Source: Escherichia phage vB-Eco-KMB43. Taken from it: DNA of 64,000 nucleotides. Every line of letters begins with the position of its first letter. Within the stretch, counting starts at the first letter, position 1. This document shows positions 1-64,000 of the stretch, piece after piece. Where the stretch lies: the sequence record OR525698.1; one strand, 5' to 3'. The notes beneath the pieces were generated by a model. It saw only the letters and a list, made by a program, of their open reading frames with translations. It was not told where the DNA came from and did not search any database. The position numbers were made by a program, and so were the translations under genes.

Positions 1-2109
1 TTAAAATTTAACATTCTTAACCAGTTTCATAAAGTCTTGTGCGCGTTTGTCGTTATGCAGAATACGATACCAGTTATCTACAATATCATACAGTAACGGG
101 CTATTCTCTTTAAACTTCGCACAAACTGCTTTAATTCGTTCGTTTGCTGCCGTGAATTTTTCATCACAGATCTTTTTAGTTTCTTCGTCCATAATCCAAC
201 GAGTACGAAGGAGTAACTTGGAAACCTCTTTATTATAATGACGACCGTACAGTCTGTCAATAAATTCTGGAACACAGCGTTCTAGTTCATCGTCATGAAA
301 CAACATAGTGATCACACCCAGATATTCGCCATACCCCAGATGATTGGTCTTAACCTTCTTAGCCAGACCAGCCAGCTTACCGCGAACAAATTCTAGCGCA
401 CATTCCAATTGTTCGTCAACGAGATATTTTTGTGTCTCGTTTCGAGTAATAATATACTTTGTTACCCCGAAGTAGTCAAGCGCCGTATGTAATGTATTTT
501 CACTATAGATCGATTTACGACTACGGCTTTCGAATGCATCACCTACGCGGAACATGTGCAAGCCTGATAACTCGCGAATCTCTGCCGCTTTCATGTGATG
601 GCTGGTTTTATGCCAACTGTCACCAATCTTTTCCATAATATACACGTTAGGCAGCTTGGGAGTAGCTTCACGTTGTGTACGCTCGGTCTTCTCCGGTTTA
701 ACTGCTTTAGCACGCAGATCATCGGCCTCTGATACCTTAATCACGGTCATTTCAGAATCATCATAATACTGTTTGATGTACTCGAAAGTCTCCATATGTT
801 TTTCGTTGCGCTGACGGAACACCAGTACCTTTTTATTGATTCCGTATTCCTGGACCATGCCGTTAAGAGTCAGTGCACGCAGTTTCGGTTTATCGGTATC
901 ATCAATTACACACAGAATATCTTCTTTATGCATCCATACAAAATGCGTAATGTTGTATTGACTGCTAACGAAAGCAGGGCGCAATTTACTGATTGTGTGA
1001 CGAGTACGATACAGAGTATACACCTGACCTTCTACGTCATTAGGCGAATCTTTACCCGCATTCACAAACTTATTATAGATTGCTACCGGATCATCCCATT
1101 GTCCGATCTTACCCATCTTGCTAATAATATTGCGTTGAGTCGATGAATACTCGCTCATAAATTGCGCAAGTTTACGCTCTGTTTTAATGTTGGCGATCTT
1201 TTCTTTAACCTTTTCCAACATCATTTCATTGATTTCTGCAATGCGTTTTTCGATGTTCGCTTTAGTCTCAATTGACAAGTGAACTTCTTCACGCGATGGC
1301 ATAAGGTCTAGATCACCCAACTCAAAATTAATGTAAATGGTCTGGTGCTGGCGGTTTACAGCTTCTAACCATGTTCCGCGAACATATTCATACGGGATCG
1401 GATACTGGATCTTACCCATGATTGCATATACTACATAGGAATCGTTATCACGCCCATTACAAACATAATAATTATCAAAGCTAGGGAAATAATTAATTTC
1501 GATTGCATTGATATTCGGTTTGTGTTCCCCAAAATGACGCAGTACAAATTGTGCTTCTCGATGCCATGTCTGAATGTCTTTTTCTTTCACCGGAATAGTG
1601 ATTTTCAGACCATTGTCTTCACAGGTCGGTTCGTCGAAAATCTGCACCATTTTCGGCATAGAGTTTTGCACAAATGCCGTAAAGCCATAAGCGCGACCAT
1701 TGTAATAGTTTACGATTGTAAAGGTGTCGGTATAGCTATAAGCAGACTTCGCACCTAAACCAAAAGATCCGATATAATCATTAGTCTGGTCTTTTGTTGA
1801 TTCAAAGTAAACCGTAAACAGTTGTTCTAATTCTTTCTTAGACGGAATACCAGTACCATAATCACGCACAGAAAAATACGGTTCGATTGCAGTCGGTAAA
1901 TGAATATCAAACGGACGATCTAAGGTTCCGGCTTCTTTGTGAGTGTCGGTAGCATTGCACGAATACTCACGGACGCAAGCACGCTCACAATATTGATAAG
2001 TGTTCTTAGAAAGCACCATAAAAGCCTTGCTACTTGCTTTCAGTGAAAAATCAACCGCACCGCTCAAGTCACTGCCAAATACTTCTTCATTATCAATATG
2101 CATTTTCAT
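1..2109 (-). CDS. rIIA: rIIA-like protein (GHKL/HATPase-type fold)
   Basis: 702 aa ORF; ATPase-like motifs DYGTGI and GLGAKS; lies downstream of topoisomerase gene 39 as in T4; ATG at 2109 with GAGGA RBS. Confidence 0.75.
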   Translation of the reverse strand: MKMHIDNEEVFGSDLSGAVDFSLKASSKAFMVLSKNTYQYCERACVREYSCNATDTHKEAGTLDRPFDIHLPTAIEPYFSVRDYGTGIPSKKELEQLFTVYFESTKDQTNDYIGSFGLGAKSAYSYTDTFTIVNYYNGRAYGFTAFVQNSMPKMVQIFDEPTCEDNGLKITIPVKEKDIQTWHREAQFVLRHFGEHKPNINAIEINYFPSFDNYYVCNGRDNDSYVVYAIMGKIQYPIPYEYVRGTWLEAVNRQHQTIYINFELGDLDLMPSREEVHLSIETKANIEKRIAEINEMMLEKVKEKIANIKTERKLAQFMSEYSSTQRNIISKMGKIGQWDDPVAIYNKFVNAGKDSPNDVEGQVYTLYRTRHTISKLRPAFVSSQYNITHFVWMHKEDILCVIDDTDKPKLRALTLNGMVQEYGINKKVLVFRQRNEKHMETFEYIKQYYDDSEMTVIKVSEADDLRAKAVKPEKTERTQREATPKLPNVYIMEKIGDSWHKTSHHMKAAEIRELSGLHMFRVGDAFESRSRKSIYSENTLHTALDYFGVTKYIITRNETQKYLVDEQLECALEFVRGKLAGLAKKVKTNHLGYGEYLGVITMLFHDDELERCVPEFIDRLYGRHYNKEVSKLLLRTRWIMDEETKKICDEKFTAANERIKAVCAKFKENSPLLYDIVDNWYRILHNDKRAQDFMKLVKNVKF

Positions 2110-2123
2110 AATATAATCCTCAC

Positions 2124-2381
2124 TTAATTAAAATCTTCTTTGTCCATCTCTGCGTAGATTACATCCCACGCCCATAAATCAATAAACGCATTATATGTCA
2201 CGGTGCAATCGTTGTCAATCACTTCTTTCGCATATTTCTTGATGTTTTCGTAGGAAACTTGCGGATCAATTTTGTGTTTACGAAGATGCGCATATTCATA
2301 CCTCAAACACTCCATAAACAGGTCCATCGATTTCTTTTCTCGATGACACTTGGCGATCAGAAAATCAAAACTTCGACTCAT
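2124..2381 (-). CDS. hypothetical protein (85 aa)
   Basis: ORF in minus-strand early array between 39 and rIIA; no recognisable motif. Confidence 0.4.
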   Translation of the reverse strand: MSRSFDFLIAKCHREKKSMDLFMECLRYEYAHLRKHKIDPQVSYENIKKYAKEVIDNDCTVTYNAFIDLWAWDVIYAEMDKEDFN

Positions 2382-2391
2382 TTTCTACTCC

Positions 2392-2586
2392 TTATACATT
2401 TTCAATCACCCATTGCAGATGGGCTTCTGCGTCAACCAGTTCAGCGCGGCTTTTCTCTAAGCACTTGCTGTATTCTTTACGTTCCCAATCAGCAATTTCG
2501 TTTTTCAGGACTTCTTCATAGTAAGCAATTACGCCTTTCAGGTCTGAAACTTTACGGCTTGCCAGTTCGATGTAATGGTTACGCAT
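2392..2586 (-). CDS. hypothetical protein (64 aa)
   Basis: small ORF in co-oriented array. Confidence 0.3.
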   Translation of the reverse strand: MRNHYIELASRKVSDLKGVIAYYEEVLKNEIADWERKEYSKCLEKSRAELVDAEAHLQWVIENV

Positions 2587-2782
2587 TTTGATTCTCCTTT
2601 GTTACTAGATAACGAATTTGGTCTTGCATTGCAATCAGTTCCCAGCGTGCTACTTTCATCATGGAAACTGCCTCTTTGAACATAATATTAGCTTTTTCCT
2701 TATTCCCTGTCAAGTAGATTTCTGCAATTTTTTCACAAAATTTTTGAGTTTCTTCATTCTTAAACGGTTTCATATAAGTCAA
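2579..2782 (-). CDS. hypothetical protein (67 aa)
   Basis: small ORF in co-oriented array. Confidence 0.3.
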   Translation of the reverse strand: MTYMKPFKNEETQKFCEKIAEIYLTGNKEKANIMFKEAVSMMKVARWELIAMQDQIRYLVTKENQNA

Positions 2783-2839
2783 CCTTTTATTTTCGATGGG
2801 GATATTATGATATATCCCCGATCCAGTGTCAACAGATTT

Positions 2840-3139
2840 TTAATCTTTTTTCAATGCATCCATTACTCGCTCTGCGATCAGTTCTCGTAAGCACTGATAA
2901 CCATGATATTTGATGGCAATGTCACGCAGATCATTAACCAGTTCCCGTACTTCATGGTCTTTCAAATCGTCTCTGTATTTCGATTTAACCGTGTCTTTAG
3001 GTGGATTGCGGATAACCTGAAAACCTTGTTCTGCAATCACTGCGGCTTCGCGCTGGCGTTCATGCTGTACTGTATTTTTGATCAGGTCTGCTTCCATGAA
3101 CTTTGCCATACTCATCATCATGTTATTCTTTTTGCTCAT
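2840..3139 (-). CDS. hypothetical protein (about 99 aa)
   Basis: ORF track extends to 3220 through the promoter; internal ATG at 3139 preceded by AGGA RBS chosen. Confidence 0.35.
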   Translation of the reverse strand: MSKKNNMMMSMAKFMEADLIKNTVQHERQREAAVIAEQGFQVIRNPPKDTVKSKYRDDLKDHEVRELVNDLRDIAIKYHGYQCLRELIAERVMDALKKD

Positions 3140-3173
3140 TATTAAATCCTCATAAAAGAAAAGGGAGACTCCC

Positions 3174-3201
3174 ATTATAGAGAATCTCCCTTGTGTGTCA
3201 A
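3174..3201 (-). promoter_or_regulatory. early promoter with hairpin (TTGACA, 16 nt, TATAAT; -10 inside stem-loop 3163-3190)
   Basis: read on minus strand; stem GGGAGA/TCTCCC encloses the -10. Confidence 0.5.
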
Positions 3202-3204
3202 GTG

Positions 3205-5028
3205 TTATGATTGCATCCAAATTTTGCGCTGATCTGCATCTTCACTATAGAGCAAATCGAATAGCTCTTTATAGTTTTCCGGTAACGTGATGATCTCCAT
3301 GACAGGATCGTTGATCACGCGATGATAGTCTGATTCTGTGAGCGATGCTAAACCTTTGATATATCGAATGTTGTAACCTTTGATATTATCTCGATCGTTC
3401 TCGAAATCTTCTAGGTCATAATACCATCGAACATCATCACCTTTCTTTGGTTCCGCAATGATAATAGGTGTTTTGATAAACCGGATTCGTCCATCTTCGA
3501 ACAATTCAGGCCAACGAGCAAAGAAAGAGATCAGACTAGGTTTAATAGACCCGATCCCGTCAGTATCAGCGTCGGTCATAATCGCAATATTTTTGTATTG
3601 CATAACTTCCAATGCATCAACACCAAATTGCAAGCCTGTGATCGCCATGATGTTAAAAATTTCGGCGTTCTTAACGATCTTTGCCTCCGGTTGTTCCCAC
3701 GTTGTAAGAGTTTTACCTCGCAACGGGAAACCTCCATGTAAATCTTGATCGCGTACAGAGATCAGATAGTTGATCGCGGAATCACCTTCCGTCAAAAACA
3801 GGGTAGTTTCTGCGTCAGTTCCAATAAGGTTAGCTTTAACGTGTTTTGCCACCTTAGCCCGTTTTGCTGCCTTTGCTGCCTTAGTCGCTGCCGCTTTATC
3901 TGCTGCCTCTTTGCGTGCCAGGACGACAGCAATAATAGGCATGATAATGTTTTCTTTCTTCGCAATGACTTTAGCCAGCTTTTTAAAATCAAGATCAATA
4001 TGACGCTTGATATCACCAGTCGGGTTAGTCAAGCGTTCTTTTGTCTGTGAATCAAAACGAAGGTTAGGCAATTCACGAACAATAAGAATACAGGTCAATC
4101 CAGATTTAACCGCAGCTTTAGTAACATCAACCTTATATTCTTTCTTGATTCGTTTTACAATCTCTTCACAAAGATCATCTGTCACGTAGTCTACGTGTGT
4201 TCCCCCGTTTTTGGTAAACAGACCATTAGCAAAGGATACTGATTTAAAACCTTCTCCCTCGACCGCAGGAACTAGGGCAAGTGAAAAGTTTTTATCTTCA
4301 ATGACAAACGGATCATCATTGTATAGTTTAGCATAATCCTTGAACTTACTAACAATACGTTTACCATTAAACTTAAACGTGATCTTAGGAAATATTACGC
4401 TCAATGATTGCAGACGATCATGAACAATATCTAAAACAGAGTTGTCCATCATATAACCTTCGAAGTGGTCGAAGTCTGGGCAAAATGTAACCTTTGTTCC
4501 CTTCAATTTTGATGGTTTCGATGACCATGTGATATTTTCAGCACCGTTTGTACATTGAACGGTCATTTCTGTTTCGCCGTCACAGGTCACACCAGTAAAC
4601 CAATCGCTAAAGAAATTTGACAACGACGACCCCACACCGTTCATCCCTTGCGTTAATCGATTGGTATCATCAAAGTTAGACCCTGCTTTTGTTCGTGTCC
4701 ATGCGGCTACAGGTTGCGGAATCTGCGTACCCTCTGGGGTAGTAACCATATGTTGAGGAATACCGCGACCGTTGTCTGTTACCGTAACAATATTGTTTTG
4801 GATATCGACGCTAATCACATTGGCAAATTCAAAATTAGTGCGGATCGCCTCGTCTACAGAGTTGTCGATGATCTCATCAATGATTTTAACCAGTCCAGGA
4901 ACGTATGAAATTTTTGTCCACTTACCGAACAGGAAACGTTGATGTTCTTCGTAAGTTGTTGATCCTATATACATTCCTGCACGCTTAAGGACATGTTCAC
5001 GATCAGATAAAATGCGGAACTCACTCAT
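3205..5028 (-). CDS. 39: DNA topoisomerase II large subunit (GyrB-like ATPase), continuous gp39 plus gp60-equivalent
   Basis: 607 aa; N-terminus LKRAGMYIGST and DNGRGIP GHKL motifs; length matches fused 39+60 of non-T4 T-even-like phages. Confidence 0.85.
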   Translation of the reverse strand: MSEFRILSDREHVLKRAGMYIGSTTYEEHQRFLFGKWTKISYVPGLVKIIDEIIDNSVDEAIRTNFEFANVISVDIQNNIVTVTDNGRGIPQHMVTTPEGTQIPQPVAAWTRTKAGSNFDDTNRLTQGMNGVGSSLSNFFSDWFTGVTCDGETEMTVQCTNGAENITWSSKPSKLKGTKVTFCPDFDHFEGYMMDNSVLDIVHDRLQSLSVIFPKITFKFNGKRIVSKFKDYAKLYNDDPFVIEDKNFSLALVPAVEGEGFKSVSFANGLFTKNGGTHVDYVTDDLCEEIVKRIKKEYKVDVTKAAVKSGLTCILIVRELPNLRFDSQTKERLTNPTGDIKRHIDLDFKKLAKVIAKKENIIMPIIAVVLARKEAADKAAATKAAKAAKRAKVAKHVKANLIGTDAETTLFLTEGDSAINYLISVRDQDLHGGFPLRGKTLTTWEQPEAKIVKNAEIFNIMAITGLQFGVDALEVMQYKNIAIMTDADTDGIGSIKPSLISFFARWPELFEDGRIRFIKTPIIIAEPKKGDDVRWYYDLEDFENDRDNIKGYNIRYIKGLASLTESDYHRVINDPVMEIITLPENYKELFDLLYSEDADQRKIWMQS

Positions 5029-5127
5029 TATTAAACCTCTTCATAACATAACCATAACTTACTGCAACCGCCACAAAGACGGCTGCAACAATCATATTAA
5101 AAATTGAGTGATTGTCAAGTATATGAC

Positions 5128-5301
5128 TCATGACACGCGCACATTTTTATCATAGTACCCGCCATTAATACCGCGCGGGGCAGTCAATCCCTGTTTGCAT
5201 TCTTTACCACATTCAGGGCATTCTGCCTTTTCACGCTCGGAAATTTTGCGGATTTTCTGAAATTGACCGTGTTCTTCACAAGAATAATCGTATAATGGCA
5301 T
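5128..5301 (-). CDS. FmdB-like zinc-ribbon protein (57 aa)
   Basis: MPLYDYSCEEHG...CPECG, two CxxC pairs; ATG at 5301 with AAGGGGA RBS. Confidence 0.5.
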   Translation of the reverse strand: MPLYDYSCEEHGQFQKIRKISEREKAECPECGKECKQGLTAPRGINGGYYDKNVRVS

Positions 5302-5302
5302 A

Positions 5303-5971
5303 TTATCCCCTTTGTTTCTTAACTGAATTTGGATCTGGATTTTCTGGTAGGTCTTCCAGACCCATAGCATAACGTTGTGCATAGATTAGCATAAGAATAT
5401 CGCGAGCGCAATCATGAATTGCATCATGTGCGATAAAACCATCTAGCGTACCCATTGGTAACGGACACTCACACATCCCGCGATGCATCAATGTACGCTC
5501 AATGGCGGTGCGAACATCTCGGATATTCCAGAATCGCACAGGTTCAAGGCTGAACGTCTCTCGTGTATTGTGTGCACGGCGGATCATATCAACTAGTAAC
5601 GGAATATCAAACGCATTACCGCGTGACCACATTACGGATTTAACCGGATCTACCCCTACGGCTTCACAGAATGCGTTAAAACGCGCTAAACCTTCTTTAG
5701 TTGATACTTCCGTACCATTTGTGATTAATTGCTTTCTCATGCCTTCTGAGGCGGTATTCTTCCACCATTCAACCACACCATGATCAAACACCCTTACACC
5801 TTTCTGGGAAGGAATATCAAATTTTACCAGAAAGGAATTGTCGACCAGTTCTTTAAATGTAGGTGGATTGTGCGGATCTTCTTTAAATCCGATTGCCGCC
5901 ATATTGATAACCGCCCCATCGGGCGGATAACCTAAACTTTCAAAGTCAATCATTAAATCCACTGGAAGCAT
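5303..5971 (-). CDS. dexA: exonuclease A (DnaQ-like 3'-5' exonuclease)
   Basis: DEDD-type exonuclease motifs (DFESLG, HDAIHD); T4 position between 39 and dda; internal ATG at 5971 with GGAGG RBS. Confidence 0.7.
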   Translation of the reverse strand: MLPVDLMIDFESLGYPPDGAVINMAAIGFKEDPHNPPTFKELVDNSFLVKFDIPSQKGVRVFDHGVVEWWKNTASEGMRKQLITNGTEVSTKEGLARFNAFCEAVGVDPVKSVMWSRGNAFDIPLLVDMIRRAHNTRETFSLEPVRFWNIRDVRTAIERTLMHRGMCECPLPMGTLDGFIAHDAIHDCARDILMLIYAQRYAMGLEDLPENPDPNSVKKQRG

Positions 5972-5972
5972 T

Positions 5973-6215
5973 TTAAATATCCTCCGCGATGTGCCGGAAT
6001 AACTCCAGATCATTTTTATCAAGAATGAAACCGCTACAATCAATAATTCCTTTACCGTAATTATCGGTTAATAGTCGGTCCGTTGCCATGTATGCGCGTA
6101 CTTTGTTGTTAAAATTCATTACATGTTGTGCATAGTCACAATGAATCTTTTGACGGTTCCACGCGACAATTGATTGTAGATGTATTACATTAGCCACATT
6201 ATTAATAACAACCAT
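5973..6215 (-). CDS. hypothetical protein (80 aa)
   Basis: ORF between dda and dexA. Confidence 0.3.
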   Translation of the reverse strand: MVVINNVANVIHLQSIVAWNRQKIHCDYAQHVMNFNNKVRAYMATDRLLTDNYGKGIIDCSGFILDKNDLELFRHIAEDI

Positions 6216-6394
6216 ATCAAAACCCTCGCTTAGTGAAATGCTCGATCATTTTATTGATACATTCAGCTTCACTGTCGCCGGATACGTTCCATCCATAATG
6301 ACCCCAACTAAAACACATGGTAACAGTTCCATTGTGACGGCTTACCGTCACATCATTAAATTCTGGGATACTTCGCATAATCATAATAATTTCC

Positions 6395-7786
6395 TCAAAT
6401 ATAGTCTACTCGATACCGCGCACGGGTAACACCCACATATAATAACTGCATTGCCAGTTCAAAGTCAACATTGTCTGTACACATGCAAGGAGTATACAGG
6501 AACACGCGGTCTACGCTGATCCCTTGTGACTTATGAATGGTGCAAGCTGGTAATGCTTTTACATTCAAGAACATACGCTTCATCGTCCAGAAGGAATCCC
6601 AATCTGGTTTAAATTTTGGATTCTCTTTCTTCATTTCGCGATATTGTCCGGCGACCGTATTCAGATAGATAGAGAAAATGTTCTTCTGACGTTGTTCTGT
6701 CAGAATGTTGATTTCTACTAAATCTGGTTTATCTGTAGTGATTCCGACTGCATCTAAACCGACTTTCTGATTTAGGATTTCTTTGTCTTCGTCATCATCG
6801 ACGCTTTCCACTTTCAGAGTATATCCTAAAACTGGTTGCGGATCTACACCCGTGCAACGTAATGTAAATTCACGCGGGATGACCTCTTTAACTCGGATCA
6901 TCTCACCATTGTTAAAAATAACATTGGGAATCTTCTTCCCGCGTTCATCTCGCAGATATTCGATCAATGGTTCCTGAGTAACCAGAATTTCATCTACAAT
7001 CACTGGTTCATCGGTGTTATAAACGCGCTTACGCACAATTTCATTGAGTTTTTCGACGCTCTTGTTAGTGTAGGCCAGAATACGGTTTTCTAGAAGGTCT
7101 TCCGGCGTTTTAACGGTTTCGAAATAATGCTTCATAAACTCCGGCAGAGTTGAGCTATGGAATACACCCTCGTTACCGCACTGCTTTTCGAATACCCATT
7201 TACCATTACGGACAGCGGTCGCCACATCAATTATTGGCGCATTAGATCGTTTAATCTCTGTAAGTTCTACATTCTGAAACCTTTCATCGGTGAAGAAAGG
7301 AGAGATCGACGTTGCACCGCCCGGATCAACTGGTCGTAACTGGTACAGATCACCCACGGCAATAATAACAATTCGACCGTTGATACTCTTCATGAGAATA
7401 TCAAATAGTTTCTTATCGACCATACTCGCTTCATCAACAATGATGATCTGAACATCATCTAGCTTAGGAGTATCTTTTTGCTCAAATACTTGAGTATCTT
7501 CATAGTTGGTCGGGTTTAGTCGCAGTAGTGCATGTAAAGTAAATGCTTGACGACCTACCGCTTTACTCAAAACTTTTTTAGCCTGGTGGGTAGGCGTTGC
7601 CAAAACCACACCAGTTACACCACGGCGGACCATTTCCTGAACAATGAATTTCATCATTGCGGTTTTACCAGTACCAGCCGCACCACGGACAGTTGTATGC
7701 TTCTTTTGTTCAATGCGTTTCATTAGAACATCAAAAGCATGTTTTTGCCCGTCTGTTAACATATCGAAAGTTAATACTCTGCTCAT
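6395..7786 (-). CDS. dda: Dda-like SF1 DNA helicase
   Basis: 463 aa; Walker A GAAGTGKT, Walker B IIIVDEASM; T4 order. Confidence 0.85.
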   Translation of the reverse strand: MSRVLTFDMLTDGQKHAFDVLMKRIEQKKHTTVRGAAGTGKTAMMKFIVQEMVRRGVTGVVLATPTHQAKKVLSKAVGRQAFTLHALLRLNPTNYEDTQVFEQKDTPKLDDVQIIIVDEASMVDKKLFDILMKSINGRIVIIAVGDLYQLRPVDPGGATSISPFFTDERFQNVELTEIKRSNAPIIDVATAVRNGKWVFEKQCGNEGVFHSSTLPEFMKHYFETVKTPEDLLENRILAYTNKSVEKLNEIVRKRVYNTDEPVIVDEILVTQEPLIEYLRDERGKKIPNVIFNNGEMIRVKEVIPREFTLRCTGVDPQPVLGYTLKVESVDDDEDKEILNQKVGLDAVGITTDKPDLVEINILTEQRQKNIFSIYLNTVAGQYREMKKENPKFKPDWDSFWTMKRMFLNVKALPACTIHKSQGISVDRVFLYTPCMCTDNVDFELAMQLLYVGVTRARYRVDYI

Positions 7787-8100
7787 TATCCTAAAATCCT
7801 CACCTTGCGAACACAGATAGTATTGAGTTCTCGCCGTACCCGTTCTTTCTCATATTCAGGAATTTTGTATTCTATACCATCCCGAACAATTTCAGAAGAC
7901 CGGATTATACCAAATTTTCGTTTAGGCACAACCTTGTATTTCGGTTCACCTGCCAATAGACTCTCACAATAATCTATCTGATCACACATTGACGCTAACG
8001 CAGCATCATGTGTTTCGCAAGTTAGGACGCGACCCTTCGCGTCCACTGAGTATTGAAAGAATCCGTCTTTATCACGATAACATACAGCAAATACATGCAT
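7786..8100 (-). CDS. hypothetical protein (104 aa)
   Basis: ORF overlapping dda start by 1 nt. Confidence 0.35.
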   Translation of the reverse strand: MHVFAVCYRDKDGFFQYSVDAKGRVLTCETHDAALASMCDQIDYCESLLAGEPKYKVVPKRKFGIIRSSEIVRDGIEYKIPEYEKERVRRELNTICVRKVRILG

Positions 8101-8855
8101 TATAAACCTACCTTCGCTTTCATCAATTCAATCCACGACGCATCAATCGGAAGCCCGTATTTCACGCGTTCTTTTTGTGCTGGCGTTAAGTTCTCATACT
8201 TAGAAAGAGATTCAATCAAAACGCTGGTATATTTTAGCACGATTTCGGTATTGTTTGCAATAGCCTTAAGTTTTTCTTCTTTCTTGTTGATTTCGCTAAG
8301 TGCTTGCTTGAGATCTGCAATTTTCTGATAACGTTCTTCCATACGGAAGAGAGTATTTTTAATCGCTCGCTCGGCTGCCTCTGCTTTCTCCTGTTCGTTG
8401 TGCTTTTTGTGGCGCTCGATTGCTAATTTCTTTTCTTCGATTGCCATTTCCTGATTTTTGATGCGATTCTCGTTAAGTTCGATCCACTCGATGTACTTCG
8501 CACGTAGGGCAATTTCATCATCAGAAAGTTTACCGTTAGTTCCCAGTTCCTGGATCTCTTTAAGAGATTCGATAGTGTGATTTCCACGGAAAGAATTGTA
8601 TTTCAGTTTAACCGGAATTACATTGCCATCAACATATCCCAGATTGCAATCAATGCGCTCTAAGGAGAGTCCGTCATCACCTTCACCGAAAGCCTCACCT
8701 GAATAGGCACAATGAGTCTGACGGTAAATGTTACGAACAGTGACTAAGCTCATAGAGAAGTCTTTGTTGCGACGTGAAGCACCAGCCATGATAGAGTTCA
8801 GCCGGAAAACAACCAGCGCCAATTCTTCGTTAGATTTAAAAGCAAACAGTTTCAT
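8100..8855 (-). CDS. hypothetical protein with C-terminal coiled coil (occupies T4 srd position)
   Basis: 251 aa; HNH-like N-terminal motif ERID..GYVDGNV; long charged helical C-terminus; own early promoter upstream. Confidence 0.4.
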   Translation of the reverse strand: MKLFAFKSNEELALVVFRLNSIMAGASRRNKDFSMSLVTVRNIYRQTHCAYSGEAFGEGDDGLSLERIDCNLGYVDGNVIPVKLKYNSFRGNHTIESLKEIQELGTNGKLSDDEIALRAKYIEWIELNENRIKNQEMAIEEKKLAIERHKKHNEQEKAEAAERAIKNTLFRMEERYQKIADLKQALSEINKKEEKLKAIANNTEIVLKYTSVLIESLSKYENLTPAQKERVKYGLPIDASWIELMKAKVGL

Positions 8856-8884
8856 AATTGATTCTCCTTAGTTGGTATGTGTGT

Positions 8885-8913
8885 ATTATTGTCTATCTGG
8901 TTTGTGCTGTCAA
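8885..8913 (-). promoter_or_regulatory. early sigma70-like promoter (TTGACA, 17 nt, AATAAT)
   Basis: upstream of ORF 8100-8855. Confidence 0.45.
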
Positions 8914-8916
8914 CAC

Positions 8917-9420
8917 TTAAATTAAAGAAAATTTGTAAATCTCTATCAGATCGCCATTACACGCGTAAACTTCCTCGATCTCATCAAGGATCATGGTCGT
9001 CCCTGTCTTGTATATGCACTCGCGCTCATCTGCCAACATAGCATACAAAGACAGTCGAGTAGTCGGATTGTCATACTCTTTAGATACCACTCGGTCAATA
9101 GCATGTTCGTAATAATTCATGCAAGGCTTGGTAGGTTTTATTGCAATAATCTTTCCTGTTGCATAAACATCGGTTGCAAAGTCCTCTGCTGTTGATTGCA
9201 GTGGCGTAAAGCTCATAGGACGCTCTACAACGAAAGAATCACCTACAATTAAGGTATCCAGCTTACGACCTTCTCTTTTGCTCACACCGCGATACAAGGC
9301 TTCATGATGCACTAACCGTTCAGTCTTTTCGATCAATCCATTAAGGATCGACATATCGATATTTTCTTTAGAGTTCATCAATTCATCAATGATGTTAAGT
9401 TCTTCTGGTGTAAATTGCAT
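8917..9420 (-). CDS. hypothetical protein, possible ModA/ModB-like ADP-ribosyltransferase
   Basis: 167 aa; LYRG and SFTP motifs reminiscent of the ART R-S-E pattern; T4 modA/modB position; weak. Confidence 0.3.
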   Translation of the reverse strand: MQFTPEELNIIDELMNSKENIDMSILNGLIEKTERLVHHEALYRGVSKREGRKLDTLIVGDSFVVERPMSFTPLQSTAEDFATDVYATGKIIAIKPTKPCMNYYEHAIDRVVSKEYDNPTTRLSLYAMLADERECIYKTGTTMILDEIEEVYACNGDLIEIYKFSLI

Positions 9421-9453
9421 AATAAAAAAGCCTCCAATCTTTCGACGGGAGGC
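9421..9453 (-). terminator. rho-independent terminator (hairpin GCCTCC...GGAGGC plus U-run)
   Basis: minus-strand hairpin followed by TTTTTTATT just before ATG 9420. Confidence 0.45.
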
Positions 9454-9482
9454 ATAATAAAACCATTATAGAGTAGTGTCAA
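9454..9482 (-). promoter_or_regulatory. early promoter (TTGACA, 17 nt, TATTAT) overlapping a terminator hairpin
   Basis: between gene 56 stop and ORF 8917-9420. Confidence 0.45.
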
Positions 9483-9489
9483 CTAATTT

Positions 9490-10008
9490 TTAGTAGCCGC
9501 GTTCTTGACGGGCGAAGTTTTCAGCATTTTTCAGATAGTATAGAATAAAGAGTTCTTGAGCGTCAATACCCAGCGGGATCATCTTTGACAGAATGAAGTG
9601 GATCGCGTCCACAAATTCAAATTTCACTTCAAGCTGATCTTCTGGTGACAGTTCAGAGAATTTACGCGCTCGCGCTTCCCCGTGGTTCTTTTTCCACATT
9701 TTCCAGATTGCACTTGCATCTTTACCATTTGACATGCCACCCAGCGATGTGTAAAGCTCTCGTGTTTCGTCTGCGATAGCGTCATCCATCCGTTGCATCC
9801 AATCCAACATTTCACCGCAAGTCTCTAGCTTAGTTGGATTTGGGACCCAATCAAATTTTTCGGATAATGCAACCTGCAAACCAGTTTGCATTTCGAGCAT
9901 CACCTGAAACGGATCTTTACCTTCTGCAATAGCGTGATGATATGCGGCGATAGCCGCGTTAATATCTTTTTCGTTAACCAGACCAGCACAAGAATTAAAT
10001 TCTGACAT
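9490..10008 (-). CDS. 56: dCTP pyrophosphatase, MazG-like
   Basis: N-terminus MSEFNSCAGL aligns with T4 gp56; EFVDAIHF MazG motif; ATG at 10008. Confidence 0.75.
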   Translation of the reverse strand: MSEFNSCAGLVNEKDINAAIAAYHHAIAEGKDPFQVMLEMQTGLQVALSEKFDWVPNPTKLETCGEMLDWMQRMDDAIADETRELYTSLGGMSNGKDASAIWKMWKKNHGEARARKFSELSPEDQLEVKFEFVDAIHFILSKMIPLGIDAQELFILYYLKNAENFARQERGY

Positions 10009-10022
10009 ATTCACCTCATTAA

Positions 10023-11051
10023 TTAAAATTTACAATATTTCATAAACCGCATTTTAGCCATCAGACCTTGTACGGTGTTCTCTTTGATATATTCCATGAT
10101 CTGGTCGCGTGTAGCGCCCTCGTCCTGAATCATGGCGTTAACGTCTTTAGAATGCCACGGGCAACGGTCCCACAATACAATCTTTTCCCCTGCATTGATA
10201 AACTTTTCCAGTCGGTGCATTGTATCGGCAGACCGTGGTTCCGCATCAAGTACAAACACTCGCTGGTCTGGGAAAGGGATTTCATCTAATCCCAAAGTAC
10301 CGCCAGTAATTGCACACCCGTTATCAATAAACAATGAATCGATCGGACCTTCTAAGAAATACACTGGCCTACTCGGATCGGCGCGTTCAAGACCATAGAC
10401 CTTACTCGCTAACTCATGAGTTTTAATCGTCATATATTTGGTCTTTCCGTAATCCTTTCTCAATGCTCGCCCCTGAATGGATTCTATCTTGTTCTCGCGG
10501 TTAAAGATAGGAATCACTAAACGCGGTTCAGGTTGTGGATTCTTGAAAGTATCAGCCTTAATGTGATTTGCTACCTTTTGCCATTCTCTCGTGAAATACA
10601 GAAGGTCCCATTTATCGTGAGGGATGCAACGATCACTGACATACTTTATTATAGGATGATTAGCCGGAAGAGTATCTAATCTCTCGCAGAAAGGCAATGT
10701 TTGCACTTTCTTAATCTCCGGCTTTTCTACCTTTTTCAGTGGCTTGAACGTGGTGTTCTTGTGGTCTCCTTGTTCCTTCCGTCGTTCCATAAGCCATTCC
10801 CTGAATAGGTCCGGCTTATACTGTTTGAGAAATTCACCTAACGGCTGATTGTAGTTACAGTTGAAACAACCACAACGCAAACTATCCTTATAGGTATAGA
10901 TACGGAATCGCGCCATTGTGCTATTCTTTTTGGAATCTCCGCAGATCGGACAACTTGCTACTAACGTAAATGAGTTAGTATGTAACCGCTTGAAATTTCG
11001 TTCGCCGTATAATGCTTTTTCGGCTATTTCATAATCTGCGTAGTAAATCAT
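10023..11051 (-). CDS. 61: DNA primase
   Basis: 342 aa; N-terminal zinc ribbon CPICG...CFNC; same length as T4 gp61. Confidence 0.85.
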   Translation of the reverse strand: MIYYADYEIAEKALYGERNFKRLHTNSFTLVASCPICGDSKKNSTMARFRIYTYKDSLRCGCFNCNYNQPLGEFLKQYKPDLFREWLMERRKEQGDHKNTTFKPLKKVEKPEIKKVQTLPFCERLDTLPANHPIIKYVSDRCIPHDKWDLLYFTREWQKVANHIKADTFKNPQPEPRLVIPIFNRENKIESIQGRALRKDYGKTKYMTIKTHELASKVYGLERADPSRPVYFLEGPIDSLFIDNGCAITGGTLGLDEIPFPDQRVFVLDAEPRSADTMHRLEKFINAGEKIVLWDRCPWHSKDVNAMIQDEGATRDQIMEYIKENTVQGLMAKMRFMKYCKF

Positions 11052-11058
11052 AAGATCC

Positions 11059-11622
11059 TCACTGTATATTTTTACTTCTCTGCTTTCCTATCCAGATCCG
11101 TCTAACTGTTTCCGCATTAACATCATATATTTTTGCGGTCTTTGCCGCAGATCCGGTTCCTTTTAGAGTTTTGATTTCTTCAATCTGATCTTTGGTTAAT
11201 TTAGCCCAATGGTGTGCATCACCATAACACGAACTCAGACCGTGTGTCAATGCATGAATCTGATTTTCTGATTGTGTAACCCATTCAAGATTATATAGGT
11301 CATGGTTTCTTTTGTTTCCATCGATATGATTAACAAACGGCAAATTGTTTACGTTTGGTATAAACGCTTCTGCTTTTGCTCTGTGTATGTATATCGATAG
11401 AGATTTAACCCTAGACCCTGAACTAGTTTTATTACCGTAAGGATCTCTGATTCTTGCTACGGCGTATCCACCGCTTCTTCCGGCTACAGATTCTCTATAA
11501 ATCTTTCCTGTTTTCTTGTTTCTAATGCGTCCATATGAGCTAACCTCGTAGCCTGGCATTTCGACGCCCATATAAACAAGGTCTTTCCATTCTTCTGGAT
11601 GTTCATCACAATACCGTTTCAT
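11059..11622 (-). CDS. HNH homing endonuclease (NUMOD4-like plus HNH)
   Basis: GYEVSSYGRIRN motif and VNHIDGNKRNHDLYNLEWVTQSEN HNH motif; inserted just downstream of primase gene. Confidence 0.75.
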   Translation of the reverse strand: MKRYCDEHPEEWKDLVYMGVEMPGYEVSSYGRIRNKKTGKIYRESVAGRSGGYAVARIRDPYGNKTSSGSRVKSLSIYIHRAKAEAFIPNVNNLPFVNHIDGNKRNHDLYNLEWVTQSENQIHALTHGLSSCYGDAHHWAKLTKDQIEEIKTLKGTGSAAKTAKIYDVNAETVRRIWIGKQRSKNIQ

Positions 11623-11637
11623 GATGTTATTAACCTC

Positions 11638-11841
11638 TTATAGCTCAAATTTCATGAAAGTTCCAACACTTTCATTTTCATTCTCTCCGTTTTCATCTAA
11701 GCCAAATTTATAGACACTACCATCTGGCGATGTGTAAGAGAATACACGAAAACGGCCTACCGGATCAAGTTCTGTAAATTCATATTCTTTTCCGGCTTCA
11801 AAAAGTGCATATGTGCTTTTAAGACATTTCATCGTAATCAT
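11638..11841 (-). CDS. hypothetical protein (67 aa)
   Basis: small ORF; start overlaps upstream stop (ATGA). Confidence 0.35.
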   Translation of the reverse strand: MITMKCLKSTYALFEAGKEYEFTELDPVGRFRVFSYTSPDGSVYKFGLDENGENENESVGTFMKFEL

Positions 11842-11981
11842 TTAAGCGCCACCGACAACAGAATGAGAACTACACCAACATACATTGTGATCTCGGATAA
11901 CTTTTCTGTTTTTGTTTTGTGTCCAGATAATCCGAAAATAACAACACCGATAATAGCGGACAGCAAGCCAACGATAAACAT
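11838..11981 (-). CDS. small membrane protein (47 aa, below ORF-track cutoff)
   Basis: hand-translated MFIVGLLSAIIGVVIFGL..., one TM helix; stop/start overlap with neighbours. Confidence 0.3.
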   Translation of the reverse strand: MFIVGLLSAIIGVVIFGLSGHKTKTEKLSEITMYVGVVLILLSVALK

Positions 11982-11988
11982 GATGATA

Positions 11989-12165
11989 CTAAGCACCGTC
12001 TTTCTCCTTTTTGCGTTTTTCTTTACCCGCTACACTAGGTCCACGATTGGTAATAGATCCGCTCGTTTCACCTGCTGCGATCTTCTCAGGATTGCCGCCA
12101 GCATCGCCAGCGGTCATATCTTCTTTGAGTTTATTTTCTTCAACAAACTGTTTAAATCCAATCAT
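11989..12165 (-). CDS. small hydrophilic protein (58 aa, below ORF-track cutoff)
   Basis: hand-translated MIGFKQFVEENKLKEDM...; ATGA overlap with upstream ORF stop. Confidence 0.3.
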   Translation of the reverse strand: MIGFKQFVEENKLKEDMTAGDAGGNPEKIAAGETSGSITNRGPSVAGKEKRKKEKDGA

Positions 12166-12539
12166 AGAATAATCTCTTTCAGTAAGTCAACAATCTGGTC
12201 TTTCGTCAGTTTATCCTGATTCTCTACAATCTTGATAACACAAGCATTAACATCTTTTCTAGTCACGCGGGAGATCGTTTTAATACGATGAAACGGTTCG
12301 TAGAAATATACTGCTTCATTATAGAGCGCAGCAATTTTTCGACGCATTTGATCTTTATCCGACAAGAAAACAAGTGCTGTTTTATGACCTTCTACACCCG
12401 CCACGTTATATAGTTCAGCAACACCCCAGCGACCTTCCGGTTCAATCATTCCGGCGTGTTTACCGTCGATAAAAATAAGAATATCTCCGTTGAATGCGGT
12501 TTTGAATGCTACATCTTCCGGCGTAATCATATTTTTCAT
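12162..12539 (-). CDS. hypothetical protein (125 aa)
   Basis: ORF in 61-41 intergenic accessory block. Confidence 0.4.
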   Translation of the reverse strand: MKNMITPEDVAFKTAFNGDILIFIDGKHAGMIEPEGRWGVAELYNVAGVEGHKTALVFLSDKDQMRRKIAALYNEAVYFYEPFHRIKTISRVTRKDVNACVIKIVENQDKLTKDQIVDLLKEIIL

Positions 12540-12569
12540 AATATAGTCTCCTTAGAGTTTCATTATAGA

Positions 12570-13205
12570 TCAAGCGAATGTAGAAAGCAAACGTTTTGTT
12601 TCTTTCAGTTGTCGTTCAAGATCTTTGCGTTTCTCTTTAAGTTGCATTTTAGCATTATTTCGCTGTTTTTCAACATCTTTATCAATATGCTTAGTCCAAT
12701 TATCAATATCAGAATAAGTTGGCATACCCAATTCTAGACCTAATGCGGTTGGATACAGGGTAACAGTCCATAAACCGCTAATCTTCTTAAATAGGTCGGG
12801 GTGTAGTGTACTATCTACATCTTCCGGTGTCAACTCTTTTTCTTCTTTCAGTGGTGGGATCTCGTCATATGGTTCCAGTGCATTTACTTTAATATCAGAT
12901 ACCTCATCAAAGAATCCGCGTACATCCGCAGGAAATACACAAGCAATTTCCCAACCGTGATCACGCAGAGAAGTAATATTTTTCACTTCCCCACCATGTG
13001 TGATGATTGATGTGACATTGCCATCAAGGTCCACCGAATTTACGAGAAATGGCTTATCGTCTGTCAGATCATTATAAAACTGGGCTTCGGCTGTAGTCAT
13101 CTCCAGAAACAGATCTCGGATCGGACGACCATCAGGTGCGTTACCTTCCTTGAGAGTATAAAAGCGACTTACGATCCATTTTGGCGGTAAAGCATTAGCA
13201 ATCAT
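12570..13205 (-). CDS. hypothetical protein (211 aa), T4 61.2-like position
   Basis: ORF between primase and helicase; size and position resemble T4 61.2; no motif recognised. Confidence 0.4.
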   Translation of the reverse strand: MIANALPPKWIVSRFYTLKEGNAPDGRPIRDLFLEMTTAEAQFYNDLTDDKPFLVNSVDLDGNVTSIITHGGEVKNITSLRDHGWEIACVFPADVRGFFDEVSDIKVNALEPYDEIPPLKEEKELTPEDVDSTLHPDLFKKISGLWTVTLYPTALGLELGMPTYSDIDNWTKHIDKDVEKQRNNAKMQLKEKRKDLERQLKETKRLLSTFA

Positions 13206-13255
13206 GTTATATCTCCTATCAAATCATTCACCAGCGCCCCGCAGGGCGCATTTTA

Positions 13256-14668
13256 TTAGAAAGTCATGTTATTTGCTAGCTCGTCGAGTTTTTCTCGTTT
13301 CTCGGCTTGCTGTGCGCTTTGTGGTTTAACCTGTGCATTCTCCTGATCTGCGATCTGGTTTGGTACTTCATACCAACGCTGATTTCCTTTTTTCACACCA
13401 ACGTTAAACCGTGAATAATAGTTCTTATCACCGTAACGAGACTTGATCTGCTTCATGAGTTGGACGCCCATTTTAGCCAGGTCTTCGGTTTCGATAACAC
13501 CCAACATAAAATCGGCTGTCGCCGGAAGACCTGCTGATTCAGCGGTATCACTCATGTTAAGGTCGGAAGCATCCCAACCAGCGCGGGTAGTCTGTGCCGC
13601 AGTCCAACCAACAACATCCCACTTAACAAAAAATCCTCGCAGTTCTTCCGCAATCGCCTTAACTAGTGTGTAACTATTTTCAGAGTATACACGCAAGCGA
13701 GACGATGCGCAAATCCCCAGATAGTCAACAATCACAACATCAGGTTTAAACTGTTTCTTGAGTCGCAATTCATTCATTAACGCCTCAAAGTGATTGGAGT
13801 TTGCGCCACCAGTCGGATACTGCTTGATCATCAATTTTCCAACCGGACGATCCCCGATCTTCTTATTCTTAACACGCTTCATGCGTGCGGAATATTCCGC
13901 AAAAGAAACATTACCATTATCCAATTCATCTAATGTAATGTCAAGCAAGTTTGCGTCGATACGTTTGGCTACGACATGCTCTGCCATCTCCATTGAGATA
14001 TACAATACATCATAACCACATTCCATATAATCCGCAGCAAGAGAACACAAGCCAAGCGATTTACCAACGTTTACACCAGCAAGCAACACATTTAGCGTTT
14101 TTCTTTCCGCCCCTCCTTTCGTGATTTTATTCAACATCGGCAGCTTAAACGGGATCTTATTCGCCTTAGTCTGATATAACAGGAATCGTTTTTCAAAGTC
14201 ATTAAACCAGTCATGACCTACATCAGAATCAAACGTAATGGATAGTGCTTCCTGCATAATTTCAGGAATAGCGCCCTCACTAGGCAATTTCTTATTCTGT
14301 TTCTCTTTTGGTAGTTGTGCGTTCGCCTGAATCTCTAGCGCCCGTGACATTGCATTATACATAGCGCGGTCACGAATAAATTTTTCGGTTTCCTTCATTA
14401 ACCAATCAAGGTCTTCCGGTGTATTCTCAAGCGAATCAAGAAGAGTTTTCGCCCCTTCATATGTTGTCTGATTGCCTCTCTCCTTGTCTAAAGCAATCTG
14501 TAATGCAGTTGGTGTAGGAATATTGGAATATTCGTCTACGTGCTTTTTAATCAGCTTATAAATCAGTTTTTCTTCGTCTTCGGTGAAGTAGTCCTCTTTA
14601 AGGTGAGGCCATACATTCGTAAAGAATGCGCCATTGTAAATCAACTGTGAAAAGATAGTTTTAATCAT
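13256..14668 (-). CDS. 41: replicative DNA helicase (DnaB-like)
   Basis: 470 aa; Walker A GVNVGKS; T4 gp41 length and position. Confidence 0.9.
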   Translation of the reverse strand: MIKTIFSQLIYNGAFFTNVWPHLKEDYFTEDEEKLIYKLIKKHVDEYSNIPTPTALQIALDKERGNQTTYEGAKTLLDSLENTPEDLDWLMKETEKFIRDRAMYNAMSRALEIQANAQLPKEKQNKKLPSEGAIPEIMQEALSITFDSDVGHDWFNDFEKRFLLYQTKANKIPFKLPMLNKITKGGAERKTLNVLLAGVNVGKSLGLCSLAADYMECGYDVLYISMEMAEHVVAKRIDANLLDITLDELDNGNVSFAEYSARMKRVKNKKIGDRPVGKLMIKQYPTGGANSNHFEALMNELRLKKQFKPDVVIVDYLGICASSRLRVYSENSYTLVKAIAEELRGFFVKWDVVGWTAAQTTRAGWDASDLNMSDTAESAGLPATADFMLGVIETEDLAKMGVQLMKQIKSRYGDKNYYSRFNVGVKKGNQRWYEVPNQIADQENAQVKPQSAQQAEKREKLDELANNMTF

Positions 14669-14982
14669 ACATAGCCCCCAACTACACGCATAACAAAGGT
14701 CTTGAGTTTATACCAGAAAGTTTCTTTTTTCAACTTTTCTTCTGCTTCTTTGATCTGCGCGGTTAACGCCTTAATGACGTGAGGATATACCACATCACGA
14801 TCTGACGGCGTGGAGTAGTCGACCATAATACCTTTAGTTTCTGGATCGTATTCAACATTATGAATATAGACAATATGATGTTCTCCCTCTTCATCAACAA
14901 TTATCAGTTCCTGGATAACTGTCTTCATTGCTTCTTGAATCAAGCTGTGTGCTTCTTCTAAACTTGTTGGTTTCTTATCCAT
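14665..14982 (-). CDS. hypothetical protein (105 aa), T4 gene 40 position
   Basis: ORF between uvsX and 41; 4 nt overlap with 41 start. Confidence 0.35.
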   Translation of the reverse strand: MDKKPTSLEEAHSLIQEAMKTVIQELIIVDEEGEHHIVYIHNVEYDPETKGIMVDYSTPSDRDVVYPHVIKALTAQIKEAEEKLKKETFWYKLKTFVMRVVGGYV

Positions 14983-15004
14983 AATATAATCCTCTCTAGA
15001 TATG

Positions 15005-15027
15005 AAAAAGGGGCACGTAGCCCCTTT
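15005..15027 (-). terminator. rho-independent terminator after uvsX
   Basis: GGGGC-ACGTA-GCCCC hairpin followed by TTTTT on minus strand. Confidence 0.55.
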
Positions 15028-15037
15028 ACTACCATTG

Positions 15038-16108
15038 TTATGCTAACATATCTTCGATTTCTTTGTCAACTGCTTCGTCGCTGATCACTTGCCCCAGCTT
15101 ATAATGATCGTTGATTGCTTCGTTAAACTTATCGTTTGTCAGAAGTGGTTTCCAGAACTCAATGCTATTGGTTTCTTTAGCACGGAACTTGCGTTCTTCG
15201 GTTTCCATCTCTCCGGTCTCGGTATTTAGGATTGAACGAGAATACCAGCCGTTTGACGGTTTCACTACCCAGCCTAACTCTACAGCCAATTCCAGCAAGC
15301 CGGAATAAGGATCGATACCACCGCTAAATGTTACGCTAATCGGGAACTTAGATTTTTCTTTAACGGTTCGTGATTTTTCCGCATTCAGGATAAAATCATA
15401 ACCAGTAATTTCGGTTCCTTCTTTCTGCTGACGACGACCAATAATGAAAACTTCATTGGCTGAATACATCGCGCCCGTACCGCCGGACATAACGGTCTTA
15501 CTAAACATTTCTTGCGTTTCGTAAGTGTGGTTAATAGCGATGCACGGGATATCATTCATAGTCAGATATGGCGTCACCATACGGAACAAGCCTTTAAGTG
15601 CTTTAGCTCGCGTCATATCCTGTGCGGATTTCTCATTAATCGCGTCTTCAACTTCTTTTTTACTTGCTAAGTTACCGATTGAGTCAATAAAGATGATCAC
15701 TTTATCTTCACGGGTAATTTGCTCAAGCTGGTTCATGATTTCAAATTTAAGTTCTTCGATGTTCTTGATTGGAACATGCACTACGCGATCAGGATCTACA
15801 CCCATAGATTCAAGATAAGCGGGTGTAATACCGAACTCAGAATCAAAGAACAAACACGCCGCATCAGGATTCTGTTTCATGTATGCACTAACACAAGTTA
15901 ATCCCATGTTTGATTTAAAGTGCTTAGACGGACCAGCAAAGAAAATCAGACCAGATTGAAAGCCCTTTTTAAGATCACCTGAAAACGCAATATTCAGCAT
16001 CGGGATCTTAGTGCGAGTATTTGTTTTTTCGTTAAAGAAGCTGGATTTAGACAGTACCGCAGTAGTTTTCAGGGTAGAGTTCTTTTTCAGTTTTTCCAGT
16101 ACAGACAT
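15038..16108 (-). CDS. uvsX: UvsX recombinase (RecA-like)
   Basis: 356 aa; Walker A FAGPSKHFKS; T4 order. Confidence 0.9.
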   Translation of the reverse strand: MSVLEKLKKNSTLKTTAVLSKSSFFNEKTNTRTKIPMLNIAFSGDLKKGFQSGLIFFAGPSKHFKSNMGLTCVSAYMKQNPDAACLFFDSEFGITPAYLESMGVDPDRVVHVPIKNIEELKFEIMNQLEQITREDKVIIFIDSIGNLASKKEVEDAINEKSAQDMTRAKALKGLFRMVTPYLTMNDIPCIAINHTYETQEMFSKTVMSGGTGAMYSANEVFIIGRRQQKEGTEITGYDFILNAEKSRTVKEKSKFPISVTFSGGIDPYSGLLELAVELGWVVKPSNGWYSRSILNTETGEMETEERKFRAKETNSIEFWKPLLTNDKFNEAINDHYKLGQVISDEAVDKEIEDMLA

Positions 16109-16119
16109 TATTAATACCT

Positions 16120-16347
16120 CTATTCAGTTAATCCGTAATACTTTAATTGCTTCATTGTTATTCGATCTTTGTAGTGCTCTTGAATTAACTTTTTCATCGC
16201 ATCAACATCGATCGTCACAAATACTTCGTTGCTGTGATTTCCGTGAACTTTCTTGAAATGCTCTATGCCTTCCTCACGTTCACGTTTAATCTTTTCAATG
16301 TCTCTCATAATATATTTCTCACATTGGCGGGTATCGTAACCCAACAC
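16120..16347 (-). CDS. hypothetical protein (75 aa)
   Basis: only ORF between DNA polymerase and uvsX. Confidence 0.35.
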   Translation of the reverse strand: MLGYDTRQCEKYIMRDIEKIKREREEGIEHFKKVHGNHSNEVFVTIDVDAMKKLIQEHYKDRITMKQLKYYGLTE

Positions 16348-16369
16348 CCGCCATTATACACACTTTATC

Positions 16370-19048
16370 TTAAATGTCAAACAGGTCCGTAAGCGATGCC
16401 ACCTTTTCATATTGCAGCTTTGCAGCCGTGGTAATGTTCTCCAGTGGTTTGACGAAAGTCTTATTAAACAACAAAGGCCAGTCTAACCACTTTAACACCT
16501 CTGATTCAATTTCTGGAGGAATACGAGTACCGGACAACCAACCAAAACAGATTTCTCCAAACGGATTTCGGTCTTTAAGCGGTACAATCATAACCTTCTC
16601 GCCCTCACGAATTGGATCTAGTCCGAATTTTCGAGCATTACGATTATAACACAATACACTCTTAACCGCATACGGACAACCCTTAATCGGATACCCGTTT
16701 GAATCGCTGTATTTCTGTAGGTTGTTTGCGGATGATACCGCAGCAACCTCAAGATAGTCAAGTTTTCTAAATTCTTGCTCAAAAATACCGTAGTATTCCT
16801 GCAATGACTCTTCACCTTCCTGCAACATACGGCGAATACATTCTTTCAGTGATTTCTGACATGCTTTAGGGGTGGAGCTACGTTGCGTTTCCAAGCCCAT
16901 GATTTTTAGCTTAGGTTCAGCAAAGCGCGTTCCTTCCATATCCCAAACATTAAGAGCATAACGCTTTTTACCAGTCCAGAATCCACCGATACCCGCAGAT
17001 TTCAATGGAGGACCAGCAATTGCCTCACGGTCCATAAACATCAAGTGCTCATAGTTGTTCATGTACTCGCATAACTCGCGATATCCCTTGTCGATAATAG
17101 GTTCCATTCGATGTTTACCGAAATTATCAAGGAAGTCAACAAGTTTTTCGGTATCGTCGAAACGGTCTTCCCCGCCAACCTTATCAATAACATTGTTAAC
17201 CAGCACATAAACGGAGTCAGTATCACAATAACGAACATATGCAAAATCAGTTGTTCCGCAAAGTTCGTTTAAGTATTCGTTAATCTTACGCTCAATCCAC
17301 TGAATTGCAAGCTGACCAAACAAGGTGATCGCACTAGCGTTACGGAGATCATAAAAACGGAATTTAGGATTCCCCAACGCACCATAAAGGGAGTTGATCA
17401 AAACTTTTCGAGAAAGCTGGTTTGTATTGCACAAGATCGACTCGTCTTTACATTCTTCCAGCAATTTCTCTAAGGCATCTTTGCTCAATTCAGAAAGCAT
17501 CGATTTAAACGCTTCATCGAAGTCGTGACGCACTTCAACGCTATAGCTAATGGTTCCCCCATAAACATGATTTTCATCGTGTAGAATCGCTTTACAGAGT
17601 TCAGCATTGCGATCACATGCCAACATCATGTTTTTGTACTGCTTACGCTGATCGAATACCTTTTTAATCTCAATCGGTACGATACCGTGAATATCTTTTC
17701 TATACATCCATCCGTTAGGCGAGCAAGAATACTCATCACTCGGACGTGGTGCAGTTTTATTGATATACTCGTGCATCGGTGCAGCATCAAAAGATCCAGC
17801 GATTGTTTCAGGAGAAATATTAACCTGTCGAATAATAGATGGGTACAGACTTGTTAAGTCAAAGCTCATCATCCAACGGTAAGCATTCGGCACAGGTTCT
17901 TTTACGAATGCTCCTGGATACGTCTGCTTAGGCTGTATCTTGTTCTCTGGTACTACTTTACCCTCAGCTTTCAGAGATCCGAAGATAATAGCATCCCATA
18001 CTTTCATCGGGTTATAAACATGGTTAAATTTAATCTTTGCATAGAAACATAGACTATACACCAGATCAATAAAACCACGCTTTTTATCAATCGCCAGCAC
18101 ACGGTCAACGTCGCCGATGTTATAATCTATGTAAAGTTGATGGTTGTCATCACGCAATTTCTTTAACGGACCATCATAATCAACCTTACCGATTCCTGTC
18201 TCGTATTCAGCAACATAATCTAATGCATATGTTGGTTGAGTAGTAAAGCTAAATTTCTTGTACAGGTCAATATAATCAAGGCTTTCGATCCCCATGATCG
18301 TAAATGCTTCACGCTCGTTGCCAAAATCATCCTGCGAGATTCGGGATTTAATCTTACCGCACGGGCTTAGACGGTTAGCGGTTCTACTTCCGAACTTATT
18401 ACTGATACGTTTAATGATATATGGAATATCGAATGTTTCTGTGTTCCAGCCAGTGAAACCAACGGGTCGGTTTTCCTCAAAGAATCGGATGTATTCTAAC
18501 AGCAATTCATCTTCTGTGTCATAGACGTTATAAACAACGCGCTCTACAATATCAGGGCGAAGAATAGACTTGCTTGCTTCCCAGATTTCACCGTTTTTTC
18601 CTTTCAAATCAAATACAAAGAAACGATCATGTACGGAATCATAATGCGTAATAGCATCGATAGGATATTTCGCTTCTTCTGGTTTAGGAAATTCCGGTGC
18701 AGTGACCTCAATATCAACCCAGGCTACACGGATTTTATTTCGGTCATATCGAATCTCGCCTTTATATGTATCGGACAGATAGGAGATGATAAAATCATCC
18801 ATCCCTAGTGCCTCCTGCCCCATTTCTCCCATCTTTTTACGCCATTTGTTGGCCTCGTTCATAGATGGGAATTTTTTAGCAATGCAAGGCTTGCCATAGA
18901 TATCTTTATAATTCGTAACCATACCGGGCGCGGCATGATGAAATAAAGTTGGCGTATATTCAACGTAACGCTCTTGTTCTTGTCCAGCATCATCAATATA
19001 ACGCTCGTAGATCTTATCACCCACTCGCTCACATGACAGAAAATACAT
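16370..19048 (-). CDS. 43: DNA polymerase, family B
   Basis: YCDTDS motif C, exonuclease motifs; N-terminus aligns with T4 gp43 from internal ATG at 19048 (GAAGGAG RBS); track start 19078 is GTG. Confidence 0.9.
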   Translation of the reverse strand: MYFLSCERVGDKIYERYIDDAGQEQERYVEYTPTLFHHAAPGMVTNYKDIYGKPCIAKKFPSMNEANKWRKKMGEMGQEALGMDDFIISYLSDTYKGEIRYDRNKIRVAWVDIEVTAPEFPKPEEAKYPIDAITHYDSVHDRFFVFDLKGKNGEIWEASKSILRPDIVERVVYNVYDTEDELLLEYIRFFEENRPVGFTGWNTETFDIPYIIKRISNKFGSRTANRLSPCGKIKSRISQDDFGNEREAFTIMGIESLDYIDLYKKFSFTTQPTYALDYVAEYETGIGKVDYDGPLKKLRDDNHQLYIDYNIGDVDRVLAIDKKRGFIDLVYSLCFYAKIKFNHVYNPMKVWDAIIFGSLKAEGKVVPENKIQPKQTYPGAFVKEPVPNAYRWMMSFDLTSLYPSIIRQVNISPETIAGSFDAAPMHEYINKTAPRPSDEYSCSPNGWMYRKDIHGIVPIEIKKVFDQRKQYKNMMLACDRNAELCKAILHDENHVYGGTISYSVEVRHDFDEAFKSMLSELSKDALEKLLEECKDESILCNTNQLSRKVLINSLYGALGNPKFRFYDLRNASAITLFGQLAIQWIERKINEYLNELCGTTDFAYVRYCDTDSVYVLVNNVIDKVGGEDRFDDTEKLVDFLDNFGKHRMEPIIDKGYRELCEYMNNYEHLMFMDREAIAGPPLKSAGIGGFWTGKKRYALNVWDMEGTRFAEPKLKIMGLETQRSSTPKACQKSLKECIRRMLQEGEESLQEYYGIFEQEFRKLDYLEVAAVSSANNLQKYSDSNGYPIKGCPYAVKSVLCYNRNARKFGLDPIREGEKVMIVPLKDRNPFGEICFGWLSGTRIPPEIESEVLKWLDWPLLFNKTFVKPLENITTAAKLQYEKVASLTDLFDI

Positions 19049-19080
19049 AATATAAACTCCTTCACTTACGAAAGACACTC

Positions 19081-19109
19081 ATTATAGGGGAATCGACTTA
19101 GTTTGTCAA
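19081..19109 (-). promoter_or_regulatory. early promoter upstream of DNA polymerase gene (TTGACA, 17 nt, TATAAT)
   Basis: inverted repeat ATAGGGG/CCCCTAT flanks the element. Confidence 0.5.
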
Positions 19110-19130
19110 TACCCCTATCCCATCAGTATC

Positions 19131-19493
19131 TTATCGTCCGATCTGATATTTCTCGATCAGTGTCCATTCTTCTTTCTGTTTGAAAGACAATACACGGAAA
19201 TTGTTAACTTCGGTAGTTTCAAAATCACTATCAATCAGGGTACACAGATTCCACTGCGCAAGAAGTTTTGCAATGTTATTACGGCGTAATTCATCTTCCC
19301 ACGTCATTTTAACACTACGACCATCTAATTTCAACAACTCCTTGAAATGAACGATGTAATAGCGCCCCTTCTTCTGGAGAATATGACAAGACTGATACAG
19401 TGTCTTGTCTCGATTGTTGGCAATGCCGCAGCGGGTTAAAGTTTCCTTAATTTTAAGGAAGTTTTCAGGACTAATCAAATTAATTTCAATCAT
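19131..19493 (-). CDS. regA: RegA translational repressor
   Basis: 120 aa; near-identical stretches to T4 RegA (KETLTR.GIANN.DK.LYQSCHILQKKG.YYIVHFKE). Confidence 0.9.
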   Translation of the reverse strand: MIEINLISPENFLKIKETLTRCGIANNRDKTLYQSCHILQKKGRYYIVHFKELLKLDGRSVKMTWEDELRRNNIAKLLAQWNLCTLIDSDFETTEVNNFRVLSFKQKEEWTLIEKYQIGR

Positions 19494-19494
19494 T

Positions 19495-20073
19495 TTACCA
19501 CCTTTCTATAATCTTTTTAAGTCGTTTCCTTTCTGTCTGGTTCTTAGTAACACCCGCCAAAAGTTCATCGGTCGCATACGGTTTAATGTGCTTCAATAAC
19601 TTGTCCATATATCCCTTTTCATTAGCCAAATCGAGATAAAACCGGGCGTCATCCATATTTACACAATATGCTTTCGCCACTGCCATTAAAACCAATTTTT
19701 GGTCCAATTCTTCTGTTAGTTTAGCCCATTTACCGTATCGTTTCCCCTTAGAAATACTCTGTAAGAGATAATCAAAATGCATTTGATCTGGGAGGCCATG
19801 ACCGATTAAATTCATCACATACGCGCTATATAGGCAATCTGCGTGCTGGGAAAGAGCGGTGTTAATCCATCTCTGGTTATATGCAGAATTGTTTCCCACA
19901 TTAACGCGCTGTTTATCTAAGGTGATATGATCCATCAGAGCAAATAATGCATTGTCGGTTTTCTCGGTGAATGTATCCGCTAATTCAGACACCTTTTCCC
20001 AATCACGAGAGCGCCATGCAATTTCATGCTCGTTTAATTGTGTATCATCTTCACCGAAAAATTGACCTAACAT
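19495..20073 (-). CDS. 62: clamp loader small subunit
   Basis: 192 aa ORF immediately upstream of regA and downstream of 44, as in T4. Confidence 0.7.
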   Translation of the reverse strand: MLGQFFGEDDTQLNEHEIAWRSRDWEKVSELADTFTEKTDNALFALMDHITLDKQRVNVGNNSAYNQRWINTALSQHADCLYSAYVMNLIGHGLPDQMHFDYLLQSISKGKRYGKWAKLTEELDQKLVLMAVAKAYCVNMDDARFYLDLANEKGYMDKLLKHIKPYATDELLAGVTKNQTERKRLKKIIERW

Positions 20074-21047
20074 TATACGAACTCCAATTCAACCATTAAT
20101 TGCATTAACAAAAAGACAATGTGAATCTCTTTATCAGCCGCGTGCGCAAACATCTGATTATTTTCACCGATAATCTCAGTGAGACGAATAATAGAAGCTG
20201 GCTTAACTTGAGTATACAACTCATTATAAAGTTTCTTGACAAATTGAGCGTATGTATTGGTATAGCGTGGCGCGAGTTTACGCACATTAGCAAACTGTTT
20301 AGTTTTAAGTGCTTCCACCACATCGGTTACTTCGGTATTGCTACTTTCGATAACCATGCTCAATACGCCAGCATCAATTTTACCATGTTTAGCGTAGCGG
20401 TCCAAAAGTTTCATTACGCGTCGGAAGTCTGGGAAGTTCTGCTTAACCAATTCCGCTAATACGCGCATTTCTTCTACTGGCACACCTTCTTTATCAAGAA
20501 TTGCTTTACACCGGACGATCATTTCTTTCATCATGCGAAGCTGATCATCTTTAGTCGGAGATCCAAACGTGATGGGATCAAATCGAGATCGCAATGCCGG
20601 GATAATACCTTCTAGATCGTTTGCTGTGATAATGAATGTCACGTTGTTTGAGTATGCCTCAGAGAAACTACGCAAGTGTCTTTGAGCGTCAGCCAACCCC
20701 GCTCGGTCATACTCATCGATAATAACAACTTTGCCTTTTTCTCTTTTTTCTTCATCGAGTGATACACTCTGCGCAAAGCGTGTAATCTCATCGCGGATAA
20801 AATCAATCTTACAATCTGCTCCGTTAACAAACAGATAATCAACACCCACATCTTCGCAAAGCGCCTTAGCAACGGTTGTTTTACCAGTACCTGGCGATGG
20901 GCTATGCAGGATCATAGAAGGGATTCGGCCTTGCTTAACAATCTGCGCGAAGATCTTTTTATCTGCTTCCGGCAGAATACATTCAGAAATTGATTTCGGA
21001 CGGTACTTCTGTTCCCACTGAAACTCATTTTCATTAACACTCAGCAT
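20073..21047 (-). CDS. 44: clamp loader large subunit (AAA+)
   Basis: HSPSPGTGKTTVAKALC Walker A; N-terminus aligns with T4 gp44 from ATG at 21047; track start is GTG. Confidence 0.85.
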   Translation of the reverse strand: MLSVNENEFQWEQKYRPKSISECILPEADKKIFAQIVKQGRIPSMILHSPSPGTGKTTVAKALCEDVGVDYLFVNGADCKIDFIRDEITRFAQSVSLDEEKREKGKVVIIDEYDRAGLADAQRHLRSFSEAYSNNVTFIITANDLEGIIPALRSRFDPITFGSPTKDDQLRMMKEMIVRCKAILDKEGVPVEEMRVLAELVKQNFPDFRRVMKLLDRYAKHGKIDAGVLSMVIESSNTEVTDVVEALKTKQFANVRKLAPRYTNTYAQFVKKLYNELYTQVKPASIIRLTEIIGENNQMFAHAADKEIHIVFLLMQLMVELEFV

Positions 21048-21112
21048 ATAATCACCTCTCACAAATTACATCATTAAAACGGGGAGTATTTACACTCCCC
21101 ACAAACATTATA

Positions 21113-21799
21113 TTAGTCGGTGTAGCTGGAGTCAAGGTCACACGCGATCATATAAGATACGGTTTCACTTGCCAGCCATACAGCCTTACGGCGAGTGAAG
21201 CTCAGTTTGTAATCTCCGAAGTCCGTAGCAACCAGTTTCATGTTATCTTTACGAATAAAGAAATGGAAGTCGGCGGTTCCGGTATATTCGCCCATATCAA
21301 GACAAAACATCTCATTAGGATTGTTTTTGTCAATCTCTTCCCAACCTTTGATCATCAGACGACCATCAATCGGAAGAAATTCAAGGCGGTCCACTTTAAG
21401 CTGATTGCTCATTTTCATAAGCTGTTTCAGATCGTCGTTGCTCAGTTCGTAATCTACATCGCTTGCAGGTGGAGTAACTCGGCCTTTCGGTGATACGATA
21501 GCGGCAGCACTAGCACCAGGATAATTAATTTTCAGACGATCATTAGACACACGAATGTTACCAGTGCGGTTATCAACCGTAATATCTGCTTCATCGCCTA
21601 CCAGATTCAGAATACCCAGGAAAGAGTTAAGATCATAGATCCCGATTTCGTGTTCCAGTTCTTGATTCAGAGTCGCTTCACCATATACAACGTTTGTCAT
21701 GTTTTTGGTGATTAGGACGTTTCCTTTTTTCAGGATGATACCTGGGTTAATAGCGGAAAAGTTTTTCAGGGTAGCAATGGTTTCTTTAGTCAGTTTCAT
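21113..21799 (-). CDS. 45: sliding clamp
   Basis: N-terminus MKLTKETIATLKNFSAIN matches T4 gp45; ATG at 21799. Confidence 0.85.
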   Translation of the reverse strand: MKLTKETIATLKNFSAINPGIILKKGNVLITKNMTNVVYGEATLNQELEHEIGIYDLNSFLGILNLVGDEADITVDNRTGNIRVSNDRLKINYPGASAAAIVSPKGRVTPPASDVDYELSNDDLKQLMKMSNQLKVDRLEFLPIDGRLMIKGWEEIDKNNPNEMFCLDMGEYTGTADFHFFIRKDNMKLVATDFGDYKLSFTRRKAVWLASETVSYMIACDLDSSYTD

Positions 21800-21829
21800 C
21801 AAATCACCTTTATCATGTTAATCAATTAA

Positions 21830-22207
21830 TTACGGGTTTACTGCGTGTTCGTTACGAATCTTGAGCATTTTGTTTTGGAAGTTTTCCGCAGCTTGCTCAT
21901 CAATAGCATGAGTATACTTAAATCCAATGTATGCTGTCAAGTATTGTTGCAGAGCATAGACAGTAACAGGATTCTTTGCGGTCTTCTTGCCTTCGAGATA
22001 TATCAGATCACCACGAACATCAAACGCAAGTTTACGACGAATCACATTATCAACAAACTCATCAACAACAAAATGCCAAATGTTGCTATCGGTTCCAATA
22101 TCAAAATTAATCACACAGCCTTGTTTGACATAATCAAACGGTATCGGGAATAGTTTATAGTCAAGTTCGATAAACATTAATTGTTCTTTTAAGCTCATAC
22201 GTTTCAT
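21830..22207 (-). CDS. hypothetical protein (T4 rpbA position)
   Basis: ORF upstream of gene 45; start chosen at ATG 22207. Confidence 0.35.
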   Translation of the reverse strand: MKRMSLKEQLMFIELDYKLFPIPFDYVKQGCVINFDIGTDSNIWHFVVDEFVDNVIRRKLAFDVRGDLIYLEGKKTAKNPVTVYALQQYLTAYIGFKYTHAIDEQAAENFQNKMLKIRNEHAVNP

Positions 22208-22211
22208 TCTA

Positions 22212-22604
22212 TCACTTCCCATCAGCAATTGCGATCAGACGAGTTACTACTACGCTAGCGGCTTCAATCAGCAGTTCATCAGTGTCAATCTGATAACCCT
22301 TTTCGAGAATATCTTTACCTCGAATAGTTTTAGCGCCTTTAGCAATTGAATCATCGTAATACTTGCGCATTGCCGCGATCCATTCTTTTTGCACCATATC
22401 ATCAATATGCGCGTACAGTTCAAAGCGTGCTTGCTGCGGGATAACCTTCATTTTAGCTTTCTCGCTTTCTGGCATTTGTAGTACCCACGCTTTACGGATC
22501 TTGTTCATTGCTCGGTCAAATTCGAGACTGGTTTTCTTGTTCTGAATGTCTGCTACAGTAATTTTAGCCAGGTTTGCGGAAGTAGTCATAATATTAATCT
22601 CCAA
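22212..22604 (-). CDS. hypothetical protein (130 aa)
   Basis: ORF between 46 and 45. Confidence 0.4.
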   Translation of the reverse strand: MEINIMTTSANLAKITVADIQNKKTSLEFDRAMNKIRKAWVLQMPESEKAKMKVIPQQARFELYAHIDDMVQKEWIAAMRKYYDDSIAKGAKTIRGKDILEKGYQIDTDELLIEAASVVVTRLIAIADGK

Positions 22605-22619
22605 AATAAAATCAGTATA

Positions 22620-22850
22620 TCACGTTCTAAAGTTTGTTGCAACCCCAGCATCAGGGTAATCAAGTTTATCAAAGTTGGGGACCAGCATAAACTCATGATG
22701 ACGACAAGACAACATTTTTGTTATGTCTGCATCGCTGTATATGCTGTTTTTCATATCCCCCATACTAACTACATATTCTTCACCGGAATATAGATTGATT
22801 AAGGTATACAATTCTAACTCCGGCTGCGTCACTCTGTCAAATGTTAACAT
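22620..22850 (-). CDS. hypothetical protein (76 aa)
   Basis: small ORF overlapping the 3' end of gene 46. Confidence 0.3.
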   Translation of the reverse strand: MLTFDRVTQPELELYTLINLYSGEEYVVSMGDMKNSIYSDADITKMLSCRHHEFMLVPNFDKLDYPDAGVATNFRT

Positions 22851-24519
22851 TCATTTCAGTGAATCGCCCACGTTTAACCATCTTGAGATGACGGCTAAAA
22901 TCATCAGGGTTATGGTCACGATGGCTGATAATATACACGTTATCATCTAACTTGTCAATGATGGAATCAAGTGCTTTTACGCCTTGAACATCCGTAGCCC
23001 CATCATAAATTTCGTCGAGTACCAACAAAGAAATATTAGTACCAGATACTTTACCAGCAACATCACGCCATGTAAAGAGCATCGCAAGGTCAATACGTGC
23101 CTTTTCGCCTTGACTGAATGATGTATACGAAAACGATTCACGCCCCCGTGATTTGATTGTTTCGTTAAACTCTTCATCTAGCGTAAAGATATAATCCGCT
23201 TCCATAATATCAAGATAATACGCAATCCGATCATTGAAATATGGAATATATTTCTTGACGATAGACGCCTTAACACCGGAATCCTTCAACATTTCTGTTA
23301 CAAATCCACGGTGATATTTTTCAAGAACTAGCTTTGATTTTTCATTAGTAATCTCTACCAGTTCGTGTTCCAGTTTAGCAAGTTCTTCGGAATTGTCAAC
23401 CCTTTCTTTTTGCAATTCCTGCATTGCTTTCTGGATCTGTTTAGCACGACCTACAGATGCCGTTAAATTCGCTCTCTGTGACTCTATATCGCGTTTAATT
23501 TCCAAGACCTTAGTTTGTGCTGCCTGGAAAGAATTTGCTTTCTCGGCGTATTCTACGCGTTTCTCGTCAATCAGAGACAGTTTATGTTCCGCTTGTGCTT
23601 TTTGTTCGCGTACAGTCTGATCATTACCCTGAATGATCGGTTGTGTGCACGTAGGACAGATCCCGCCTTTCTCGTGCATATGGATAACACGGTCAAAGTT
23701 CTGGATCTGCGCACCAATCTGTGCGATAGCAGTATTAATTTTAGCCAATACCGCGCTAGGATCTTCCGGCATGACAACAGCCAATAGCTCATCGGTCAAG
23801 CGCGTTTCTTCGGCTTTAAATGCTTTAGCCGATTCTACCTCTTTATCATACATATTCTGTAAACGCTGGAGATTCTCGGCACTCGCCTTGCTAGCGTCTT
23901 CTATGTACTTTTTATGAGTGTTGATTTGTTGCTGAACGTGATTAGCTTTCATTTCCTGCATTTGGATATTCTGGGTAATCTCGCGCACATACGCTTTATT
24001 CAGTTTATCCATTTCGCCTAGCGTAGCAATATCAAGCAAATCCTCGACCAGTTTACGGCGACCCGCTGCCGGAAGACTCATAAACGGAACATAACCAGCA
24101 GTGCCTAAAACAACGATCTGTTTGAAGCTGGCTAGGTTCATGCCTATGATACCTTCAAAATATTCCTGAAAGTCTTTGGTGCTTGCGCTCTCGTCGATCT
24201 TTTGACCGTCGCGATGCACTTCGAATACTTCCGGTTTTTGACCACGTTTTATATAAAACTCTTTCCCGTCCAGTTCAAACCAGACTTCGACTAACAGTTT
24301 CTTTTTGTTGACGCTGTTAATCAATTGGCCTTTCTTGATACTACGAAACGGTTTACCGAACAACACAAAGCAAAGCGCCTCGATCATTGTTGATTTACCA
24401 GCACCGTTAACACCAGTGATTAGTGTCTTTTTGAATCCGTCTAGCTGAATCTCAACAGGTTCAGCACCCACGCTCATTATATTTTGATAGCGCAAGGTTT
24501 TAAAATTTAACTTTGCCAT
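22837..24519 (-). CDS. 46: recombination nuclease subunit, Rad50/SbcC-like ATPase
   Basis: N-terminus MAKLNFKTLRYQNIMSVG and Walker A GVNGAGKS align with T4 gp46; ATG at 24519; track start is TTG. Confidence 0.85.
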   Translation of the reverse strand: MAKLNFKTLRYQNIMSVGAEPVEIQLDGFKKTLITGVNGAGKSTMIEALCFVLFGKPFRSIKKGQLINSVNKKKLLVEVWFELDGKEFYIKRGQKPEVFEVHRDGQKIDESASTKDFQEYFEGIIGMNLASFKQIVVLGTAGYVPFMSLPAAGRRKLVEDLLDIATLGEMDKLNKAYVREITQNIQMQEMKANHVQQQINTHKKYIEDASKASAENLQRLQNMYDKEVESAKAFKAEETRLTDELLAVVMPEDPSAVLAKINTAIAQIGAQIQNFDRVIHMHEKGGICPTCTQPIIQGNDQTVREQKAQAEHKLSLIDEKRVEYAEKANSFQAAQTKVLEIKRDIESQRANLTASVGRAKQIQKAMQELQKERVDNSEELAKLEHELVEITNEKSKLVLEKYHRGFVTEMLKDSGVKASIVKKYIPYFNDRIAYYLDIMEADYIFTLDEEFNETIKSRGRESFSYTSFSQGEKARIDLAMLFTWRDVAGKVSGTNISLLVLDEIYDGATDVQGVKALDSIIDKLDDNVYIISHRDHNPDDFSRHLKMVKRGRFTEMNVNI

Positions 24520-24763
24520 TAATCCACTCCGCAATCACACATTCCATAATATTAAATGCTAACACATCTTCATCAATGTTGTAAACACTTGCCGCCTTCA
24601 CTTTAACTAGTGTGTCTCTGCGATCTGGCAACATGATCACATAATCCAGTGTCGCCGGATCATATGTCATAAAGGGATCAACATAAATCCCTTTATTCAA
24701 TGCTAGATATTCGCGAAGACCTTCTATAACCCTGTGTCTAAGGTAGGTCATCGATAGAATCAT
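24500..24763 (-). CDS. hypothetical protein (87 aa)
   Basis: ORF inserted between 47 and 46. Confidence 0.35.
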   Translation of the reverse strand: MILSMTYLRHRVIEGLREYLALNKGIYVDPFMTYDPATLDYVIMLPDRRDTLVKVKAASVYNIDEDVLAFNIMECVIAEWINGKVKF

Positions 24764-25356
24764 TTTAGTTTATGTTCCTCTAAAAATTCTTCAATTTCAC
24801 CTTGCAGGTCTTCCGCTTGTTGTTCCAGAATATCGCGAAATTCACCTACAGTCAAGCGATAATCACACTTCACCAGTCGATGTGGGAGAATATACCCTTT
24901 ATACATCGTCTCTGACGCTTCCAGGAATACCCCACTATGCATGACAGAGATCCAACCTGTTAGCGTCAATGGAGTATTCGGAAAATAATATTTGCTGGAT
25001 TGTTTCCACTGGACGAAAGCACCATATACAATCGGATTATATTCACCAACCACACTCTTAATAATGGATTCTACTTTGTCTTTTACAAAGTCGCCAATGC
25101 CCATAGTCACCATCAATTCTTGTGGGTGAATCACTTTAAGGTAACGACGGTAGCCGTCATCATACCACAGCTTAACCACTGGCTGACCCCACATTTTAGC
25201 AATACGCGCTTTCAGATAACCATAGATCGGATTCTTGTAATATGATTGTTTTAGTGTGTACGCGTGCACCAATTCAATAAAATATTCCATTGCTATCGAA
25301 TCAGGATCAGCCGCGACCATAGTCGTATTCATAATATGTTCCTCGTTCAATTTCAT
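24760..25356 (-). CDS. hypothetical protein (198 aa)
   Basis: ORF inserted between 47 and 46. Confidence 0.4.
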   Translation of the reverse strand: MKLNEEHIMNTTMVAADPDSIAMEYFIELVHAYTLKQSYYKNPIYGYLKARIAKMWGQPVVKLWYDDGYRRYLKVIHPQELMVTMGIGDFVKDKVESIIKSVVGEYNPIVYGAFVQWKQSSKYYFPNTPLTLTGWISVMHSGVFLEASETMYKGYILPHRLVKCDYRLTVGEFRDILEQQAEDLQGEIEEFLEEHKLK

Positions 25357-25624
25357 ATTGTTTCAGGTCTTCTAAAAGTTCATCCACTGCTTGTTTCAGT
25401 GTATGACGTAGCGTAAAGTAATAGCTTTCATCAAATTCTATTTCCGCGCGAGGAATAGAGCGAAACTTACACTTAACGGTAGTATCAGTGAGTCGCTTTT
25501 CGACCATCATCCGAACTTCTTCATGCTCTTTGGAATACCATACATCAACGGAGATCCCCTTGCGTCGAGCAAACATAGGCAACGCGGCATTAAATTCCAT
25601 TACTTTTTGTGCAAGTGTTTTCAT
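25307..25624 (-). CDS. hypothetical protein (105 aa)
   Basis: ORF inserted between 47 and 46. Confidence 0.35.
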   Translation of the reverse strand: MKTLAQKVMEFNAALPMFARRKGISVDVWYSKEHEEVRMMVEKRLTDTTVKCKFRSIPRAEIEFDESYYFTLRHTLKQAVDELLEDLKQYEIERGTYYEYDYGRG

Positions 25625-25884
25625 CGTACAGACCCCATAGACCCACGAGCAATAACATTCTGGGTAATATCAGCAACCTTACGAGATACGATGTTTGTTA
25701 GCCCCTCTTTGGTGATATTTTCACGATCAAATGGGATTTCGTCATGAGTCCACAAACCATAGTTAGACCGAAATGATAGCATATACTGACCATCTCGCAC
25801 AACCTCAAATACATGGATCTTAGTGAATTTCGATAAACCTTCGTTGATTTCTTTCAGTGCATTAGTAATCATAACAACCTCCAA
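25621..25884 (-). CDS. hypothetical protein (87 aa)
   Basis: ORF with own promoter-hairpin cassette upstream. Confidence 0.35.
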   Translation of the reverse strand: MEVVMITNALKEINEGLSKFTKIHVFEVVRDGQYMLSFRSNYGLWTHDEIPFDRENITKEGLTNIVSRKVADITQNVIARGSMGSVR

Positions 25885-25897
25885 TCAATTTTTAGAG

Positions 25898-25926
25898 AGT
25901 ATAACGGGGATTTCTCCCCGCGTCAA
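25898..25926 (-). promoter_or_regulatory. promoter-hairpin cassette (TTGACG, hairpin CGGGGAGAAATCCCCG as spacer, TATACT)
   Basis: 17 nt spacer is almost entirely a GC hairpin. Confidence 0.5.
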
Positions 25927-26952
25927 CTAACTTTTTGCGTTATTCACTTCGGCTAAAAGTTCATCAGAAATACGCTTGACCGCCGCAAGTTCTTCCGGTT
26001 CTAGGTTTTGTTCTTCCAGATATTCATAGACCATCTGAATAGTGCTTTTAACTTCAATAACACCTGTTTCCTGTGATGCGCTACTCTCCAGTTTATGGAC
26101 CACTTTTAGCTTGTGTACAACGGCCTCTAACGCGCTTTCTAACTTAGTTAATCCATTATCAGCGACCGTTGCGATAAGACGCACACTAAGCCCTTTAAAG
26201 CGTTCTACATCGATTTTATCATCTGACGGGTAAGTGATACGCACATGATAAGTTTTGTCATTCTGAATAAACTCTTTTTTGTGTGTATCGGTATCGAATA
26301 CCCAAAAACCACGCGGATCGTTTTCGTCACCCGCCGTTAGTGTGTATGGTGTACCAATATACGTTACGTTACCGCCATCACTGATAGTATGAAAGTGACC
26401 CGAAAACACTTCACGGTATTTCTTGAGGAAGTCCGCGCTATAACCTTCGGATTTTAGCCCTTTATAGAAATAGTAACCGGACAATTCCCAATGGCCTACA
26501 CAATATTCGCTGAATGAGTTTTGAATAAACTCTAAAACCTCTGATTTATTGTCATCACAAAACCACGGGAACAGATCAAATGATACACCATCAAAGGTAA
26601 CTGTTTCCGGTTTATCGATAACCTTAATGCAATCATACTGGCTTAACACTTCACGCGGTGCGTTAGGCTGGATCTTGTTTCGTTTAAACATATCATGATT
26701 CCCGACCGTTATATAACAAGTAATACCAGCCTCTTCCAGTAACGGGATGACCTTAGTACGGTTAAATTTCATGGTTTCATGGGTAATTGCTTTTCGGCAA
26801 TCAAACCAATCCCCTGTTTGAATCCATGTCTTAATATTATGCTCTTTGGAGTATTCAACCGCTTTCTTGATGGTATCAAGAATATACTCATGCACCCACG
26901 GATCATCGCCACCGATACCAGTATGCAGATCACCTAAAAGCAAAATTTTCAT
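25927..26952 (-). CDS. 47: recombination nuclease subunit, Mre11/SbcD-like phosphoesterase
   Basis: 341 aa; calcineurin-like motifs GDLHTG, GNHD. Confidence 0.85.
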   Translation of the reverse strand: MKILLLGDLHTGIGGDDPWVHEYILDTIKKAVEYSKEHNIKTWIQTGDWFDCRKAITHETMKFNRTKVIPLLEEAGITCYITVGNHDMFKRNKIQPNAPREVLSQYDCIKVIDKPETVTFDGVSFDLFPWFCDDNKSEVLEFIQNSFSEYCVGHWELSGYYFYKGLKSEGYSADFLKKYREVFSGHFHTISDGGNVTYIGTPYTLTAGDENDPRGFWVFDTDTHKKEFIQNDKTYHVRITYPSDDKIDVERFKGLSVRLIATVADNGLTKLESALEAVVHKLKVVHKLESSASQETGVIEVKSTIQMVYEYLEEQNLEPEELAAVKRISDELLAEVNNAKS

Positions 26953-26993
26953 AGTCTCTTCCTCTCTTCGTTTTCGATGCTCTCACTATATCA

Positions 26994-27020
26994 CAGAAAA
27001 ATAAAAAGGGAAACCCCTTT
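26994..27020 (-). terminator. rho-independent terminator
   Basis: AAAGGG-GTTT-CCCTTT hairpin then TTATTTTT on minus strand. Confidence 0.45.
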
Positions 27021-27043
27021 CAGAGTCTCCCTTATAAAAGCCA

Positions 27044-27331
27044 TTACAGCATACTTAATACCGTTTGCCGTGTACTAATCCACATAGCAGAAAGCAGTTC
27101 TGGCGTGTGTGGCTGTTTGTAGATATCACGTAATTTTCCGATAGCGTAGATATACGCATCACGATTATCATCGATGATAGCTTGTTCAGCCCACCGCTTA
27201 AGGCGTGCAATCTCTCGCGAGTTCTTACGCAAGATCTTTTCCGCTTTCTTAGCGGCTTTAGCCTCTAGTTCTGCTTGTACTTTGTCTACTTCATTCACTG
27301 CAATCTGGTCATGCTGTTCATCGTAAGTCAT
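27044..27331 (-). CDS. hypothetical protein (95 aa)
   Basis: ORF between 55 and 47, where T4 has alpha-gt. Confidence 0.35.
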   Translation of the reverse strand: MTYDEQHDQIAVNEVDKVQAELEAKAAKKAEKILRKNSREIARLKRWAEQAIIDDNRDAYIYAIGKLRDIYKQPHTPELLSAMWISTRQTVLSML

Positions 27332-27332
27332 G

Positions 27333-27566
27333 TTATTTTCCTTCTGGGATATAGTCGATGATTAAAGAAAATTCATCTTCTGATACATTATAGCTATGTG
27401 AGATTGTACCCGTCAAGACCTCAAGATCCGGTGATTTGATATTGCACGGATCGATAATCACCGGAACGCCGCAATCTCTCAAAAATAATTTGGCGAAATA
27501 CGGCACAAGGTCAGTTTCAAACTCTGCTTCTTCCAGCAAACGGGAAATGTTAATTTTCAATCTCAT
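27333..27566 (-). CDS. hypothetical protein (77 aa)
   Basis: ORF between 55 and 47. Confidence 0.3.
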
Positions 27567-28083
27567 AAAATTGGTCCAAGCTAGGCAATTCCTCGGTCAA
27601 TACATCTTCAACCTTTGGCGCTTTCGGTTTATTGACCGATTCCTCGTAGTTGTTGATTTTATCGTAAATGTCCTGTATGAATGCCTCATCAGCAATCTGG
27701 CACATATCAGCGTCGCGTTCGTCATATACATGATGCACAAAATATTTGTATTTTGCGGCTGTCGCTGTTCTCTCTTTTTTAATGCGCTGTACAAAAGCAT
27801 TAAAGCACGCTTGCGTGATGTAAGCATGAGGATTTTTATACTTTGTCTCGTCAAAATTAATCAAACCCTTGACCGCCGCTTCGATTCCATCGTCGATCAT
27901 TTCTTCGCGCCATGTTTGACTATAACCAGAAAAGTTAAAACGACGTGATAGATTTTTAGAGATTTGCATAATTGCCAGGCCGATTTGATCGCTCATTGGC
28001 ACTTGTCGACCTTCTGCCGCAATTCGTTGTTTCCAACGGCAAATTTCTTCGTAAAGCTCTTTATTGTTTACATAATCAGACAC
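27550..28083 (-). CDS. 55: late transcription sigma factor
   Basis: YVNNKEL...RFNFSGY...[22 protein letters not shown] nearly identical to T4 gp55; GTG start with GAGGGTG RBS. Confidence 0.85.
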
Positions 28084-28123
28084 TTCGCACCCTCGCTATT
28101 ATTTAGGAAATAACCCTTTCGGG

Positions 28124-29593
28124 CTATTCCCCATTACCATTATACTTTCTTTGCTTAGTTATCCACACTCTAACCATCTCTACAGATTCACCGTCAGACG
28201 GATCAAGAGTTTTTCCTTTTTTCTTCATGCGGTACTTAAATCCGTTAAATCTTGCATTCTCTTGCTCGTTAAAATCGAACATCTTTTTAAATGATTTTCG
28301 CCCTTTACGCTCACCACATTCTAGCGGAATCATCCGATCTGTTATTACATTGGCATTAGGCAGAAACGTTTTTAGATAATCTACCAACGCCCAATCAGGA
28401 ACATATAGATTAACATTCTCCTTGCTCTCGTTGTCTCTCAAGTTACAACGCAAACATAATTGAAATGCTGGTTCCAGATAATCAGACACATGACGCGCTT
28501 TCAAAAACTCATTTGTTGGGAGATCACAACTATTAGCAAGACCTTTTAAAATATCAATCTCCCATCGTTGAGGGTTAAAGCTGAACATCACAGCAACATT
28601 TTTATGATGAATGTAAGAGTTAAGACCATAAGACCCGTAAGGTATCCGCTCACCAATACCATTTGTGCACGCTTCACGGTCCCGATTCACGGTATAAATG
28701 AAGTCATCACCACATTCATTTTTAACCATATCAACAAGACGTTCAAAGGTATTGTTTGTTTCTGACTGGTGACGCGACCATCGTTCGGAGTCCGTCATAA
28801 GGATGATATTAACTCTATCTGTATTTTTATACTCTTTGAAATATAGTCTGGATTCTAGCGCACTCGGAACAAAATCGCAATTTGCATAGTATCGTAGATA
28901 CTTCCCGCTATATGTATCAAAGAGATTTGCACATGCTATCGTAACCTTTTTAAAGTCTCCCCACGTACCGTGTTTGTTATCGTTCAAGAAAACAATTTTC
29001 GACCCATTCTTCCGGTGTCCTTCGTTATGTTTTACCATAACGTTGATTTTCTTCTCTAATAACGCCTCATAAAGCCCTCTAAGAGAAGAATCGATCATAT
29101 CAGTACCATCCTTCGCACTTTCTATCTTTTCTTTGATAGCGGCCTTCTCAGAGTCTTTTAGAACTAAGTTCTGTAGGCATTCCGATTCGTCGGCGATTGG
29201 TTCGCAATGCTTCGTGATAAGTTCAAGATTAGACTTAAACGGATACTCATTAAATTCAACCAGTTGAGGAACTTCATCAATGTAAAGAGCATAATCACCA
29301 AACATTTTTGAACGTTCCATATTAGATAACGCTGTATGTGTAATGAATATCACATCAGCACCATCTTTAACTGATTGCATTATCGACGCTTGCACTGTCT
29401 TAAGGCTTCTTAGTCTGGTGCTATCAATCAAGACAGCACGACCGCCCATTCTTTTAAACTTATTGTAAGATTGTTCACTTAAAACACGAGATGGCGAAGC
29501 AATAACCGCTTTTTCTTTTGTCTCTAGGACGTGGGAAAGTATAGCATCAGTTTTCCCCGCCGCTGGCAATGCGATTAATGTTTCAATCTTCAT
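28124..29593 (-). CDS. P-loop NTPase of unknown function (489 aa), Cys-rich C-terminal half
   Basis: Walker A ALPAAGKT at residues 8-15, SF2-like Ia PSRVLSEQ, Walker B LYIDEVPQ; no T4 counterpart recognised. Confidence 0.5.
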   Translation of the reverse strand: MKIETLIALPAAGKTDAILSHVLETKEKAVIASPSRVLSEQSYNKFKRMGGRAVLIDSTRLRSLKTVQASIMQSVKDGADVIFITHTALSNMERSKMFGDYALYIDEVPQLVEFNEYPFKSNLELITKHCEPIADESECLQNLVLKDSEKAAIKEKIESAKDGTDMIDSSLRGLYEALLEKKINVMVKHNEGHRKNGSKIVFLNDNKHGTWGDFKKVTIACANLFDTYSGKYLRYYANCDFVPSALESRLYFKEYKNTDRVNIILMTDSERWSRHQSETNNTFERLVDMVKNECGDDFIYTVNRDREACTNGIGERIPYGSYGLNSYIHHKNVAVMFSFNPQRWEIDILKGLANSCDLPTNEFLKARHVSDYLEPAFQLCLRCNLRDNESKENVNLYVPDWALVDYLKTFLPNANVITDRMIPLECGERKGRKSFKKMFDFNEQENARFNGFKYRMKKKGKTLDPSDGESVEMVRVWITKQRKYNGNGE

Positions 29594-29880
29594 TAGAAAC
29601 CCTTACGTCGTGCTTTCTGGCATTTCTTGATCATTTTATCAGAAATTTCGCGCTTAGGTGCAATCTCTTTCACACCGAAAGCACTAATGCCAAATTCAGA
29701 GAGAATATATTCAACTAACAATTCACGCACACGCGCTTTACCGATATTCACGCCGTTATTTTTCAGATATGTCTGGCCTTCGACTTGCATCAGATCTAAA
29801 TCTGCGTCGGTAATATTGATTTCTTCCATGCGCCCAAATCGAGAATAAACCATGTGTGCGATTGCATTGTGTACCAACAT
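29593..29880 (-). CDS. hypothetical protein (about 95 aa)
   Basis: stop overlaps start of the NTPase (TAATG); ATG at 29880 with GAGGA RBS. Confidence 0.35.
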   Translation of the reverse strand: MLVHNAIAHMVYSRFGRMEEINITDADLDLMQVEGQTYLKNNGVNIGKARVRELLVEYILSEFGISAFGVKEIAPKREISDKMIKKCQKARRKGF

Positions 29881-29901
29881 AATATATTCCTCACTCAAGA
29901 A

Positions 29902-30060
29902 TTACTTAATGATACTTACTTTACCAGATCCGTGACAATGAGCGCAACACCCATCACCACGCAATCCTGTTCCGTTACAGTGTTTACACTTCTTCAACGG
30001 TAAAGCCATTATAGCAAATAAAGCAATAATGAACACCGAAACTAAATTCTCAATAATCAT
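29902..30060 (-). CDS. small membrane-anchored zinc-ribbon protein (52 aa, below ORF-track cutoff)
   Basis: hand-translated MIIENLVSVFIIALFAIMALPLKKCKHCNGTGLRGDGCCAHCHGSGK; N-terminal TM helix plus CxxCxGxG repeats. Confidence 0.35.
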   Translation of the reverse strand: MIIENLVSVFIIALFAIMALPLKKCKHCNGTGLRGDGCCAHCHGSGKVSIIK

Positions 30061-30319
30061 AAATCGCCCTCAGTTCTTTATAGCCTCCAATGTGCTCGTT
30101 GTCAATGAATATCTGGGGGTATACAAACCGGAGGCTCTTTGAGTTTAGCCTCCCCGCCAGTTCTTCAATCATATCACGGTCGGGAATAATGTCAACCCCG
30201 ACCTGCTTGAATACTGGTTTAAGTGTATACGGAATACCCAGATCATCCAGTAGCTTCATTGCACTAATACAACCATAACAATGATAAGCCTCTTTCGGTA
30301 TACCGTATATCTCGATCAT
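30050..30319 (-). CDS. glutaredoxin-like protein (NrdH-like)
   Basis: 89 aa; active-site-like CYGC near N-terminus and C-terminal IGGY..L motif; adjacent to anaerobic nrd genes. Confidence 0.55.
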   Translation of the reverse strand: MIEIYGIPKEAYHCYGCISAMKLLDDLGIPYTLKPVFKQVGVDIIPDRDMIEELAGRLNSKSLRFVYPQIFIDNEHIGGYKELRAIYDY

Positions 30320-30819
30320 TTCTCAGCCTTTAATCTTTCCAATTCTTCTTCCAGTTCCTTGATCCGTCGGTCACGTTCAAAGTCACGCTGCAACTTAGTG
30401 GCGAATACTCGTTTAAACTGATTGTAATCATCGATTTTAAACACTTCTTCTTCGCCATAGCGACGTACAGAAACTTCGTAGTTGTTGAAAAATTGTTCCA
30501 ACATTGCATCAGTAGTCAGTTCTGACGACACCACTTTAAAATAACGTTCTTCTGATTGCAAAAACCAGTTGTGCGCGTATTCCCGTACATCATCAACATC
30601 TCGACAGGTGTATGTTTTTCCATCAATTTCAATCGCAGAAACATATTCGATATCTGACGCAATTTTTTCAAAAGCGATAACTTTAAATGTACGGTCACCG
30701 ATAAAGTCTGCTATTGCATCATTTGCAACACTGGTTGCAAATGCTTTCCGCGCTCGATCGTTTTTCCACTGATAGGTCATACCAACAACAAACATATTAC
30801 CAACCTCGCTCTTTACCAA
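30316..30819 (-). CDS. paralog family A member (167 aa), coiled-coil C-terminus
   Basis: shares YQWKND, IEIDGKTY and FATKL motifs with ORFs at 30797-32621 and 36462-39099. Confidence 0.45.
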   Translation of the reverse strand: MVKSEVGNMFVVGMTYQWKNDRARKAFATSVANDAIADFIGDRTFKVIAFEKIASDIEYVSAIEIDGKTYTCRDVDDVREYAHNWFLQSEERYFKVVSSELTTDAMLEQFFNNYEVSVRRYGEEEVFKIDDYNQFKRVFATKLQRDFERDRRIKELEEELERLKAEK

Positions 30820-31621
30820 TCAAAAATTCAACTTCACGACGTTTAATGTCTTCTTGAAGGTCTTTAATCTTCTGGCGATCTTGCATTATTTCGTCCATCT
30901 TGTCAAGTGCTGCGATGAAATCATCGAAACGTTCAAAGGTTTTACCTTCATTTGCTTCGCCAAATTTAACCATTGTCAGGCCGTAACGACTACTAAACAG
31001 ACGTTTCAACTGTCCAACGATTTTAGAATCAGTGGTTATAACTTCCAATTCTTCTACTTCACGAAAGAATTTTCTATCAGAATCAATAAACCAGCTAGTT
31101 CCTTTATGGTCTCTATCTTCGGTTGCGCTCATTAGAGTATGGTCTTTACCATCAATTTCAATTACATCAATTTGCCCACATGGACTAACATTTTTAACAG
31201 TAAAAGGTCTATAATTTATTGCTCGTGCAATAACATAATTAAGGTTAGATACGTTTTCAGCATAATGGCAGAAGTCTGTCATAGCATTCGCATCTTTCCA
31301 AGTATAAGTTTTACCAACTTCCCATTTCTGGGGAACTTCTTCAACTTCACGAAAGAATTTTCTATCGAATGGACTAAAGAAATATGTTGCAGTCCAAATG
31401 TCTTTTCCTGTAGCAGTTTTCGCCGTATGATAAACACCGTCTAGCTCTATTGCATTAATCCAACCGTTGCCATCGATCTCGATGATGGTAAATGGCTTGT
31501 CACCAATAGATGCACTAATATCGCTGTTAAGTGGAGAAAGAACACCTTCTCCGGTAGTAATAAACTCAGTTTTAGCGTTTTCATCTTTCCAAGTGTAAGT
31601 TTTACCAATTTCCCATTTCAT
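30797..31621 (-). CDS. paralog family A member with two tandem domains (274 aa)
   Basis: two internal repeats, each KWE.GKTYTWKD ... RPFTV ... IEIDG ... RKFFREVEE. Confidence 0.5.
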   Translation of the reverse strand: MKWEIGKTYTWKDENAKTEFITTGEGVLSPLNSDISASIGDKPFTIIEIDGNGWINAIELDGVYHTAKTATGKDIWTATYFFSPFDRKFFREVEEVPQKWEVGKTYTWKDANAMTDFCHYAENVSNLNYVIARAINYRPFTVKNVSPCGQIDVIEIDGKDHTLMSATEDRDHKGTSWFIDSDRKFFREVEELEVITTDSKIVGQLKRLFSSRYGLTMVKFGEANEGKTFERFDDFIAALDKMDEIMQDRQKIKDLQEDIKRREVEFLIGKERGW

Positions 31622-31633
31622 AATATATTCCCC

Positions 31634-32134
31634 TTAACCGATTTTATCAAGTTCGTTTAATGCTTTCTCTGCTTCCTGTATAGCTTGCACCCTTTCCGGC
31701 ATTTTGTAAAGAAAATCTTTCAACTCTTCAAAACTGGAGATATGACGCAAGGCGTTAGCACCGATAGCCGCATGTGATTTGCATTCAAAGCGGATTTTAT
31801 AATTATCCATCGCCAATTTGAGAAGGTCTATTAGATCATATTCATGACCAGGTAATAAAACTTCTTTGAAGCACGCTCGGTCACCATCGGAAAACCATAT
31901 ATTATCACCAATATCGATAGAACTAATATAATCCCCTTCGTGATTATAGATTGAACGCACATTACCCCAACGGTCTACCGTAGCGACAGTAAATGGTTTA
32001 TCTAGATATGTAAACATACCATCAATATTAGGTCTTTGTTCGTAACTCCAACAATCACGCAAAATACGCTTTTCGTATTCGCCAACCAACGCATAGGTCT
32101 TACCTTCTTCCCATTTCATAATATTATCTCTCAT
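31634..32134 (-). CDS. paralog family A member (166 aa)
   Basis: MKWEEGKTY ... KPFTV ... CFKEV domain. Confidence 0.45.
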   Translation of the reverse strand: MRDNIMKWEEGKTYALVGEYEKRILRDCWSYEQRPNIDGMFTYLDKPFTVATVDRWGNVRSIYNHEGDYISSIDIGDNIWFSDGDRACFKEVLLPGHEYDLIDLLKLAMDNYKIRFECKSHAAIGANALRHISSFEELKDFLYKMPERVQAIQEAEKALNELDKIG

Positions 32135-32621
32135 TTTTGATACGTGATTCTAATTGGATCATACGGTCGCGCGTTTGCTTGTATTCACGGATAGCACCGA
32201 TCCGGCTAGGCATACCATCTAGGACGCTCTTAATCCCTTCTAGGGTAGTGATTTTAGCAATGCTATTATGTAACCCCATCTTATCGATCAACTGAATGTC
32301 GTAGGCTTCCATAAGCAGACCCAGACGTTCTAAGGTTAGATCTGGTTCTTTAACTTCTTTAAAGAATCGACGTTCACCAGCCCAAAACCACGCACCGTGC
32401 GCACCAATTGGAGTGTCTCGAACAGAAATACATTTACCATCACTTAACGAGATTTCAAGAACATGACCCTCATTACTCATAACCTCGACTGTAAAAGGAC
32501 GTCCATCAAGAAACTCAGCAACTTGACGGTTGATTGACAGTTCAGATTTGGTAAATTCTGCTTTCTTCTCATCACCATCAAGAGTGTACATCTTACCCAA
32601 TTCCCATTTCATAGCAATCAC
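32124..32621 (-). CDS. paralog family A member (165 aa)
   Basis: MKWELGKMY ... RPFTV ... RRFFKEV domain. Confidence 0.45.
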   Translation of the reverse strand: MIAMKWELGKMYTLDGDEKKAEFTKSELSINRQVAEFLDGRPFTVEVMSNEGHVLEISLSDGKCISVRDTPIGAHGAWFWAGERRFFKEVKEPDLTLERLGLLMEAYDIQLIDKMGLHNSIAKITTLEGIKSVLDGMPSRIGAIREYKQTRDRMIQLESRIKNER

Positions 32622-32622
32622 C

Positions 32623-33126
32623 TCAAATAATTTTTACTGGAATACTATTAACAATCTTGTATTGTACTTGATTGTCAGACCCCCGCCACGGCTTCTTCGT
32701 TGGCATATCTTTAATATAACGACCATCGATGAACATGTCAACTGATTCTACAATTTTTCTTTGCTCATCATTCAATTGGTCAAGGGTATAACCAGACCAT
32801 AGCCAAATATCTTTATTTGGCATCCATGATTTTACTTCATCGATGATCCGCTGTACACCCTTTAAATTGCGTTTATACAGTGGATCTCCACCTAAGAATG
32901 TTAGCCCCTGAATAAAATCAGGTCTAAGCAGATCCAGAATCAATCCCATTGTATCATCGGTGAATGGTTCCCCGTTCTTAGGATTGAGTAGACTAGCATT
33001 AAAGCAACCATCACATGCGTGTGAACATCCGGTAACGTAAAGGGAGACTCTCACTCCCTCACCGTTAACCATATCACAATCTTTAATATCGGCATAGCGT
33101 AATTTGCCGTATGTATCAGAACTCAT
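32623..33126 (-). CDS. nrdG: anaerobic ribonucleotide reductase activating protein (radical SAM)
   Basis: CSHACDGC cluster and TFLGGDP motif; ATG at 33126 (track start is TTG). Confidence 0.85.
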   Translation of the reverse strand: MSSDTYGKLRYADIKDCDMVNGEGVRVSLYVTGCSHACDGCFNASLLNPKNGEPFTDDTMGLILDLLRPDFIQGLTFLGGDPLYKRNLKGVQRIIDEVKSWMPNKDIWLWSGYTLDQLNDEQRKIVESVDMFIDGRYIKDMPTKKPWRGSDNQVQYKIVNSIPVKII

Positions 33127-33268
33127 ATTCAATTACCCCGAACTCGTTTACAATCTGCGCTTTATAGTAACCACCGCGAGATGCTAATAGATAAGCTGGG
33201 CTTAGGTATTCGTATTCGCGGATTTCTACTTGTGCGTTTTCAGTTTCCCAAATCAGTAAAGTCCACAT
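33116..33268 (-). CDS. small hypothetical protein (50 aa)
   Basis: ORF track runs through the upstream promoter; internal ATG at 33268 follows a GGAGAATCAAAT RBS. Confidence 0.25.
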   Translation of the reverse strand: MWTLLIWETENAQVEIREYEYLSPAYLLASRGGYYKAQIVNEFGVIEYEF

Positions 33269-33310
33269 ATTTGATTCTCCTGTAAAGTTGTATCTCGTCT
33301 TGATGAATAT

Positions 33311-33339
33311 AGTATAGGGGATCGCGAGATCCCCGTCAA
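33311..33339 (-). promoter_or_regulatory. promoter-hairpin cassette (TTGACG, hairpin GGGGATCTCGCGATCCCC, TATACT)
   Basis: upstream of small ORF and nrdG. Confidence 0.5.
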
Positions 33340-33357
33340 GCATTTATTTTAAAAATC

Positions 33358-33903
33358 TCAAAGTATTCTTTCTAGCCATTCGCGACCAGTCATATGAGTA
33401 CCCGCAATCATAAAATTATGGTCTGGCGAGGACCGAAACATATCTAAAATAAACTTCCGACATTCCTCATAGTCATCACGTTTAAGATAGACCACGTTCT
33501 CGCCAGTGCCAATAACTCCTTTACGATAGCCATGTTCTTTACGCGTAGACCATTGCACAGTATCCTTTTTAACTCGAATCACGATTGGTTCCCAATATCC
33601 AGCACATCCAGCATGACCACACGAACAAGTAAGGAAGTATTGACCCTTTGCTTTGTTCTCATCCCATCCAACATTAATCGGATAACATTCATGAAACAAT
33701 GCTAAAACATCATGTGTCTCGTCAATATCTTTATCGTCAATTCGTGCAGTAAACACCCAAACAGGGATCTTATTACCTATTGGTTCATAATCATCGCCCC
33801 ACTCGTCATAAATAGTTTCTAAGGTCATATCAATATTGATTGATTTTGCCGCGTCAATATGTCGTTGTGCTTTACGTTTACGGTTTAATGATTTCATAGT
33901 CAC
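33358..33903 (-). CDS. hypothetical protein (181 aa)
   Basis: ORF between nrdD and nrdG; Cys/His-rich stretch CSCGHAGCAGYW. Confidence 0.4.
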   Translation of the reverse strand: MTMKSLNRKRKAQRHIDAAKSINIDMTLETIYDEWGDDYEPIGNKIPVWVFTARIDDKDIDETHDVLALFHECYPINVGWDENKAKGQYFLTCSCGHAGCAGYWEPIVIRVKKDTVQWSTRKEHGYRKGVIGTGENVVYLKRDDYEECRKFILDMFRSSPDHNFMIAGTHMTGREWLERIL

Positions 33904-33914
33904 CTCACATTATT

Positions 33915-34454
33915 TCAAAGATCGCGATATTGTACATTATGAAAATGAGAACTTGCATTACCAATATTGTAGATAACAAATTCTTCATCCGGCGCTTGCG
34001 CTACAAATTGAGTATGAGCAACCGCCACAACCTTAAAAATACGATCCGTGATCTTGTGTTTAATTTCTGCCCCTACTTCCATAGGAACATATTCATTTGT
34101 TTCTGTTTCAGTCGCAAAACAGCCATCTTCTTCATAAGCACGAACAAATCGGTCGCAATCAGTACGCTTAACAAATTCAAGAGTATATAATTCTCGTGAA
34201 TTGTCGGTATAGACCAATACAGAATTATTATGATAGCGAATCACATACAGGTTATTATCATCGTCAATTACGCAAAAGCTACGGATTCCTTCGCCTTGAC
34301 TCCAGCAGATATTAACCACCGTTCCTCTAATAAAAAAACTTTCCTTTAAATTAAAACTAGCCAATGTGCTAGCGTGCATTTTAACAACAACGCCATCACC
34401 AATTTCCAGTTTACGAAGTTTAACTTCTTTGCTCAGTACACAAAACATCATCAT
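33915..34454 (-). CDS. hypothetical protein (179 aa)
   Basis: ORF directly downstream of the nrdD terminator-promoter cassette. Confidence 0.4.
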   Translation of the reverse strand: MMMFCVLSKEVKLRKLEIGDGVVVKMHASTLASFNLKESFFIRGTVVNICWSQGEGIRSFCVIDDDNNLYVIRYHNNSVLVYTDNSRELYTLEFVKRTDCDRFVRAYEEDGCFATETETNEYVPMEVGAEIKHKITDRIFKVVAVAHTQFVAQAPDEEFVIYNIGNASSHFHNVQYRDL

Positions 34455-34483
34455 GTTATCCTCTCGTTGTTTTCGATGTGAGC

Positions 34484-34511
34484 ATTATACATTAGCTAAT
34501 CAGGTTGTCAA
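34484..34511 (-). promoter_or_regulatory. early promoter (TTGACA, 16 nt, TATAAT) directly after nrdD terminator
   Basis: consensus hexamers. Confidence 0.55.
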
Positions 34512-34519
34512 CACCCCAA

Positions 34520-34550
34520 AACGAAAAAGCCGACCCTTTCGGATCGGCTG
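34520..34550 (-). terminator. rho-independent terminator after nrdD
   Basis: AGCCGATCC-GAAA-GGGTCGGCT hairpin then TTTTTCGTTTT. Confidence 0.6.
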
Positions 34551-34554
34551 AAAA

Positions 34555-36417
34555 TTACATGTGCTTAACGCGGTTTACCATCTCGGAGTGTTTCCCGTGG
34601 TTAAATGGACGCAGATCAACAGATCCAAGATATCCACTAACGCGACGGATAACATTCATCTTTTCCAGATTGTCATTGCCGCAATCAGGGCAAACAAAAC
34701 CAGACTCGGTCGCTCTCATTTCCTTATTAGATCCGCATACATGACATACATCAGAAGGAGTATTAACACCGAAGTAGTGCAATTTATCCATTGCATAGTC
34801 TACTACAGTTTCAAGACCTTTCAGGTTGTTTTTCATGTCTGGGAACTCAACATAAGAGATCATGCCACCGGACGCCAGCCAGTGATAATCTTTCTCAAAG
34901 TCGATTTTCTCAAACGGTGTGACTTTCCGGTCTACGTCAAGGTGGAATGAGTTGGTGTACCAGTCTTTATCGGTAGCACCCTTAACAATACCAAATTGCT
35001 CTCGGTCCAGTCGATTAAATCGATAGCAAAGGCTCTCGGCTGGAGTACCGTAAAGACTAAACCCAAGTCCGGTTTCGTCCTTCCATTTTTCAGTATAATG
35101 ACGCAAGATCTTAAGAATATGTTTACCGTATCGCTGCGCATCTTCCGAATCAAACGGATGAACACCAAACAGGACGCTCAATACCTCATGTAAACCAATA
35201 TATCCAAGAGAGATACTAGCGCGACCATCTTTCAACACTTCCAAAATTTCATCGTTTTGATGAATACGGAAAAACGCACCTTCGGTATACAGTACAGGAG
35301 CAACATTGGCTTTAGCACCTTTTAAAGCGTCTACGCGACTCATGAGCGCATCAAAGCAAATAGGCATACGATTAGCTAGCTCTTGTTCGAATAGCTCAAT
35401 TCTGCGCATTACAGACGCTTTACCAGCACGACGCGCGGCAATAAGGGCAATACGCGGAAGATTCAGAGTCACAACACCTAAGTTATTACGTCCGTCTAAT
35501 ACTTCCTCGCCTTTCTCATTATGCCACACACCCAGGAAGCTACGACAACCCATCGGGCTAACCGGAACACTAGATCCGGTGATACTACGGTTATTCTTCG
35601 CAGAGATATAATCAGGGTAAAGACGCTTACTAGAACATTCCAATGCAAGTTGCTTAATGTCGTAGTTCGGATCTTCCGGTTTAAGGTTTAATCCTTCTTC
35701 TAAGAACATCACCAGCTTAGGAAACACCGGAGTGATACCATCTTTACCTAAACCTTTAGTTCGAACGTTCAGGATCGCTTTCTGAATCAGTTTTTCTTCC
35801 CAGCTAGTCCCCATACCAAATGTTAAAGTCACAAAAGGTGTTTGACCGTTGGTGGAGAACAAAGTGTTGATTTCATATTCCAACGCTTGATACCCGTCTA
35901 GCGTTTCTTTTTCTGTCTTCTCTTGTGCATAGAGAGTATCCGCTTTGATTCCGTAGGTTTCGGCATCAGCAAGGTGTTTATGATATGTTTTCTCAACGTA
36001 TGGCGCTAAAACCTGATCGATGTTTGCAATTGTGGTCCCGCCATATTGATGACTTGCCACCTGTGCGATAATTTGAGCGGTTACAGCACAAGCAACGCCG
36101 ATTGATTTCGGACTTTCGATTTGTGCGCTACCCAATTTAAAACCATTCTCTAACATGTCTTTGAGGTTAACAAGACAGCAGTTAGTAAACGGCATAGCGG
36201 GTGCATAATCCATATCATGATAATGAATGTCACCGTCTACATGCGCTTTATAGATGTGCTCAGGTAACACGGTTTTAGCAATCTGTTTAGACACAGCACC
36301 AGCAATCAGATCTCGACGTGTCGGGAATGTTCGCGCGTCTTTGTTCGCGTTCTCTTTGCTTACTTCGTTTTCTTTACCCGTTGCGATCTCTGTAATGTCT
36401 TTGATTAGTTTTTCCAT
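34555..36417 (-). CDS. nrdD: anaerobic ribonucleoside-triphosphate reductase (class III, glycyl radical)
   Basis: 620 aa; C-terminal zinc ribbon CHVCG...CPDCG and glycyl-radical-type RRVSGYLG; T4 NrdD length. Confidence 0.9.
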   Translation of the reverse strand: MEKLIKDITEIATGKENEVSKENANKDARTFPTRRDLIAGAVSKQIAKTVLPEHIYKAHVDGDIHYHDMDYAPAMPFTNCCLVNLKDMLENGFKLGSAQIESPKSIGVACAVTAQIIAQVASHQYGGTTIANIDQVLAPYVEKTYHKHLADAETYGIKADTLYAQEKTEKETLDGYQALEYEINTLFSTNGQTPFVTLTFGMGTSWEEKLIQKAILNVRTKGLGKDGITPVFPKLVMFLEEGLNLKPEDPNYDIKQLALECSSKRLYPDYISAKNNRSITGSSVPVSPMGCRSFLGVWHNEKGEEVLDGRNNLGVVTLNLPRIALIAARRAGKASVMRRIELFEQELANRMPICFDALMSRVDALKGAKANVAPVLYTEGAFFRIHQNDEILEVLKDGRASISLGYIGLHEVLSVLFGVHPFDSEDAQRYGKHILKILRHYTEKWKDETGLGFSLYGTPAESLCYRFNRLDREQFGIVKGATDKDWYTNSFHLDVDRKVTPFEKIDFEKDYHWLASGGMISYVEFPDMKNNLKGLETVVDYAMDKLHYFGVNTPSDVCHVCGSNKEMRATESGFVCPDCGNDNLEKMNVIRRVSGYLGSVDLRPFNHGKHSEMVNRVKHM

Positions 36418-36461
36418 TGTATCACCTATGAAAAAGCGGGATTTCTCCCGCTCGTTGATAG

Positions 36462-36956
36462 TTATTTTACCAGTTCTGCTAATTCTTTTTCCGCCGCTTC
36501 CAGTTCAGCTTTCAGTTGTTTGATCTCTTGTCGCTTCTTATTAGCGGCTTCCTGCTTACTATTTCGGATAATCTGATCTAGATATGAATCCCACTCCTGA
36601 ATATTTTTGATAATGTAACCGTCAACATTAATTGGTCGGAGATTTAGTACAGCTTCCAGTTTAGTTGCAAAAACTTTAATTGCTGGTGTGAAGTATTCAT
36701 ACTCGTTATCTTCAAACCAATAGCCTAGACTTGCATTCTCAATACGAAGACGAAGTTCAAGATCAAGGTCTTTATCTTCGGTGTAAAGATCTTGCACATG
36801 CCCCATCGAACTAACAACAACTTTAAAACGAATTTTATCAACACCACCAAACACACCAGTAAGTATACCAGCAATTGAGCTATTAGCGCAAGATTGGTCG
36901 CTGAATGCGTCAAGGTTTTCTTTAGTTACAGTATACCAAACATCTTGTACCCACAT
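36462..36956 (-). CDS. paralog family A member (164 aa), coiled-coil C-terminus
   Basis: GYWFEDNEYEYF..FATKLE motif shared with 30316-30819. Confidence 0.45.
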   Translation of the reverse strand: MWVQDVWYTVTKENLDAFSDQSCANSSIAGILTGVFGGVDKIRFKVVVSSMGHVQDLYTEDKDLDLELRLRIENASLGYWFEDNEYEYFTPAIKVFATKLEAVLNLRPINVDGYIIKNIQEWDSYLDQIIRNSKQEAANKKRQEIKQLKAELEAAEKELAELVK

Positions 36957-36986
36957 AATATAATCCTCTCGTTGTTAAGTGGGAGT

Positions 36987-37014
36987 ATTATAGCATACTC
37001 CCTTCGCATGTCAA
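36987..37014 (-). promoter_or_regulatory. promoter-hairpin cassette (TTGACA; TATAAT in loop of GGGAGTAT/ATACTCCC stem)
   Basis: -35 overlaps stop codon of upstream gene. Confidence 0.5.
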
Positions 37015-38189
37015 ACACTAACTTTTTTCTTTACTGCTTTCACCTTCTGGCGAATTGCTCGAATCTCTTCGATCTCTTTTTCAGTCTCTTTAACAATTTC
37101 TTTGCGATTCTGAATATCTGTATCTAGATTCTCATCGAGTTTAGGAAGCATGTCGATCAAGAACTTTTTAAGGTCTTTCAGGTTGCGAATAACAGTACCT
37201 TCACCCATTACCGCAACACCCACACCATCCGGCAGATCACCAAACAGCTTAACCAGTTCAGACAGATGATCATGATCTTCTAGTGCTTCTTCCGGTTCAG
37301 ATGGCAGTTCAACAAAGTTATAACGTTCATCATTGCTGATCAAGTGATACCAGCAAAGCCCGAAAGATTTCGGTGTATATTCTACACCATCAATTTCAAC
37401 CGCGTCAACACTTCCATAATCATCTACTTTAGTTACCTTAAATCCTTGTCCCAGCTTTTGAACAATTTCAACAACATGACTTGATACAGTTTCAGCGGTA
37501 AACCAATATGGCAAATTATGCTGATTTGGCTTGTAGCGTTCACCTACTTTAAATCTCTGACCATCCGCTTGCATAGCATGAAATTGTTGTTGCGTGATTT
37601 CCGCGAAGTATTCAAATTCGCTACCGTCAAACAAGCAATTCCATTGATCACAAAAACGATCTGCCTTAACAGTTTCACCTTTCGCGGTGATCATGGTAGC
37701 TGATCCGTGCAATTCTTCTTCAACTAAAAAGCCATATTCGACAAAATCAACAAGTTTCATAGCTTCTTTGTGATCTGGATCATGCTCTCCCCAGAATCGC
37801 TTAAATTCTTGCAAACCTTCTGGGGTAAACGAATAACATTTACCTTTTTCAAAGTAAGTCGGCATTGCATCCTCTTTCTTGTTCATCGCTTCGTATGCCT
37901 CTTTTGAGATACGTTTAAAGTATTTGCGCTCATTGTTCATAATCATAGTAGCCCAATAATCCACAATATCATTAGCGGAATAAACTACATCTCCAGCTTC
38001 AATAGTAATAACATGACCGTGGTCATCTTTTTCTAATACTTTAAAGCCCTTTTCTACGATTTCAGCAACCCGAATATGACCACGGCGCGAAGCATCGGTC
38101 AGAATAATTGAATAGCGAGAAAAGTCTAGAAACTCATCTTTACCGCCTTCACGGAATGCATAGTAATGACCTTCAAAGAATTTAGCCAT
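37011..38189 (-). CDS. paralog family A member with multiple repeats (392 aa)
   Basis: repeated GFKVLEKDDHG / GFKVTKVDDYG and ERKYFKRI segments. Confidence 0.5.
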   Translation of the reverse strand: MAKFFEGHYYAFREGGKDEFLDFSRYSIILTDASRRGHIRVAEIVEKGFKVLEKDDHGHVITIEAGDVVYSANDIVDYWATMIMNNERKYFKRISKEAYEAMNKKEDAMPTYFEKGKCYSFTPEGLQEFKRFWGEHDPDHKEAMKLVDFVEYGFLVEEELHGSATMITAKGETVKADRFCDQWNCLFDGSEFEYFAEITQQQFHAMQADGQRFKVGERYKPNQHNLPYWFTAETVSSHVVEIVQKLGQGFKVTKVDDYGSVDAVEIDGVEYTPKSFGLCWYHLISNDERYNFVELPSEPEEALEDHDHLSELVKLFGDLPDGVGVAVMGEGTVIRNLKDLKKFLIDMLPKLDENLDTDIQNRKEIVKETEKEIEEIRAIRQKVKAVKKKVSV

Positions 38190-38220
38190 AATATAATCCT
38201 CTCGTTGTTTAGATGGGAGT

Positions 38221-38249
38221 ATCTTACTACTCCCGTTTCATCATGTCAA
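38221..38249 (-). promoter_or_regulatory. promoter-hairpin cassette (TTGACA; TAAGAT in loop of GGGAGTA/TACTCCC stem)
   Basis: same architecture as 36987-37014. Confidence 0.45.
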
Positions 38250-38830
38250 GCGTTAAATGACTTTTGGATCTCTTTCAGTTCAGCTACTTTATCGGCGCTA
38301 TATTTTGCTTGATGTTCCATGCGCTTAAGCTCACCTTTGATATAGGTTTCTAGCTTAGGTTTATTCTCAATCAGAAAATCTTTCAAGTCATCGGCATTTT
38401 TAAAGTATAGCTGATTGTCAAAGCTAAAATCTTCCAGCGTCAATGATACCAAAGAAGACTTCGCAAACAAGTTAATCAGACCTTCCAGAGATTCTTCTTT
38501 CTTAACTGGTTTCATTTCTTCAAACTGCTTTTTAGTGATGCGTTTAAAGTATTTGCGCTCGTTTGCAGCAATCAGAACAGATGCACCTTCATACCCATGA
38601 GTTTCTACCAGATACACACGCCCCATCGCATCAACAGTGAGAACTTTAAAGCCGTTACAAAGCACGTCATACAAGAACTTATTATGTTGCGGACATCGTT
38701 TGATAAATTCTGCGGCTGTTTCTGCACTACGGAAAGTGTAATAACGACCTCGTTCAAAAACAGCATCATTTGAAGACTTAGCCGGATACAATTTATACGT
38801 TTTCTGTACCATAATATAATCCTCTATCAT
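38246..38830 (-). CDS. paralog family A member (194 aa)
   Basis: NGFKVLTVDAMG and ERKYFKRI motifs. Confidence 0.45.
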   Translation of the reverse strand: MIEDYIMVQKTYKLYPAKSSNDAVFERGRYYTFRSAETAAEFIKRCPQHNKFLYDVLCNGFKVLTVDAMGRVYLVETHGYEGASVLIAANERKYFKRITKKQFEEMKPVKKEESLEGLINLFAKSSLVSLTLEDFSFDNQLYFKNADDLKDFLIENKPKLETYIKGELKRMEHQAKYSADKVAELKEIQKSFNA

Positions 38831-38838
38831 TTCACTAA

Positions 38839-39099
38839 TTAAACAGCACGGAACAGAATGCGCTCACACGGAAGCAGCATAAATTCCCAACGCGGGTCAA
38901 AGTCTTTAGCGGTGTATGTTTTCCCATCAACCGCTATTTCACTTACATAACCAACAGGTGACACTTTAAGAACAGTAAACCCATTCTTGATGACTTCGTA
39001 GGTATCTTTCACCCCTTCGTATTCATCATCTAAGAAGTCTTTATGTGCTTGCTCAGATTTAAAAACATAGGCCACACCGGATTTAAACATCTTACGCAT
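38839..39099 (-). CDS. paralog family A member (about 86 aa)
   Basis: KNGFTVLKV...VDGKTY...ERILFRAV; ATG at 39099 with GGAGAATCAAC RBS; track ORF extends through the promoter. Confidence 0.4.
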   Translation of the reverse strand: MRKMFKSGVAYVFKSEQAHKDFLDDEYEGVKDTYEVIKNGFTVLKVSPVGYVSEIAVDGKTYTAKDFDPRWEFMLLPCERILFRAV

Positions 39100-39130
39100 T
39101 GTTGATTCTCCTTCTTGATTAGATGGGAGT

Positions 39131-39159
39131 ATTTTACTACTCCCATTTCTTATTGTCAA
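39131..39159 (-). promoter_or_regulatory. promoter-hairpin cassette (TTGACA; TAAAAT in loop of GGGAGTA/TACTCCC stem)
   Basis: same architecture. Confidence 0.45.
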
Positions 39160-39162
39160 CTA

Positions 39163-39636
39163 CTATCTTAATCTTTGTATGAATTGTTTCTTATACTTCT
39201 TCGTGATTTCTTCTCGTGTATCAGCGTCACAGTAATCGAAACCTTCTGCGTCCATAATATCAACCATCTCCGCGCGTGTCAAGCGTGAAAATCGTTTTAC
39301 TTTATCAACGGCATATTGAGGATGTAAATGATTGTTGGTGTAGTCTCCTTTGATGTAATTAACATAGTTTGTAGCCCAAACAACGAAATCAGCACCTAAA
39401 GCACCAACACCAAACCGTTTAAAGTCTCCGGTCAACGATCCTTCTAGGCGGTTGCAACACGAATGAAGCAATCCCCTTACTCGGCCTTGCCCTTTCCCAT
39501 CTAGATCATGATCATGGTCAAGATGGTTTTTGCTCATATCCTCAAAAAGTGGCAATTGACAAAGGGGGCAAATGCCCCCCTGTTTTTCGAATAGTTCTTG
39601 TTTGTACTCTTTAGCACTCTTAGCAGTCAGTAACAT
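39163..39636 (-). CDS. 49: recombination endonuclease VII
   Basis: N-terminus MLLTAKSAKEYKQ and CPLCQ...HLDHDHD match T4 endo VII; ATG at 39636 (track start is TTG). Confidence 0.85.
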   Translation of the reverse strand: MLLTAKSAKEYKQELFEKQGGICPLCQLPLFEDMSKNHLDHDHDLDGKGQGRVRGLLHSCCNRLEGSLTGDFKRFGVGALGADFVVWATNYVNYIKGDYTNNHLHPQYAVDKVKRFSRLTRAEMVDIMDAEGFDYCDADTREEITKKYKKQFIQRLR

Positions 39637-39660
39637 AAATTCACCCTCCAAAGAAGGTAT

Positions 39661-39942
39661 TTAACCATTAATCTTGTTTTTGACTACAAAGGATCGGAAC
39701 TCATCAAAACCACCGATATAATCACCGTCATAGAAAATCTGCGGCATGGTGGCAATAACTTCTACCCCTGCGCGATCCTGAATGTCGGCAATGATAGAAT
39801 CAATCTTTACCGGACGACCGTTTTCGTCTACACCATCATTAACCGGAATGTAGATGTAAGGGATCTTACGCGATTCACAAAGGCGCTTTGCATTCTGGCA
39901 ATACTTACAGTTGTAACCTTCAAAACCAAAAATTTCTACCAT
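39661..39942 (-). CDS. nrdC: glutaredoxin/thioredoxin (NrdC-like)
   Basis: CKYCQNAKRL active site and TMPQIF..G..IGGFD resemble T4 NrdC; ATG at 39942. Confidence 0.7.
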   Translation of the reverse strand: MVEIFGFEGYNCKYCQNAKRLCESRKIPYIYIPVNDGVDENGRPVKIDSIIADIQDRAGVEVIATMPQIFYDGDYIGGFDEFRSFVVKNKING

Positions 39943-39943
39943 G

Positions 39944-40699
39944 TTATACCTCATTCAGTTCTATATCAAGTTCATTTTCAATAATATAGGCATTAACTGC
40001 CCGTGCCGCATCATCTTCTGTGTCAAATCTTCCTATATACACACCGCGAACTTTAGCACCGTAATTACCTTGTTTTGGTACTTTGTAAACGTATCTATGA
40101 CGGGAACTTGCTGCTTTTTGGAGCTTCTTGCCATATTCAGACTTTGCATATTCTATATCATCAATCTCGTTTATACAAGACCTATCACCAAAATGTTTCA
40201 ACGCGGCAAGATTATATGCATACGCCGCGCCGATCTCGGAGGGAAAATATCCTAAATGTATCGACTTCCCATCCAACATTATTGCACCAGTCCAATAACC
40301 TTTATTCTTATTAAACGACACACCTTTATACTTCGAATATGTTTTGCATTTGGTCTTGCTCATATTCATATTATTTTGTTTGCGTGTCGTCTCTCTAAGG
40401 TTTTCAATGCGGCTATTATAACGATCTCGGTCTTTATGATCTATATACTTAGGACAATGACCATGAAACATATGATAGATAACACGGTGCATACGTTCGT
40501 ATCGCTCGCCAGTCCATACAATACGATACCCATCGGGGGTATCACTTCCAGCTAATCCGTTTATAACACCTTTTCGGTGCGGGTGAATCTTCCACCTAAG
40601 AAAACCATCATCATAATAAAACCGTGAATGATATAAATCATATAAACGTTTATCTTCTGGAGTCTTGTGTATAACCTCATATTTTAACATTGGTGACAT
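39944..40699 (-). CDS. HNH homing endonuclease with AP2-like DNA-binding domains
   Basis: HRVIYHMFHG...IDHKDRDRYNSRIENLR HNH motif; YKGVSF..GYW...AAYAYNLAALKHFG and YRGVY...AARAVNAY AP2-like modules. Confidence 0.75.
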   Translation of the reverse strand: MSPMLKYEVIHKTPEDKRLYDLYHSRFYYDDGFLRWKIHPHRKGVINGLAGSDTPDGYRIVWTGERYERMHRVIYHMFHGHCPKYIDHKDRDRYNSRIENLRETTRKQNNMNMSKTKCKTYSKYKGVSFNKNKGYWTGAIMLDGKSIHLGYFPSEIGAAYAYNLAALKHFGDRSCINEIDDIEYAKSEYGKKLQKAASSRHRYVYKVPKQGNYGAKVRGVYIGRFDTEDDAARAVNAYIIENELDIELNEV

Positions 40700-41492
40700 A
40701 AACTTCCTTAGTATCGGATTTTTTACCCCCGCTACGATCTAAACAATATGTTTTATCCAGTTCAACAACAGAAACATCATTACGTTCGATAAAATCGAGC
40801 AAATGGTTGTTAACTTTCCCTTTGTGGTGAGTAACATTGCTTAATCCAAACTTAGCACCGCTAGACATTAATGATTCTATCCACATGTAGAATTTAATCT
40901 CTTCTTCTTCACTCCAGAACTTATTATATTCTGCCGACGTGATCCAATATGGCGGATCAAGGAAAACGAAATCACCTGGCAAGATCTCGATCTCGTCATA
41001 GCGACCAGACGTAAAACTGATTCGACCGTCTTTGTTTTCTTCCTTAAAATTCAGGACACGCTCTACCGCGTTTTCGTTAAAAGTCCGGCGACCAAAATTA
41101 GCATTAAATTCGCCCTTCCGGTTATGGCGGTTAATGTTGCTAAAACTATGCTGAATCAACACAAACAGCGATAGCGGATCTGGATTCTCATTATACTTCT
41201 TACGGAATGCCATGTAAGCGTCTTTATCTTCGCGAGACAAACCATTTTCGGCAATAATCCGCTTGATCGTAGAAACCGGATCAGGACACTCGTCAATGGC
41301 CTTGTAAGCGTCAATTAAGCGGTGATCATAGTCATTAGCCAGCACATCCCCTTCGACGTACAGAGACACGCTCAAGCCGCCACAAAAGGCATCAACAAAG
41401 CGGTTATAGTGCTTAGGGAAATACTTACTAACACCGGGCAATAACTTTTCCTTATTGCCAGTATAGGGAATTAAACCTAATGCTTTCTTCAT
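40677..41492 (-). CDS. dam: DNA adenine methyltransferase
   Basis: 271 aa; FxGxG-like DAFCGG and catalytic DPPY motifs. Confidence 0.8.
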   Translation of the reverse strand: MKKALGLIPYTGNKEKLLPGVSKYFPKHYNRFVDAFCGGLSVSLYVEGDVLANDYDHRLIDAYKAIDECPDPVSTIKRIIAENGLSREDKDAYMAFRKKYNENPDPLSLFVLIQHSFSNINRHNRKGEFNANFGRRTFNENAVERVLNFKEENKDGRISFTSGRYDEIEILPGDFVFLDPPYWITSAEYNKFWSEEEEIKFYMWIESLMSSGAKFGLSNVTHHKGKVNNHLLDFIERNDVSVVELDKTYCLDRSGGKKSDTKEVYVTNVKI

Positions 41493-41923
41493 TATCCCTT
41501 CCTCAAATAAGTTCGCTCAATCTCTACCAGTTCGAAAAATTCATTCCAATCACACGGAAAATTGCAGTTTCCAAAATGGTCTTCGTTATAGAGTTCTTTA
41601 CCGGATGGCAGCTTAATATCTGTTACAGTATACCAACCGCAACAATCGCAATCACCCTCAGCAACAGAAACCTTCGTAGGAATTTGCATCATTGCTAGAT
41701 AGGTCGGTACGTCAGACTGTTCAAAGATCATGTAACCTTCATGGTCAAACGAGACAAAATTGTCATCACCCAAAAAAGGAATGTAATGGTCATAATCGGT
41801 TACAGGTTGACCGTGCAATTCCCATTCTACAATTTTAACATTACCACTAAACTTTATACCCATAATTTCAACAAGAAAATGAGTATCGTCAATGTAAATC
41901 TTACTAGGAGTTGGATAAACCAT
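41492..41923 (-). CDS. hypothetical protein (143 aa)
   Basis: ORF; Cys-rich segment GDCDCCGW. Confidence 0.4.
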   Translation of the reverse strand: MVYPTPSKIYIDDTHFLVEIMGIKFSGNVKIVEWELHGQPVTDYDHYIPFLGDDNFVSFDHEGYMIFEQSDVPTYLAMMQIPTKVSVAEGDCDCCGWYTVTDIKLPSGKELYNEDHFGNCNFPCDWNEFFELVEIERTYLRKG

Positions 41924-41933
41924 TATATAATCC

Positions 41934-42230
41934 TCATATCTCAGAGAATAGAATCTCTGTTAGCTTCACTGACTGCTCTCTGAATGTTAGCGTATACTCG
42001 AAAGGAAAGTCAACACCCAACTTCAAAAGAGAATAGCCTACCGCCTCTTTATGCTTATCGGTTAGGGCGATCCTAACCAATTCCCGTTGAATCTCTTTAG
42101 GCGGTGAATGGATAGTAACACGGGTATCATGCAATGTCCAGTCACCATTACGAATTAAGATTAACGGTTTATCGTCATTGAAGATCACCGACCCCTTTCC
42201 GGTCGGTGAGTGTTTTATACTAATCATCAA
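41934..42230 (-). CDS. hypothetical protein (98 aa)
   Basis: small ORF in accessory array. Confidence 0.35.
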   Translation of the reverse strand: MMISIKHSPTGKGSVIFNDDKPLILIRNGDWTLHDTRVTIHSPPKEIQRELVRIALTDKHKEAVGYSLLKLGVDFPFEYTLTFREQSVKLTEILFSEI

Positions 42231-42441
42231 ATTCTAAGAAATATTCTGGAACGATATAACCGTTAAAGTCATTACACTTATAAAAATGTGGTGCATTTAA
42301 TGCTGGATGAGCATTAGTAAAGAGTTTACCCTCTAGAAACAGAATGTAATTAATAGGTCTAATACCGACAGAATCAGGGTCTAAACCTTTTTCTTTCAGT
42401 TCAGCCAGCGTTAAAACTCGTCCAGATCGTAACTTAGCCAT
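42220..42441 (-). CDS. hypothetical protein (73 aa)
   Basis: small ORF in accessory array. Confidence 0.3.
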   Translation of the reverse strand: MAKLRSGRVLTLAELKEKGLDPDSVGIRPINYILFLEGKLFTNAHPALNAPHFYKCNDFNGYIVPEYFLEFDD

Positions 42442-42727
42442 GATTTACCCCTAATTCATCAAGATTATGTCGCAGCATTTCAGAGTATTTTTCTACTTCC
42501 TTGATCTTAGTGTGGATCTCCACGATCTCATCTTCACTATCAGAAAGTTTAATGGCAATAGCGAGCGTGCTTTTACCCGCTTTCACAGTCTCTTTCAGTT
42601 CAGCCAACAGGTCAGCGTGTTTCAATAGTAATTCTTCACGTCGAACATAAGCGACGGTCAAAGCCTCATCAGCAATTTCTAAAGCGTTTTCAGCGACACC
42701 AACAACCATTTTACGAGTAGACAGCAT
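42434..42727 (-). CDS. hypothetical protein (97 aa)
   Basis: small ORF in accessory array. Confidence 0.35.
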   Translation of the reverse strand: MLSTRKMVVGVAENALEIADEALTVAYVRREELLLKHADLLAELKETVKAGKSTLAIAIKLSDSEDEIVEIHTKIKEVEKYSEMLRHNLDELGVNHG

Positions 42728-42741
42728 AAATTCACCTCACA

Positions 42742-43050
42742 TTATTTCACGTTAACGCCGTCATCAATCCAGCCGACGCTATTTGGTTTAACAGTTTTAC
42801 CATAGGATGCATACTTAATCAAGCATGGTTTAACATCATTATCAAATCTTCCTAAACGTACTCCCAAATCAGGAATATCCATGTATGCGGCTTTATATCC
42901 CCATGTGCCATATTCAGAATCAATCTCAACCGGACGGCCTTTAAAAGCATACACTACACCGTGACGGTCAACGATAACATAACAATAACCAGCCGGAAGA
43001 TACACAGTTTCGCCGTAAACTTTAACTGGAGTAGCAGAAGAGATAAACAT
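42742..43050 (-). CDS. hypothetical protein (102 aa)
   Basis: ORF with promoter-hairpin cassette upstream. Confidence 0.35.
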   Translation of the reverse strand: MFISSATPVKVYGETVYLPAGYCYVIVDRHGVVYAFKGRPVEIDSEYGTWGYKAAYMDIPDLGVRLGRFDNDVKPCLIKYASYGKTVKPNSVGWIDDGVNVK

Positions 43051-43084
43051 AATATAATCCTCACATCGTTCATTTGATGCGGCT

Positions 43085-43113
43085 ATTATAGATTAACCGC
43101 ATTTTCATGTCAA
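43085..43113 (-). promoter_or_regulatory. promoter-hairpin cassette (TTGACA, 17 nt, TATAAT in hairpin loop)
   Basis: stem GCGGTTA/TAGCCGC. Confidence 0.5.
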
Positions 43114-43120
43114 ACAGTTT

Positions 43121-43495
43121 TTAAAAATCTTCTTCCGGTTTATATCGACCGTCATCGACTGGTTTTGGACTGAATCCTTTATGCGTGCGCGGCTTCGCTT
43201 CCGGTTTACCAGCAATCATCAAACCAAAACATTTCAGCCCCTTATAACACATAACAATATCAACCACGGTCCACGTTATAGGCCATAAGATTGCAGCAAT
43301 ACAAAATGCTCCTGTATCGACCTCTTTGGTGTCCTTGTCGAATCTGGCGTACAAGCAGAATACTAGATACGAGATCATTGCACCAGTAGTCCAGATATAA
43401 AGCACATTAACAATATCTTGTGTTGTCACATTATCCTCCTTACATGTCTTGCAGTGCATAAAAGCATTTTTCTTCGTAGTCATAGAAAATGTCAA
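43121..43495 (-). CDS. membrane protein (124 aa)
   Basis: two or three hydrophobic helices; start uncertain because of overlap with upstream ORF. Confidence 0.35.
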   Translation of the reverse strand: MTFSMTTKKNAFMHCKTCKEDNVTTQDIVNVLYIWTTGAMISYLVFCLYARFDKDTKEVDTGAFCIAAILWPITWTVVDIVMCYKGLKCFGLMIAGKPEAKPRTHKGFSPKPVDDGRYKPEEDF

Positions 43496-43718
43496 AGTAT
43501 GCTTTTTCTACATACTCACCATTGATCCAAGCGGCAGTAACAATCAGAGTGGTCCAGTTAGATCCGCTCTCAACGGTAAAGGTTTTAATACCCAGCTTCA
43601 CAGCAAGGTCACGAGCAAACTGGTCACAACCACGGCAGGAAGTGATATTGGAAGTTTTGATTTTAAAGCCACCGCGAGTTTTAGAAATTTCTACTTTAGC
43701 GAAAGACAGGTTGCTCAT
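43440..43718 (-). CDS. hypothetical protein (about 92 aa)
   Basis: ATG at 43718 after AGGAGAATCAAA RBS; track ORF extends through the promoter. Confidence 0.4.
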   Translation of the reverse strand: MSNLSFAKVEISKTRGGFKIKTSNITSCRGCDQFARDLAVKLGIKTFTVESGSNWTTLIVTAAWINGEYVEKAYFDIFYDYEEKCFYALQDM

Positions 43719-43760
43719 TTTGATTCTCCTTAAGAAAGTGTGTTTCGTTTTGATGTGTGT

Positions 43761-43789
43761 AGTATAGGGGATCACCGATCCCCTGTCAA
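43761..43789 (-). promoter_or_regulatory. promoter-hairpin cassette (TTGACA, hairpin GGGGATCGGTGATCCCC as spacer, TATACT)
   Basis: 17 nt palindrome exactly fills the spacer. Confidence 0.5.
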
Positions 43790-43806
43790 CAACTTTTTTT
43801 ATGATT

Positions 43807-44127
43807 TTAGTGAATTAACTCTACACCAAAATGAGGCACAGAGAACGCCTTACGAAACACATATTCATCATGTTTAGGAATCGCGCCTAACCTCTCTATT
43901 TCGCTCGCTAACACGATAAACTGTTTATCTGGTGCATATGCCTTGTGTGCTTCAACAACGCACGGAAAACGCGTTTTAGAGAGTTCTGGATAGTTTTCTG
44001 AATCCAGAAGGACAATGAATACCCTGTTACATTGATTGTAGAATCCTGTTTTTGATTTCATCAAGTTTTCTTCTCTGTACAATTCGTGCAATCTTCCTTT
44101 CATGATTTCGTTGGTTCTTGTCTTCAC
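43807..44127 (-). CDS. hypothetical protein (up to 106 aa)
   Basis: ORF; 5' part overlaps the next ORF, true start probably internal. Confidence 0.3.
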   Translation of the reverse strand: MKTRTNEIMKGRLHELYREENLMKSKTGFYNQCNRVFIVLLDSENYPELSKTRFPCVVEAHKAYAPDKQFIVLASEIERLGAIPKHDEYVFRKAFSVPHFGVELIH

Positions 44128-44368
44128 AGTTTACCCACTCAACAAGATCTTTACCTAACTCGAAAGCCCATTCTCGGTCTTGCTTTACATTTTGTAGGTA
44201 TGGACTTTCCGACACTCGACGAAGTGATCTTGTCGTAACAAGAATGATCCCAGGAATGTTCGGATGTTCCTTTCCATATACAATAGGACGCGAGTCACTA
44301 TCAATACCCTGTAAGAAGGTGTATCCTGAATCACTTAGGATCATATACATTTTCATTTCATACATCAC
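44027..44368 (-). CDS. hypothetical protein (113 aa)
   Basis: ORF in accessory array. Confidence 0.35.
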   Translation of the reverse strand: MMYEMKMYMILSDSGYTFLQGIDSDSRPIVYGKEHPNIPGIILVTTRSLRRVSESPYLQNVKQDREWAFELGKDLVEWVNCEDKNQRNHERKIARIVQRRKLDEIKNRILQSM

Positions 44369-44622
44369 AGTTTCCTCAACCAGTTATTAAAGCGAGTAAA
44401 CCATGATGCTTTTCGTGCTTCTTTTACTTTATATGCACGCAAACCACTGAAACACCATTCATAATCATCACTGAAACATGATTCAACAGGAACACCCGCA
44501 TTTCGTAGTTCTCTGGTCTTTATCATGAATCCTTGACATAAGGGGCGACCTTCAACAATGATAGGAAGTTTAACTTTTTCCATGAAAGTATACCCAGCAC
44601 GGTCAATAATTTCAATCTTCAT
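44365..44622 (-). CDS. paralog family B member (85 aa)
   Basis: MKIEI...F.FM..V.LPI.VEG...AGV.V....YEWCF.G shared with 44633-44845. Confidence 0.4.
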   Translation of the reverse strand: MKIEIIDRAGYTFMEKVKLPIIVEGRPLCQGFMIKTRELRNAGVPVESCFSDDYEWCFSGLRAYKVKEARKASWFTRFNNWLRKL

Positions 44623-44632
44623 AATATAATCC

Positions 44633-44845
44633 TCAATTAGTTATAGCGCGTGCTTCGTTGCCAGTAAAGCACCATTCATACTTACGATTATGAATACCTG
44701 AAACAGATACACCAGCTTTGATCAATTCTCCAGTTGCCACAAGAAACGATCCGCCAAACTTCTTACCTTCTACAACAATTGGTAATTCAACACCTTTCAT
44801 AAAGCTAAATGCAATATCTTCTAAAGTAAAAATTTCAATTTTCAT
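44633..44845 (-). CDS. paralog family B member (70 aa)
   Basis: MKIEIFTLEDIAFSFMKGVELPIVVEG...KAGVSVSG...YEWCFTG. Confidence 0.4.
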   Translation of the reverse strand: MKIEIFTLEDIAFSFMKGVELPIVVEGKKFGGSFLVATGELIKAGVSVSGIHNRKYEWCFTGNEARAITN

Positions 44846-45089
44846 TTACATTATCTCCATAGATCTTTCCAGCAATATCAATTTCACCAGCGCGAACATC
44901 TAGGATAAGATGCGGTAGGTGAATGCAGTTTTCCCACCCTACGCGCTTCATTTCTGAAACAGTGACGTAAGCCCATCCGTTCGCTGTAATAAAGTCTACT
45001 TCAACCTTGAGAGGAAAGCAAGACTTTTCTATGTTTTCAAATCCGATAATGTGTTTTGTCGTTGAATATGGAATATATCCGGTGATCAT
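44835..45089 (-). CDS. hypothetical protein (84 aa)
   Basis: small ORF. Confidence 0.3.
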   Translation of the reverse strand: MITGYIPYSTTKHIIGFENIEKSCFPLKVEVDFITANGWAYVTVSEMKRVGWENCIHLPHLILDVRAGEIDIAGKIYGDNVNEN

Positions 45090-45547
45090 TTTGTGATCTC
45101 CTTATACTCAACACACCATAAGCGGGTAGCCCATGATAAACGCTCATAACGCTGGCAGAAATCGGACCATAGATATTGTGTACCGTCTTGCATGGTTGAA
45201 ATATGCGTTTTCTCACCTACTTTCACGAAAGAAGTATTCGATTTTGTGATCTCGACCGGAGTATATCCGAAAGCTGGTTCCAAGTCAACATCTGAACTAA
45301 ATGCTAATTTAACAGAATTTGTTTTTCTGACCGCTGTCCGGTTTCCTTCTGGGTATAGCACAGCAGGTTTAGCGCCTAAGCGGATAAACTCAGTGTTTTT
45401 AATAAACAGAATATCATGATAACCGTCATATTCCGACACTTCCATAGTAACAGGAAAATCGACAGGTTCTAAACCTGGTAGATCTCGCATATCATGAAAG
45501 GTCGCCATCAACTTTTTCATTCTATATTCCTCACTCTTCTGTTTCAT
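45086..45547 (-). CDS. hypothetical protein (153 aa)
   Basis: ORF in accessory array. Confidence 0.4.
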   Translation of the reverse strand: MKQKSEEYRMKKLMATFHDMRDLPGLEPVDFPVTMEVSEYDGYHDILFIKNTEFIRLGAKPAVLYPEGNRTAVRKTNSVKLAFSSDVDLEPAFGYTPVEITKSNTSFVKVGEKTHISTMQDGTQYLWSDFCQRYERLSWATRLWCVEYKEITK

Positions 45548-45767
45548 TTCTTTTATATGGTACTATAACAGGATTAATACAGCAAGCACCAATTACGTTA
45601 TGAGCACCACAATTTAAGCATTTATAATCATGGAACTTATTAAGGAATCGCCCGAACTCATAACCGACCAACGCCGAGTGTACTTGAGTCTCGATCTCAT
45701 CCATATCAGCCAATGTTTTAACCTTCATAATATAATCCTCAAATACTGGTTTTGCGAAGATGGTCAT
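45531..45767 (-). CDS. hypothetical Cys-rich protein (78 aa)
   Basis: CLNCGAHNVIGACC cluster. Confidence 0.3.
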   Translation of the reverse strand: MTIFAKPVFEDYIMKVKTLADMDEIETQVHSALVGYEFGRFLNKFHDYKCLNCGAHNVIGACCINPVIVPYKRNETEE

Positions 45768-46029
45768 TACATGCTTTTAATGCATCAGTCGCGGTGTCAT
45801 AGCGAGTATTATCATAGCACCAATAACCATCTGTCAACTGATAAATTAATCCATCCTTTTTAGCGTCGATGAAAGACAATTCTTTGAAAGTTTCTACTTT
45901 CTTTGCTGATACTCCACGGTCACGGCGTTTATAGAGTTTAGCTAAAACGCGTTCAGCTTGTTCCTCTTTATCGCCAGACAGATCCCAGATGACGTTTCTG
46001 ATATGCTTGATTAATTGTTCAGTGGTCAT
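45739..46029 (-). CDS. hypothetical protein (96 aa)
   Basis: ORF preceded by promoter-hairpin cassette. Confidence 0.35.
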   Translation of the reverse strand: MTTEQLIKHIRNVIWDLSGDKEEQAERVLAKLYKRRDRGVSAKKVETFKELSFIDAKKDGLIYQLTDGYWCYDNTRYDTATDALKACNDHLRKTSI

Positions 46030-46059
46030 ATTTGATTCTCCTTAGTTGGTATGGTTATC

Positions 46060-46088
46060 ATTATACGGGGATTTCTCCCCGTGTCAAC
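46060..46088 (-). promoter_or_regulatory. promoter-hairpin cassette (TTGACA, hairpin CGGGGAGAAATCCCCG, TATAAT)
   Basis: same hairpin as at 25905-25920. Confidence 0.55.
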
Positions 46089-46090
46089 AA

Positions 46091-46312
46091 TTAAATGATC
46101 TCTGCTTCACCGTTAAGGAAGAAAGACCATGTTTTGTTAGGATAGCGAAGCGCCCATGATTCAGCAGTTTTAACACCAGCTTCAAACAATTGACGGCTGG
46201 TTACTTTAGCCATACCATCTTCGATGGCAACGTTTTCAATAATCATCGGGTACTTAGCGCCACGCATGAAACCGAAGCCAGCGGAAGATTTGATAATTTT
46301 AACAGTTGCCAT
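46091..46312 (-). CDS. hypothetical protein (73 aa), distantly family B-like
   Basis: AGFGFMRGAKYPMIIEN...EAGVK pattern; GGAGAATCAAAA RBS. Confidence 0.35.
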   Translation of the reverse strand: MATVKIIKSSAGFGFMRGAKYPMIIENVAIEDGMAKVTSRQLFEAGVKTAESWALRYPNKTWSFFLNGEAEII

Positions 46313-46353
46313 TTTTGATTCTCCTAGAAAGTGTATCTCGTTTCGATGTGTGT

Positions 46354-46382
46354 ATTATGCAATAACACAGGATCGCTGTCAA
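46354..46382 (-). promoter_or_regulatory. early promoter (TTGACA, 17 nt, CATAAT) with conserved downstream block
   Basis: conserved TATAGCATAAT...CATCGAAACGA block. Confidence 0.45.
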
Positions 46383-46400
46383 CACTTTCTAAGAAAAATT

Positions 46401-46685
46401 TTAAACTAATCGAATGTAGCCCAGAATTTCAGCACCTTTAGCCAGACCTAAAACTTCCCATTCAAGGTCGCCGTAGTCATAATTTGCAACCATCAACTGA
46501 CCATTTTTCATGCAGCAATCATGAGAGAAAATTTGCCCCGCATAAACTACGATAGTAATAAACTTTCCTGATTCTGGCGGTGTGGAAGACAAAGCGACCA
46601 TATGACCATTCAGCTTAGTCACCAGTGATGGAACAATAAAATTCGGGCTTACCTGAATACCGTTAAATTCGTTTGTGTCTTTCAT
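46401..46685 (-). CDS. hypothetical protein (94 aa)
   Basis: small ORF. Confidence 0.35.
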   Translation of the reverse strand: MKDTNEFNGIQVSPNFIVPSLVTKLNGHMVALSSTPPESGKFITIVVYAGQIFSHDCCMKNGQLMVANYDYGDLEWEVLGLAKGAEILGYIRLV

Positions 46686-47032
46686 GCCATACCCCTTAAA
46701 ACACTAATAGCATAATCATGCTGGTTATTCATAATATCAATTGCATTGTGATAACGAGCTAAACCATCAAGGATAAATTCTTGTTTATCCTGTTTCAGTT
46801 TGGTATCACGCGCAGCCATAAGAGCATCAAGAACAGGTCCAAAGTGATTATCTAATTCATCTTCGGTTGCAATATTTCCTATTGCCTCGTCGATCCGTGA
46901 TTCTAATGCTTGCTTTTCGTTGATCACTTGCTGGGTATATTCCAACACATCAAGAATATCGCGGGTAACGTCGCCATGATAAGGTATTCCCGCATGAAGA
47001 TGATCAATTAATCGCTGAATATCAATGTTCAT
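46682..47032 (-). CDS. hypothetical protein (116 aa)
   Basis: ORF overlapping neighbours by 4 nt. Confidence 0.35.
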   Translation of the reverse strand: MNIDIQRLIDHLHAGIPYHGDVTRDILDVLEYTQQVINEKQALESRIDEAIGNIATEDELDNHFGPVLDALMAARDTKLKQDKQEFILDGLARYHNAIDIMNNQHDYAISVLRGMA

Positions 47033-47367
47033 TTGTAACCCTCCTCTGAAAGCACATCCCAGATCGTTGAGTCAAGGTGCATTAAATTCCACATAATAGA
47101 GTCATAACTACCGAAGCCAGAAGTAAAAATTACATCACACTGGCGATATGTCTTATGAAAATCGGTGGCTGTCTCTGCATCAATCGGCATATCGTCACCT
47201 GAAAGCACCAGACATTTAAGAATCATAACTCTGTTAGCCGTTGGCGCTTGCTTAGTCTTTTCAGCATATTTTTCGATGATCCGTTTTGCCTTTTCTTCTT
47301 TGATACGTCCAGACCAAATCCGGTTTCGGTATTGATTCATAATAATTTCAATCACATCATTTTGCAT
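47029..47367 (-). CDS. hypothetical protein (112 aa)
   Basis: ORF in accessory array. Confidence 0.35.
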   Translation of the reverse strand: MQNDVIEIIMNQYRNRIWSGRIKEEKAKRIIEKYAEKTKQAPTANRVMILKCLVLSGDDMPIDAETATDFHKTYRQCDVIFTSGFGSYDSIMWNLMHLDSTIWDVLSEEGYK

Positions 47368-47566
47368 TCTTCACGGTCTCCATAATTGTTTTGTAAGCCA
47401 GTTTAAGATGATCACCGAAAAACTTTGCGGTGTTACCCTTCGGATCGCGGAGCATGGTTTCTACGATCTCATCGGCAGTAACAATTTCTCCTTTCTTTGC
47501 TGCATGTTCTACCATATACTTCAAAGTTTCTTCGGAAGCAAGTGCTGCCGCTACTGGATTAATCAT
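47357..47566 (-). CDS. hypothetical protein (69 aa)
   Basis: ORF with AGGAGAATCAAAA RBS and promoter cassette upstream. Confidence 0.35.
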   Translation of the reverse strand: MINPVAAALASEETLKYMVEHAAKKGEIVTADEIVETMLRDPKGNTAKFFGDHLKLAYKTIMETVKNAK

Positions 47567-47596
47567 TTTTGATTCTCCTTTGTTGTCGATGTGTGC

Positions 47597-47625
47597 ATTA
47601 TGCTATACCCTATTCCGGTTGTCAA
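47597..47625 (-). promoter_or_regulatory. early promoter (TTGACA, 17 nt, CATAAT)
   Basis: directly downstream of terminator 47627-47662. Confidence 0.5.
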
Positions 47626-47626
47626 C

Positions 47627-47662
47627 ACCTAAAAACGAAAAAGCCACCCTTTCGGATGGCTT
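47627..47662 (-). terminator. rho-independent terminator
   Basis: AGCCATCC-GAAA-GGGTGGCT hairpin then TTTTTCGTTTTT. Confidence 0.6.
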
Positions 47663-47894
47663 TTGATTATATTTTATTCACGTCCATTTGTATAGTAGTG
47701 TTTGAATCGACCTTTGCTAAACTAGTTAAACATAGTAACCAATTCACCATCCCTTTCCAATGATAACCCTTCCTCGTCTTAGACGGGTCTTCCGATTCGG
47801 CAGTAATTGAACACGCGAAAGTATGAGGAAGCCAAATAGTTGTCTTAATGCTAGTATTCTTTTACTTCTGGTATGCATCCCACGGTGACTAACA

Positions 47895-48296
47895 TTAAGA
47901 CAGTCGAGTGAGTTTATAAATTGTTTTAAAACATAGAGCTTTGATATCGTCTAAAACGCTCTGTAACGAGCTATCAACATCATTATAAATCTCACTAGCC
48001 ATTTGCGTTAACTCTTGCAAATAGGCAATTTCGCTAATCTCCTTGCGGACGACCAACGTTGGCTGATAACGACCAGTGATCCCAATATTGGTTTCAGTGA
48101 AATCATCAACCAATTCTTGCATTTCAAGATAGAACTCTTCTAGAGCCTTATGTTTTGCATAAGATCCAGGACCAGTTACCCCAAAATGCGCAGAATGCAT
48201 ATAAGTAACACTCATCAGACATTCACCGATAAAGCGGTCAACTTTATTAGCTTTCCCCTCTTCGGACGTCTTTCGAAAATCACTGAATTTCATGTT
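47895..48296 (-). CDS. hypothetical protein (about 133 aa)
   Basis: ATG at 48296 (MKFSDFRK) after GGAGAATCGAGAAC; track ORF has an N-terminal extension. Confidence 0.4.
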   Translation of the reverse strand, partial: NMKFSDFRKTSEEGKANKVDRFIGECLMSVTYMHSAHFGVTGPGSYAKHKALEEFYLEMQELVDDFTETNIGITGRYQPTLVVRKEISEIAYLQELTQMASEIYNDVDSSLQSVLDDIKALCFKTIYKLTRLS

Positions 48297-48582
48297 CTCG
48301 ATTCTCCATATTATGCAACATAACAAACTGTTGTGCGGCATATTCCCCCATAATAAAACACTGCTTAGAATCCATACATTTACTACGAGCATACATCTTC
48401 ATAATATGGGCATGAAATTTCTGGCTGGTTTCAATGGAAGGAGATATTTTGTTTACATATACTATCATTGCGCCGTCGAAATAATCAGTAAAGTCACCAG
48501 TTGGATCATATTGATCAGCACTGACACTTCCGACCGCAGTCAAGCATATTGCCGCTGTTAGAGTTTTACGAATAAATGACAT
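48280..48582 (-). CDS. secreted protein with signal peptide (100 aa)
   Basis: N-terminal signal-like MSFIRKTLTAAICLTAVGSVSA; TATAAATA late-promoter motif 34 nt upstream. Confidence 0.4.
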   Translation of the reverse strand: MSFIRKTLTAAICLTAVGSVSADQYDPTGDFTDYFDGAMIVYVNKISPSIETSQKFHAHIMKMYARSKCMDSKQCFIMGEYAAQQFVMLHNMENREHEIQ

Positions 48583-48615
48583 AAGTCATTCCCCCAGATT
48601 AAAAATATTCAGTTA

Positions 48616-48623
48616 TATTTATA
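48616..48623 (-). promoter_or_regulatory. T4-type late promoter motif TATAAATA
   Basis: 34 nt upstream of secreted-protein ORF start at 48582. Confidence 0.4.
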
Positions 48624-48650
48624 ATCTGGGGCTTTATTTATGATTAACTC

Positions 48651-49247
48651 TTATTTGGTAGTACCGTCAATAAAATGTTTACGACACACAGAAACATATT
48701 TATCCTCTGCACCAACTTCTATTTGAGCACCATCGCGAATAACATTACCATCTTTATCTACGCGAAGGACCATAGTCGCTTTCTTGCCACAATGACAAAT
48801 ACCCTTCATTTCGACCAGTTTATCAGCAAATGCCATTAATGCCGTAGATCCTTCAAATAGATTGCCCTGAAAGTCAGTGCGAAGGCCATAGCACAGTACA
48901 GGGATATTAGCATCATCAACAAGCGCACACAAGCCTAAAACATGCTCTTTAGTCATAAATTGGGCTTCGTCTACAAAAACTGCATCTGGACGCCATCGAT
49001 CCGGTCTACGCTTACCTAACGATTCACGATAAACCAAGTCGAAAAGATCATCCGATTTAGTGAAGGTGATCGCTGGAGCACTTAGGCCAATTCGGGAAAC
49101 GACTTCACTTTCTGAATCTCGATTATCAATCGCTGGCTTAAGAATTAATACTCGCATATCACGTTCGGTATAGTTATAAGCACTTTGTAACAGAGAAGTT
49201 GATTTGCCAGCGTTCATAGATGCATAGTAGAAATATAATTGCGCCAT
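48651..49247 (-). CDS. tk: thymidine kinase
   Basis: 198 aa; near-identical motifs to T4 Tk (AMNAGKS, VFVDEAQF, YGLRTDF, CHCGKKA). Confidence 0.9.
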   Translation of the reverse strand: MAQLYFYYASMNAGKSTSLLQSAYNYTERDMRVLILKPAIDNRDSESEVVSRIGLSAPAITFTKSDDLFDLVYRESLGKRRPDRWRPDAVFVDEAQFMTKEHVLGLCALVDDANIPVLCYGLRTDFQGNLFEGSTALMAFADKLVEMKGICHCGKKATMVLRVDKDGNVIRDGAQIEVGAEDKYVSVCRKHFIDGTTK

Positions 49248-49540
49248 TAATTAATCTCCAAAAATCCAACAAGGCCTAAACCGATATAAGTCCAGATACC
49301 AATGAAAAAGATGTTAATGCTCATGGCAAGGATAAACCCTTTCAGAGTTTTGGGATACCCGACCCAATATTCCCGACCATCTTCTAACCGGATCAACTTA
49401 TTGCCTTGCGAGTCCATATCAACTACAACATGTTTATTTCGAGATTGCAATAGATATTGTTTTACAATCTCTACACCCGCCATAATAACAATAACGAAAA
49501 TAAAAGTCCACACAACAAGATTAATGATAGTCTCAAGCAT
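49247..49540 (-). CDS. membrane protein (97 aa)
   Basis: two hydrophobic helices. Confidence 0.35.
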   Translation of the reverse strand: MLETIINLVVWTFIFVIVIMAGVEIVKQYLLQSRNKHVVVDMDSQGNKLIRLEDGREYWVGYPKTLKGFILAMSINIFFIGIWTYIGLGLVGFLEIN

Positions 49541-49775
49541 TTTCTATCACCTCCACCCAATCAGGTGTTTCCTGAAAGACTCCTTCACCTTCATGATGGT
49601 CGCAACCTTTATTGCTGCAATACATCCACCAATCCCACATTCCCCACGGTAAACGCTGCATATCGTCGTTACAGCAAGTGAAGATAATAGGCCAACCACA
49701 TCTAACACATCGGCAGTTTTCCTTCATGTGTGCGGTATTAGGCTTCTTCATAGATGACTCCAATATAATCGACAT
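49533..49775 (-). CDS. Cys-rich zinc-binding protein (80 aa)
   Basis: CRCVRCGW...FTCCNDD...CSNKGCDHHEG. Confidence 0.35.
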   Translation of the reverse strand: MSIILESSMKKPNTAHMKENCRCVRCGWPIIFTCCNDDMQRLPWGMWDWWMYCSNKGCDHHEGEGVFQETPDWVEVIENA

Positions 49776-49978
49776 TTACATTTAGGGCAATGCGGTTCTT
49801 TAATATAATACCCGTCTGTCTTTGGAACACTAACAGGAGCGGTTTTTATATTGTATTCAGTGAAACAACGAAAACAAGTTACGTTTTCTACAGACTGACG
49901 TTTCACCCAATCACCGGAATATAGATCATTTTTATTTGTCATATTCAACCACCACAATGTTAATGTCTGGAGTAGCAA
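49748..49978 (-). CDS. zinc-ribbon protein (76 aa)
   Basis: CFRCF...CPKCKC. Confidence 0.3.
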   Translation of the reverse strand: MLLQTLTLWWLNMTNKNDLYSGDWVKRQSVENVTCFRCFTEYNIKTAPVSVPKTDGYYIKEPHCPKCKCRLYWSHL

Positions 49979-50387
49979 TATTAATGATCTCTTCTACACA
50001 TTCCCACTCAAGGCCACCGATACCGCAACCGATTTTAGGAATATAGAAAGGCTGTATAGCACCTTCAAAAACATCATTGATAGTCTCAAATCCTTTCAGG
50101 ATAGCACCATATTCAGCATTTGGACCCGGTCGGAATTGGGTATAGAGATTCACCCCGCACCAGTTATAACCATTAACTTGATGCGTCCAGACACTAAACC
50201 CACCCAGCTTTTCTACCTTACCGCGAGAAGTTTGCTTGTCAATCTCTAACGCTTGCGGGAACTCTTTCGCGATCTTTGCAGCAATACCAGCGCCCATAGT
50301 ATGAAAACAATTACAACCATGAATTAAATGACCGTTTCCTTGTTTAAACAGGGCGATGAGATCGCCCTTTACAGTATCAATAATCAT
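49932..50387 (-). CDS. macro domain protein, TARG1/DarG-like (ADP-ribose hydrolase family)
   Basis: 151 aa; LIHGCNCFHTMGAGIAAKIAKEFP matches the H-C-x-x-x-M-G-A-G-I-A signature of TARG1-type macro domains. Confidence 0.6.
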   Translation of the reverse strand: MIIDTVKGDLIALFKQGNGHLIHGCNCFHTMGAGIAAKIAKEFPQALEIDKQTSRGKVEKLGGFSVWTHQVNGYNWCGVNLYTQFRPGPNAEYGAILKGFETINDVFEGAIQPFYIPKIGCGIGGLEWECVEEIINIATPDINIVVVEYDK

Positions 50388-50402
50388 AATATAAACCTCT
50401 CA

Positions 50403-50762
50403 TTAGTCACGGGAAGACAACCCAGCCATAAAACGGCTTAACAGTGTGTCGCGATAAGCAAAGCATAATTGCTTATCAGGGGCAGTATCACAAAGGTTGC
50501 GTTTTGTTTTAGCAAAGCTGGCAATACTCAGATCCCATGCTCGATTTTTTCGTTTTTCGTCTCGACCTTGTTTGTATGCTTCGTCGAGTTCAAGTGCGAT
50601 AAAATCACTACACATGTTATCATCATCACAGAAAGTTTTAATGATCTTTTTGTTGATCTCAAATCCTTTGTATTCGAACTTTGGATAAGGGCGCTCATTA
50701 CTAGCAAGCGCACCAGCCGAGAACATCATAGCAATCATAGCAATTATTGTCAACTTTTTCAT
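50403..50762 (-). CDS. secreted/periplasmic protein (119 aa)
   Basis: signal peptide MKKLTIIAMIAMMFSAGALA; several Cys. Confidence 0.4.
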   Translation of the reverse strand: MKKLTIIAMIAMMFSAGALASNERPYPKFEYKGFEINKKIIKTFCDDDNMCSDFIALELDEAYKQGRDEKRKNRAWDLSIASFAKTKRNLCDTAPDKQLCFAYRDTLLSRFMAGLSSRD

Positions 50763-50769
50763 ATATTCC

Positions 50770-51360
50770 TCAATAGCGTTTAGTCTTAAGAATGCCTTTA
50801 CTCTTTAGATGGTTAGCCTTTTTTAGTACGTCATCAGCATAACCTAATCCGGCTTTATAGTTCCATCCAGCATTGTAAGAAGCTAGCGCGAGTCGGATAT
50901 TACCGTTTCGAACATCCAGCCAGTATGCTAACTCATCCATCGCGTAGAATGCAGAAACCTCGCGATTCATGATAAAGTTGATAGTCTGGCGATCACTCAT
51001 TTTAACACCGCGCTTTGCATTTTTCGCTTTCACCGTTTTAAGGTAATTTTGAAATAATCCATAAGCATGATGATTTTTCTTTGGTGCTAAGTTTGCACCC
51101 GCGCTTGATTCTTGCCATGCGATACCCGCCAGGATGTGACCTAAACCCTTTCCGTTATAGCGAATATTCGGATGGTCCTTTTTCAACTTACCGCTTTTCT
51201 CGAATTGCTCGCCGTATTGATAGGCGAAATGTAAATTATCTAGTTGGTGTGCTGTAAAGTTGTCTATCGGCGCTTTTTTGATCGGTGCGCTAGTCGATGC
51301 GTGTGTAGCACCAACGGCTAGTGACAGACTCAATACTATCGCTTTTAGAACTTTTAACAT
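50770..51360 (-). CDS. secreted lytic transglycosylase-like protein (SLT domain)
   Basis: signal peptide; AWQESS, YGLFQ and SYNAG motifs typical of the SLT family. Confidence 0.6.
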   Translation of the reverse strand: MLKVLKAIVLSLSLAVGATHASTSAPIKKAPIDNFTAHQLDNLHFAYQYGEQFEKSGKLKKDHPNIRYNGKGLGHILAGIAWQESSAGANLAPKKNHHAYGLFQNYLKTVKAKNAKRGVKMSDRQTINFIMNREVSAFYAMDELAYWLDVRNGNIRLALASYNAGWNYKAGLGYADDVLKKANHLKSKGILKTKRY

Positions 51361-51446
51361 TAATTTCTCCTGTTTGGCTTAACTTTCTGATTCCATAATA
51401 TAGCCCTATCACCAGAAAGTCAAGCATTATTTTTAACCAATTTCCA

Positions 51447-51869
51447 TTATTGGTCTACCTTCAAAACAACCGCCGACATTTTACCCGCCAGTCGTTTTGG
51501 ATTCTCTATAATCATTCGACAGCATAGACCGTGATACGGCTTGCCGTCTTCAATTAGGTCTACTGTCATCCCGATCCACATGTTACCGTCAGTAATTTCT
51601 AATCGATTAGGTCGGTCTTCCATTTTCAGGAAGTCGAAGATCTCCGGCAAACGAGTTTCTATCTTATTGAATAGTTCCATTGTCTTATGTTCATCGATAT
51701 GACGATCGGTTAGACGGTCGATCATATGCGGACTAAAGCGAATAAAAATATACTCACCATAACCATCATTCAAACACTTTTCTTTGATCTGCGCATTGGT
51801 TTTGCGCATTTCGGTTTCGAAGAATCTACGCAGCTTACTACGGCGAACATGTACGTTAATTGTTTCCAT
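51447..51869 (-). CDS. regB: RegB site-specific endoribonuclease
   Basis: RRSKLRRFFE, RLEITDGNMW, CRMII..RLAGK align with T4 RegB; ATG at 51869. Confidence 0.8.
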   Translation of the reverse strand: METINVHVRRSKLRRFFETEMRKTNAQIKEKCLNDGYGEYIFIRFSPHMIDRLTDRHIDEHKTMELFNKIETRLPEIFDFLKMEDRPNRLEITDGNMWIGMTVDLIEDGKPYHGLCCRMIIENPKRLAGKMSAVVLKVDQ

Positions 51870-51873
51870 TTTA

Positions 51874-52209
51874 TTATCCTTTCTTAAACAAATTGCGAAT
51901 CCAGTATACAAACGGGATTTCTTTAAACTTGAACTTGTCAATAGTTAATTCTTTAGTAGCAAGATGAATACCATAAGCATCATGTGTAACTATATGCCAT
52001 TTTCTATAGTCCAAATGTGAACAACCGTCTGGATCTAGGTTAATAAGAGTTTCTCTCTCACTAGGATTATTTTTCCACAATTTTGTAATAGGATCGCACA
52101 TAATTCGACCTAGCGTACCATGAATAATCTCACAACGGTAAAGTTTTCCAGCAGTGAGATAGGCGCACCCGTCATAGTCGGTATAAACAAACACTTCTTT
52201 AACACTCAT
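51874..52209 (-). CDS. paralog family C member (about 111 aa)
   Basis: DPDGCSHLDYRKWHIV shared with 52270-52706; ATG at 52209 after promoter-hairpin cassette. Confidence 0.4.
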   Translation of the reverse strand: MSVKEVFVYTDYDGCAYLTAGKLYRCEIIHGTLGRIMCDPITKLWKNNPSERETLINLDPDGCSHLDYRKWHIVTHDAYGIHLATKELTIDKFKFKEIPFVYWIRNLFKKG

Positions 52210-52240
52210 TTTAATACTCCTTTGTTGTTTCGATGGGGGT

Positions 52241-52269
52241 ATATTACTACCCCCGATCATGTGTGTCAA
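52241..52269 (-). promoter_or_regulatory. promoter-hairpin cassette (TTGACA; TAATAT in loop of GGGGGTA/TACCCCC stem)
   Basis: same architecture as family at 60748-60776. Confidence 0.45.
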
Positions 52270-52530
52270 CTACTTTTTCAAGATTTTTTTGATTGCATTC
52301 CAAAGACCTTTATTTCCAGGTTGTTTTGGTTCTTCGATCAGTGTCCATGTTCGACCGTCTAAGTGTGCACAATTTTTAAGACAAATAAAAATCTGGTGTC
52401 CCTTATCATCACGGATATAACCACTATTCGCAAATCTTTCATGTGGTGTATATTCATACAGTGTATTAGGTGTAATATACTTGCGGTTACTATAAGGTGT
52501 CATCACATACATCATGGTACTAACTCCCAA
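52270..52530 (-). CDS. paralog family C member (86 aa)
   Basis: YEYTP...GYIRDDKGHQIFICLKNCAHLDGRTWTL. Confidence 0.4.
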   Translation of the reverse strand: MGVSTMMYVMTPYSNRKYITPNTLYEYTPHERFANSGYIRDDKGHQIFICLKNCAHLDGRTWTLIEEPKQPGNKGLWNAIKKILKK

Positions 52531-52706
52531 TTATCACCGCGAAGATGAGAACATCCACCATCAAGAAGGATCGTAATACGATAACCTATATCATCTTTGA
52601 TGTAACCGATTGTCGGTGGATTTTCGTAGTCTCGTGTCGGGGTAAAATCATACATCTTTCCTGGCGTAATATCTTGTCCTTTATTGCTATTGGTATAAAC
52701 TTTCAT
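52512..52706 (-). CDS. paralog family C member (64 aa)
   Basis: YDFTP...GYIKDDIGYRITILLDGGCSHLRGDNWEL. Confidence 0.4.
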   Translation of the reverse strand: MKVYTNSNKGQDITPGKMYDFTPTRDYENPPTIGYIKDDIGYRITILLDGGCSHLRGDNWELVP

Positions 52707-52727
52707 TTTCTTAATCTCCTATATTAA

Positions 52728-53426
52728 CTAACCACGGGTATAGTGTTCCAGAACAACTGTCAGATGAATATATTCTAATAAATCTTTCCAAAAGTCAACA
52801 TCTGGTTCTTCCGGCATACCGTTTTTCTTTGCCTCTTCACGAGCGAGTTTAACACGCTCGTAGAGATCTTTCAATTCTTCCCGCACATTATCAAAGGTTC
52901 TTTCTCCTAACTTACACGCTAAAATAGAAGAACGTCGCGCGAGCGGGAATTGTAGATCACCTGTCTGATAGATTTCAAGTAGCTGATAACCAACACGCAG
53001 AGCATGAGAAAGATCTTTCCAGTTACTGAAATACTTTTCAGATTTGGCTACCTGCTTTTTGAGATAGCCAGACAAACCCCACATACCAACATGATAGAAT
53101 TTATCTCGATGTGTTCGGATGTATTCCCATTCTCTGGAGGATTCAATCAACATGTTACTAGGAGCGTGCACCATGTCAATAGCGCCGATATCGCCTTTAC
53201 ATGCCAGATTGATAAACCGTTTTAGACTGAACATATTAACATCAATATCGTCTTTGGTGTTCTTGATACCTTGACCGCTAGTGCTTTGGTCATAGTGTTC
53301 TTTCATCGATCCTAAGATAATTTCTTTCGCAGTCGGAACAAAGATACCACGATAATCTTTATCGGAATTTTCAGTATCAAGGCCGTATAAGTGAGATCCG
53401 AAGACCATTTTAACCATTGTATGCAT
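52728..53426 (-). CDS. polymerase-beta superfamily nucleotidyltransferase (232 aa)
   Basis: N-terminal FGSHLYGLDTENSDKDYRGIF fits the GS-x(9-13)-DxD minimal NTase signature. Confidence 0.55.
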   Translation of the reverse strand: MHTMVKMVFGSHLYGLDTENSDKDYRGIFVPTAKEIILGSMKEHYDQSTSGQGIKNTKDDIDVNMFSLKRFINLACKGDIGAIDMVHAPSNMLIESSREWEYIRTHRDKFYHVGMWGLSGYLKKQVAKSEKYFSNWKDLSHALRVGYQLLEIYQTGDLQFPLARRSSILACKLGERTFDNVREELKDLYERVKLAREEAKKNGMPEEPDVDFWKDLLEYIHLTVVLEHYTRG

Positions 53427-53469
53427 AATTAAACCCTCAGTTGATTAAGAGATTGCATCATATCATCAT

Positions 53470-53500
53470 AAAACGAAAAAGCCAACCCTTTTCGGATTGG
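53470..53500 (-). terminator. rho-independent terminator after grcA
   Basis: AGCCAATCC-GAAAA-GGGTTGGCT hairpin then TTTTTCGTTTT. Confidence 0.6.
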
Positions 53501-53512
53501 CTTGATGAAAAA

Positions 53513-53929
53513 TTAGAGAGATTCGGTAAAGGTACGAGCGATAACATCACGTTGCTGGTCTGGAGTCAGACTATTGAAGCGCACTGCGTAACCAGAAACG
53601 CGAATTGTAAGCTGCGGGTACTTCTCAGGATGTTCAACAGCGTCCAGCAACATTTCTCGTAACAATACGTTAACATTCAAATGCTGACCACCTTCGACAA
53701 CCGGAGCACCATTATCTACAATCACCGGACGGAAGCTAGTTGTGTGCAGTGCCAGCGAATCGACGTCTTCTGCGGTGATCACATGGTCTTCTGCGAAAGT
53801 TTTACTAACAATTACTTTAGCGCCGATCAGTGCTTTCGGTTCGGATACCAGAATCATAGGCGCGAAGTGTCCACCAATAATAGTACCTTTATGTTCACCT
53901 TTCATGATTTGAATTGCTTTAAATTCCAT
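53513..53929 (-). CDS. grcA: autonomous glycyl radical cofactor, GrcA/YfiD-like
   Basis: C-terminal [11 protein letters not shown]...[39 protein letters not shown] is near-identical to E. coli YfiD. Confidence 0.85.
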
Positions 53930-54064
53930 AATTCACCTCTTATAGATCAGGACGTTCGTCATTAATTTTACCAACCAAAACACCATAGAGTTTATCAGGT
54001 TGGACTTTACGATTCTTATTGATTTTAGCACGGAATCGACGAGCTACGCTATCTTTATTTTTCA

Positions 54065-54556
54065 TTAGTTGATACCTAAGCCAATGAAAATAGGTTGGTC
54101 TTCTACATTACCCATCCCAACACTAAGTCGATTTACTTCTAAAAACTGCAATACGCTGTCAGTAAATCCGCGCATGGTAGTATCTAGGATAAAAATTGTT
54201 TTGTCAAGACTACGACCTCGCCATGTGATCGGATTCAGGAAAGTTCGGATCGACGTACAATCTACATTTGAAATATTTACATTTTCACCGCGACCGCGAT
54301 CTCGGATCGTTTTGGCATGTCCCCGCGTCGTTGAAACGATAAAGACACTATAGCCTTTTCTCGTATAATGGTCATATAACTTGATTGTAGCGTCTGTATG
54401 CCCTGTCTGACGGCCTAAATTGATTGAGACAATGGAATCTAGGTCATCAGCAAAATTGCGTCGCTTACGGCGTTCTATGATGCAATTTACGGCAGAAATA
54501 CACGCAGCATAAATCAAATCTTTACTTTCTAATTCTAAATCAATGTCAATATTCAT
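54065..54556 (-). CDS. hypothetical protein (163 aa)
   Basis: ORF; basic RRKRRN patch; no motif recognised. Confidence 0.4.
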   Translation of the reverse strand: MNIDIDLELESKDLIYAACISAVNCIIERRKRRNFADDLDSIVSINLGRQTGHTDATIKLYDHYTRKGYSVFIVSTTRGHAKTIRDRGRGENVNISNVDCTSIRTFLNPITWRGRSLDKTIFILDTTMRGFTDSVLQFLEVNRLSVGMGNVEDQPIFIGLGIN

Positions 54557-54618
54557 GGTAAAGTCTCCAGTGAACGGGGAGAGATCCTTAGATTGTCTCC
54601 CCGTTGATGGTTAATATT

Positions 54619-55194
54619 TTATTTTGGATCTGGGAAATTCAATAGAGCATATTCTCCATAAAATTTCCTAGCTGCATTATCATAAGCGATTGCAGCTTCG
54701 ATTTCTGTGTCATATTGTCCAAGAACATGTCTTTGTAGGTTGACCATTATACTAGCTCTCCATTTCTTACGCAAATCCTTCCTGTTACACTTACTAACAC
54801 CCTTATACACACTAGAAAACTTTTTAGACTTCTTCTTTCTATTATGTTGATTTTGCGCGTCGGTTGCCTCCCTAAGATTTGGAGGATTGTTATTAGCAGG
54901 ATTACCGTCAATATGATCAATTAATCTAACTTGCGTCCCATGTTCTAGAAACCAAACAACCCTATGCACGAATAAATGAACTCTAGGAAGACCGTCATCT
55001 CTACTATGCCAAAATCGAAGATGACCATCTTTATTTGTTCTGACTTTAACTAAATCGCCGTGTTTATATCTACTCCCTAATGGTCGTCCTTTGATAGCTT
55101 TACTATCGACTCTATAATATAAGATACCCTCTATATGAGCATATCTAAGTTTTATCTCGTTTTGTAGGGATTCATCCCAATATTTAAAAGCCAT
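54619..55194 (-). CDS. HNH homing endonuclease with AP2-like domain
   Basis: HRVVWFLEHG...IDHIDGNPANNNPPNLREAT HNH motif; YKGVS...GQYDTEIEAAIAYDNAARKFYG AP2-like module. Confidence 0.75.
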   Translation of the reverse strand: MAFKYWDESLQNEIKLRYAHIEGILYYRVDSKAIKGRPLGSRYKHGDLVKVRTNKDGHLRFWHSRDDGLPRVHLFVHRVVWFLEHGTQVRLIDHIDGNPANNNPPNLREATDAQNQHNRKKKSKKFSSVYKGVSKCNRKDLRKKWRASIMVNLQRHVLGQYDTEIEAAIAYDNAARKFYGEYALLNFPDPK

Positions 55195-55239
55195 TTTATA
55201 ATCCTCACAAAGCCAGCGATTAAGCTGGCTTGATTTTAG

Positions 55240-55629
55240 TTATACCGGGTCTGGATATACCTTTTTATCGAGTTCCATATGCGGTCCGTCTTTAAAAGTA
55301 ACCCAATCAACACCGCAGATAACAGGAACACCCAATTCTCGACCAGCTTGTTTAAATGCATCCGCGATCATGCGGTAGTATTTCATGTTCCATGTATCCT
55401 TATCTTTCGGATACGCTACAACGTCAACCGCGAAACCGTGAAGATGACGAGATTTCATAGTCTTAGATTTACCTTCCGCAACATATTTCTTTTGCGTTTC
55501 TAGACTACGTACACCTTCCGTAATACCAAAATCGACCGGAGTCAGTTCTAACGCACGATGAACGACTTTTACCAGGTCAGGATGCACACCAACAAGCCGA
55601 TCTTTGCTTCTTTGAGATAATTTAAACAT
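55240..55629 (-). CDS. endolysin, L-alanyl-D-glutamate peptidase (M15/VanY-like)
   Basis: SRHLHGFAVDV...DGPHMEL zinc-binding H..D..H pattern; resembles phage T5-type endolysin. Confidence 0.7.
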   Translation of the reverse strand: MFKLSQRSKDRLVGVHPDLVKVVHRALELTPVDFGITEGVRSLETQKKYVAEGKSKTMKSRHLHGFAVDVVAYPKDKDTWNMKYYRMIADAFKQAGRELGVPVICGVDWVTFKDGPHMELDKKVYPDPV

Positions 55630-55657
55630 TATTCACCCCCTTTGTGAGTGATAATAT

Positions 55658-55849
55658 TTAGATTCCGGCGATCCTGCATAGAGTTCTTGTATTAGCACCA
55701 ATAAGGATAGCATTAACGACAACCATTCCCCAATCAACCCACGGATTATTATAAATGCTAAATCCGTTTGCTAGGCCAAATACAAGCATTCCGGTACACA
55801 TACTCAGAGCAATAATCAACATCACGGTAAAACCAAATGCAAATCTCAT
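55658..55849 (-). CDS. small membrane protein (63 aa)
   Basis: two TM helices. Confidence 0.35.
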   Translation of the reverse strand: MRFAFGFTVMLIIALSMCTGMLVFGLANGFSIYNNPWVDWGMVVVNAILIGANTRTLCRIAGI

Positions 55850-55850
55850 A

Positions 55851-56117
55851 TTATTTTCCTTTTCTCTGTTTACGTTTATAAAAGTAATACATTACCTCAT
55901 CGCGTCCGGTGATCCAACATGCTAGGGCGGTAAACAGGTTTACAATTCCCAACACACCTACGGATGCGGCGCTGTCAACAGACATAGGAACAGTAAAGGC
56001 CATAGCTAACATAGCAACGCCACAAATGACATTAAGCACCATTATAATAAGACCGAAGAAAACCATTGTCAATCCTCCGACACAAGAAAACCAACAATCA
56101 CGCCAGTGATAAGACAT
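55851..56117 (-). CDS. small membrane protein (88 aa)
   Basis: two or three TM helices, basic C-terminus. Confidence 0.35.
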   Translation of the reverse strand: MSYHWRDCWFSCVGGLTMVFFGLIIMVLNVICGVAMLAMAFTVPMSVDSAASVGVLGIVNLFTALACWITGRDEVMYYFYKRKQRKGK

Positions 56118-56260
56118 GATGCGCCGCTAATCAGACAACCCGCACCAAGTGATTCCCACCAGATCAGAGAAGCGACAATAACACAGAATCCCCACACTAC
56201 CGCAATCACAACATAGGCAAGGGTCGCCCAAAACATATATTTGTTCATAATAAATCCCAT
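56069..56260 (-). CDS. small membrane protein (63 aa)
   Basis: two TM helices. Confidence 0.3.
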   Translation of the reverse strand: MGFIMNKYMFWATLAYVVIAVVWGFCVIVASLIWWESLGAGCLISGASCLITGVIVGFLVSED

Positions 56261-56433
56261 TCACCAAACAAATAAGAAAAAAGCCATATCAACAGAAACG
56301 AGGCAATTGATCCGACAAGCAAAATGATATTAGAGAATCCGCCGTCTATCCAGGCGACAAAACAGAATACACCAGTATAGAAGCATAAACCCATTACAAA
56401 ACATACTATAAGCAACCATAGACAAAACGCCAT
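56245..56433 (-). CDS. small membrane protein (62 aa)
   Basis: two TM helices. Confidence 0.3.
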   Translation of the reverse strand: MAFCLWLLIVCFVMGLCFYTGVFCFVAWIDGGFSNIILLVGSIASFLLIWLFSYLFGEWDLL

Positions 56434-56494
56434 AGAAAGCCCTCCAGTGAGCTAATTTAGTGCGGGTAGTACATTACCCTACCCGTATTGTTAA

Positions 56495-56653
56495 TCATCG
56501 CAGAGCTTCTTCTAGCGCGATCCCAAACCATCCACAAACAACGCCCATACAGACAGCTACAAGAAGATTCATTCTCTCTTTAGGGATCATTGCAATCATA
56601 ACAACAACCATACAGAAAGCCATTACCATTGAAGTTAACATTTGTTCAACCAT
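56495..56653 (-). CDS. small membrane protein (52 aa, below ORF-track cutoff)
   Basis: hand-translated MVEQMLTSMVMAFCMVVVMIAMIPKE... Confidence 0.25.
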   Translation of the reverse strand: MVEQMLTSMVMAFCMVVVMIAMIPKERMNLLVAVCMGVVCGWFGIALEEALR

Positions 56654-56656
56654 TTA

Positions 56657-56995
56657 TCACACCTTTAAAGTCATAGACGCATAAACATTAATGCCAGGCC
56701 AGTTAGGATCGCAATTATACTCAACATCCCACAAATAAAGCGGTTTAGATGTATCAGCCAAGTTTTTAAAATCTTCTACCCACATTTCAAGGCTATATGA
56801 TGGATAAACTAGGCTATCATATCCGCCGTAACGTTGGCCTACTGGTCGGTCAGTAAAAACTACCTCAAGATCCGGTAATTCTTTTTCAAGGATAACCGCC
56901 AGCGCATAAATCAGACGGTCTTCCTTGTTACGCTGCCGAAGGACCGTTGTCAGTTGGTTTTTCTGGTTCACTAGCAAGCACCTCCACATTTTCAC
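56657..56995 (-). CDS. hypothetical protein (112 aa)
   Basis: ORF in accessory array. Confidence 0.35.
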   Translation of the reverse strand: MKMWRCLLVNQKNQLTTVLRQRNKEDRLIYALAVILEKELPDLEVVFTDRPVGQRYGGYDSLVYPSYSLEMWVEDFKNLADTSKPLYLWDVEYNCDPNWPGINVYASMTLKV

Positions 56996-57248
56996 AGAAT
57001 GAAATTTTCACAGACACAATTTTACCATAAGTGAAGAATGAATATACATTATCGAGATATTCAACGTCACCTACAATCACATCAAACTGCGGATCAGCAA
57101 CCACCGCAACATATTCTACCAGTTCATCAAGAGAATGCAACTTAATTTCATCAATTCGGCTGTATTTGGTCGCATCTTTAATTTTAAAACCAAGTTCTTT
57201 CAGCTTGTCAATCAGAATTTCACGCGGAGTTTCAAACAGTTTGCTCAT
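56928..57248 (-). CDS. hypothetical protein (106 aa)
   Basis: ORF; 3' overlap with next ORF. Confidence 0.35.
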   Translation of the reverse strand: MSKLFETPREILIDKLKELGFKIKDATKYSRIDEIKLHSLDELVEYVAVVADPQFDVIVGDVEYLDNVYSFFTYGKIVSVKISFCENVEVLASEPEKPTDNGPSAA

Positions 57249-57269
57249 AATATAATCCTCACATTAAAT

Positions 57270-57470
57270 CTAAAATTTGTTAACGACGAATTGCATAATT
57301 AGACTAATCACAAACATTGCAAACCAAGTATAAATGCAACAGATAAAAGCTACATACAATTCAATCTGGTCAGAGAATACACCGGGTAAAAGCATTAGCA
57401 AAATAACAACAGTAAAGACGCTAGCGATACCCGCAACAAAACCAATATCATTTTTACTAATCGTCATCAA
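57270..57470 (-). CDS. small membrane protein (66 aa)
   Basis: two TM helices. Confidence 0.3.
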   Translation of the reverse strand: MMTISKNDIGFVAGIASVFTVVILLMLLPGVFSDQIELYVAFICCIYTWFAMFVISLIMQFVVNKF

Positions 57471-57664
57471 GTCACCGTTTTGTAAAGAAACACAATAAAA
57501 TCCCAGACAAAAAAGACAGTGAAAATAATCATCGTCAAGACAATAAACACTGTCAGATTTTCATCGTTAGTTAATTCATGACCGTCCATCCATATAATCA
57601 CCAGATAAAACATCGAAATCAAGGAGGCGAATACCAAATTATAAAACTCTTCCTTTAATGACAT
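57467..57664 (-). CDS. small membrane protein (65 aa)
   Basis: two TM helices. Confidence 0.3.
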   Translation of the reverse strand: MSLKEEFYNLVFASLISMFYLVIIWMDGHELTNDENLTVFIVLTMIIFTVFFVWDFIVFLYKTVT

Positions 57665-57665
57665 A

Positions 57666-57848
57666 CTACACCTCGTCGCGGCTTAAGTCAACAGCAATTG
57701 CATACAGCATAATTAATATGCTAGCAGATCCGAGAATCAATGCACCCTCACATTTTGAAACTCGCTCATCAAAATGTAACATTATCCATCCGAGGATGTT
57801 AAAGGCGCAGACCGCGCCTATGTTCGCTAACCAATTAATCTTTTTCAT
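57666..57848 (-). CDS. small membrane protein (60 aa)
   Basis: two TM helices. Confidence 0.3.
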   Translation of the reverse strand: MKKINWLANIGAVCAFNILGWIMLHFDERVSKCEGALILGSASILIMLYAIAVDLSRDEV

Positions 57849-57856
57849 AATATACC

Positions 57857-58183
57857 TTAGAAAGAAACAGTTTTCAAGAAATCCAGATTTTTAGTACCGA
57901 AAACAGAAAAGTAGTGTTCTCCTTTTTCGGTTTTAGAGAAAGCGATTGTCTTCTCTACATGGTGACGGAAGCCAGACAGACGATCACCCAGGTCAAGGCG
58001 GCAAGCGTAAGTAGTGCCGTTTTCGAAAGTAACCTCGATTTGAGTTTTGTCATATTCGCTTTCATAGGCTTTTGCTGCTGCGTCCTGTGCTTTACGCTCG
58101 AAGTCTTCGAAGTGGAATACTTCGTTTGCGTTAGCGAATACAGAAGATTCAGAGAAGATAACTTTAACAGATACTGGTTTCAT
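57857..58183 (-). CDS. hypothetical protein (108 aa)
   Basis: ORF with AGGAGTATCAAA RBS and promoter cassette. Confidence 0.4.
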   Translation of the reverse strand: MKPVSVKVIFSESSVFANANEVFHFEDFERKAQDAAAKAYESEYDKTQIEVTFENGTTYACRLDLGDRLSGFRHHVEKTIAFSKTEKGEHYFSVFGTKNLDFLKTVSF

Positions 58184-58225
58184 TTTGATACTCCTTAGTA
58201 GTTCGTGTTTCGTTTCGATGGGTGT

Positions 58226-58254
58226 ATTATGCTATACACCCTCTCTCGTGTCAA
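58226..58254 (-). promoter_or_regulatory. promoter-hairpin cassette (TTGACA, 17 nt, CATAAT in loop of GGGTGTAT/ATACACCC stem)
   Basis: perfect 8 bp stem 58220-58241. Confidence 0.5.
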
Positions 58255-58262
58255 CAACTTTT

Positions 58263-58451
58263 TTAGTCTTTTTTCATAATTTCTAGAGCTGTTTCTACAG
58301 CACCTTTCCAACCCTCCCACATAATGGACATAGTAAGGAAGTTAAAGCACCCGCAGGAATCAACCTTTTTAGAGATAAACCATTCTACAAACGCTTCGCT
58401 CATACCATGCTCTTTAGCGGATTCGCGTAATTGTTCAATTTGGTCTTCCAT
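58263..58451 (-). CDS. hypothetical protein (62 aa)
   Basis: small ORF. Confidence 0.3.
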   Translation of the reverse strand: MEDQIEQLRESAKEHGMSEAFVEWFISKKVDSCGCFNFLTMSIMWEGWKGAVETALEIMKKD

Positions 58452-58473
58452 AGTATCACCTCAACACTTAACG

Positions 58474-58668
58474 TTATTCAAACTCAAACGGTCTATTCAA
58501 CCTATTGTAAAAGTACATATAACAAGCAAAATTATGCTTTGGCTGTACCGTATCAGATAGACACGCTTTTACAGCCTCGCGGTCCGATGGGTCTACACCC
58601 TCAGCTTTAAGTAATGCTAAAATCTGGTTATAGCGTACTCTTAGTTGTACTAATGGTTTATCCCCCAT
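58474..58668 (-). CDS. hypothetical protein (64 aa)
   Basis: small ORF. Confidence 0.3.
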   Translation of the reverse strand: MGDKPLVQLRVRYNQILALLKAEGVDPSDREAVKACLSDTVQPKHNFACYMYFYNRLNRPFEFE

Positions 58669-58677
58669 ATTACCCCC

Positions 58678-58905
58678 TTATAGTTGATCAGCAATGTATG
58701 CGGTGCATTTGCGGAGTTTAGCCATAGCACCACCTTTCATGTCGCTTGCGCCTACAATGTTCATGATCTCTAAGCGATCAGCCGGATTCAGTCTAGTAGC
58801 CCAGATCTGGTTAGCCAGTTCCATTTTACCCATCTGCGGTTCCATCTCAAACATTTCACGCTCAAAGTCGATAATTTCTTTTGCTGCGTCTTTAAAGTTA
58901 ATCAT
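58678..58905 (-). CDS. hypothetical protein (75 aa)
   Basis: small ORF. Confidence 0.3.
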   Translation of the reverse strand: MINFKDAAKEIIDFEREMFEMEPQMGKMELANQIWATRLNPADRLEIMNIVGASDMKGGAMAKLRKCTAYIADQL

Positions 58906-58971
58906 TTTGGTCCTCCCGTTTCGTTGATGGTTGTATTGTAGGGGAGTTATCCTCCCATGTCAACACTTTTA

Positions 58972-59157
58972 TCAGAAATATGCAATATAGTTTGCCAGTC
59001 CTACAGAGTCATCATTCGGCATTGCTTTTACCGCCAGTTCAAACCCTGCTTCAACTTTCTGTTTAGCGGATTCTTCGTTATAACCCCAGATGACCAGAAT
59101 AGCTACTACGTTTTCTTTGCTTACTGCTTTCAGTGCTTTAGTGATGCGACGTGCCAT
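58972..59157 (-). CDS. hypothetical protein (61 aa)
   Basis: small ORF with promoter cassette upstream. Confidence 0.3.
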   Translation of the reverse strand: MARRITKALKAVSKENVVAILVIWGYNEESAKQKVEAGFELAVKAMPNDDSVGLANYIAYF

Positions 59158-59203
59158 AATTTGATTCTCCGTTTAAGAAAGCGTGTTTCGTTTCGATGGG
59201 TGT

Positions 59204-59232
59204 ATTATGCTATAGGCGTGATCTGGTGTCAA
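59204..59232 (-). promoter_or_regulatory. early promoter (TTGACA, 17 nt, CATAAT)
   Basis: downstream of terminator 59254-59286. Confidence 0.5.
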
Positions 59233-59253
59233 CAACTTTTTTAAAAAAATTTT

Positions 59254-59286
59254 AGGCAATAAAAAAGCCACTCCGAAGAGTGGCTT
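59254..59286 (-). terminator. rho-independent terminator closing the ORF-free stretch 59287-59434
   Basis: GCCACTC-TTCG-GAGTGGC hairpin then TTTTTTATT. Confidence 0.6.
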
Positions 59287-59434
59287 ATAGGGAAGGTAGC
59301 GAATCTTCCTTGTCTCCAACCTGCTAGCGGCCTAGCAAGTGAATGCTTTAGCGTACCGGATCACCCCATACGCTGTAATAAATGCGGCTAGGTGACGTCC
59401 AAATCATTCTAACCGCGCTGTCTTTAGTTCACTA

Positions 59435-59653
59435 TTATTTATATCGCTTTCTCTCGCGACGTTTTTGATCTTCTTCCTTGATAGAGTTAAACGCATCAAA
59501 AAGACACATGACACTGATAATGAACATAACCGTATTTTCTACGATATCCCACGGCTTCGCATCAGTACAGATCCCCCAAACGGTAAGAAATGCAAATAGT
59601 GCAGAAGAGATCACAAGCATGATACTTGCTAAGATATAAAAAGTCATTTTCAT
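59435..59653 (-). CDS. small membrane protein (72 aa)
   Basis: two TM helices, basic C-terminus. Confidence 0.3.
   Translation of the reverse strand: MKMTFYILASIMLVISSALFAFLTVWGICTDAKPWDIVENTVMFIISVMCLFDAFNSIKEEDQKRRERKRYK
59436..59443 (-). promoter_or_regulatory. T4-type late promoter motif TATAAATA facing an ORF-free stretch
   Basis: overlaps stop codon of ORF 59435-59653. Confidence 0.35.
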
Positions 59654-59844
59654 GGTTTTACCTCAATTCTTCGATATTCATCACACATCCACGCAGTAAG
59701 CAAGAATCCCAGCACATAAGCAACAAAATACGTTAATGCTTCTTCTGGTTCGGTGCTATGCGCCATCATCAGACCAGCGAGAAAGGTCTTAACAATTACA
59801 TTTAAAATAATTAGCCACGCAAATAATTTCATCGTTTGCCCCAT
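59650..59844 (-). CDS. small membrane protein (64 aa)
   Basis: two TM helices. Confidence 0.3.
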   Translation of the reverse strand: MGQTMKLFAWLIILNVIVKTFLAGLMMAHSTEPEEALTYFVAYVLGFLLTAWMCDEYRRIEVKP

Positions 59845-60068
59845 TTCGGTCGAGTCTTTTCAAACTTATACATCCCGTAACAATCTCGAATCATCCACGT
59901 AACAAGAGCACCAGTCAACACAGACAATACACAGAAGAAGTAAAACGGTCCGGTTGCATTATCAACATGAGCAAGCCAGGTAAAGAAAACACATGCTAAG
60001 AATGTGAAGAACATCATAAAACACAAGAAAGCAAAATATTTTATGCTACTCATAGCGCCACCATACAA
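59829..60068 (-). CDS. small membrane protein (79 aa)
   Basis: two TM helices. Confidence 0.3.
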   Translation of the reverse strand: MYGGAMSSIKYFAFLCFMMFFTFLACVFFTWLAHVDNATGPFYFFCVLSVLTGALVTWMIRDCYGMYKFEKTRPKWGKR

Positions 60069-60156
60069 CAGATCATAAGAAAACCCAACGCAATAAGAAT
60101 TGCATCAAATTTAGTGAACTCCGGTCCACATATCAACATCATTCGTTCCTGTTCAT

Positions 60157-60399
60157 TCATAGATCACAGAGCCATCTTAAAGCACCACATAAAGCGAGCA
60201 GAATACTAGGTATAAACGAGATCAAAACAAGTTTGCAAAAATCATCTAAGGTAATACCGGAATAGATACCAACTGTAACAACACCGATCATCAGACACAG
60301 AAAGAAAACAAATGCAATCAGAAACAAAGTATTGCTAAACAGTTTAGTGATCATTAGACACCCCACGACGATCAATTTCAAAAACTTTTTTATCATCAA
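60157..60399 (-). CDS. small membrane protein (80 aa)
   Basis: two or three TM helices. Confidence 0.3.
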   Translation of the reverse strand: MMIKKFLKLIVVGCLMITKLFSNTLFLIAFVFFLCLMIGVVTVGIYSGITLDDFCKLVLISFIPSILLALCGALRWLCDL

Positions 60400-60547
60400 C
60401 GAAGCATGTCACAACTGCCTCGTTGACTTCCGCAAATTGTTGTGTTACCCACTTAAGGTCAGAGCGAAACAATGTTCTATTAATAACAAATGTTTTACCT
60501 TTCTTATCCATACCCATAAATTTTGCTTTAACCATATCCAATTCCAT
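60344..60547 (-). CDS. hypothetical protein (67 aa)
   Basis: small ORF. Confidence 0.3.
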   Translation of the reverse strand: MELDMVKAKFMGMDKKGKTFVINRTLFRSDLKWVTQQFAEVNEAVVTCFVDDKKVFEIDRRGVSNDH

Positions 60548-60553
60548 ATTATC

Positions 60554-60715
60554 ACCTTATTTGCTAATCGCTAAACCCAATCCGAAGAGAGCACCCGATG
60601 CTACAGTATACCCGAAAGTTTCAAAGGCAGTAAAGATATCTAAGCCGCCAGCTAACAGAGTTGCAGTAAACAGAGTACCAGCTACGAACATAAAAGTTTT
60701 ACCGATAAATTTCAT
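60554..60715 (-). CDS. small membrane protein (53 aa, below ORF-track cutoff)
   Basis: hand-translated MKFIGKTFMFVAGTLFTATLLAGGLDIF...; AGGAGAATCAAA RBS. Confidence 0.3.
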
Positions 60716-60747
60716 TTTGATTCTCCTTTCGTTTGTTTGTGGGGGGT

Positions 60748-60776
60748 ATCTTACTACCCCCGTTTCATGTTGTCAA
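60748..60776 (-). promoter_or_regulatory. promoter-hairpin cassette (TTGACA; TAAGAT in loop of GGGGGTA/TACCCCC stem)
   Basis: same architecture. Confidence 0.45.
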
Positions 60777-60782
60777 CTGTTT

Positions 60783-61157
60783 TTAAGAAAATTTTACTTC
60801 GTCTACAATGTCTTTCATGACATTGATTTCCATTCCGGTCAGAACACGTTGGAACATGTGCTGCACATACGCTTTCAGGTATTCATTTGATGGCTTGCTA
60901 TCGAAAGTCTTTTTAGTGTAGTAGTCATCACCGAAAGCTACTGTAATTACATTTTCGTCGTCGTTCCAAGCGATATAAGCAAATTTGCCGTTATCCCAGA
61001 AGCGAGCACTAATTGCTACTTTTGTTGAATCGAATCCTACTTCGCTGTGAGATTCAAGAACTACTTGCGTGCCAGTTTCTTTATGAATGTAGTAGCGGGA
61101 TACTAAGTCAAAGTTACGGGTGTAGTGACATTCGAATTTATCTTTAAACATCATCAT
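60783..61157 (-). CDS. hypothetical protein (124 aa)
   Basis: ORF with GGAGAATCAAAAA RBS, promoter and terminator cassette upstream. Confidence 0.4.
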   Translation of the reverse strand: MMMFKDKFECHYTRNFDLVSRYYIHKETGTQVVLESHSEVGFDSTKVAISARFWDNGKFAYIAWNDDENVITVAFGDDYYTKKTFDSKPSNEYLKAYVQHMFQRVLTGMEINVMKDIVDEVKFS

Positions 61158-61195
61158 TTTTGATTCTCCTAAGTGTGTTTCGTTTCGATATGTGC

Positions 61196-61224
61196 ATTAT
61201 GCTATAGTCGTTTATGGTTGTCAA
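61196..61224 (-). promoter_or_regulatory. early promoter (TTGACA, 17 nt, CATAAT)
   Basis: downstream of terminator 61228-61262. Confidence 0.5.
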
Positions 61225-61227
61225 CAC

Positions 61228-61262
61228 CTAAAAACAAAAAACCCCGAAAAATTTTTCGGGGT
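61228..61262 (-). terminator. rho-independent terminator after 57B-like gene
   Basis: perfect palindrome CCCCGAAAAATTTTTCGGGG then TTTTTTGTTTTT. Confidence 0.6.
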
Positions 61263-61268
61263 ATAGAA

Positions 61269-61733
61269 TTACAGTTTGGTCGTCCACTCCAGGTCTAGAT
61301 CTTCGACATACTCATGAGATCGGACAATCTCTAAATCGAACTCAAGGTCAGTGCCAAATTTACGCGCACCAACATCATAAGAAAGCGTGATATGCGGTAC
61401 ATATTCAGGATAATCCCACGTCGCACCTAAAGCAGTGCCGATATCGTGTCTGAATTGCATGTAGTCGCTTTCAAATGCCAGCACAAGCGCATTAGTACCG
61501 GATTGAGTTTCAAACACTTTCAGATGGCATAGAGAGCCTAAGAACTTCTCCCCTTCTTCTGGGATAAACGGAACATAGACACGAGAATATAAGATAGTGC
61601 TATGCAGTTTATCACGAGGAACGGCATTAGGCAGATCGTAGAACTCCTGCAATTTTTCAATGCGGTCTAGTGTATCCTCAGTGAATTTAACCGCCGCATA
61701 TGTACCTTTAACGGATTCTCTAAACGGGGTCAT
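61269..61733 (-). CDS. 57B: 2H-phosphoesterase family protein, Acb1-like (T4 57B position)
   Basis: two H-x-T/S-x motifs (HSTILYS, HITLSYD); immediately upstream of 57A and gene 1; ATG at 61733. Confidence 0.6.
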   Translation of the reverse strand: MTPFRESVKGTYAAVKFTEDTLDRIEKLQEFYDLPNAVPRDKLHSTILYSRVYVPFIPEEGEKFLGSLCHLKVFETQSGTNALVLAFESDYMQFRHDIGTALGATWDYPEYVPHITLSYDVGARKFGTDLEFDLEIVRSHEYVEDLDLEWTTKL

Positions 61734-61735
61734 AA

Positions 61736-61996
61736 TCAAGCCTCCGTGATCAGTTCTACTTCCTCTTCTGCTTCTTCTGCGGCTTCGTCTTTAGGGAGAA
61801 GTGCTTTCACTTCTTCGACGATAGCATCAAGGGAAACAGTCCCGTTTTCGTCTGGCTGAATACCCAGAATGCGTACCAGTTCCATCAATACACGCTCACG
61901 ATCTTTCAGTTGGCCTTCTAAGAATGCGGCCTTTTCTTGAGTGTCAAACAGACGTACTTTCAGGACATTAATCATTTGTTCATGCTGATTGGACAT
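61736..61996 (-). CDS. 57A: tail fiber assembly chaperone gp57A-like
   Basis: about 86 aa acidic helical protein between 57B-like gene and gene 1; ATG at 61996 (track start is GTG). Confidence 0.6.
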   Translation of the reverse strand: MSNQHEQMINVLKVRLFDTQEKAAFLEGQLKDRERVLMELVRILGIQPDENGTVSLDAIVEEVKALLPKDEAAEEAEEEVELITEA

Positions 61997-62028
61997 ATTC
62001 ACATCTCCTACTTGTTGATAACTTTTTA

Positions 62029-62685
62029 TTAAATGTTCGCGAGAATCGCGCTTTCAAATTCTTCTAATGTACCATTATTTATGATAATGGTTTCACTGTC
62101 AATAGGCAAAATTCCTTTTTCGGTGGAGTGAGTCGATACAATACCAGTATCACGCTGAATATGCAACACCTTAGCACCCATAGCACGCACGAGAGCAATT
62201 TCAATAGGCTGACGCACATCAACCACTACAAAATAACCTTCTTCATTTTTGCGCTTCATAAACTCATTAACGAAGAGATTACACCAATAAAGCGGATTGA
62301 TCAAGTTAACCATTATATCAGTACCGAGAGTGGTTAACATGAGACGAATAGACCAGACGTTATTATGTTTTTCGCCAATCTCATTAACGACCTTGTAAAT
62401 CTCAGCCAGACGATCACAAGTAAAGGAACTACCTCCATACTTCGAATCTAGCATAAGCAGACACTGAATAAACCACTTATGCGCGGTATAGGTATCAATA
62501 CCTAGATCGGATTCTCTGTCACGCCCTAACCCGTCAAAGTCAAGATAAGTCAGACCTAAGTCTGGTTGACATTCGCACAATATTTCTTTGATCGGTGCTG
62601 CCAGTTGATAACTATGTCCATCAATGATTAACGCGGCAGTGTCTTTTCCTACTCGCTTTTTACCACAAAGTGCAATCAATTTCAT
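62029..62685 (-). CDS. 1: deoxynucleoside monophosphate kinase
   Basis: MKLIALCGKKRVGKDT P-loop and LGTD...RQ..E...RAMGA align with T4 gp1. Confidence 0.8.
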   Translation of the reverse strand: MKLIALCGKKRVGKDTAALIIDGHSYQLAAPIKEILCECQPDLGLTYLDFDGLGRDRESDLGIDTYTAHKWFIQCLLMLDSKYGGSSFTCDRLAEIYKVVNEIGEKHNNVWSIRLMLTTLGTDIMVNLINPLYWCNLFVNEFMKRKNEEGYFVVVDVRQPIEIALVRAMGAKVLHIQRDTGIVSTHSTEKGILPIDSETIIINNGTLEEFESAILANI

Positions 62686-62700
62686 TATATAAGCCTCTTA

Positions 62701-63291
62701 TTACTTTCTAAAAGCAGGGTGCATAGCTTTAATACCTTCCACCCGCTGACGATCCGCCGCCTGAATTGCTGGGCGAGGAACGATCAGTTGACCATCACGT
62801 TCAATGCTCATTGTTTTAAAGGGAAGAATTGCAGTACACACCAGAGATTCATGCATATCATCGGTGTATGTTAACTCAAGTTCCCCCAATTGTGAACACC
62901 AACAACCATAAAAGTTAAAAGTGCACACAATGTTACGTCGTTCGTTGTCCATCATGTGAACTTGAACGGCTTCCGGCATTGAATCCTTCCACGCAGTGGA
63001 GTTACCGTTATTGTAGTCTACTATAGAAAGCATCCATGTGTAAAGGTTTAGATAACTTTCCAAATGCTCATCGACAATAAACCGGACTACCAACGGGTCA
63101 AACTCCACATGACTAGAAGGATAATCAGCAACCGCCAAACCATATTGACCAGCAACTTGCTTAGTCGGTGGAATGGTTATAGCCGGAAGTGTAACACCTT
63201 GAGCATTTAAAGTAAAGCCTTTTGTTAGTTGTCCATCTGGAATATTGATCTGCCAGTTGCTGGGGTTAGCATAGTTAAAGAGATTGGACAT
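62701..63291 (-). CDS. probable tail completion protein (gp3-like late gene)
   Basis: 196 aa ORF following gene 1 as gene 3 does in T4; TAATAAATA late-promoter-like motif 22 nt upstream. Confidence 0.4.
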   Translation of the reverse strand: MSNLFNYANPSNWQINIPDGQLTKGFTLNAQGVTLPAITIPPTKQVAGQYGLAVADYPSSHVEFDPLVVRFIVDEHLESYLNLYTWMLSIVDYNNGNSTAWKDSMPEAVQVHMMDNERRNIVCTFNFYGCWCSQLGELELTYTDDMHESLVCTAILPFKTMSIERDGQLIVPRPAIQAADRQRVEGIKAMHPAFRK

Positions 63292-63312
63292 TTTCGATTC
63301 CTCAAATGAAAA

Positions 63313-63321
63313 TATTTATTA
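63313..63321 (-). promoter_or_regulatory. late-promoter-like motif TAATAAATA upstream of gp3-like gene
   Basis: 22 nt upstream of ATG at 63291. Confidence 0.35.
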
Positions 63322-63445
63322 ACAATTGTCGCTTTGCGACGTGCCGGAGGCACTGACTACTTTTTAACCGAAACAAATTTCTATTATTCTAAAGATCTTT
63401 CTTCGTTTTGGTTATGTTTTAACCAATAACTATATTTTTATACAG

Positions 63446-63454
63446 TAATAAATA
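63446..63454 (+). promoter_or_regulatory. late-promoter-like motif TAATAAATA upstream of plus-strand ORF
   Basis: 26 nt upstream of ATG at 63481. Confidence 0.3.
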
Positions 63455-63480
63455 AAACGGGTACTATACGAGGACTTCTT

Positions 63481-63735
63481 ATGACAGAAGACATTTTGTT
63501 AAAACTCTATGATCGTTTGGATAACGAATTAGCAACATTGCGGGGTGAAGTTCTCTATTTGTCTAAATGCAATACAGATCTGCTTAAGCAGATTGCAGAA
63601 AGGGATGATCAAATAAAATCCCTTTCAGGTGCATTACGTGATCGCGACAAGGCATTAGAGATTTTACAGCGTGTTACCAATAAGGAAGAATTAAAAGACT
63701 TCTTACATGGTTATGCTCATGCTATCGATCTATAA
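63481..63735 (+). CDS. hypothetical coiled-coil protein (84 aa)
   Basis: only plausible plus-strand gene; GAGGA RBS, late-promoter-like TAATAAATA upstream, hairpin downstream. Confidence 0.45.
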   Translation: MTEDILLKLYDRLDNELATLRGEVLYLSKCNTDLLKQIAERDDQIKSLSGALRDRDKALEILQRVTNKEELKDFLHGYAHAIDL

Positions 63736-63740
63736 TAAAA

Positions 63741-63772
63741 AAAAGCCCGTCAATGACGGGCTTAATGTTATG
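63741..63772. terminator. bidirectional terminator hairpin
   Basis: GCCCGTC-AAT-GACGGGC flanked by an A-run on plus (T-run on minus) and TTAATGTT. Confidence 0.5.
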
Positions 63773-63983
63773 CATCCTTCCAAACTTTCCTTGCGTCGTA
63801 TTTCTTGCCTTTTGACATAAACTGATATGTCGGCATATAGATAATATTGCTCCAGTCTTTCGGGCTAATCTCAACAAGTTTTGTTTTAATGTGTCCCGGT
63901 AGATATGCTTTGATCATGTGGTCACTACCACGCATACCTTTTACATCGCTCCATTTGATTTTTAAGCGTGTTTTATTGCTCAA
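63768..63983 (-). CDS. hypothetical protein (71 aa)
   Basis: ORF followed by strong hairpin plus T-run. Confidence 0.35.
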
Positions 63984-64000
63984 GGTAGGAGTAGATGCAT

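Follow-up and report, generated by a model that had tools for sequence, protein, structure and literature searches.

Which enzyme degrades the host cell wall in a T4-type phage that carries no T4 e-type lysozyme in the DNA at hand, and how did the gene of this enzyme come by its 3′ end? We addressed these questions in the window, a stretch of 64,000 nt from Escherichia phage vB-Eco-KMB43 (OR525698.1). A sequence-only reading had placed a 129 aa M15-type L-Ala-D-Glu peptidase at positions 55240–55629, in the stead of an e-type lysozyme, and had proposed that several periplasm-targeted cell-wall enzymes are encoded further along. The best explanation of the locus as a whole, to which we assign a probability of roughly 0.8, is an M15C endolysin together with a homing-endonuclease cassette that carries the 3′ end of the endolysin gene.

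A segment of 4 kb surrounding the endolysin gene is 96–98 % identical to 58 Krischvirus records (RB49, JSE, Phi1, ECD7, G2248 and others), and only 3 of ~1130 positions separate the window from phage G2248 in the cassette region. The genes are arranged as in JSE and RB49 (rI.-1, rI, tk, tk.4, vs, vs.1, regB, nrdC.11, vs.6, vs.8 and endolysin, with the HNH gene described below between the last two), and beyond the endolysin gene lies a row of small membrane-protein ORFs. Judged by these comparisons, the source of the window is a Krischvirus, that is, an RB49/JSE/G2248-like T4-type coliphage.

The endolysin ORF (55240–55629, minus strand) runs from ATG to TAA and encodes 129 aa, with SRHLHGFAVD at residues 60–69 and DGPHMEL at residues 114–120, exactly as had been read from the sequence. 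The assignment to the M15 peptidases also held: the ORF matched Pfam Peptidase_M15_4 (PF13539) with 33.9 bits (cut-off 25), PHROG 465 'endolysin' (E 5.5e-63) and, in the PDB, 23ri (EndoRB49-Zn; E 2e-77) and 8q2g (LysECD7; E 3e-74). The zinc triad H-x6-D...H is present, as are the conserved Trp and, at position −3 from the final His, the catalytic Asp. The triad is formed by H62 (codon at 55444–55446), D69 (55423–55425) and H117 (55279–55281), accompanied by D114 (55288–55290) and W109 (55303–55305). In an alignment of 46 homologues, H62, D69, D114 and H117 were invariant and W109 was at least 90 % conserved; no zinc-ligand residue is lost in the window protein.

The structural comparison gave the same picture. 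The AF2 model of the endolysin (pLDDT 94.2) was matched by Foldseek to LysECD7 (8q2g) with TM scores of 0.89/0.92 and an rmsd of 1.9, which suggests that the two enzymes share one fold, and to 23ri with E 6e-19; further matches were ChiX (5opz), EndoT5 (2mxz), Ply500 and LysB4. A tblastn search with the T4 gpe sequence found no e-type lysozyme in the 64-kb window, and in the complete JSE genome the sole match to the same query was the gp5 tail lysozyme domain (E 3e-36). JSE yielded no further endolysin candidate, and the annotation of that genome includes holin t, the spanins pseT.2/pseT.3 and rI. We conclude from homology that 55240–55629 encodes an M15C L-alanoyl-D-glutamate peptidase endolysin that replaces the T4 e-type lysozyme, in agreement with the sequence-only reading.

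The protein would be the only soluble endolysin of the phage, a single-domain, zinc-dependent enzyme that cuts the bond between L-alanine and D-glutamate in the stem peptide of peptidoglycan. H62, D69 and H117 would hold the zinc ion, D114 would be the catalytic residue and W109 would shape the active site. By a simple hydrophobicity measure combined with a (−3,−1) heuristic, the protein has neither an N-terminal hydrophobic segment nor an AXA site. Since a signal peptide is thus lacking, the enzyme would be expected to build up in the cytoplasm and to reach the wall once holin T opens the inner membrane. The antiholin RI would delay the holin step and the spanins would finish lysis.

The closest characterized relative is EndoRB49 (23ri), which shares with the window endolysin the genus, the genomic position, the length, the zinc triad H62/D69/H117, D114 and W109. 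In EndoRB49, H62 and H117 are zinc ligands together with a zinc-coordinating Asp, substitutions of W109 lower the activity, and the calcium regulation of EndoT5 is absent, the calcium-binding regulatory loop of EndoT5 being missing from EndoRB49-type enzymes (PMC10487532). EndoRB49 and LysECD7 lyse cells and cleave peptidoglycan peptide in vitro (PMC10487532, PMC8140593). EndoT5 (2mxz/8p3a) and Serratia ChiX (5opz) belong to the same M15C family with the same fold, catalytic residues and L-Ala-D-Glu specificity, at 37–48 % identity to the window endolysin; ChiX, however, is a bacterial secretion-associated enzyme, whereas the window protein is a phage endolysin. Because zinc site, bond specificity and structure of EndoRB49 are published, the main endolysin claim is correct yet already known, and with EndoRB49 and LysECD7 characterized, the endolysin itself adds nothing new.

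Three ORFs on the minus strand had been read as secreted proteins near the endolysin gene. All three (50770–51360, 50403–50762 and 48280–48582) indeed begin with an N-terminal hydrophobic segment followed by AXA-like cleavage sites, as judged by the same kind of heuristic. The ORF at 48280–48582 (100 aa) matched PF24205 'T4-like virus antiholin family' with 82.8 bits (cut-off 27) and PHROG 1246 'lysis inhibition', is annotated as rI in JSE and adjoins tk, as in T4. By these matches it is RI, a periplasmic regulator of holin T that sets the timing of lysis, and not a wall enzyme. The ORF at 50403–50762 (119 aa) matched PHROG 1256 (E 1.8e-33) and is, with its annotation, an orthologue of Vs, the 'valyl-tRNA synthetase modifier'; its signal peptide is of the Sec type, and the T2 Vs orthologue also has a signal peptide.

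The third ORF (50770–51360, 196 aa) is an orthologue of Vs.1, which is annotated in JSE and T2. It matched Pfam SLT (PF01464) with 26.1 bits (cut-off 21.3), so that its description as a signal-peptide-bearing SLT-domain protein stands. In 21 homologues, all starting with a signal-peptide-like segment, E84-S86, YGxFQN and SYNAG were invariant; they correspond to the E-S motif with the catalytic Glu and to the G-L-x-Q and A/S-Y-N-x-G motifs of family 1 (SLT) lytic transglycosylases. In sequence searches of the PDB, neither the single Vs.1 protein nor a profile of it found a significant match, the profile returning only EtgA (E 0.51). The AF2 model (pLDDT 82) gave weak Foldseek matches (E 0.02–0.8, probability 0.9–1.0, TMq 0.40–0.50), and each of the best 18 in the PDB was either a lytic transglycosylase or a goose-type lysozyme-like chitinase. 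The SLT resemblance was noted in 2006 as a domain match only (PMC1524935). Vs.1 is a candidate wall enzyme, and the sole one among the three secreted ORFs. The proposal of several periplasm-targeted cell-wall enzymes thus shrinks to this one candidate, with RI being a regulator of lysis timing and Vs being no such candidate.

Could Vs.1, or another protein, degrade the wall in place of the 129 aa M15 protein? The SLT family motifs and the signal peptide of Vs.1 would fit this. However, Vs.1 is present equally in T2 and T4, where the e lysozyme is the endolysin, and its presence is thus unrelated to the type of endolysin. Homologues of Vs.1 were found in 2033 phage records, T2 and T4-type phages with e lysozyme among them, and at only two loci in IMG/VR. 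The T4/T2 orthologues of Vs.1, Vs and RI lie in the same order (rI-tk-...-tk.4-vs-vs.1-regB), the window versions being 46–52 % identical to those of the T-even phages, and no functional difference between the two sets was detected. As EndoRB49 and LysECD7 act on cells and on peptidoglycan peptide in vitro, and as JSE offers no second endolysin candidate, we find it scarcely credible that anything but the M15 protein serves as the lysis endolysin.

The 3′ end of the endolysin gene has a different history from the rest. Codons 1–103 (55321–55629, minus strand) are the native Krischvirus part: compared with reference RB49 they are 97.7 % identical at the nucleotide level, with seven synonymous and no nonsynonymous changes, so that residues 1–103 are identical to those of EndoRB49. 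At codon 104 the identity shifts abruptly. Codons 104–130, stop codon included, are 61.7 % identical to RB49, with 12 nonsynonymous and seven synonymous changes in 27 codons, although the two ends are collinear and of equal length. We call this divergent end (codons 104–129 and stop, ICGVDWVTFKDGPHMELDKKVYPDPV; 55240–55320, minus strand), delimited by the RB49 alignment, type B1. As a result, 12 of the last 26 residues differ from EndoRB49 (ICGVDWVT..HMELDKKVYPDPV in the window, EWGGDWTS..HLQLPHSKYPDPK in EndoRB49), and the window encodes VICGVDWVTFKDGP where the published EndoRB49 primers encode VEWGGDW-TSFKDGP (PMC10487532). W109, D114 and H117 are all kept within the divergent end. That the DGPHMEL end is a divergent allele tied to an adjacent homing endonuclease gene had been overlooked in the sequence-only reading.

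Downstream of the type B1 end follows an intergenic spacer of 45 nt (55195–55239, minus strand), in which a hairpin (AAGCCAGC-TTAATC-GCTGGCTT, 55210–55231) precedes a GAGGA ribosome-binding site that serves the endonuclease gene. The hairpin was a hit in a terminator-like scan and is annotated as a terminator in the records of G5211 and G2248. A sigma-70 promoter scan around the cassette performed no better than on shuffled sequence. The spacer is followed by a free-standing gene (191 aa; 54619–55194, minus strand) that matched Pfam HNH_3 (E 2.6e-10) and PHROG 99 HNH endonuclease (E 1.4e-43), with a sub-threshold match to AP2 (25.2 bits, cut-off 33.3). We take it to be a putative HNH-AP2 homing endonuclease gene.

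In reference RB49, Phi1 and ECD7 there is no HNH ORF, and the endolysin stop codon is followed by 62 nt and then by vs.8. Relative to this arrangement, an insert of 686 nt (54635–55320) stands in for 65 native nt, a net gain of 621 nt. It comprises the divergent 3′ end with its own stop codon, the 45 nt spacer and the HNH ORF. The right insertion junction is marked by 16 nt left over from the end of the native endolysin gene (CCCAGATCCAAAATAA, coding for ..PDPK and stop; 54619–54634, minus strand), recognized by alignment and RB49 comparison. The endonuclease ORF ends on this remnant as ...NFPDPK-stop, in the same frame as the native endolysin end ...KYPDPK-stop. The vs.8 homologue (54065–54556, minus strand), annotated in JSE and RB49, forms the right flank outside the cassette in this genome, and its diversity is at background level. 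The comparison with the genomes that have the native arrangement indicates that the last 26 endolysin codons are part of an HNH-AP2 homing-endonuclease cassette and not native Krischvirus sequence.

We searched 50,697 phage records for the HNH gene and found it in 13; an endolysin with at least 99 % identity to that of the window occurs in exactly these records. The other 45 Krischvirus records have neither the HNH gene nor the B1 allele (carriers: 13/58). In public assemblies, the exact B1 protein occurred in 268 blocks, including pig-gut and other gut metagenomes, and among the matches listed the HNH gene lay downstream of it in 10/10 contigs. Most copies of the gene have an intact HNH_3 domain; degenerate copies were also found, with a frameshift in pEJ01 and a truncation in contig L125.

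We compared nucleotide diversity within and between two groups of genomes, 12 carriers and 13 non-carriers. In the flanks, π among carriers, π among non-carriers and dxy between them were all about 0.02–0.03. In codons 104–130, π was 0.002 among carriers and 0.098 among non-carriers, with a dxy of 0.39, and all fixed differences between the two groups fell at nt 310–386 of the endolysin gene. Carriers and non-carriers were interleaved in neighbour-joining trees, whether these were built from the left or from the right flank. In a set of 20 carrier genomes, the diversity of the cassette was 2–7 times lower than that of nt 1–309 of the endolysin gene.

The cassette was also found outside the lineage of the window. 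The metagenomic contig L120 belongs to a sister lineage, here called X, that is normally without the HNH gene (contigs L110–L113), and holds an identical cassette. L120 resembles X as far as about nt 190 of the endolysin gene; the cassette and most of vs.8 resemble the window instead, after which the likeness to X returns. This separate conversion tract of ~1.3 kb has different junctions. Taken together, the polyphyletic flanks and the tract in L120 fit intronless homing with co-conversion, and the sequence comparisons strongly indicate that the cassette is mobile and spreads horizontally with co-conversion of its flanks.

The divergent end might be supposed to be unique to carriers and recoded for self-immunity. 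That it is unique to carriers is ruled out by type-B ends without an endonuclease gene, which we found in a search of 5.8 billion proteins: in the sister lineage (P0003; L110–L113) and in a patch allele, P0002 (L114–L117). P0003 is present in 81 blocks of the public assemblies. Since such ends exist, the divergent end need not have evolved 'for' immunity. The native type-B end of lineage X (VCGVDW..HIELDKKVYPDPR) has 86 % DNA identity to that of the cassette, and nt 1–282 of its endolysin gene are likewise 86 % identical to the window's. P0002 is RB49-like, carries a type-B patch at nt 285–372 and has no HNH gene. The right boundary of the patch coincides with the right junction of the cassette, and a deletion between repeated TAYCCAGAYCC motifs would yield exactly the ...KKVYPDPK-stop end of P0002. 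The patch may be a footprint of endonuclease-gene loss.

The alleles without endonuclease identify the endolysin 3′ end, as far as sequence comparison goes, as deeply dimorphic or as a hot spot of mosaicism (types A and B and others, e.g. P0008/P0010), of which the cassette bears one type-B version. For the B1 allele itself, the association with the endonuclease gene holds throughout. A tblastn search of the 50,697 phage records with the last 34 aa of the B1 end found no donor closer than Krischvirus alleles, and IMG/VR returned only ECD7 from Krischvirus; the nearest DNA found was that of lineage X (86 %). Two high-GC contigs (L028 and L029) were considered as donors and rejected, their 'ELDKKVYP' likeness being confined to the protein level and an endonuclease gene being absent. 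Beyond the 13 records, the nearest relatives of the endonuclease are less than 50 % identical and lie at other loci, not beside endolysins (e.g. next to gene 46 in RB16 and Slopekvirus phages).

How would such a cassette spread? In a mixed infection, the endonuclease would cut the allele that lacks its gene, within or close to the 3′ end of the endolysin gene. Repair of the break off the cassette-bearing genome would copy in the endonuclease gene together with the divergent 3′ end, which would presumably be uncleavable and would leave the endolysin working. Intronless homing with co-conversion is known for SegF and SegG in T-even phages (references in PMC2993671). We give an even chance to the proposal that the endonuclease is an active homing enzyme, targeting the active-site-coding end of the endolysin gene and spreading as a gene-end replacement with a cleavage-resistant functional copy.

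Alternatively, the endonuclease gene could be an inert passenger, inserted once beside an existing type-B allele, and the block could have spread by ordinary recombination or by selection on the endolysin allele. Type-B ends do exist without the endonuclease, in lineage X and in P0002, features 45 nt apart stay linked under any mechanism, and some endonuclease copies are degenerate, although HNH_3 is intact in most. T4-like phages recombine very often, so polyphyletic flanks are possible without endonuclease breaks, and L120 shows general mosaicism elsewhere (e.g. at positions 300–700). On the other hand, a cassette diversity 2–7 times below that of the immediate flanks in the 20 genomes argues for recent spread, and the cassette sits on interleaved flank backgrounds. 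It has, moreover, crossed into a lineage of 86 % identity within a tract centred on the endonuclease gene. This pattern matches the intronless homing shown experimentally for SegF and SegG (references in PMC2993671), and we consider the passive spread of an inert gene unlikely.

A second alternative starts from the enzyme: the swapped C-terminal segment could be an adaptive change, for instance in stability, substrate range or regulation, which would account for the frequency of the allele, with the endonuclease hitchhiking. Residues beside the active site are indeed altered (W105C, G107V, L118M and Q119E), and the endonuclease-less alleles are unusually polymorphic at the same place (e.g. P116V and L118F), their π of 0.098 contrasting with ~0.02 in the flanks. 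However, seven of the 19 changed codons are synonymous and the nucleotide divergence is 38 %, which looks like imported foreign DNA and not like point adaptation. Furthermore, 'ICGVDW' departs from the family consensus xWGGDW, and a benefit of this is not obvious. An adaptive swap is in our estimation very unlikely to be the cause, and we retain the M15C endolysin with a homing-endonuclease cassette as the preferred reading. Activity has been published for the type A EndoRB49 protein (PMC8140593). The window allele is probably active too, given that its catalytic residues are conserved and that many isolates with this allele are viable.

The cassette resembles known free-standing endonuclease genes of T4-type phages. 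SegF (gene 56/69), SegG (gene 32) and MobE (nrdB) are likewise encoded between conserved genes and are present or absent among close relatives; the adjacent gene sequence is divergent in carriers and flanking markers are co-converted (PMC2993671 and references therein). Unlike these, the window endonuclease belongs to the HNH-AP2 class, whose genes in T4-like phages are termed 'putative' homing endonuclease genes (PMC2993671). Also unlike these, the cassette overwrites the 3′ end of its neighbour, where the catalytic site is encoded, and the displaced gene supplies the final codons and stop of the endonuclease ORF. RB49 reference and ECD7 have no homing endonuclease gene after the endolysin, in contrast to the window phage.

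A more distant parallel is the fungal mitochondrial 'hybrid gene' of Allomyces, in which a foreign copy, linked to an endonuclease ORF, took the place of the C-terminus of atp6. There, too, a mobile endonuclease ORF arrives with a foreign 3′ end that keeps the host gene functional. The Allomyces case differs in its endonuclease family and in its system, and in the window only 16 native nt remain, fused to the endonuclease ORF. Our literature search found no experimental characterization of the HNH-AP2 class or of this 191 aa protein, and no description of this cassette, which could still have been published. What appears to be new here, on the comparisons presented, is that the catalytic end of the endolysin belongs to a spreading HNH-AP2 cassette; the kind of mobile element was already known.

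For the enzymes, these results mean that Krischvirus endolysins have at least two deep C-terminal allele types beside the active site, and that the studied enzymes are of type A. LysECD7 is under development as an antibacterial, and the type B1 enzyme, common in pig and human gut metagenomes, is a natural variant of this drug-candidate scaffold. For the endonucleases, the pair of RB49 and JSE, or of RB49 and G2248, offers a simple experimental handle on the HNH-AP2 class.

If active homing is true, the high polymorphism of the target in genomes without the endonuclease (π 0.098 vs ~0.02) would fit a cycle of invasion, resistance and loss, and the P0002 patch alleles ending at the cassette junction would fit the same cycle, acting on an essential lysis gene. 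The locus would then also be the first tractable test system for HNH-AP2 phage endonucleases. The cassette would provide a clean natural example, present in many independent genomes, of a free-standing endonuclease that remodels the catalytic end of an essential late gene and does not destroy the gene.

The endonuclease gene is present as a degenerate copy in some relatives. In pEJ01 (L092/L128, 2436-3010) the free-standing HNH-AP2 homing endonuclease gene found downstream of the endolysin gene is split into two CDS by a frameshift, and in metagenome contig L125 (2936-3490) it is truncated to 184 aa. A second variable endonuclease site lies at 53427-53512, between nrdC.11 (52728-53426) and vs.6 (53513-53929). 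It is occupied in JSE, FL04, pEJ01, JK32, Whisky, phiS, MIZ4, G37-3, 011D4 and several metagenome contigs, where it holds an HNH, a NUMOD4-HNH or another homing endonuclease gene; at this site the window carries no endonuclease gene.

In the same neighbourhood, vs.8 of the window (54065-54556) has a 6-nt insertion close to its start (54539-54556), which gives a protein of 163 aa rather than 161 aa. Annotations of G2248, pEJ01, KFS-EC, G37-3 and the sister lineage X likewise give vs.8 a length of 163 aa, irrespective of the presence of the endonuclease gene. Directly upstream of the endolysin gene, at least seven small ORFs of 52-88 aa are arrayed on the minus strand (55658-57664). The majority are strongly hydrophobic and the run is kept across Krischviruses; the PHROG families represented, 15016 and 15232, are both listed as 'unknown'. 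Two further minus-strand genes, vs.6, whose GrcA-like product is a glycyl-radical domain standing alone (PF01228, E 1.5e-16), and Tk.4 (49932-50387), which encodes a macro-domain protein (PF01661), are conserved T4-like ORFs that were already known.

Vs is annotated as 'valyl-tRNA synthetase modifier'. The Vs protein of the window (50403-50762, minus strand) has a predicted canonical Sec-type signal peptide, MKKLTIIAMIAMMFSAGALA, ending before SNE, and one of the same type is predicted for Vs of phage T2 (L131, 1373-1720), namely MTKILVLCIGLISFSASASA, ending before DTSY. Such a signal peptide is unexpected in a protein whose supposed target is a cytoplasmic aminoacyl-tRNA synthetase.

Variation at the endolysin 3' end also extends to phages in which the endonuclease gene is absent. 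In L114-L117, which share endolysin protein allele P0002, an RB49-like endolysin gene carries a patch of the divergent type B at nt 285-372. The right boundary of this patch coincides with the right junction of the cassette (divergent endolysin end, spacer and endonuclease gene), and the protein terminates in KKVYPDPK. Such an end is the predicted outcome of a deletion between the repeated TAYCCAGAYCC motifs that removes the spacer together with the endonuclease gene. Among the endonuclease-less relatives L002-L004 and L098-L107, nucleotide diversity in endolysin codons 104-129 is ~4-5 times higher than in the flanks (pi 0.098 vs ~0.02), with at least four recombinant haplotypes (TS/VS at 110-111, P/V at 116 and L/F at 118); amino acids 1-103 are almost invariant in the same phages. 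The high polymorphism of codons 104-129 may stem from pressure that the endonuclease exerted in the past, or from conversion events that recurred.

Follow-up and report, generated by a model that had tools for sequence, protein, structure and literature searches.

Among small phage proteins of the cell envelope, the class II holins and pinholins are two-TMD holins such as S21-68, and the T4 protein Imm belongs to the early period of infection. Imm is a membrane protein of 83 aa and 9.3 kDa, which binds the tape-measure protein and blocks DNA entry (bioRxiv 10.64898/2026.03.06.709160). Uncharacterised membrane ORFs are present in T4 (e.3, e.4 and trna.4), in CC31 (p137-139 and p144) and in Morganella MP1 (gp106, gp109-112 and gp114). 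The novel ORFs of T4-like phages have been described as expressed early and as often harmful on cloning (PMC1524935). In RB49 and phi1, the promoter cassettes called PeSLs are documented early promoters (Arbiol et al. 2010, PMC2839356); the membrane character of the ORFs treated below, and their concentration in one region, are not addressed in that study, every "membrane" in its text referring to filters.

Gene Content of the Locus

The window, i.e. the whole 64-kb stretch of DNA analysed, covers the opening 64 kb of a Krischvirus, a coliphage and RB49-like relative of T4. Between gene 57B and the endolysin gene it carries 14 tiny membrane-protein ORFs of 36-74 aa, which span ~5 kb in three runs (A, B and C) and have their counterparts in RB49p103-107, p110-112, p118-122 and p124. 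The tandem, co-oriented ORFs described in the initial annotation are present, all on the minus strand like every other feature located below, and its figure of at least 13 ORFs of 47-88 aa is corrected to the count and sizes given here. The runs belong to the hyperplastic region found between 57B and the endolysin of an RB49-like phage, and the ORFs are not new as annotations, since sequence records already list them as hypothetical proteins or putative membrane proteins. The best explanation of the three runs is that they encode 14 independent small proteins, predicted to reside in the inner membrane and found in the genus Krischvirus only.

In run A, beside the endolysin gene, A1 (55658..55849; 63 aa; RB49p103; phrog_15016; pN/pS 0.19) is a predicted two-helix hairpin with a weak helix 2, for which a search of 5.8e9 proteins returned no homolog below 89% identity. 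A2 (55851..56066; 71 aa; RB49p104; phrog_15232; pN/pS 0.08) has two predicted helices and a basic tail, YKRKQRKGK. An 88-aa version of A2 (55851-56117) is unlikely and the start at 56066 is preferred; phrog_15232 aligns to its residues 18-88, and the annotated length is 216 nt in all related records. Two helices are likewise predicted in A3 (56069..56248; 59 aa; RB49p105; phrog_16151; pN/pS 0.19), in A4 (56245..56433; 62 aa; RB49p106; phrog_19354; pN/pS 0.58) and in A5 (56495..56653; 52 aa; RB49p107; phrog_16035; pN/pS 0.21). A4, which has no Lys, Arg or His at all, is under the weakest constraint in run A; it is deleted in phage ELT4 and altered by an indel in PHB13. The predicted topology of A5 is inverted because its loop (PKERMN) is basic.

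Run B consists of B1 (57270..57467; 65 aa; RB49p110; phrog_15379), B2 (57467..57664; 65 aa; RB49p111; phrog_21837; pN/pS 0.65) and B3 (57666..57848; 60 aa; RB49p112; phrog_16425; pN/pS 0.44), each with two predicted helices and B2 with an acidic loop. In JSE-type phages B1 is represented by another class of allele, with 34% identity, and B2 is absent. The B2 allele of vB-Eco-KMB43 is divergent, with 86% DNA identity to the others, and the B2 start codon is lost in W115, 011D4 and JK32.

The third array of the initial annotation (59435-60715), which corresponds to run C, is present but not continuous, since it is broken by dmd (60344..60547), a gene of known function for the soluble antitoxin "discriminator of mRNA degradation", recognised by annotation and by tblastn with T4 Dmd (E = 1.7e-14). 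The opening gene of this operon is C6 (60557..60715; 52 aa; RB49p124; phrog_16462; pN/pS 0.08), which encodes a Gly/Ala/Thr-rich, weakly hydrophobic protein. Beyond dmd lie C5 (60157..60354; 65 aa; RB49p122; phrog_17225; pN/pS 0.75), with two predicted helices; C4 (60050..60160; 36 aa; RB49p121; phrog_15282; pN/pS 0.21), with one C-terminal hydrophobic helix; C3 (59829..60053; 74 aa; RB49p120; phrog_15290; pN/pS 0.11), with two helices and a basic tail; and C2 (59650..59832; 60 aa; RB49p119; phrog_15717; pN/pS 0.23), with two helices and an acidic loop. The final gene, C1 (59435..59653; 72 aa; RB49p118; phrog_15168; pN/pS 0.11), has an MKM start, two helices and a tail rich in charges, KEEDQKRRERKRYK. 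AF2 models it as a helical hairpin (helices 2-29 and 34-71; pLDDT 85), and in a search of 1.84e9 representatives it matches its own cluster only.

Membrane Nature and Clustering

When the ORFs are scanned on the Hessa scale in steps of 19 residues, used for TM detection, 13 of the 14 have one or more hydrophobic segments, C6 being under the threshold, and GRAVY ranges from 0.3 to 1.8 in the run ORFs vs ~-0.3 in their neighbours. The hydrophobic helices noted in the initial annotation are thus borne out, although its range of one to three is too wide: no ORF has three, 12 have two, C4 has one and C6 is ambiguous. In C6 (GRAVY 1.11) no segment passes the hydrophobicity threshold, and segmentation predicts two weak segments where AF2 gives one long continuous helix; the W115 record labels it "putative membrane protein". 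That record uses the same label for 11 of the ORFs, TMHMM being the transmembrane predictor stated in the phage W115 paper. From the charge distribution, a common N-in/C-in hairpin is predicted in 12 ORFs, with a basic or neutral N-terminus followed by helix 1, a short acidic loop (basic in the inverted A5), helix 2 and a C-terminal tail.

The concentration of TM genes in 5 kb is far beyond chance. Among the 277 genes called in a composite Krischvirus genome, 13 of the 20 genes with a TM segment fall in a 5-kb stretch of 23 genes (Fisher p = 1e-11, or 6e-13 when C6 is counted as TM), and the same gene call finds almost no small TM ORFs elsewhere, even in other blocks of genes for hypothetical proteins. 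A Shine-Dalgarno motif stands ahead of every ATG in the 14 ORFs. The overlapping stop and start codons noted in the initial annotation are seen as five 4-nt ATGA overlaps, one of 1 nt and one of 11 nt (between the start of C5 and the end of dmd), with several gaps of 1-3 nt, and such tight spacing in polycistronic units suggests translational coupling.

Clustering and coupling of this kind would be explained if the hairpins were subunits of one hetero-oligomeric assembly in the inner membrane, a channel or a scaffold. Independent action would not call for 14 such genes to be tightly clustered, a point against the reading of independent proteins. The uniform hairpin architecture agrees with such an assembly, as does the finding that 52 of 58 related genomes hold at least 80% of the gene set, most of these ~98%. 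However, two or more transcription units, with genes for soluble proteins lying in between, share the set; phages can lack A4 or B2 singly, and an allele of only 34% identity can take the place of B1. A single assembly appears very unlikely. Presence or absence and allele replacement, seen among A4, B2 and B1, are consistent with independently acting accessory genes.

Homology and Selection

The remark in the initial annotation that none of these proteins resembles one that can be named holds: no Pfam family reaches its cut-off for the run ORFs, each ORF matches in PHROG only its own family of unknown function, and among all phages the 14 ORFs match Krischvirus records only, with no homolog found outside Krischvirus. 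This strict ORFan status across 15 billion proteins, together with the lack of detectable similarity or paralogy among the 14, would suit a region that is a nursery of young, weakly functional ORFs, arisen de novo or diverged beyond recognition and of little individual function. The strong AT skew at 56-58 kb points in the same direction, since a T-rich coding strand readily gives hydrophobic ORFs, and constraint is relaxed in A4, B2 and C5 (pN/pS 0.58-0.75).

Against a nursery of this kind, the 14 ORFs were shown to be real genes under purifying selection. In eight relatives nearly all of them are intact, save for the A4 indel, the three losses of the B2 start and JSE, with its divergent B1 and no B2; pN/pS is 0.08-0.25 in nine of the 14. 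Variable sites number 86, 47 and 149 at codon positions 1, 2 and 3 (chi-square p = 6e-13), a pattern that supports coding, and the least variation at position 2 fits selection that keeps residues hydrophobic. The Shine-Dalgarno motif and the tight spacing described above are present for each of these ORFs in the window, and little individual function is highly doubtful as a description of the set.

Transcription Units and the Endolysin Junction

The runs sit behind PeSLs, early promoter cassettes of the sigma-70 type, and we infer their early timing from the promoter sequence and from the literature on relatives. The cassette at 60742..60776 (TTGACA-17-TAAGAT, its -10 element covered by a GGGGG...CCCCC stem-loop) is predicted to drive C6-dmd-C5-C4-C3-C2-C1, an operon closed by an intrinsic terminator at 59265..59286. 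The second, at 58226..58254 (TTGACA-17-CATAAT), would head the unit LPD25-B3-B2-B1-p109-p108-A5-A4-A3-A2-A1, reading on into the endolysin gene. Both are annotated as promoters in GEC-3S, and the consensus promoters of the runs have leader sequences and stem-loops in common. No late promoter was found ahead of any of the three runs, and the sole exact TATAAATA within this stretch is at the 3' end of C1.

Outside the runs, the endolysin (55240..55629) is of the M15 L-Ala-D-Glu peptidase type (phrog_465, E = 5.5e-63) and takes the place of T4 lysozyme e without being orthologous to it. The first array was said to lie immediately upstream of its gene, and run A indeed ends 28 nt before the endolysin start, with no terminator between the two. 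This junction, and the difference of the endolysin from lysozyme e, speak for the idea that some of the hairpins, especially those of run A and the holin-like A2, C1 and C3, act as pinholins, antiholins or holin modulators, which would tune the firing of the T holin or help to release the non-T4-type enzyme. In A2, C1 and C3 the two helices are followed by a strongly basic tail at the C-terminus, and the Met-Lys-Met with which C1 begins is like the dual-start motif of lambda S. A2 and C3 also give sub-threshold Pfam matches to Phage_holin_3_5 and 3_6 (E = 0.08-0.96), but these scores are far under the gathering scores. Moreover, runs B and C are 1.6-5 kb from the endolysin, and the promoters that precede the runs are of the early sigma-70 type only. 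At the junction itself an RNA hairpin (55621..55664; dG -12.5 kcal/mol, z -2.5) draws the Shine-Dalgarno and AUG of the endolysin gene into a stem with sequence upstream of them; its 5' arm contains a near-consensus late-promoter octamer, TCTAAATA, and 8 relatives have an identical paired stretch, from TCTAAATA to the end of the AUG. On read-through transcripts the hairpin appears to keep the endolysin untranslated and so to uncouple run A from endolysin expression. Finally, a main holin role is unlikely because RB49 encodes a full T4-type lysis set elsewhere in the genome (holin t, antiholin rI and spanins pseT.2 and pseT.3); the runs are disfavoured as the phage's own holin on this ground and for want of a late promoter or of any holin HMM match above threshold. 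A modulatory, antiholin-like role of run proteins is possible, and a function of the hairpins as accessories of lysis timing is, on balance, unlikely.

Putative Function

The function that we tentatively favour, by analogy with described systems, is that of early inner-membrane miniproteins for the exclusion of competing phages and for takeover of the envelope. Minutes after infection the 14 proteins would already be inserted in the inner membrane of E. coli, and each might have an envelope target of its own; they would most probably serve to keep out the DNA of competing or superinfecting phages, in the manner of T4 Imm, and to condition host membrane functions. Among the roles proposed in the initial annotation, superinfection exclusion and membrane takeover agree with the early sigma-70-type promoters and the predicted co-transcription with dmd, and that of holin is disfavoured on the grounds given above. 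Counting against exclusion, the periplasmic loops are of only 1-10 residues by charge-bounded segmentation, which leaves little surface to recognise incoming phage parts.

The co-transcription of run C with dmd, an annotated antitoxin in related records, would also suit a set of hairpins that neutralise membrane-anchored abortive-infection effectors of the host or of prophages, or other envelope-linked defences. The ORFans of the hyperplastic region that holds the runs have been described as frequently adaptive (PMC2839356), and arms-race genes would be expected to vary in presence and to undergo allele replacement between near-identical phages, as is seen here. On the other hand, most of the 14 hardly vary among isolates of numerous hosts and countries, and have low pN/pS with no sign of diversifying; no similarity to known anti-defence proteins was found, and no specific defence target can be proposed. 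An anti-defence function is improbable, and exclusion with envelope takeover is kept as the preferred reading.

Comparison With Known Systems

T4 Imm, which acts within the inner membrane, resembles the run hairpins in size and in the membrane location predicted for them, but it is modelled with four helices (bioRxiv 10.64898/2026.03.06.709160) vs the two-helix hairpins predicted here. Its best tblastn match to the Krischvirus genome has E = 0.87, and no Imm family is among the Pfam matches. By tblastn no homolog of Imm or Sp was detectable in the genome, in which the controls dmd and 61.1 were found; this is weak evidence for the exclusion reading, because T4 rI is also undetectable by tblastn though RB49 has an annotated rI. 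In T4, imm sits between genes 42 and 43, and the equivalent site in the present phage is occupied by a hydrophilic ORF of 75 aa.

Class II holins and pinholins share with the run proteins a length of ~60-75 aa, two helices predicted N-in/C-in and, in A2, C1 and C3, a charged C-terminal tail, to which the MKM start of C1 and the position of run A next to the endolysin can be added. They differ in that the run promoters are early, not late, that the phage has a T4-type holin t and that no holin HMM scores above its cut-off.

The membrane ORFs of T4, CC31 and MP1 occupy the equivalent position, from 57B to lysozyme, on the same strand, and also have predicted TM helices. They number 3-7 per genome vs 14 here, and most are larger (61-176 aa); tblastn with T4 e.2-e.4 and trna.4 gave no match in the Krischvirus genome. 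The PeSL-ORFan cassettes of RB49 and phi1 (PMC2839356) correspond to the present locus in phage group, in the kind of region and in the modules of sigma-70 promoter and stem-loop that bound the runs, as well as in the insertion, deletion and replacement of genes between close relatives.

The Fourteen Genes and Their Coding Capacity

The tiny membrane-protein ORFs lie where the initial annotation had placed them, on the minus strand and in three runs (A, B and C). When start codons are set in line with existing database annotation and with PHROG profiles, 14 ORFs are counted, in keeping with the earlier figure of at least 13; in the size range proposed with it (47–88 aa) the upper value probably does not hold, the ORF read as 88 aa being more likely of 71 aa according to its PHROG profile. 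All on the minus strand, run A comprises A1 (55658-55849), A2 (55851-56066), A3 (56069-56248), A4 (56245-56433) and A5 (56495-56653), run B comprises B1 (57270-57467), B2 (57467-57664) and B3 (57666-57848), and run C comprises C1 (59435-59653), C2 (59650-59832), C3 (59829-60053), C4 (60050-60160), C5 (60157-60354) and C6 (60557-60715). The third run also contains a soluble gene, dmd (60344-60547, minus strand). A purine-rich Shine-Dalgarno motif is found 5' of the ATG of every ORF, and the ORFs overlap by 4 nt (ATGA, five cases), by 1 nt (one case) and by 11 nt (one case), the remaining gaps being of 1–9 nt.

The reading frames are mostly intact across eight relatives, the exceptions being a 3-nt indel of A4 in PHB13, the loss of the B2 start codon in W115, 011D4 and JK32, and, in JSE, the B1/B2 locus. 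When pooled, the variable sites number 86, 47 and 149 at codon positions 1, 2 and 3, respectively (chi-square p = 6e-13), and substitutions in the helices are mainly exchanges among I, V, L, M and F. The pooled pairwise pN/pS is 0.08–0.25 in nine ORFs and 0.44–0.75 in B3, A4, B2 and C5, and is undefined for B1, which is almost invariant; it is beside these two groups of values that a rival reading, in which the runs consist of weakly functional young genes, has to be weighed. The observed clustering of membrane ORFs is confirmed, on solid statistical and evolutionary grounds. The genes themselves have been in GenBank since the deposit of the RB49 genome, as hypothetical or putative membrane proteins; a literature search on Krischvirus and on the hyperplastic regions of T4-like phages found, in the collection searched, no description of these runs, and no paper on the concentration of such genes in one region or on their common topology.

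Membrane Character and Clustering

Transmembrane (TM) segments were scored as 19-residue windows whose Hessa free energies sum to less than 1 kcal/mol. At least one such segment is present in 13 of the 14 ORFs, whose GRAVY values range from 0.3 to 1.8; the interspersed ORFs have values of about –0.3 and no Hessa segment. C6, rich in Gly, Ala and Thr, is weaker by this measure, and is among the 11 genes labeled "putative membrane protein" in the W115 record (TMHMM was used in the W115 paper, PMC9355613). No ORF has three helices, the maximum suggested initially. By charge mapping, one plan is common to 12 of the 14: a short N-terminus with a net charge of 0 to +2, then helix 1, a loop of 1–10 residues with a net charge of –1 to –4, helix 2 and a C-terminal tail. 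By the positive-inside rule, these proteins are predicted to be N-in/C-in hairpins whose periplasmic turn is very small. The topology of A5 is probably inverted, since its loop is basic, and C4 has one helix, at the C-terminus. The tails of A2, C1 and C3 are strongly basic, C1 begins with MKM, and A4 lacks any Lys, Arg or His. AF2 in single-sequence mode models C1 as a helical hairpin (helices 2-29 and 34-71, pLDDT 85) and C6 as a single 49-residue helix, a model that leaves the topology of C6 unsettled. A fold search of the C1 model against viral structures gave no match at E ≤ 0.001, helical hairpins being insufficiently specific.

The distribution of such genes was examined in a composite genome built by joining the window to RB49 64-164 kb, the strand blocks following the annotation. 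A TM segment occurs in 20 of its 277 called genes (116 of which are of ≤100 aa), and 16 of the 20 are small genes. Thirteen of the 20 fall in a 5-kb stretch of 23 genes (Fisher p = 1e-11, or 6e-13 when C6 is counted). Hydrophobicity is not a general trait of the ORFans of this genome, because in this gene call the other blocks of small hypothetical proteins (at about 41-48, 114-124 and 155-160 kb) hold zero or one TM gene. The plus-strand AT skew is +0.20 at 56-58 kb and about –0.05 elsewhere; the coding strand is thus unusually T-rich there, a skew that TM-coding sequence yields. Two further hydrophobic ORFs of 52 aa lie outside the cluster, both on the minus strand: the one at 11838-11996, between genes 61 and 41, the site of sp and dmd in T4, has a basic loop between two hydrophobic stretches, just one of which passes the threshold, and in the one at 29902-30060 a single helix precedes a CxxC...CxxC motif.

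Small early ORFans make up a large share of T4-like genomes, and RB49 carries 151 "novel ORFs" (PMC1524935). Here, nearly all the small membrane proteins of a Krischvirus genome are found in one early region of 5 kb, with one predicted topology and unrelated sequences. The locus, three runs and 14 genes, offers a compact, deletable target for the function of phage inner-membrane miniproteins, on which superinfection exclusion, inter-phage competition, membrane takeover, lysis tuning and gene origin are candidate questions.

Genomic Setting, Origin and Variation

By megablast, the stretch 55200-60800 matches 58 phage records at 90–99% identity, all of Krischvirus and including RB49, phi1, JSE, GEC-3S and W115, the closest being vB_Eco_SAP and TB34 (98.1%). 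As only Krischvirus is matched and rIIA opens the window just as it opens the RB49 record, the window is the first 64 kb of an RB49-like relative of T4. The minus-strand runs are flanked on one side by the conserved block 3-1-57A-57B (61.2-63.3 kb) and on the other by the endolysin gene (55240-55629), then vs.8 and vs.6. The interval from 57B to the endolysin is one hyperplastic region of T4-like genomes (PMC2839356), and its T4 counterpart carries e.2-e.8, tRNA genes, segB and ipI.

Several neighboring genes deserve mention in their own right. The vs.6 homolog (53513-53929, minus strand), just 3' of the lysis and accessory region, is annotated as an autonomous glycyl-radical cofactor (GrcA-like) and has the C-terminal motif RVSGYAV. 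Between runs B and C, a soluble ORF at 58972-59157 belongs to Pfam DUF7421 (E = 4e-40) and its DNA is 73–79% identical to T1-like phages of about 50 kb, while the stretch 58469-58908 is 77% identical in DNA to phage GaoY1-9D; the soluble ORFs at 58469-59170 thus match unrelated siphoviruses at the DNA level, which indicates that coliphages of unrelated groups have exchanged genes. The operon containing runs B and A opens with a gene (57857-58183, minus strand) for an LPD25 domain (E = 3e-14), the "large polyvalent protein-associated domain 25", whose other known occurrences are in polyvalent proteins of mobile elements. Between the endolysin gene and vs.8 lies an HNH/AP2-type homing-endonuclease gene (54619-55194, minus strand), present in vB-Eco-KMB43, JSE, JK32 and TB34 and absent in RB49, W115 and GEC-3S. 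In phages without it the final 39 nt of the endolysin gene fail to align, a pattern suggestive of a co-conversion tract.

The first impression that the ORFs resemble no nameable protein is borne out, as each matches just its own small PHROG, all of "unknown function", and no Pfam family reaches its cut-off for any of the 14. A tblastn search of the 14 concatenated proteins against 50,697 phage genomes matched only the 58 Krischvirus records. Among 5.8e9 proteins, all homologs of A1 are at least 89% identical and none is more distant, and a full HMMER search with C1 found nothing beyond its own cluster among 1.84e9 representatives. By these searches the 14 ORFs are ORFans confined to one genus. 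A host or plasmid origin was rejected, as 5,426 complete E. coli genomes gave no DNA match and 72,556 plasmids no tblastn match. Tandem duplication as the source of the set was likewise rejected, paralogy being undetectable: in an all-vs-all Smith-Waterman comparison with shuffles only two pairs had z > 3 (B2-C1 and A1-C1), and composition-adjusted BLASTP gave E = 2.8 for B2 and C1.

Within the genus, at least 80% of the set is carried by 52 of the 58 genomes, most of which have about 98% of it. A4 is deleted in ELT4; in JSE-type phages B2 is absent and B1 is a divergent allele, the two allele classes of B1 being 34% identical; the B2 of the window is an allele of its own (86% DNA identity). 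In JK32 a partial tandem duplication spans A5 and A4 (7264-7718 of the JK32 stretch), a snapshot of rearrangement within run A, in which an N-terminal copy of A4 is fused to a C-terminal fragment of A5, 5' of the intact A4. It is against this pattern of separate loss and replacement that the idea of the hairpins as subunits of one complex is to be read.

Promoters and Timing of Expression

Five intergenic sigma-70 consensus promoters are found on the minus strand, at 61224, 60776, 59232, 58963 and 58254. Those at 61224, 59232 and 58254 share the leader TATAGCATAAT...ATCGAAACGAAACAC...GGAG-ATCAAA-ATG; G/C stem-loops accompany those at 60776, 58963 and 58254, covering the –10 element at 60776 and 58254. 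A terminator at 59286-59265 is followed by the promoter at 59232, and the GEC-3S annotation places promoters at matching sites. These are the PeSL cassettes (an early promoter with a stem-loop) for which strong early promoter activity and attenuation were shown in RB49 and phi1 (Arbiol et al., PMC2839356). Two minus-strand units can be drawn, C6-dmd-C5-C4-C3-C2-C1, ending at the terminator, and LPD25-B3-B2-B1-p109-p108-A5-A4-A3-A2-A1, continuing into the endolysin gene. The region thus combines a hyperplastic location, genes with no homolog outside close relatives, sigma-70 consensus promoters with adjacent stem-loops, and polymorphism by insertion, deletion or replacement between almost identical phages (A4 in ELT4, B1/B2 in JSE, the duplication in JK32), as in PeSL-ORFan cassettes.

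Novel ORFs of T4-like phages lie in early units and are frequently harmful when cloned, and MotA is apparently conserved only in T4, RB69 and 44RR, so that RB49 probably lacks it (Nolan et al., PMC1524935). Given the PeSL promoters and the early-unit placement of novel T4-like ORFs, early expression of the runs is well supported, as judged from the promoters. A further, strong promoter-like site on the minus strand (56072-56044, TTGACA-17-TATTAT, 11/12 match) lies over the A3/A2 junction, its –35 element directly 5' of the A2 ATG. It is probably fortuitous, since it lacks the shared PeSL leader and an upstream AT-rich tract, and it is conserved just as coding sequence; if active, its transcript would cover only A1 and the endolysin gene.

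Relation to Lysis

A part in holin- or antiholin-like control had been proposed for the runs. Of holin features, a TM domain with a charged hydrophilic C-terminus is seen in A2, C1 and C3, the tail being missing in most of the others. The runs are preceded just by sigma-70-type early promoters, which points away from the late expression of a holin, and the exact late octamer TATAAATA occurs once in the region, at the 3' end of C1. Pfam holin matches have E = 0.08–0.96 and 10–13.5 bits, against cut-offs of 27–28 bits. In RB49 the lysis genes are elsewhere, namely holin t (p254), rI (p086) and the spanins pseT.2 and pseT.3.

At the start of the endolysin gene, a predicted hairpin (55621-55664, minus strand) pairs the Shine-Dalgarno sequence and AUG with upstream sequence in a stem of about 15 bp (–12.5 kcal/mol, z –2.5). 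Eight relatives carry exactly the same paired sequence from TCTAAATA through the AUG, and TCTAAATA itself (55662-55655, minus strand), in the 5' arm, is a T4 late-promoter octamer with one mismatch. The arrangement, here at a non-orthologous endolysin gene, resembles the control of T4 gene e, with early transcripts silent and late ones active. It suggests that read-through from run A leaves the endolysin unexpressed early. The lysis set elsewhere, the late octamer only at the end of C1 and this hairpin argue against run A as a holin, so that the holin part of the proposal is disfavored; they leave room for modulators, and a role of the runs in lysis timing is the rival reading that would occupy it. 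The idea that membrane genes always form a run upstream of an M15 endolysin is unsupported, as Klebsiella phage RCIP0009 has none beside a homologous endolysin; in Morganella phage MP1 the nearest membrane genes start about 1.5 kb from the endolysin.

Possible Functions and Comparison With Known Systems

In the best-supported reading, the runs encode early hairpin miniproteins of the inner membrane that would act independently of one another, most likely, by analogy, in the exclusion of other phages and in envelope takeover; factors directed against host defence are a rival use for the same early proteins. A more specific proposal, which we consider improbable, is that each hairpin is Imm-like and jams the inner-membrane DNA-entry channel, or a required host factor, of a different coliphage. 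The region would then be a hyperplastic store of cassettes in which immunities are acquired, exchanged (as with the B1 alleles) and lost (as with A4 and B2), and many hairpins may be de novo products of T-rich sequence. If the proteins are exclusion factors, the design of phage cocktails would be affected, because Krischvirus isolates are under characterization for therapy and biocontrol.

T4 Imm is a membrane protein of 9.3 kDa that binds the tape-measure protein and thereby prevents the entry of DNA (2026 preprint, bioRxiv 10.64898/2026.03.06.709160); it is the nearest mechanistic precedent for the hairpins. The likeness is that of small, early, inner-membrane helical proteins, early being judged here from the promoters, and does not extend to sequence: the best tblastn match of Imm to the composite genome has E = 0.87, and no Imm family is among the Pfam matches of the ORFs at E up to 5. 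T4 Sp (spackle) has a signal peptide and a soluble periplasmic domain that inhibits the gp5 lysozyme, and no ORF is built in this way, since none has a periplasmic domain and the loops between helices are of 1–10 residues; its best tblastn match to the composite genome has E = 0.086. Unlike Imm and Sp, the controls dmd and 61.1 were detected in the same genome.

In T4, the interval from 57B to the lysozyme gene holds the predicted membrane ORFs e.3, e.4, trna.4 and, marginally, e.2, which have no match in the Krischvirus genome. The equivalent intervals hold four predicted membrane ORFs in CC31 and three in Acinetobacter phage Minot, and the stretch of MP1 that was examined holds seven, of which six lie in the interval from the endolysin to 57B. 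All these sets are of fewer and mostly larger proteins than that of Krischvirus, which is the extreme case of a theme recurring across T4-like genera.

Follow-up and report, generated by a model that had tools for sequence, protein, structure and literature searches.

The question raised by this locus is what, if anything, is encoded between the small gene ORF72 and its downstream neighbor ORF61 in the 64,000-nt stretch of Escherichia phage vB-Eco-KMB43 DNA analyzed here (the window). A preliminary description had proposed a candidate small RNA, running from a late-promoter motif to a terminator. The window is 99.6–100% identical to genomes of the genus Krischvirus (RB49-like phages). In phage ECD7, the intergenic distance at this position is 275 nt; among the gaps truly free of ORFs in the 16 kb of annotation surrounding the locus, none is larger, and the PeSL-type gaps of the same region measure 66–110 nt. 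The features of the interval and its flanks are as follows.

59435..59653, minus strand: ORF72, a 72-aa small hydrophobic protein (PHROG 15168), with its stop inside TATAAATA
59436..59443, minus strand: perfect T4-type late-promoter motif TATAAATA, overlapping the TAA stop of ORF72 (59437-59435)
59429..59437, minus strand: tandem in-frame stops TAA TAG TGA ending ORF72, read from the sequence
59259..59430, minus strand: predicted RNA of ~172 nt, spanning the late-promoter start through the U-run, based on fold, constraint and covariance model
59259..59286, minus strand: intrinsic terminator found by terminator scan, a 9-bp stem AAGCCACUC-UUCG-GAGUGGCUU (59286-59265) followed by U6
59158..59258, minus strand: promoter half of a PeSL cassette, with an AT-rich spacer, a sigma-70-type early promoter, and the ORF61 leader with its Shine-Dalgarno sequence
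58972..59157, minus strand: ORF61 (DUF7421), the downstream gene, with its own promoter

The order of genes around the locus is gene 1, 57A, 57B/Acb1 ... dmd ... ORF72, RNA candidate ... endolysin, and the counterpart interval of phage T4 reads 1, 57A, 57B, ipI, tRNAs, rnaD, rnaC ... e. Like T4 rnaC and rnaD, the candidate is located between 57B and the lysis gene. The synteny with T4 that the preliminary description remarked on was essentially right, but its placement of the stretch upstream of 57B was wrong, as the candidate comes after 57B when read in the direction of transcription. The neighborhood is a hyperplastic, recombining region (PMC2839356). ORF72 is its most variable gene (79–100% nucleotide identity) and as an anchor is confined to Krischvirus; 311 blocks of public assemblies are indexed as containing the exact ORF72 protein.

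ORF72 is also the last gene of an early operon that contains dmd. The operon promoter lies near 60776, and no other minus-strand terminator is predicted between 60776 and 59286. The sequence 59259..59430 is both the predicted RNA and the 3' UTR of the transcript from the early operon, and the two share a single intrinsic terminator (59286-59265). This terminator, previously described as clean and followed by a U-run, was recovered by the terminator scan as a hairpin with a T6 run, and it is annotated as a terminator in GEC-3S and G2248; the T-run that follows it varies from 5 to 7 T among relatives. Downstream of the hairpin come an AT-rich spacer, a sigma-70 promoter (TTGACA at 59232-59227 and CATAAT at 59209-59204, an 11/12 match) and a Shine-Dalgarno sequence, as in the PeSL (promoter-early stem-loop) cassettes defined in RB49 and phi1, for another of which terminator activity has been tested (PMC2839356). 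PeSLs are repeated elements of ~100 bp, and here the PeSL description applies to 59286-59158 only. The 148-nt body at 59434-59287 is single-copy, lies outside the cassette and is not part of the PeSL definition; an RNA gene goes unmentioned in the PeSL paper (PMC2839356).

At the other end of the interval, the perfect TATAAATA that had been reported to overlap the stop of ORF 59435-59653 is present at 59443-59436 on the minus strand. The rule that places the motif at -13 to -6 (PMC1524935) predicts a late-promoter start at the G at 59430. The motif is not enriched in the window (two copies vs 5.95 expected) and therefore by itself proves nothing; it is uncommon, though, for a perfect copy to fall only a few bases from where the stretch begins, and the other copy in the window lies ~27 nt upstream of a gene start, as expected of a working late promoter. 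Among 25 distinct variants, 24 have the motif intact, and the remaining one, L015, has lost it by deletion and kept the RNA body. The motif at this locus is not among the published RB49 late-promoter predictions. Read as codons it is TAT AAA TAA, and a change from TATAAATA to TACAAGTA is synonymous for Tyr-Lys with the stop retained.

The ~148 nt (59434-59287) between the motif and ORF72 stop on one side and the terminator on the other contain no conserved ORF. To this extent the earlier account of an ORF-free stretch of ~150 nt holds, but a 48-aa ORF with a TTG start and a 19-aa ORF with an ATG start do begin inside it. The 48-aa ORF (59319-59173) runs through the terminator, the T-run and the next promoter, and indels among relatives, in the T-run and in the loop of a hairpin designated H2 below, frameshift both internal ORFs; neither is credible as a gene. 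In the loci examined directly, the only gene calls within the interval are short ones in four records, which either span the terminator and promoter or are placed on the other strand, and several GenBank records carry spurious CDS features that extend over the RNA, the terminator and the promoter that follows. An intact gene at this position in a related phage, which the preliminary description had named as evidence against an RNA, was searched for, and no conserved gene occurs in 58 genomes or in the directly examined loci.

The body has a strand-specific fold. On the minus strand it folds with z = -3.10 and none of 200 shuffles does as well, and z reaches -4.67 when the terminator is included; on the plus strand z is -0.77 and 43 of 200 shuffles do as well. 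Five consecutive hairpins, H1 to H4 and the terminator, are predicted on the minus strand only, and RNAalifold gives the same hairpins. The four that precede the terminator are listed here.

59384..59416, minus strand: hairpin H1, with outer stem GCGGUUAG/CUAGCCGC, inner stem UGAU/GUCA and loop UUGGAC
59350..59374, minus strand: hairpin H2, with a 7-bp lower stem, a 3-bp upper stem and a variable loop of 3-5 nt
59315..59343, minus strand: hairpin H3, with core CUUGCUAG-GCCG-CUAGCAGG (59339-59320) and a weaker lower extension
59291..59309, minus strand: hairpin H4, with a GGAAG/CUUCC stem and an invariant 9-nt loop AUUCGCUAC

The H1 stem is invariant in 24 distinct sequences, with one change in the loop, and supplies no covariation evidence for or against this hairpin. 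The TGCTAG/CTAGCA hairpin picked out in the preliminary description exists, with the loop GCCG on the transcribed strand; the loop quoted there was the plus-strand reading. The H3 core is likewise invariant, and its lower extension, which sequesters the UUGGA of GGUUGGAGA, is broken in two singletons (kaaroe and MIZ6). Part of the H4 segment can alternatively pair with the 5' end (helix P1): the minimum free energy structure uses P1 and the centroid uses H4, and the transcript from the late start forms H4.

The RNA candidate is carried by all 58 Krischvirus genomes and by ~15 metagenome contigs. The covariance model finds one copy per genome, scoring 214–232 bits, and no second copy of the body exists in the window. 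Divergence of the body from the window is 2.1–5.6%, against 6.2–21.3% at four-fold sites in neighboring genes of the same contigs (binomial P for slower change of 2e-2 to 2e-7 per lineage), and the body changes about 3-4 times more slowly than the silent (synonymous) sites of neighboring genes. At the level of sequence comparison, purifying selection on the body is supported. The region is mosaic and some nearby genes are as little diverged, ORF108 having 2–8% four-fold divergence, as low as the gap, so that part of the low divergence could be due to recent exchange of a block.

Substitutions within the helices are compatible with the predicted fold. Standard pairs make up 99.8% of pair cells, vs 28–46% when the partners are slid, and every substitution in a core stem keeps pairing on the minus-strand RNA: G-C to G-U to A-U, A-U to G-U (twice), G-C to G-U, and G-U to G-C or A-U. 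The G-U intermediates would read as A-C mismatches on the plus strand. The variation in H2 involves pairs 64-87 (GC/GU/AU), 63-88 (AU/GU), 66-85 (GC/GU) and 73-78 (GU/AU/GC), together with a loop length that varies by -1, 0 or +1, and H4 has one A-U to G-U change. Altogether, 38 of the 44 modeled pairs never vary, one changes on both sides and four have wobble-compatible one-sided changes, all but one (in H4) being in H2. The shuffle control reached the observed covariation score in 2–4 of 500 cases and the pair-count measures in 91–154 of 500. The loops and most linkers are near-invariant, as are the stems, and the changes cluster in one loop (H2). The earlier suggestion of a structured non-coding RNA gains from the non-coding character of the stretch, the strand-specific fold and the signs of purifying selection, with covariation support limited to one hairpin.

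Our preferred reading, which we advance tentatively and on comparative grounds, is that a structured non-coding RNA of ~170 nt, specific to Krischvirus, is encoded on the minus strand of the interval. The RNA would first be made as the 3' end of an early polycistronic transcript, which would start at the promoter near 60776, cover ORF52, dmd and five genes for small membrane proteins up to and including ORF72, and stop at 59265, with the terminator hairpin and U-tail providing a stable 3' end. Late in infection, the RNA may also come alone from the gp55-type TATAAATA (59443-59436), with a start near 59430. Bacterial 3'-UTR small RNAs of the DapZ and MicL type are transcribed from a promoter of their own within the end of the upstream gene, whose terminator they share, and the late-promoter route would be the same arrangement. 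Points of likeness are a promoter motif over the last codons of the upstream gene, a body wholly within the 3' UTR, the use of the mRNA's intrinsic terminator and U-tail as the 3' end, and a size in the range of ~100-300 nt; the difference is that those RNAs have a host sigma-factor promoter, whereas the promoter here is a candidate phage gp55 late promoter. The near-invariance of loops and linkers alongside the stems suggests sequence-specific recognition by a protein or RNA partner rather than a mere structural plug, and we think that a stable trans-acting or protein-binding small RNA is the most likely mode of action.

A bolder version of this reading, that the RNA acts on the host or on phage timing, is a long shot. 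The RNA could then be a late decoy or sponge for a host RNA-binding protein or a defense ribonuclease, or a regulator that switches off early messages. If true, no trans-acting RNA of a T4-type phage would have been assigned a function before it, and the shared position would offer a way into the question of why T4 retains RNAC and RNAD there. A 2010 review noted that for T4 there was as yet no functionally characterized riboswitch or trans-acting regulatory RNA (PMC3014915), and a 2022 omics study still described the functions of RNAC and RNAD as unknown (PMC9697503). The element described here offers, within the tRNA-less RB49 group, a clean non-coding candidate that is structured, conserved and present in a single copy; RB49-like phages grow readily and feature in phage-therapy cocktails.

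The competing explanation that survives best, though we consider it unlikely, is that the stretch works only in cis as a 3' UTR. The stack of hairpins would protect the dmd-operon mRNA from 3'-to-5' exonucleases, aid termination or insulate the next PeSL promoter; TATAAATA would be incidental and there would be no function in trans. The stretch certainly forms the early operon's 3' end, attenuation by PeSL stem-loops is known from these phages (PMC2839356), and both the retention of the body in L015 and the missing entry in the RB49 late-promoter list are as a cis-only role would have it. The length and pattern of conservation fit less well. The other PeSL junctions need only their 66-110 nt in total, so that 148 extra nt are unnecessary for termination, and the terminator hairpin alone should guard the 3' end. 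A structural role also predicts free covariation and variable loops, whereas the loops and most linkers of this body are near-invariant.

Less probable again is that the gap is a functionless leftover, either a decayed gene or a spacer, which travels with ORF61 in a recently exchanged block of low divergence and whose hairpins are fortuitous. Recombination in the hyperplastic neighborhood (PMC2839356) and the strong variation in divergence from gene to gene are consistent with such a history, and most stems, being without variation, cannot be tested by covariation. Within the supposed block, however, the four-fold sites of ORF61 have diverged by 7–17% and the gap by 2–5%; ORF61 has zero amino-acid changes among relatives, yet this much four-fold divergence, and its homologs also occur in T1-like phages, there without the RNA. 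A leftover would also leave the better-than-shuffle fold on the minus strand only, the pairing kept by all core-stem changes and the concentration of changes in one loop to coincidence. No gene or recognizable gene fragment stands at this position in any relative examined, and the body has no match in E. coli genomes.

An element acting at the level of DNA, whether a set of palindromic protein-binding sites with CTAG or a signal for recombination or replication, is very improbable. Related CTAG(G)CCGC motifs occur in H1 and H3, and H3 is a perfect DNA palindrome. On the other hand, the helices contain several G-U pairs and have changed by way of G-U; in a cruciform, or on the opposite strand, these would be mismatched as A-C. 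The fold signal is also confined to one strand, and the body is not repeated elsewhere in the genome.

We give hardly any weight to the idea that the element is a degenerate tRNA or a diverged homolog of T4 rnaC or rnaD at a syntenic position, which is largely refuted at the sequence level. In its favor, T4 RNAC (species 1, 139 nt) and RNAD (species 2, 119 nt) are small non-coding RNAs of the same gene1-57A-57B...lysin interval, reported as late RNAs of unknown function (PMC3014915; PMC9697503). The parallel with stable RNAs C and D in the preliminary description stands as far as the interval, from 57B to the lysin gene, is concerned, but no sequence or covariance-model similarity goes with it. 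BLAST detected no similarity to T4 rnaC, rnaD or tRNAs, the covariance model was blank in the T4 interval, and local alignments to rnaC, rnaD and eight T4 tRNAs were no better than those of shuffles (fraction 0.37–0.44 for rnaC and rnaD). The T4 RNAs lie inside a tRNA cluster, next to tRNA-Arg, and T4 rnaC has a GGUUCGAAUCC T-loop-like sequence; the RNA here has its own terminator and no tRNA features. ARAGORN found 0 tRNA or tmRNA genes in the window and the Rfam tRNA model gave no match, in agreement with the failure to fit a canonical cloverleaf by eye, and no tRNA-clan match appeared in 59100-59600 at E up to 10. There is no T-arm or acceptor stem, and the element has its own terminator instead of tRNA-type processing. 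A 10-nt match, CGGUUAGAAU, to the D-loop region of E. coli tRNA-Asp (uncorrected P ~0.03) was treated as chance. Finally, it is extremely improbable that the stretch encodes a micro-protein, whether the 19-aa MIWTSPSRIYYSVWGDPVR or the annotated ORF of 47-48 aa: the ATG lies inside the invariant H1, so that the first 14 codons are conserved, and a CDS is annotated here in a few genome records, but there is no Shine-Dalgarno sequence, the differing H2-loop lengths change the C-terminus or lengthen it, a T-to-M replacement occurs in one lineage, and the longer ORF has the non-ATG start and the course across terminator, T-run and promoter noted above.

Searches beyond these candidates place the non-coding RNA proposed here within a single genus. 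Rfam 15 families gave 0 matches at the gathering threshold over the whole window, the best sub-threshold score being 23.9 bits against a threshold of 100. The Rfam families EF3314_EF3315, RNAI and STnc100 are, like the element here, runs of hairpins ending in a terminator and scored 19.7–23.9 bits; membership in them was rejected, as their gathering scores are 47–100 bits and the generic terminator and hairpins carry the matches. Comparison of the gap with 50,697 phage records by blastn returned only the 58 Krischvirus copies, the rest being short terminator-like matches, and with a wider query the matches in Proteus, Salmonella and other phages covered the sigma-70 promoter segment only. Pattern scans recovered two loci in IMG/VR, two in JGI metagenomes and none in GTDB genomes, and neither blastn nor the pattern scans found a homolog outside Krischvirus. 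The literature yielded nothing relevant on small RNAs or transcriptomes of Krischvirus or RB49.

Possible partners were also considered. A duplex scan of 113 translation start regions in the window gave no signal (best energy -41.0, vs -39.9 +/- 2.3 for shuffled RNA). A role as a CsrA sponge was rejected, as the four GGA motifs in ~180 nt, where about three are expected, are not an enrichment. A RegB site was also envisaged at the unpaired GGAG in GGUUGGAGACAAGG, but this fits only ~4 of the 7 downstream positions of the RegB consensus, and the H3 extension pairs part of it. The RNA candidate is located in the same region as the counter-defense genes acb1 (57B) and dmd.

Over the 551 bases around the body, an unannotated stretch of ~148 nt on the strand that carries all genes of its neighbourhood, identity is 99.6% with Escherichia phages FL04, W115 and pEJ01 and 99.5% with ECD7, all members of Krischvirus, the RB49 group of the Straboviridae; for the gap sequence alone, identity with ECD7 and FL04 reaches 100%. 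The arrangement given in the preliminary description (late-promoter motif, body, terminator) is correct, and every element lies on the minus strand as read:

Features of the locus, in the direction of transcription
59653-59435, minus: ORF72, a small hydrophobic protein, 3' end ...CGA TAT AAA TAA TAG TGA
59443-59436, minus: perfect T4-type late-promoter motif TATAAATA, read from the sequence
59434-59287, minus: body, ~148 nt
59286-59265, minus: terminator hairpin AAGCCACUC-UUCG-GAGUGGCUU, then six T
TTGACA 59232 and CATAAT 59204, minus: AT-rich tract, then sigma-70 promoter, 11/12 match
59157-58972, minus: ORF61, 3' of the sigma-70 promoter

Because ORF72 ends in CGA TAT AAA TAA, TATAAATA overlaps its stop codon; the gene is closed by tandem in-frame stops of all three kinds, TAA TAG TGA (59429-59437, minus). 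The same terminator is annotated in the GEC-3S and G2248 records, and the promoter in GEC-3S too. In RB49 and phi1, the PeSL (promoter-early stem-loop) cassette has a stem-loop and, 3' of it, an early promoter, and terminator and promoter activities have been shown experimentally for other copies (PMC2839356). The terminator and promoter 3' of the body are an ordinary PeSL, and the 148-nt body ahead of the stem-loop is the portion without a prior explanation. Within the 16 kb annotated around the body in ECD7, the junction holding it measures 275 nt, as against 66-110 nt for PeSL-type junctions, and is the largest that is truly ORF-free. Several independent metagenome contigs carrying the locus (L004, L009, L010, L011 and L012) stop ~170-250 nt past the ORF72 stop (equivalent to window ~59190-59265), at the terminator and AT-rich promoter, consistent with repeated PeSL sequence interrupting the assemblies.

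Two small ORFs begin within the body: a 48-aa ORF with a TTG start, which crosses the terminator, T-run and next promoter, and, by our own reading, a 19-aa ATG ORF inside predicted hairpins H1 and H2. Both frames are broken by differences among 25 distinct variants, in which H2 loop length changes by -1, 0 or +1, the T-run holds 5-7 T and the AT tract is variable. The stretch had been called ORF-free, which holds in that it contains no credible gene but not in the literal sense. No gene was called in the body interval on the metagenome and genome contigs examined, and none of the 58 Krischvirus phage records has an intact gene at this position, which upholds the non-coding claim at the point where a relative could have contradicted it. 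Short CDSs are annotated in GenBank for Delraymugoa (L002, 982-1128), UPWr_E1 (L025, 535-678) and FL20 (L003, 1046-1138); that of FL20 is on the opposite strand and the others span the terminator, T-run and next early promoter (equivalent to window ~59173-59320). These CDSs cross regulatory signals, are not credible and are likely gene-caller artefacts.

Both the gap and ORF72 were found in exactly 58 phage records each, every one a Krischvirus, with one copy of the candidate RNA per genome; in a wider query, matches outside Krischvirus were limited to the promoter segment, and no copy was found in GTDB genomes or E. coli genomes. IMG/VR (L004), a metagenome pattern scan (L015, L016) and contigs encoding ORF72 relatives of 83-93% identity supplied copies that are more divergent. 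The downstream ORF61 (DUF7421, 61 aa; 58972-59157, minus) is a small ORFan common to unrelated phage families: homologues of ~75-80% amino-acid identity occur in many T1-like (Drexlerviridae) coliphages of ~50 kb, and the candidate RNA was not found in T1-like phages having ORF61.

Each divergent contig was compared with the window at four-fold sites of the neighbouring genes and across the 143-nt body:

Divergence from the window by contig (four-fold sites; body)
L004: 21.3%; 5.6%
L008: 19.6%; 4.9%
L028: 13.4%; 3.5%
L010: 12.4%; 2.1%
L016: 11.7%; 2.1%
L013: 9.5%; 2.1%
L015: 6.2%; 2.1%

The binomial probability of so few body changes at the four-fold rate ranges from 2e-2 to 2e-7 per lineage, and without the apex of H2 the body diverges by 0.8-3.8%. 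Directly upstream, ORF72 is the most variable gene (four-fold divergence 22-56%); directly downstream, ORF61 shows zero amino-acid changes across Krischvirus variants and four-fold divergence of 7-17%. The body therefore shows a rate of change 3-4 times below that of the silent sites flanking it, in a mosaic region where some nearby genes diverge as little as the gap (e.g., ORF108, 2-8%) and where recent block exchange could lie behind part of its low divergence.

The minus strand of the body folds at -47.6 kcal/mol (z = -3.10; 0/200 shuffles as good), versus -37.7 kcal/mol for the plus strand (z = -0.77; 43/200), and the body with its terminator reaches z = -4.67. In the predicted late-start transcript (59430-59259, 172 nt) the fold is a row of five hairpins, an architecture that three divergent variants share; RNAalifold gives the same helices. 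Helix P1, an alternative pairing of the 5' end with the H4 loop region, is invariant among the variants. Across 24 distinct sequences, standard pairs fill 99.8% of pair cells, as against 28-46% with partners slid; 38 of the 44 pairs are invariant, and almost all informative variation lies within H2:

Pair variation
H2 pair 64-87: G-C (21 sequences), G-U (1), A-U (2)
H2 pair 63-88: A-U or G-U
H2 pair 66-85: G-C or G-U
H2 upper stem, closing pair: G-U, A-U or G-C
H4: a single A-U to G-U change

The core stems contain zero pair-breaking changes, and a weak lower extension of H3 is broken by two singletons. The G-U intermediates are compatible with RNA from the minus strand but with neither a cruciform in the DNA nor RNA from the plus strand. 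The covariation score was reached by 2-4 of 500 shuffles and the pair-count measures by 91-154 of 500, so that covariation support is real but thin. The earlier proposal of a structured non-coding RNA is partly supported. H1 (59384-59416, minus) and H3 (59320-59339, minus) carry a related motif, CTAGCCGC and CTAGGCCGC, and the tetranucleotide CTAG, usually scarce in E. coli and in phages infecting it, occurs three times within ~75 nt.

The tRNA and RNA-family scans that the preliminary description had suggested were run: a search of the whole window with ARAGORN turned up no tRNA and no tmRNA, and Rfam 15 gives no match at gathering thresholds. At E <= 10 there are only weak hairpin-plus-terminator resemblances, such as EF3314_EF3315 (23.9 bits, threshold 100) and RNAI (22.8 bits, threshold 47). 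The candidate RNA is outside every curated RNA family.

Going upstream on the minus strand, the first promoter-like site is at 60776 and precedes ORF52 and dmd; no minus-strand terminator is predicted between 60776 and 59286, so that the body would be at least the 3' end of an early dmd-operon transcript. The same operon includes six consecutive small hydrophobic ORFs (36-80 aa; 59435-60715, minus) around and after dmd, predicted membrane proteins belonging to PHROGs of unknown function. Whether the body has a separate late transcript depends on the putative late promoter TATAAATA. In its favour, only two perfect copies occur in the 64 kb, versus 5.95 expected, and the other precedes a gene start by ~27 nt, where a real late promoter would be expected. 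The copy at the end of ORF72 is intact in 24 of 25 variants. This octamer at -13 to -6 is nearly sufficient for T4-type late promoters (PMC1524935), which puts the predicted late start at G 59430. Counter to this, the octamer merely equals the codons Tyr-Lys-stop, and the site is not among the 17 late promoters predicted for RB49. In L015 (MAVA01000028.1, 3330-3400; equivalent to window 59425-59470), two nt added in an A-run and a 14-nt deletion have rewritten the ORF72 C-terminus (…KNVARES*), with TATAAATA and the tandem stops lost and the RNA body intact. The second TATAAATA (48616-48623, minus) sits within a CCCCAGATT...AATCTGGGG hairpin (region 48581-48660) and resembles a late promoter contained in a stem-loop; the gene whose ATG follows encodes a signal-peptide, rI.-1-like protein.

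In the best-supported model, the candidate would be a stable structured RNA that is released from the early operon transcript or shares its 3' end, and that is possibly expressed again late. Recognition by a partner would be sequence-specific, a proposal based on loops and linkers that vary as little as the stems. The main rival gives the body a role at the 3' end purely in cis. A late regulatory or counter-defence RNA seems improbable. A duplex scan against 113 translation start regions in the window did not outperform shuffled controls. By our own count, GGA motifs show no enrichment in the candidate RNA. Because regB is present, the GGAG of GGUUGGAGACAAGG could be a RegB site under the known rules (PMC3014915); it is a poor fit to the extended consensus and partly paired. 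The body is a credible and easily tested candidate in phages from which hardly any functional small RNA is known.

The gene order here is gene 1 (dNMP kinase), 57A, 57B/Acb1, two ORFans, dmd, five small membrane ORFs ending with ORF72, the candidate RNA, ORF61 ... endolysin; that of T4 is 1, 57A, 57B, ipI, trna.4-.2, eight tRNAs with segB, rnaD, rnaC, e.8 ... e. From this shared order, the candidate sits in the interval where T4 has its tRNAs and stable RNAs, as had been suspected. BLAST, the candidate covariance model and local alignment against shuffles gave no similarity to T4 rnaC, rnaD or tRNAs. One stretch of 10 nt matches E. coli tRNA-Asp in its D-loop region; the match was taken as chance (uncorrected P ~0.03). 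RB49 is reported to lack tRNA genes (PMC1524935). We class the candidate as a small or 3'-UTR RNA encoded by phages of a single genus; in position it is like T4 RNAC and RNAD, and in layout like bacterial 3'-UTR small RNAs with a promoter in the upstream gene's end and a common terminator.
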